Of a stretch of 49,758 bases of DNA, positions 1-49,758 are shown one piece after another. The stretch spans positions 1 to 49,758 of the forward strand of contig CAXHJY010000175.1 in the NCBI GenBank assembly GCA_964016885.1, written 5' to 3'. Source of the DNA: Eledone cirrhosa. Its lineage: Eukaryota. A program made the translations under genes and the position numbers. A model generated the notes under the pieces. That model was not told the DNA's origin. It was given only the letters and a program-made list of their open reading frames with translations, and searched no databases. Position 1 is the first letter of the stretch; the number at the start of each line of letters is the position of its first letter.

Positions 1-26672: not shown

Positions 26673-26677
26673 ACTAC

Positions 26678-26708
<31 letters not shown>

Positions 26709-26974
26709 TTTTCGTCTTCCTCAGCATCTAACTCTGCAACTATTCATTTACTAGTTTTTTCATACAATTTTTTCGTTGAAAAAAAAAACCATCAAGTCTG
26801 GAAAAAAAACCAAATTTATGTTCGATGTGATAAATATACTGTCTAAATCTCCCTAAAATTCCTTGCTTTCCTCTCTTTGAAAACATGAACTCTACGACGA
26901 AATATACAGGGAAATATACATGTTTATATATACATATATATATACATATATTTTTTTGCCATTAACATTACAAG

Positions 26975-27061
26975 GGGTCTGACGAGCCGTGGATTACAGA
27001 GTCGGGTCAGATCGATACAGATCGAACCTTGAGCTGATCAGTGGCGAAACGCGCGTCGCCC
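26975..27061 (+). ncRNA. Type-I hammerhead ribozyme with extended helix II (family A)
   Basis: gggt-CTGACGA(26979-85)-gccgtggatt..gatcagtggc-GAAAC-GCGC-GTC(27055-57)-gccc; AATAAA at 27065. Confidence 0.8.
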
Positions 27062-27315
27062 ACCAATAAACGTTATCTTATTTCACTATGTATATATATA
27101 TACACACATACACATTCGTACACACACATATAGATACACACAGCACTATTTATATACATATATAGTATTATATTTTCCTGTTAATCTTTATATGTGATGT
27201 AATACAATAAGGTCTCTAATAATGAAATATGGGAAACCCTTAATAAAGGAATGCAAACAGCTGTACCTTTGATATTTTTAATATAACTTGTTTCACAGAA
27301 ACAGTTCCCTTTATA

Positions 27316-27394
<79 letters not shown>

Positions 27395-27841
27395 CGGCGA
27401 TGAATTTGTTTTGCAAGTTTTTTTATATGAAATCGTGTATCGAGACAAATATTGTTATACTTGGGGAGGTCATATTGTTGTAATAATATTGCCAGAAATA
27501 ATAACAGAACACACTCACTGTTTGGTTGGTTTTCGCTTCTGTATCTTTTATATCTCCATAGTTAATTTATTTGGCAATCAATGTTTACCATTGGCTGACC
27601 CACGATCAAAAATACAGATATAAATACATATATATAGTCTAACAACGTTCTTTCGTTGCACATCTACAACATCATCAGTGGTACTATTATCATGTTTCCC
27701 CTGCTCTATTGTATGTATTGTAGTGTCTACGCCATTTTTATTTTTAATTTATCTATATATAGTATATATACATATATATATAGAGAGAGAGACAGACAGA
27801 CATACAGACACATAGTGACATATACACAGATATATATGAGA

Positions 27842-27903
<62 letters not shown>

Positions 27904-28123
27904 TAGTCATCGGACAATGAAGGAATTTGTAGTTCGTTCAATAAAGAACTCAATACGTTTTTTAAATGTAGAGTAAATATTAATTTATCAAGGTTATTGG
28001 ACTAACAGTGGGCCGGCTGTTTCCTTTGTGTATCGCATTCTGTTCAGAGGTCAAATATCTTAATGGATAAATCACTGGAACAGCAGGCAAGCTCTAGGAT
28101 CAATATCCCAATAACCTTACTAA

Positions 28124-28174
<51 letters not shown>

Positions 28175-28261
28175 GATATCGATATATATATAGATAGATA
28201 GATAGATAGATAAATAGAGAGAGAGATATGTATATGTGTATATGTAGAGACGTGTGCGTGC

Positions 28262-28302
<41 letters not shown>

Positions 28303-28619
28303 CACACACACACAAACTGCTTATAATAACATGTTATTATATGCAATATTTCATTTTTTTTCTCGCATAAACAACGTGTAAGTGTAGGAATACGAGATTC
28401 TCACGACTTGTGAATGTGGTATAGACTTAATTTTGTGATTAAATCTAAAAGAGGAGACAACATAATTAATACCCAGTGTTATATTACAAGATTCTACCTG
28501 TGTGCTGAAAGGTTCCTGTCTTTGTGTAAAAGAAAATACTGGAATATCAGTTACAGGACAATACAGGAGATTAGTTAATTATGATTGTATTCAACACATT
28601 TCCCTCTCAGTTCGGATGT

Positions 28620-28695
28620 GGCTGTCGAAACGGCCGGAGCTCAGCCGTCGGGGTCCTGACTCACTTCCTGTTACCCACTCTACTACCCTAAGTAT
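28620..28695 (+). mobile_element. Family P fragment (half-hammerhead, no fold-back)
   Basis: gtcgaaacggccggagctcagccgtcggggtc..ttacccactctactaccctaagtat. Confidence 0.75.
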
Positions 28696-28782
28696 ATATT
28701 TATAAATAAAGTTTAATATAGAAATGGCTTCTACAGGACTAGAACTTTTTTAATCGAAGGAAATCATCAGGAAATATATATA

Positions 28783-28962
28783 ATTGTTTCTACTTTTGGC
28801 ACAAGGCCAGCAATTATCCCAGGGGATTACTGGTACTTTATTTTATCGACCCCGTAAGGATGAAAGGCAAAGTTAACCTCGGCGGGATTTGTACTCAGTC
28901 CGTAAAGGGACGTAACTGTGCTGCAAAGCATGGCGTCCGACCCTCTACCGATACTGCCAATC
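28783..28962 (-). mobile_element. Near full-length tRNA/Nin-type SINE
   Basis: Minus strand tggcagtatcgg (A box) and gagtacaaatcc (B box-like), Nin/Deu-like core. Confidence 0.82.
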
Positions 28963-29356
28963 CACCGGAAATATATATAATGTTTGTGTGTGAGATTGGA
29001 ACATCCTCTGTCTGTTCAGATATCTGGTGTTTATCTAACGTAACTTCTTATGTAAAGTGGTAATGATTGTCGTGTTATTAGAATATTAATTAATTCTTAA
29101 AGCAAGCTTAATTAACTAGAATTAATTACTCTTTAATGTGTGAACTTTCATATGATATCCAACTATATTCTGTGTCCAACCATTCAGTATATTTAATCTA
29201 ATGTAATACATGGTATCTTTATATGTCAGCCATGCATGCAATATGATATCACGCCGTGGATAGAAGATGGCCGAATTATCACGTCGTTGTCGTAGCCAGA
29301 ATAAAGTCTGGGTTTCAACGCTCTGCCTCGCCCCTTGGATAAATATACTTAATAAC

Positions 29357-29467
29357 TGTTTCTACTTTAGGCACAAGGCCAGCAATTACCCAGTGTATTA
29401 CTGGTACTTTATTTTATCGACCCCGTAAGGATGAAAGGCAAAATTGTTTCTGATTTAGGCACAAAGC
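29357..29467 (-). mobile_element. Truncated tRNA/Nin-type SINE plus a second tail fragment
   Basis: Same core sequence as the other copies. Confidence 0.75.
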
Positions 29468-29572
29468 TAACATTTCATTTCCTCTCTCTTCACAATATTC
29501 ATACTTGAATATATATACCTCTCGTTCAGTAACTTTCAACCTTCATCAATACATGACCCAACCATCTTATTT

Positions 29573-29649
<77 letters not shown>

Positions 29650-29882
29650 ACTCATTCAGTCACTTTCAACCTTCCTCAACACATGACCCAACCATCTCAT
29701 CCCATTTCTCTTCACAACATTCATCACTGGTTCTATTTCCAGCATTTTTTGCAAATCACTCTTTTTGTTTTCCTTCTCTCTGAGCGATACTCCGTTCGTC
29801 CACCGAACCATTCACCTTTTAGTTCTTCCCAGCCTTCTCCGATGTTCTGATTATAAGGTTTGACGGTTTAGTATCTTATATA

Positions 29883-30052
29883 ATTGTTTCTACTATTGGC
29901 ACAAGGCCAGCAATTACCCAGTACATTACTGGTACTTTATTTTATCGACCCCGTAAGGATGAAAGGCAAAGTTAACCTCGGCGAGATTTGAACACAGAAT
30001 GGCAAGGGCCGTAACTCTATGCGTCAAAGCATGGTGTCCGACCCTCTACCGA
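29883..30052 (-). mobile_element. tRNA/Nin-type SINE
   Basis: Same family as 4735 and 28783. Confidence 0.82.
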
Positions 30053-30059
30053 TAAATAA

Positions 30060-30450
30060 ACACTATTTGGTCAAAATAGGTTTGAAACGTTTTGTTGCCC
30101 GTATAATAAGCTAATTTGAGTAAAATTGGTTTCGTAGCTTTAGTATCTTATATAATAAGCTATTTTCAGTAAAATAGGTTTGGTAGCTTTAGTATCTTCT
30201 ATAAAAAATAAAAAAAACTATTTTCAGTAAAATAGGTTTGAAAGGTTTAGTATCATATGTAATAATTATTTTCAGTAAAATAGGTTTGGTAGCTTTAGTA
30301 TCTTCTATAAAAAATAAAAAAAACTATTTTCAGTAAAATAGGTTTGAAAGGTTTAGTAACATATGTAATAAGTTATTTTCGGTAAAATGGGTTTGGTGGG
30401 TTTAGTATGTTATACAATAAAGTATTTCGAGTAAAATAGGTTTGGTAGCT
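30060..30450. repeat. AT-rich minisatellite of about 45-60 bp units (tattttcagtaaaataggtttg..tttagtatc)
   Basis: About 8 units; 30161-30265 is repeated almost exactly at 30267-30370. Confidence 0.88.
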
Positions 30451-30690
30451 GTTCTAGATACTATAATAAACTAGACTTTTCTATTATTGTAACTGTAGTA
30501 TTTACTATAAATATTTAATAGTTGGTAAAACCAAATATTATATTAGCTTTTGATTCGGCGACATGATAAAGTGGATAATATTGTAGAAATCTGTTTAGAT
30601 TTTTGCTCTTTTACGGAATAATGGTATCTCAGTTAAAATATGCAGCTTTCATACTCTCACACCTGGAGAAACTAATCGATAGATATGTAC

Positions 30691-30723
<33 letters not shown>

Positions 30724-30727
30724 CGTG

Positions 30728-30777
<50 letters not shown>

Positions 30778-30815
30778 TATGCGTACTAGCATATATATAT
30801 ATATGTGTGTGTGTA

Positions 30816-30887
<72 letters not shown>

Positions 30888-31096
30888 CTGCGGACATATA
30901 GAAATTCACACTTTCTCTCCTCCACCGTCTCTCTCTCCTCTTATCTCCTTCTCCTCTCTCTTTCCTCTCTTCTCTCCCTCTTCCCTCTCCCCTCTTCTCT
31001 CTTCTCCCTCTCTGTCAATCTTCTCTCTCCCTATCGCTCTCACACTTCGCTATTACTATCACATATCTCTCTCTTTCACTTCCCTTCTGTCGTCGT

Positions 31097-31178
<82 letters not shown>

Positions 31179-31340
31179 TCTCTCATTCTCACTCTCCCTC
31201 TCTTTCACTTCCCTTCTCTGTGTATATATATATATGGGGGGGTTATATATATATATCTGTGTGTGTGTGTGTGTGAGTTTTAATTGTTTGTATATATGGT
31301 TGTGTATACATATGTGTGTATGGGTGTGTATGTATGGTTG

Positions 31341-31385
<45 letters not shown>

Positions 31386-31418
31386 GCGTGTGTGTGTGTA
31401 TGGTTGTGTATATATATA

Positions 31419-31470
<52 letters not shown>

Positions 31471-31709
31471 TTGCTACGCCACCTCCCGTCTATATTCTGA
31501 CAGATGTAGACACAGATACATCTACAGATGGTGAGATTGATTAAAGACTTTATCTCCTTTCGTATCTTAGTATCTTCCAATATAGACATAAGAGGAGAGC
31601 AGAACATAGCCAGATATGCGTTCTATAGACATCATTACAATGTATGAGCTTCTGTCTGTTCTTCTTGCTCGTATATAAAGGCGGTTCTCTTCATACGTAC
31701 TAACGACAA

Positions 31710-32575
31710 CGAAATCTTCCAACATAATTTCATATAAGAACCATATGTTAAGGTAGATTGTAATTTGAGGGAGATTTGGTTGCTATTTTTAACAGCTTCT
31801 TGGTTCTATGAAACAAAACCCCTCACAAAGGGTTTCTATTTAAATTGAAATCGTCCAACATAATTTTACATAAGAACCATATGTTAAGGTAGATTGTAAT
31901 TTGAGGGAGATTTGGCTGTTATTTTTAATAGTTTCTTGGTTTCATGAAACAAAACCTTTCGTTATAAAGGATTCGTATTTAAATTGAAATCTTCCAACAT
32001 AATTTTACACAAGAACCATGTGTTAGGTTAGAATATATTTTGAGGGACATCTGGCTGCTATTTCTAACAGTTTCTTGGCTCTATGAAACAAGACCTCTCA
32101 TTATAAAGGGTTCATATTTAAATTGAAATCTTCCAACATAATTTTATATATAAATACCATATGTTAATTTACTTTCTTAGTAATGAAATAATTAATAAAT
32201 TTAGTAAATACCCTAAAAGTATTAATTAATTAATTAATTGAATTAAGAAGTATTTCATTTGAAATACGACCACGAAATGGTTAAATCAAAATCTTCCAAC
32301 ATAATTTCGTACAAAGAATCACACATTAAGTTACTATCTTATTAATTAAATAAATAATTAATTGAAATATTCTGTTTCTCTTTAAATTAATATCTTTCAA
32401 CATAATTTTATATAAGAACCAAATGTTAAGTTACTATGTTAGAAATGAAATAATTAATTTTAGTAAACCCCTCAAATGCTTGATTAATTAATTAAAAGGA
32501 AGTGTATTTAATTAGGTATGTTGTCATAAAAAGGTTAGAAATAATTCTAGACGGAACACAATGTAGTCTCATTTT
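31710..32575 (+). repeat. Complex repeat with about 140-bp subunits (aaatcttccaacataatttt..aagaaccatatgttaag..gagggagatttggctgctatttctaacag)
   Basis: Subunit starts near 31712, 31847, 31986, 32125, 32289 and 32390; inverted homolog at 41580-42375. Confidence 0.85.
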
Positions 32576-32655
32576 GATTAGATACTCGTGCTTTTTCTTA
32601 AAAAAACCTTTCGCTCTCTATGTTTCTATTTCATTTTTCTATTTCTAATTCTACC

Positions 32656-32687
32656 TTCTGAGGAAGGAAGAGTGCCCGAAACGTAAA
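32656..32687 (+). ncRNA. Degenerate minimal hammerhead motif
   Basis: CTGAGGA-agg aagagtgc cc-GAAAC-GTA; same layout as 22769 but stem I is only 2 bp. Confidence 0.45.
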
Positions 32688-32822
32688 TACACTTTTAAAT
32701 TAATAAGAAGAGTTGAGATGAATGCATGCAAGATTTCACAGCTCTAGAATCATTCCTTCACACACACACACACAATTCGTTGAGGGAGATGGCAGCACCA
32801 CTAACACCTGGGAACTTGATGG

Positions 32823-32896
<74 letters not shown>

Positions 32897-33264
32897 GCGT
32901 ATGTATGTCTTATATGTAACTTTATATATACATATATGCATGTGTGTGTGAGTGTGTATGTATGTGATTGTACATAGATATGTATATGTGTAGATATAGG
33001 CAGTCAGATGGAATGACCTGGCTGAAACTTCGAAGTCACAGTCTCTTTACACTTTACTTAAACGTATTCAACTAACCATTTAATGTTTAAATGCTTTTAA
33101 ACACCCATTTCTTATATACATATATATACACACGTCTATCTATATATGTGTATGTGTGAGTGTATATGTGTGTGTGGATGTGTGTGTGAGAATCAGCCAG
33201 TACAATCGTCTGACTGACACACACAACTATTTGTCTATGTCTATATATGTATGTCTCTCTCTCA

Positions 33265-33390
<126 letters not shown>

Positions 33391-33684
33391 CATACATATA
33401 GAATAGACAAATAGTTTGTGTTCAGTCAACATTTACTGGCTATTCTCACACACACATCCACACAACACATATACATCACACATACAATATATAGATAGAC
33501 GTGTTGTACTATATATGCTATATAAGACAATGGAGTGTTTAAAAGCAATCTCTAAACATTATTAATGTTCCGTCTAGTGATTCTCTGTTTGTCTTGTTTA
33601 ACATTTTTAAAGATTCTAACTCTCCAAAATATAAACTTTCTTACAGCTTATGTTTATTTAGTCTCCAACTGTACACAGCAGCCT

Positions 33685-34131
33685 CTGTCGTCTGCCACTG
33701 TGTGTGTCTGTTGTGTGTATGTCGTCTGCCACAGTGTGTCTGTGTGTGTATGTCGTCTGCCACGGTGTGTATGTGTGTGTGTGTCGTGTGTATGTCGTCT
33801 GCCACTGTGTGTGTCTGTTGTGTGTATGTCGTCTGCCACAGTGTGTCTGTGTGTGTATGTCGTGTGTATGTCGTCTGCCACAGTGTGTCTGTGTGTGTAT
33901 GTCGTCTGCCACAGTGTGTCTTTGTGTGTATGTCGTCTGCCACAGTGTGTCTGTGTGTGTATGTCGTGTGTATGTCGTCTGCCACAGTGTGTCTGTGTGT
34001 GTATGTGTGTGTGTCTGTCGTGTTTCTGTCGTGTGTCTGTGTGTGTCTGTGTACATGTTGTCTGCCTCTGTGTATGTCTGTCGTATGTTTGTGTATGCGT
34101 GGGTTTCTGTGTGTTTGCCGTGTGTGTGTGT

Positions 34132-34225
<94 letters not shown>

Positions 34226-34420
34226 TCTGTCGTCTGCCTATGTGTGTGACTGTGTATGTTTGTGTGTGTCTGTCGTCTGTCTGTGTATGTGTATGTTTGT
34301 GTGTGTCTGTCGTCTGCCTGTATATGTGTATGTCTGTGTGTGTGTTTTTCGTTTGCCTGTGTGTGTATGTGTGTATGTCTGTGTACATGTATGCGTGTAT
34401 CTGTCGTCTGCCTGTGTGTC
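33685..34420. repeat. (tatgtcgtctgccacagtgtgtctgtgtgtg)n minisatellite grading into (TG)n
   Basis: Direct reading; about 10 gtcgtctgcc motifs. Confidence 0.9.
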
Positions 34421-34757
34421 TATGTATCTGTATATATATATATATATGTGTGGGTGTCTATCTATCGTGTCTCTGTATGTGTCTATGTATATATATATAT
34501 ATATATGTTATATATATGTATATATGTTTCTATCTATCGTGTCTTATATAAATAACAACCTCCAAACATTAACCGTTCAACTACGTTTACCATCTCGTGT
34601 AAAGTTTCCATTAATGAACGTCAAATTTATAATAATTACTGGATATAAACTGAAAAGTATCTCAACTGAAATTCTTAATGAAAATGATTTGTGGCCAAAT
34701 ATAAAAGAGATTTTCTAACTCTTATTTTTTTCCCTTTCTTTCTCTTTTTGCCTCTAG

Positions 34758-34792
34758 GTGGCACTTCAGACTAATACAAGTTTTGTCGCCGG
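34758..34792 (+). other. Candidate 35-nt internal exon of an unidentified host gene
   Basis: Branch-point-like CTAAC near 34715, about 35-nt polypyrimidine tract, TAG acceptor, GG|GTAAGT donor; two of three frames are open (VALQTNTSFVAG / WHFRLIQVLSP). Confidence 0.6.
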
Positions 34793-34937
34793 GTAAGTAA
34801 ATCTTGATTAATTAAAGACTAACGAGACTTTTCGCTTGAACGATTTATAATTTAAACCTAACCGAAAATTGATTGATTTCTTCTATGATTTGTTTAAACG
34901 GTTTGGGTGCCATTTTAGAGAACAGGTCGTAGAGATT

Positions 34938-35325
34938 CACCTCTATGTTCTTGTGGTGACTCTCTAGAATCTCTTTGGAACTATTTGTTCCAATGTAGAA
35001 ACTCTCAGGCTTAGAGAGAAGCCATGTTGCAAGCAATCTTTTTACAACTACCAAGATTGGAAGTTCAATATATGATTACAGGTCTACCAAATATAAACAA
35101 TATATTTGAGTACATGGAAGCTATGAAAAGATTTACCTCTATGTTCTTGTCGTGACTCTCCAGAAACTCTTGGCACTATTTGTTCCACTGTAGAAACTAT
35201 CAGTCTGAGAGAGAGGCTATATTGAAACCAATCTTTAAAAAACTACCATCATTGCAAGTTCAATATAGGATTACAGGTCTACCAAATATAAATAAAATGT
35301 TTGAGTTCATGGAAGCTACGAAAAT
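34938..35325. repeat. Diverged tandem duplication, about 196 bp x2
   Basis: acctctatgttcttgt.gtgactctc..gattacaggtctaccaaatataaa..catggaagcta occurs twice. Confidence 0.85.
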
Positions 35326-37341
35326 ATTCAACAAGAGAAACTTCTCTTTTACATCTTCCCTGGTTTCCTCTTTTCTTTTTCTTTTTCGGGTACCTATCCA
35401 TAATCTGCCTCCATTGGCCTTGGATATTTGAATTTTTATTTTTGTGTTATTTTTTTCCCTTTTTTAATTTTTTTTTCTTACTTGTCTCACTAGCTCTTTT
35501 TGATTACCAACTGTAAGGAGTACTCAATACTTCCCCTAGTCTGTCATGGCTTACTAGCTCTATATGGACGTTTAAATTGAATAAATAAAATTGGTAAATA
35601 AATAAATAGATATAGACGTTACGTCAGAAGCCTCGGCTTCTCTAAATATAAACCAAACCTGTTTGATTAGAGATAAGTTTACCAAAGCAATGATGAAACA
35701 GAATCGTGTTCCGTTGTTAAAGGAAAACAAAATTTCGTTTTTCTGCTTGAAATAGCTACAAAGATAACTGGTCTGATTACAATTTAACTTCACATTAAAG
35801 TCACTTTGTTGTGGGTTTGTTGGATGTTTCGTTATATTAGCGGGAGTTGATACGGGGCGGTGTATGTATGTGTGGAGGGAGGAGCTATATGGGGTGGTGT
35901 ATGTAGCGGTTATGTGTGGTGGGGGTATAGATCCGTGTTTGCCATGACGTATTGTCATTAACACGCTTGTTGAGTTACAAATACTGTTTGAGGAAGTAAT
36001 ATTTGAGGAAGACTTGATGACTATTTCTTGCATATAAAACAACGGCTCCAGTTCGGGAATTCAGGAGCTGTGGGAAATGTGGAGTTACCCCTTAGTTGTT
36101 ATCCCTCCCAGGTCTGCTCTGGACCCGAGTTATAGTACCTGTTAAGGTCCCATTTATGGGTTAAGTAATTACCTCAGTCGAGTGGCGCTGGTAAGGTATT
36201 ACCCGCCCTAGGTGGAATGAAAGGTCCCTAGATGGTTCACCAATAGATGAGGATCTATGTGATTAAATAGAGATGTGGCTGCTATGTCTAATAGATGGAA
36301 CTATTACTATGTTTGAATGGAGAGCGACAGAAATAGAGTGTGGTTCTGTGTATGTGACTGTATTAGTGTCTGTGTGAGTGTAGGAAAATCTTTGAGAGAA
36401 AGTGTGTGTATGTGTGTTACCATGAAGAGTCTATGTGGGATTGTGGGAAAGAGAGTGTGAGAATGTCTGTGAGACAGAGAGAAAGAGGGTGAATATGAGA
36501 GTGTTTGTGTGTGAGAGAGAAAGCGTGTGGTGTGTGTGTGTACGAAAGAGACAGAAAATGTGCTGTGCTTGAGAGAGAGAGATTGTGTGTATGATAGAAT
36601 GTGTGTGTGAGAGAGTGTATGTGATGTGTGTGTGAGAGTGTGTGTGTGTATGTGACAGCGAGAGTGTGTGTTGTGTGTGTGAGAGAGAGTGTGTGCTGTG
36701 TGTGTGTGTAAGAGAGAGTGCATGTGTGTGAGAGAGGAGAGTGTGTGCTGTGTGTGTGCATGTTAAAACATGTGTGTGTGAGACAGTGTGTGCGTTGAGT
36801 GTGACACAGAAACAGATAAAGAGAAGGTACTTGACAGCTAGTTTCAGCAGATCTAGTAAGCGATGTCTTAAAAGCTGTCATATATTTGTATATCATAATA
36901 ATAATAATATTTGTTTTATATAATCAACACACACCCAAGCCACCATTTCATAATAACACAAAATGGAGTCTGAAGCCAGCTAACGTCTGTTAAAACCTGC
37001 CTCGTTTTCATATATTCCTACTTGGCTTTCAACAAACATTACTCTTCAATTCATCCCACTGAAATATTATCAAAATTATACGAAATGTTTAGATTTACTT
37101 AAAGAAAATTCAATGTTTATTCAATTATGTATTAGTTCGAATTCATTTTGATAGCAATCTATTTTACTCTTTTTCTCTATTTTTTGTTCTCTCTTTCTCT
37201 CTATCTTTATATCTCTCTTTATCTCTATCTCTCTCTATCTTTTTCTCTTTTTATTTCATGCTCTCTATCTCTCTATATATATATAAATATATATACAGTA
37301 TATATGTATATATTTCTCTGTCACTCTCGCTTTATTTCTAT

Positions 37342-37434
<93 letters not shown>

Positions 37435-37802
37435 ACACTCACACGTTCGCTTTCATTTTAATACGTTTATACATAAAAGGAACATATGTGTATGCGTGGG
37501 TGTAGACACACACACACAGACACACACGTATATATACATATATATATATATATATTCGTGTGTGTATGTATATAAATAGAAAAATATATTCGTGTATATA
37601 TATATATATACATATTCGTGTATACATATATATATATATACAGAACATACATATATTTATATATATATATACATATTCATATACATGCATGTATATATCT
37701 AAATTATAATAATATATATATATTATATATTGGGTAGTAACATAAATTCCTGCCGTTGTTATAATTTGTTTGTTTTCACAAATCAAATCGACAGCAAGTT
37801 AT

Positions 37803-37886
<84 letters not shown>

Positions 37887-37957
37887 GTTATATATATATA
37901 TATATATATATATTAATTCAATATATTAACAAAAATAGACATTCGTGTGATCAAGTA

Positions 37958-38024
37958 TATTTTATTATACATATTTCAGAGGTACTGAGCTAACTTCAAC
38001 AGTACGTCCTCATCAGAGAAAATA
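37958..38024 (-). ncRNA. Type-I hammerhead ribozyme (family B), antisense arm of a palindrome
   Basis: Reverse complement of 38113-38179 with 2 substitutions. Confidence 0.72.
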
Positions 38025-38112
38025 AGATGATGCATGACATACCCTGACTTAGTAGATGGTTAAGATTCAGTCATGGTAGTACTACTATGTCAGGGTATGT
38101 CATGCATCATCT

Positions 38113-38179
38113 TATTTTATCTGATGAGGACGTACTGTTGAAGTTAACTCAGTACCTCTGAAATATGTATAATAAAATA
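38113..38179 (+). ncRNA. Type-I hammerhead ribozyme (family B)
   Basis: Stem I tattttat/ataaaata (8 bp); CTGATGA 38121-27; stem II gga-c-gtactg/cagtac-c-tct; GAAA 38160-63; short near-palindromic helix III; AUA site. Confidence 0.75.
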
Positions 38180-38316
38180 TCTTGATCACACGAATGTCTA
38201 TTTTTGTTAATATTTTGAATTAATATTAATAACTCCGGAAAACCATTGCTGTTGAGTGCTTCCAATCTATTGTAAAACTCATTCTTTGATTTATTCATTG
38301 AACCTTGTTTAACCTT

Positions 38317-38366
<50 letters not shown>

Positions 38367-38435
38367 GGAATAAACTCTGTGAGTGAACATTGCTAGTTTT
38401 CTCCCTCATGTCAAGAATTTGAAGACAATTCATTT

Positions 38436-38510
38436 TCACCTGATGAGATCAGTGATAATTGATCATGGCTTTACCCATCGATCTATCTCTTATTGAAACA
38501 CGTGTCGTGA
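38436..38510 (+). ncRNA. Type-I hammerhead ribozyme with branched helix-II insert (family C)
   Basis: tcac-CTGATGA(38440-46)..GAAAC-ACGT-GTC-gtga; palindromic helix III ACACGUGU. Confidence 0.68.
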
Positions 38511-38917
38511 TTATAATGATTGGAATTTTACCTTGCCTTCGGATTTTCATTTTGATATATATATATATATATATTATGTTATATATATATATATATTATG
38601 TTATATATATATGTATATATTATGTTATAATATAAGTTCAAAAGATGGTTAAAGGAGTTCCATGTATTTTATTATGCGCATTTCAAAAATAAACATCATC
38701 ATGCAATAATATTTGTGTTTTCATCAGATAAAACAGGAGAACATGATATGAAGGCTAAAAAACACTTGTGGGTAGTGCAGTTTTAAATCATGTATACTCC
38801 AGTATATATACTTTAAATTATGTATACTCCAGTCCTACAAACTGTAGAGTGCTTCTTATCCGATATCTGCATTGCTTTATTGTACTACAATAAAACTCAC
38901 CTCCTACATATATTATG

Positions 38918-38958
<41 letters not shown>

Positions 38959-38975
38959 ATTTTATATATATTATG

Positions 38976-39010
<35 letters not shown>

Positions 39011-39062
39011 GTTATATATATATATATAACATAATATATATATATATAACATAATATATAAC

Positions 39063-39099
<37 letters not shown>

Positions 39100-39491
39100 C
39101 ATTATATATATAACCTCACACAATCATACAAATCTGTTTACCTAATATTTTGGAGTGTTCTCAAGAATATAAACAGCGTTTTGTCTTCTGTGGTGAAGGT
39201 GGAGGAGGAGAGGGGGGAGAGGAATGTGGAGGGGGTGGGTAGAGGTGGGAGGAGAGGAATATGGTGGGTAGAGGTGGGAGGAGAGGAATATGGTGGGTAG
39301 AGATGGGAGGAGAGGAATATGGTGGGTAGAGGTGGGAGGAGAGGAATATGGTGGGTAGAGGTGGGAGGAGAGGAATATGGTGGGTAGAGATGGGAGGTGG
39401 CGTGTGGAGTGGGGGGTATATAGAGGGTGTGGTAGGGGAAGGGGTGATATATGGAGATGGAGAGATAGGAGGAGGGAGGGGAGAAAGAACC

Positions 39492-39870
39492 GCTGCTACT
39501 ACTACCTCCTCAACTACTACTACTACTACTACTACTACTATAACAGATACTACTAATACTACCACTATTCCCACATCAGAAACTACCACCGCTGCTACTA
39601 CTACCACAACATCAGCTACTACTACTATCACTACCACTACCACAACATCACATACTACCAGCACCGCTACTACTACCACAACATCAGCTACTACTACTAT
39701 CACTACCACTACCACAACATCACATACTACCAGCACCGCTACTACTACCACAACATCAGCTACTACTACTATCACTACCACTACCACAACATCACATACT
39801 ACCAGCACCGCTACTACTACCAAAACATCAGATACTACTACTATCACTACCGCCACTACTACTACTACTT

Positions 39871-39910
<40 letters not shown>

Positions 39911-49758: not shown

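Follow-up and report, generated by a model that had tools for sequence, protein, structure and literature searches.

Why should a retrotransposon carry hammerhead ribozymes with a helix II of some 60 nt, and what keeps this arm so uniform? The question is raised by a 49,758-nt stretch of the Eledone cirrhosa genome (contig CAXHJY010000175.1), hereafter the window. The first-pass annotation of this window had reported two diverged hammerhead copies, at 26975 (+) and 41459 (−), whose helix II is extended by an insert of about 40 nt, and had proposed this insert as a selected structural domain with covarying pairs. Why Penelope-like elements (PLEs) keep hammerheads at all is called unclear in the available text of a survey of these elements (Craig et al. 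2021, PMC8557442).

Hammerhead copies in the window

Both reported copies are present, 41459 being the 3′ end of the second. Copy 1 (26959..27089, +) is a 5′-truncated pLTR stub of a Hydra-type Penelope-like element, belongs to subfamily A1 and is bordered on either side by TA-rich microsatellites. The 5′ strand of its helix I (26974-26978) lies just upstream of the 5′ half of the core, CTGACGA (CUGACGA in RNA; 26979..26985), which is followed by the 60-nt helix II (26986..27045). The latter begins with a proximal 9-bp helix and a 2-nt bulge and continues into the 40-nt insert (26996-27035), an interrupted single rod with a 6-nt loop in the predicted fold. The conserved motif of the insert has its 5′ strand, CAGAGUCGGG, at 26997..27006 and its 3′ strand, CCUUGAGCUG, at 27027..27036. 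GAAA, the palindromic helix III ACGCGCGU and a GUC triplet occupy 27046..27057, the palindrome ACGCGCGT itself 27049-27056, and the cut is predicted after 27057. AATAAA (AAUAAA; 27065-27070), which starts 8 nt behind the predicted cut, is likely a poly(A) signal; in the A5 lineage it is replaced by AUUAAA, the second common poly(A) signal. Private to copy 1 is a deletion of ~27 nt that follows AATAAA, and helix I is altered at two positions of its 3′ strand.

Copy 2 (41415..41556, −) belongs to the older subfamily A2, with its core at 41542-41536, a helix II of likewise 60 nt at 41535-41476, the helix III palindrome at 41472-41465 and AATAAA at 41456-41451. It has the same palindrome ACGCGCGU and GUC triplet as copy 1, with AAUAAA again 8 nt further on, so that the downstream signal described for both copies is indeed common to them. 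The diverged 10-bp arms at the base of helix II, read from the sequence, still pair at nine of ten positions in each copy, and the two insert words singled out earlier are both there and pair with each other in the predicted fold. A third, more distant member, of subfamily B, had been overlooked (49225..49375, −). Its core reads CUGAGGA (49347-49341), its helix II of 62 nt (49340-49279) carries the same insert motif, and its palindrome ACAAUUGU (49275-49268) is followed by a GUA triplet and by AATAAA at 49259-49254. All three copies stand alone as decayed stubs and lack a partner in cis.

The type I order CUGANGA...GAAA...UH is found in all three window copies and in 11 of the 14 subfamilies described below. 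GAAACGCGCGUC is not distinctive on its own, since it is identical to the 3′ half of the Rfam Hammerhead_1 consensus (RF00163). With this family, only the 3′ half was aligned, at 12.8 bits against a gathering score of 34, and among the matches listed for a scan of the whole window against Rfam there were only microsatellite-driven miRNAs. Because such arms fall below Rfam's threshold, long-armed ribozymes are likely undercounted. The short hammerhead that Rfam aligned at 27028-27063 arises from a core-like word, CUGAUCA, in the 3′ arm of helix II; this segment repeats UGAGCU..AUCGAU of the 5′ side, and the arm may, judging from this repeat, have grown by duplication.

The window contains further type I hammerheads of unrelated sequence at 38121 (+), 48509 (+), 38440 (+) and 38727 (−), with a helix II of 32, 32, 48 and 36 nt, respectively; the 36-nt family of 38727 (−) recurs in 10 genomic copies examined. 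Elsewhere, two hammerheads with a helix II of 52-53 nt, again of unrelated sequence (L104 and L119, both −), have 10-nt palindromes as helix III (ACCGCGCGGU and ACCGAUCGGU) and neighbour endonuclease copies. A 160-aa frame at 20784-21266 (+) of the window is reminiscent of the C-terminal restriction-like endonuclease of site-specific non-LTR retrotransposons.

Genome-wide copies and the carrier element

In the 3.0-Gb genome, the pattern CTGANGA-N55-65-GAAACGCGCGTC has 644 exact matches and its reversed control none, so the hammerhead pattern is not a product of chance; a pattern for the insert alone has 1,992 matches. As counts of exact patterns, these numbers are lower bounds and skewed to young copies. 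The window hammerheads belong to a Hydra-type Penelope-like retrotransposon, of which they are short 3′ stubs and which is present in the genome in thousands of copies. All data are drawn from this one genome; a metagenome scan for the motif gave two matches, neither with a hammerhead core and both judged to be chance, and thereby no second species. Three single distant copies, L295 (+, near 1736), L254 and L189 (−, near 491), have part of the basal motif with a different apical hairpin, and further subfamilies probably exist.

Upstream of the core, the copies have ~20-30 nt in common, and they terminate in (TA)n, with the 3′ end lying ~+50-60 or, where a tail is present, ~+150-160 behind the predicted cut. 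In longer copies, a repetitive 3′ UTR lies upstream and is preceded by a broken RT-endonuclease frame. The endonuclease is found 1.0-2.3 kb upstream of A1, A1b, A1c and A4 hammerheads and also upstream of A6 copies, and the link to the RT-endonuclease ORF is shown for A1, A1c, A4 and A6. At the expected place upstream of A2, A3, A5, B and C copies no ORF was found, and the parent of these older subfamilies, including that of window copy 2, is therefore assigned by homology. The most complete view of the protein comes from a sister copy, L138, whose 861-aa open frame, read by eye, contains YRDD, a GIY-YIG at the C terminus (IVY..YIG), the linker CNCKKRAEC (CxCx5C), CRLC..E and N..CRH (CxxC and CxH) and DKTG, with no CCHH; ILWRA stands at the likely place of the N-terminal RWK motif in the L138 sequence alone. 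This copy is interrupted before any hammerhead, and its 3′ UTR matches that of A6 copies. Pfam gave no hit on three pieces of the ORF; by its domain order and motif marks, the carrier would belong to the Hydra clade of PLEs. The reported identity as a PLE hammerhead is supported. A Naiad origin, suggested by 'HHR_half_core' rows for cephalopod Naiads, is excluded by the domain order, since Naiads carry their endonuclease at the N terminus and have no canonical hammerhead, and the endonuclease here is C-terminal. A non-LTR retrozyme is excluded by the lack of 150-450 bp head-to-tail repeats and the link of the hammerhead to an ORF.

The element comprises an ORF of 2.6 kb and a 3′ UTR of 1.0-2.3 kb or more. 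Across the loci L123-L162, the 3′ UTR grows along the lineage from ~1.1 kb in A1 to 1.5-2.3 kb or more in A6a and A6, through internal repeats and a microsatellite. The tails of L007, L033, L127, L134 and others contain, at their end, a second set of conserved words, GAGUGCUCA..GGUGAACC..CAGUAACU..UUACAC, at ~+105 to +160 behind the cut, common to A2, A3, A4, A1 and A6, while the sequence ahead of them differs; this set is a candidate RT start or binding signal. In locus L061, a different Hydra-like family is represented by an open RT frame of 410 aa (3289-4518, −), which lies directly upstream of an A1 element and adjoins a hammerhead-like motif with a helix II of ~38 nt.

In 29 of 46 A1 copies, the 5′ end falls 19-31 nt upstream of the core, where the word TCATT is found; this sample is partly biased, as the BLAST query included 19 nt from upstream. 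By prediction, TCATT can also pair with a downstream AAUGA, which offers a second explanation for its constancy. Among 198 loci, 27 opposite-strand pairs within 2.5 kb are listed, and in 8 of these the core starts are 46-58 nt apart, about twice the upstream distance of 19-31 nt. We infer from the 5′ pile-up and the pair spacing that the cDNAs extended to a constant 5′ end of the RNA, probably where transcription starts. Double copies on the same strand occur at 10 of the 198 loci, with irregular spacings of 203-4809 bp.

Selection on the insert

As inserted copies decay neutrally, we compared subfamily majorities rather than individual copies. Twelve majorities were built from 258 copies, and B and C were added from 30 loci each; A9 and A1i, seeds with 2 copies and 1 copy, were left out before counting. 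Probable CpG-decay letters occur in the majority of A3a, built from 7 copies, and in those of A7 and B. The A4 majority was built with the core left out of the selection, because a change of CCG to CTG is what CpG decay produces and choosing copies by CTGA would bias it.

In a parsimony count over the 14 subfamilies, the 20-nt insert motif, CAGAGUCRGG / CCYYGAGCUG, shows 6 changes (0.30 per site), with 14 of its 20 positions invariant, three unpaired purines among them, and the catalytic core 3 changes at 11 sites (0.27 per site). Helix I, with 21 changes at 12 sites (1.75 per site), and the proximal helix II, with 32 at 18 sites (1.78 per site), are far more variable; a 3x3 loop has 2.5 changes per site and the apical GAUC/GAUC 0.25. 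Since the motif changes as slowly as the catalytic core, the insert is, on this comparison of sequences, under selection. The first-pass annotation had allowed that the insert might be no more conserved than the flanking element sequence; it is far more so, the upstream and downstream flanks of distant subfamilies having an identity near that of shuffled sequence. Linked coding sequence gives the same contrast: between A1 and A6, 53 of 155 third codon positions differ, against 7 of 60 positions in helix II and 2 of 28 in a 28-nt block, and between A4 and A1, 157 of 468 coding sites differ against 1 of 28 in that block, the A4 coding sequence being a single copy with its own decay and possibly chimeric.

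These figures bear on the view that the arm is a neutral insertion, its conservation only apparent and due to young subfamilies or to the exchange of ribozyme cassettes. The restriction of the data to one genome and the modest folding scores given below would suit it. Yet interleaved positions in the same 80 nt, namely the proximal helix and the 3x3 loop, change 6-8 times faster, the linked protein-coding region has diverged more than the block, and the length of the arm is fixed within 3 nt. A cassette swap cannot explain an interleaving of fast and slow positions within 80 nt, and we consider the neutral view largely refuted and very improbable.

Predicted fold and covariation

Helix II measures 59-62 nt in all 14 subfamily majorities. 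All nine majorities folded first, and likewise B and C, adopt the same interrupted rod in prediction, in which the motif forms CAG/CUG, an AG/G internal loop that is invariant, UC/GA, a bulge of one base and RGG/CCY; of the 14 subfamilies, only 6 form the pair 29-48 and only 2 the pair 30-47. In this fold, the insert is no branched domain but continues helix II as a single rod. The folding z-scores are modest, at −1.70 for copy 1, −1.06 for copy 2, −1.41 for the insert of copy 1 alone and −1.1 to −2.7 for the arm across subfamilies. Compared with the monomer minimum, the hammerhead fold is 12-22 kcal/mol higher, a figure that omits flank structure and to which we give no weight. A k-turn or loop E did not fit the insert when compared by eye with the consensus, and a kissing loop is ruled out by the apical loop, which is the fastest-changing part and not consistently palindromic. 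The 5′ strand of the motif can pair with the downstream flank at p<=0.01 only in the 4 subfamilies of the A5 lineage among 11 examined.

Covariation is unevenly distributed over this structure. Two-sided changes affect 5 of 6 pairs in helix I, 5 of 9 in the proximal helix II and 2 of 4 in helix III, the latter counted as a dimer; in 14 real copies, 87.5% of cells are paired, against 26-36% in slid controls, the shuffle of the tool ignoring relatedness. Three helix III palindromes, ACGCGCGU, ACAUAUGU and ACAAUUGU, are related by two-sided changes that keep helix III palindromic, which is what the dimeric cleavage suggested earlier would predict. The covariation claimed for the helix II insert holds for the proximal 9 bp and is nearly absent from the insert itself, where one of 8 basal pairs is two-sided, through a G-U intermediate, and no double change falls on the same branch among 12 subfamilies. 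The notion of a selected structural domain can accordingly be upheld as to selection, whereas the insert is held by constancy of its sequence and is predicted to form one rod. We consider it plausible that the rod, as modelled, exists with its conserved part held by sequence; constancy without covariation would fit sequence-specific recognition.

Such recognition could in principle act on DNA, the constant words being a downstream promoter or transcription-factor site of the pLTR and the hairpin a by-product. PLE transcription begins in the upstream pLTR, according to the available text of PMC6765202, the 5′ ends of copies cluster just upstream of the core, and the paired positions are invariant rather than covarying, all of which a DNA site would explain. 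However, the constant words are complementary to each other and their changes mostly preserve pairing (A-U/G-U/G-C at 26-51 and U-A/A-U at 16-59). Changes also avoid the predicted paired positions (8/25 vs 20/15, p 0.002 on the A2 fold; p 0.007 on another fold and 0.14 on the A5 fold), and the distance from TCATT to the core varies between subfamilies (~18-26 nt). A role at the DNA level is therefore improbable in our estimation, and we return to a role of the RNA.

A subfamily with a decayed core

Copies anchored on the endonuclease uncovered a subfamily, A6, that reads CCGUCGA in place of CUGANGA. This core has 947 exact copies (control: 0) and was present at 17 of 30 loci that had been chosen irrespective of their core letters. 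With a divergence of 2.7-4.2% from its own majority, the lowest of all, A6 is the youngest subfamily. Non-consensus cores are also found in A6a, likewise CCGUCGA, and in A4, CCGACGA; since U4C thus marks A4 and A1 and A1c read CUGA, core position 4 has switched more than once. Long copies are commoner among A6-like than among A1-like loci (11 of 27 vs 5 of 55, p 0.002), the two samples having been drawn differently.

We infer that CCGUCGA cripples cleavage. A natural A6C hammerhead variant has low but detectable activity, as far as the available text of PMC3088659 goes, and by analogy CCGUCGA may still cleave slowly; a report on A6U in a hammerhead was not found in the literature. What happened to the arm after the core had decayed can be followed on the branch from the origin of CCGU to A6, where 48 of 153 third codon positions differ (~31%) and the motif together with GAAA, helix III and the triplet differs at 2 of 32 (P 7e-4 against third positions). 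Measured against the rate of the 3′ UTR (34/243, A6a-A6), this constancy is marginal (P 0.05). The first-pass annotation had named a tertiary contact, RT binding or a packaging signal as possible functions of the insert. That the arm persisted after the core had decayed speaks for a role beyond cleavage. The two changes observed in the motif region, however, both hit CAG/CUG, which is invariant in the other subfamilies, and this favours a tertiary role for that part.

Accordingly, a rival explanation confines selection to cleavage, as a dimer, with CCGUCGA weakly active: the internal loop would be a tertiary contact of the ribozyme that docks on an A-rich bulge of an extended helix I and replaces the contact between loops I and II. 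Type I hammerheads need a contact between helices I and II, as stated in the available portions of PMC3088659 and PMC7229834. The geometry would be suitable, as 9 bp and a bulge of 1-2 nt always separate the motif from the core, and AAUAAA/AUUAAA, predicted to be unpaired in the extended helix I, always begins 7-8 nt behind the cut; besides, CAG/CUG was altered only in the A6 lineage, and palindrome and GAAA were retained there. Against this, U4 switched between U and C repeatedly and A6 became U in a prolific subfamily, and the arm stayed. Helix I, the supposed docking partner, is the fastest-changing helix, down to 3-4 contiguous pairs in A1-A6, and the variation of AAUAAA to AUUAAA lets a poly(A) role explain its constancy without docking. 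Nor do the motif strands form a consistent duplex with the upstream flank (0 of 11 subfamilies at p<0.05). We regard a purely catalytic contact as less probable than the reading that follows, but as a strong contender and its main rival.

A possible role in copying

The reading that we favour, tentatively and at slightly less than even chances, is that the element's own protein binds the 20-nt motif when the RNA is copied, irrespective of cleavage. Transcription would start ~20-30 nt upstream of the core, so that the motif would stand at the 5′ end of the RNA and, in a partial tandem, again at its 3′ end, and the two copies could pair through the palindromic helix III. The ancestral dimer would have cleaved, and cleavage would be weak or dispensable in A6, with the fold and its purine-rich AG/G internal loop retained as a grip for the RT-endonuclease, for example in a template jump between the two RNA ends. 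The short stubs would then be cDNAs from internal start sites to the RNA 5′ end. Such a scaffold fits the results obtained with the Poseidon element of the green anole (available text of Frangieh et al. 2024, PMC11167929), where catalytic mutants had no effect on insertion in vitro and reverse transcription starts internally, at two sites matching the 'tail'. The same source also counts against a binding site in the arm: the minimal Poseidon template lies within the ORF's first 172 nt, and the element can do without the full pLTR. A further point against it is that, with flanks included in the folding, the basal pairs of the arm are of low probability in 5 of 11 subfamilies (A4, A7, A7b, A6a and A6).

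Taken further, this could be a hammerhead that changes its job: the RT would recognize the 60-nt arm, helix III would clamp the end repeats for the template jump, and catalysis would become dispensable, so that the youngest and most abundant subfamily could spread although its core is crippled, and more often in the form of long copies. We put this extended scenario forward as a speculation with rather poor prospects of being right in full. The value of the family is that a successful subfamily with two core changes makes the choice between cleavage and scaffold directly testable, and that the 14 subfamilies form a natural series in which core, arm and palindrome can be assayed against one another.

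Comparison with known systems

The closest relatives are the Hydra PLEs, as portrayed in the available text and File S2 of PMC8557442. They have the same C-terminal GIY-YIG, the CxCx5C linker and CxxC/CxH around E and N, likewise no CCHH, and likewise DKT, (TA)n insertion, pLTR stubs, 5′ inversions and a tail, as well as a type I hammerhead with a short self-complementary helix III near the 3′ end. They differ in that, by our count, the 26 Hydra rows of File S2 give 12-26 nt for the helix II region, against 59-62 nt here, that our youngest subfamily has a non-consensus core, and that they are typically <3 kb, a trait rather than a strict criterion, the present element being longer with its long repetitive 3′ UTR.

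The metazoan PLE hammerheads of Cervera and de la Pena (2014, PMC4209133; available text) share the location in the pLTR, the palindromic helix III and the occurrence as mostly single truncated copies plus opposite-strand pairs, and are predicted to cleave only as dimers and slowly. Their helix II, however, has 6-8 bp and is highly variable, whereas here it has ~22 bp and a motif as constant as the core. Judged by titles and the beginnings of abstracts, we found no conserved long helix II in animal PLEs in the literature. The motif is also absent from the other long-armed hammerheads (36-88 nt) among 395 sequences scanned, and since these were sampled without showing it, it is no general Hydra signal. 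Non-LTR retrozymes (available text of PMC7229834) are non-coding tandem arrays of 150-450 bp; the present element codes for protein and forms no such arrays.

A long PLE helix II as such has precedent, for two spike-moss PLE-X motifs in PMC8557442 reach ~50 nt: in File S2, the PLE-X1 hammerheads have ~48-54 nt between the core halves and are flagged as non-canonical, although they belong to a different clade and kingdom and are unrelated in sequence. The nearest functional parallel is the anole element PAc Poseidon, which, in the available text of PMC11167929, has two 3′ ends, with and without a tail, as does the element described here, and internal RT starts, which the latter would share. The anole hammerhead overlaps the start of the ORF, whereas the ribozyme here is located outside coding sequence. 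Protein binding in the anole element was mapped to the 5′ end of the ORF, whereas here it is the arm of the hammerhead that is under strong constraint.
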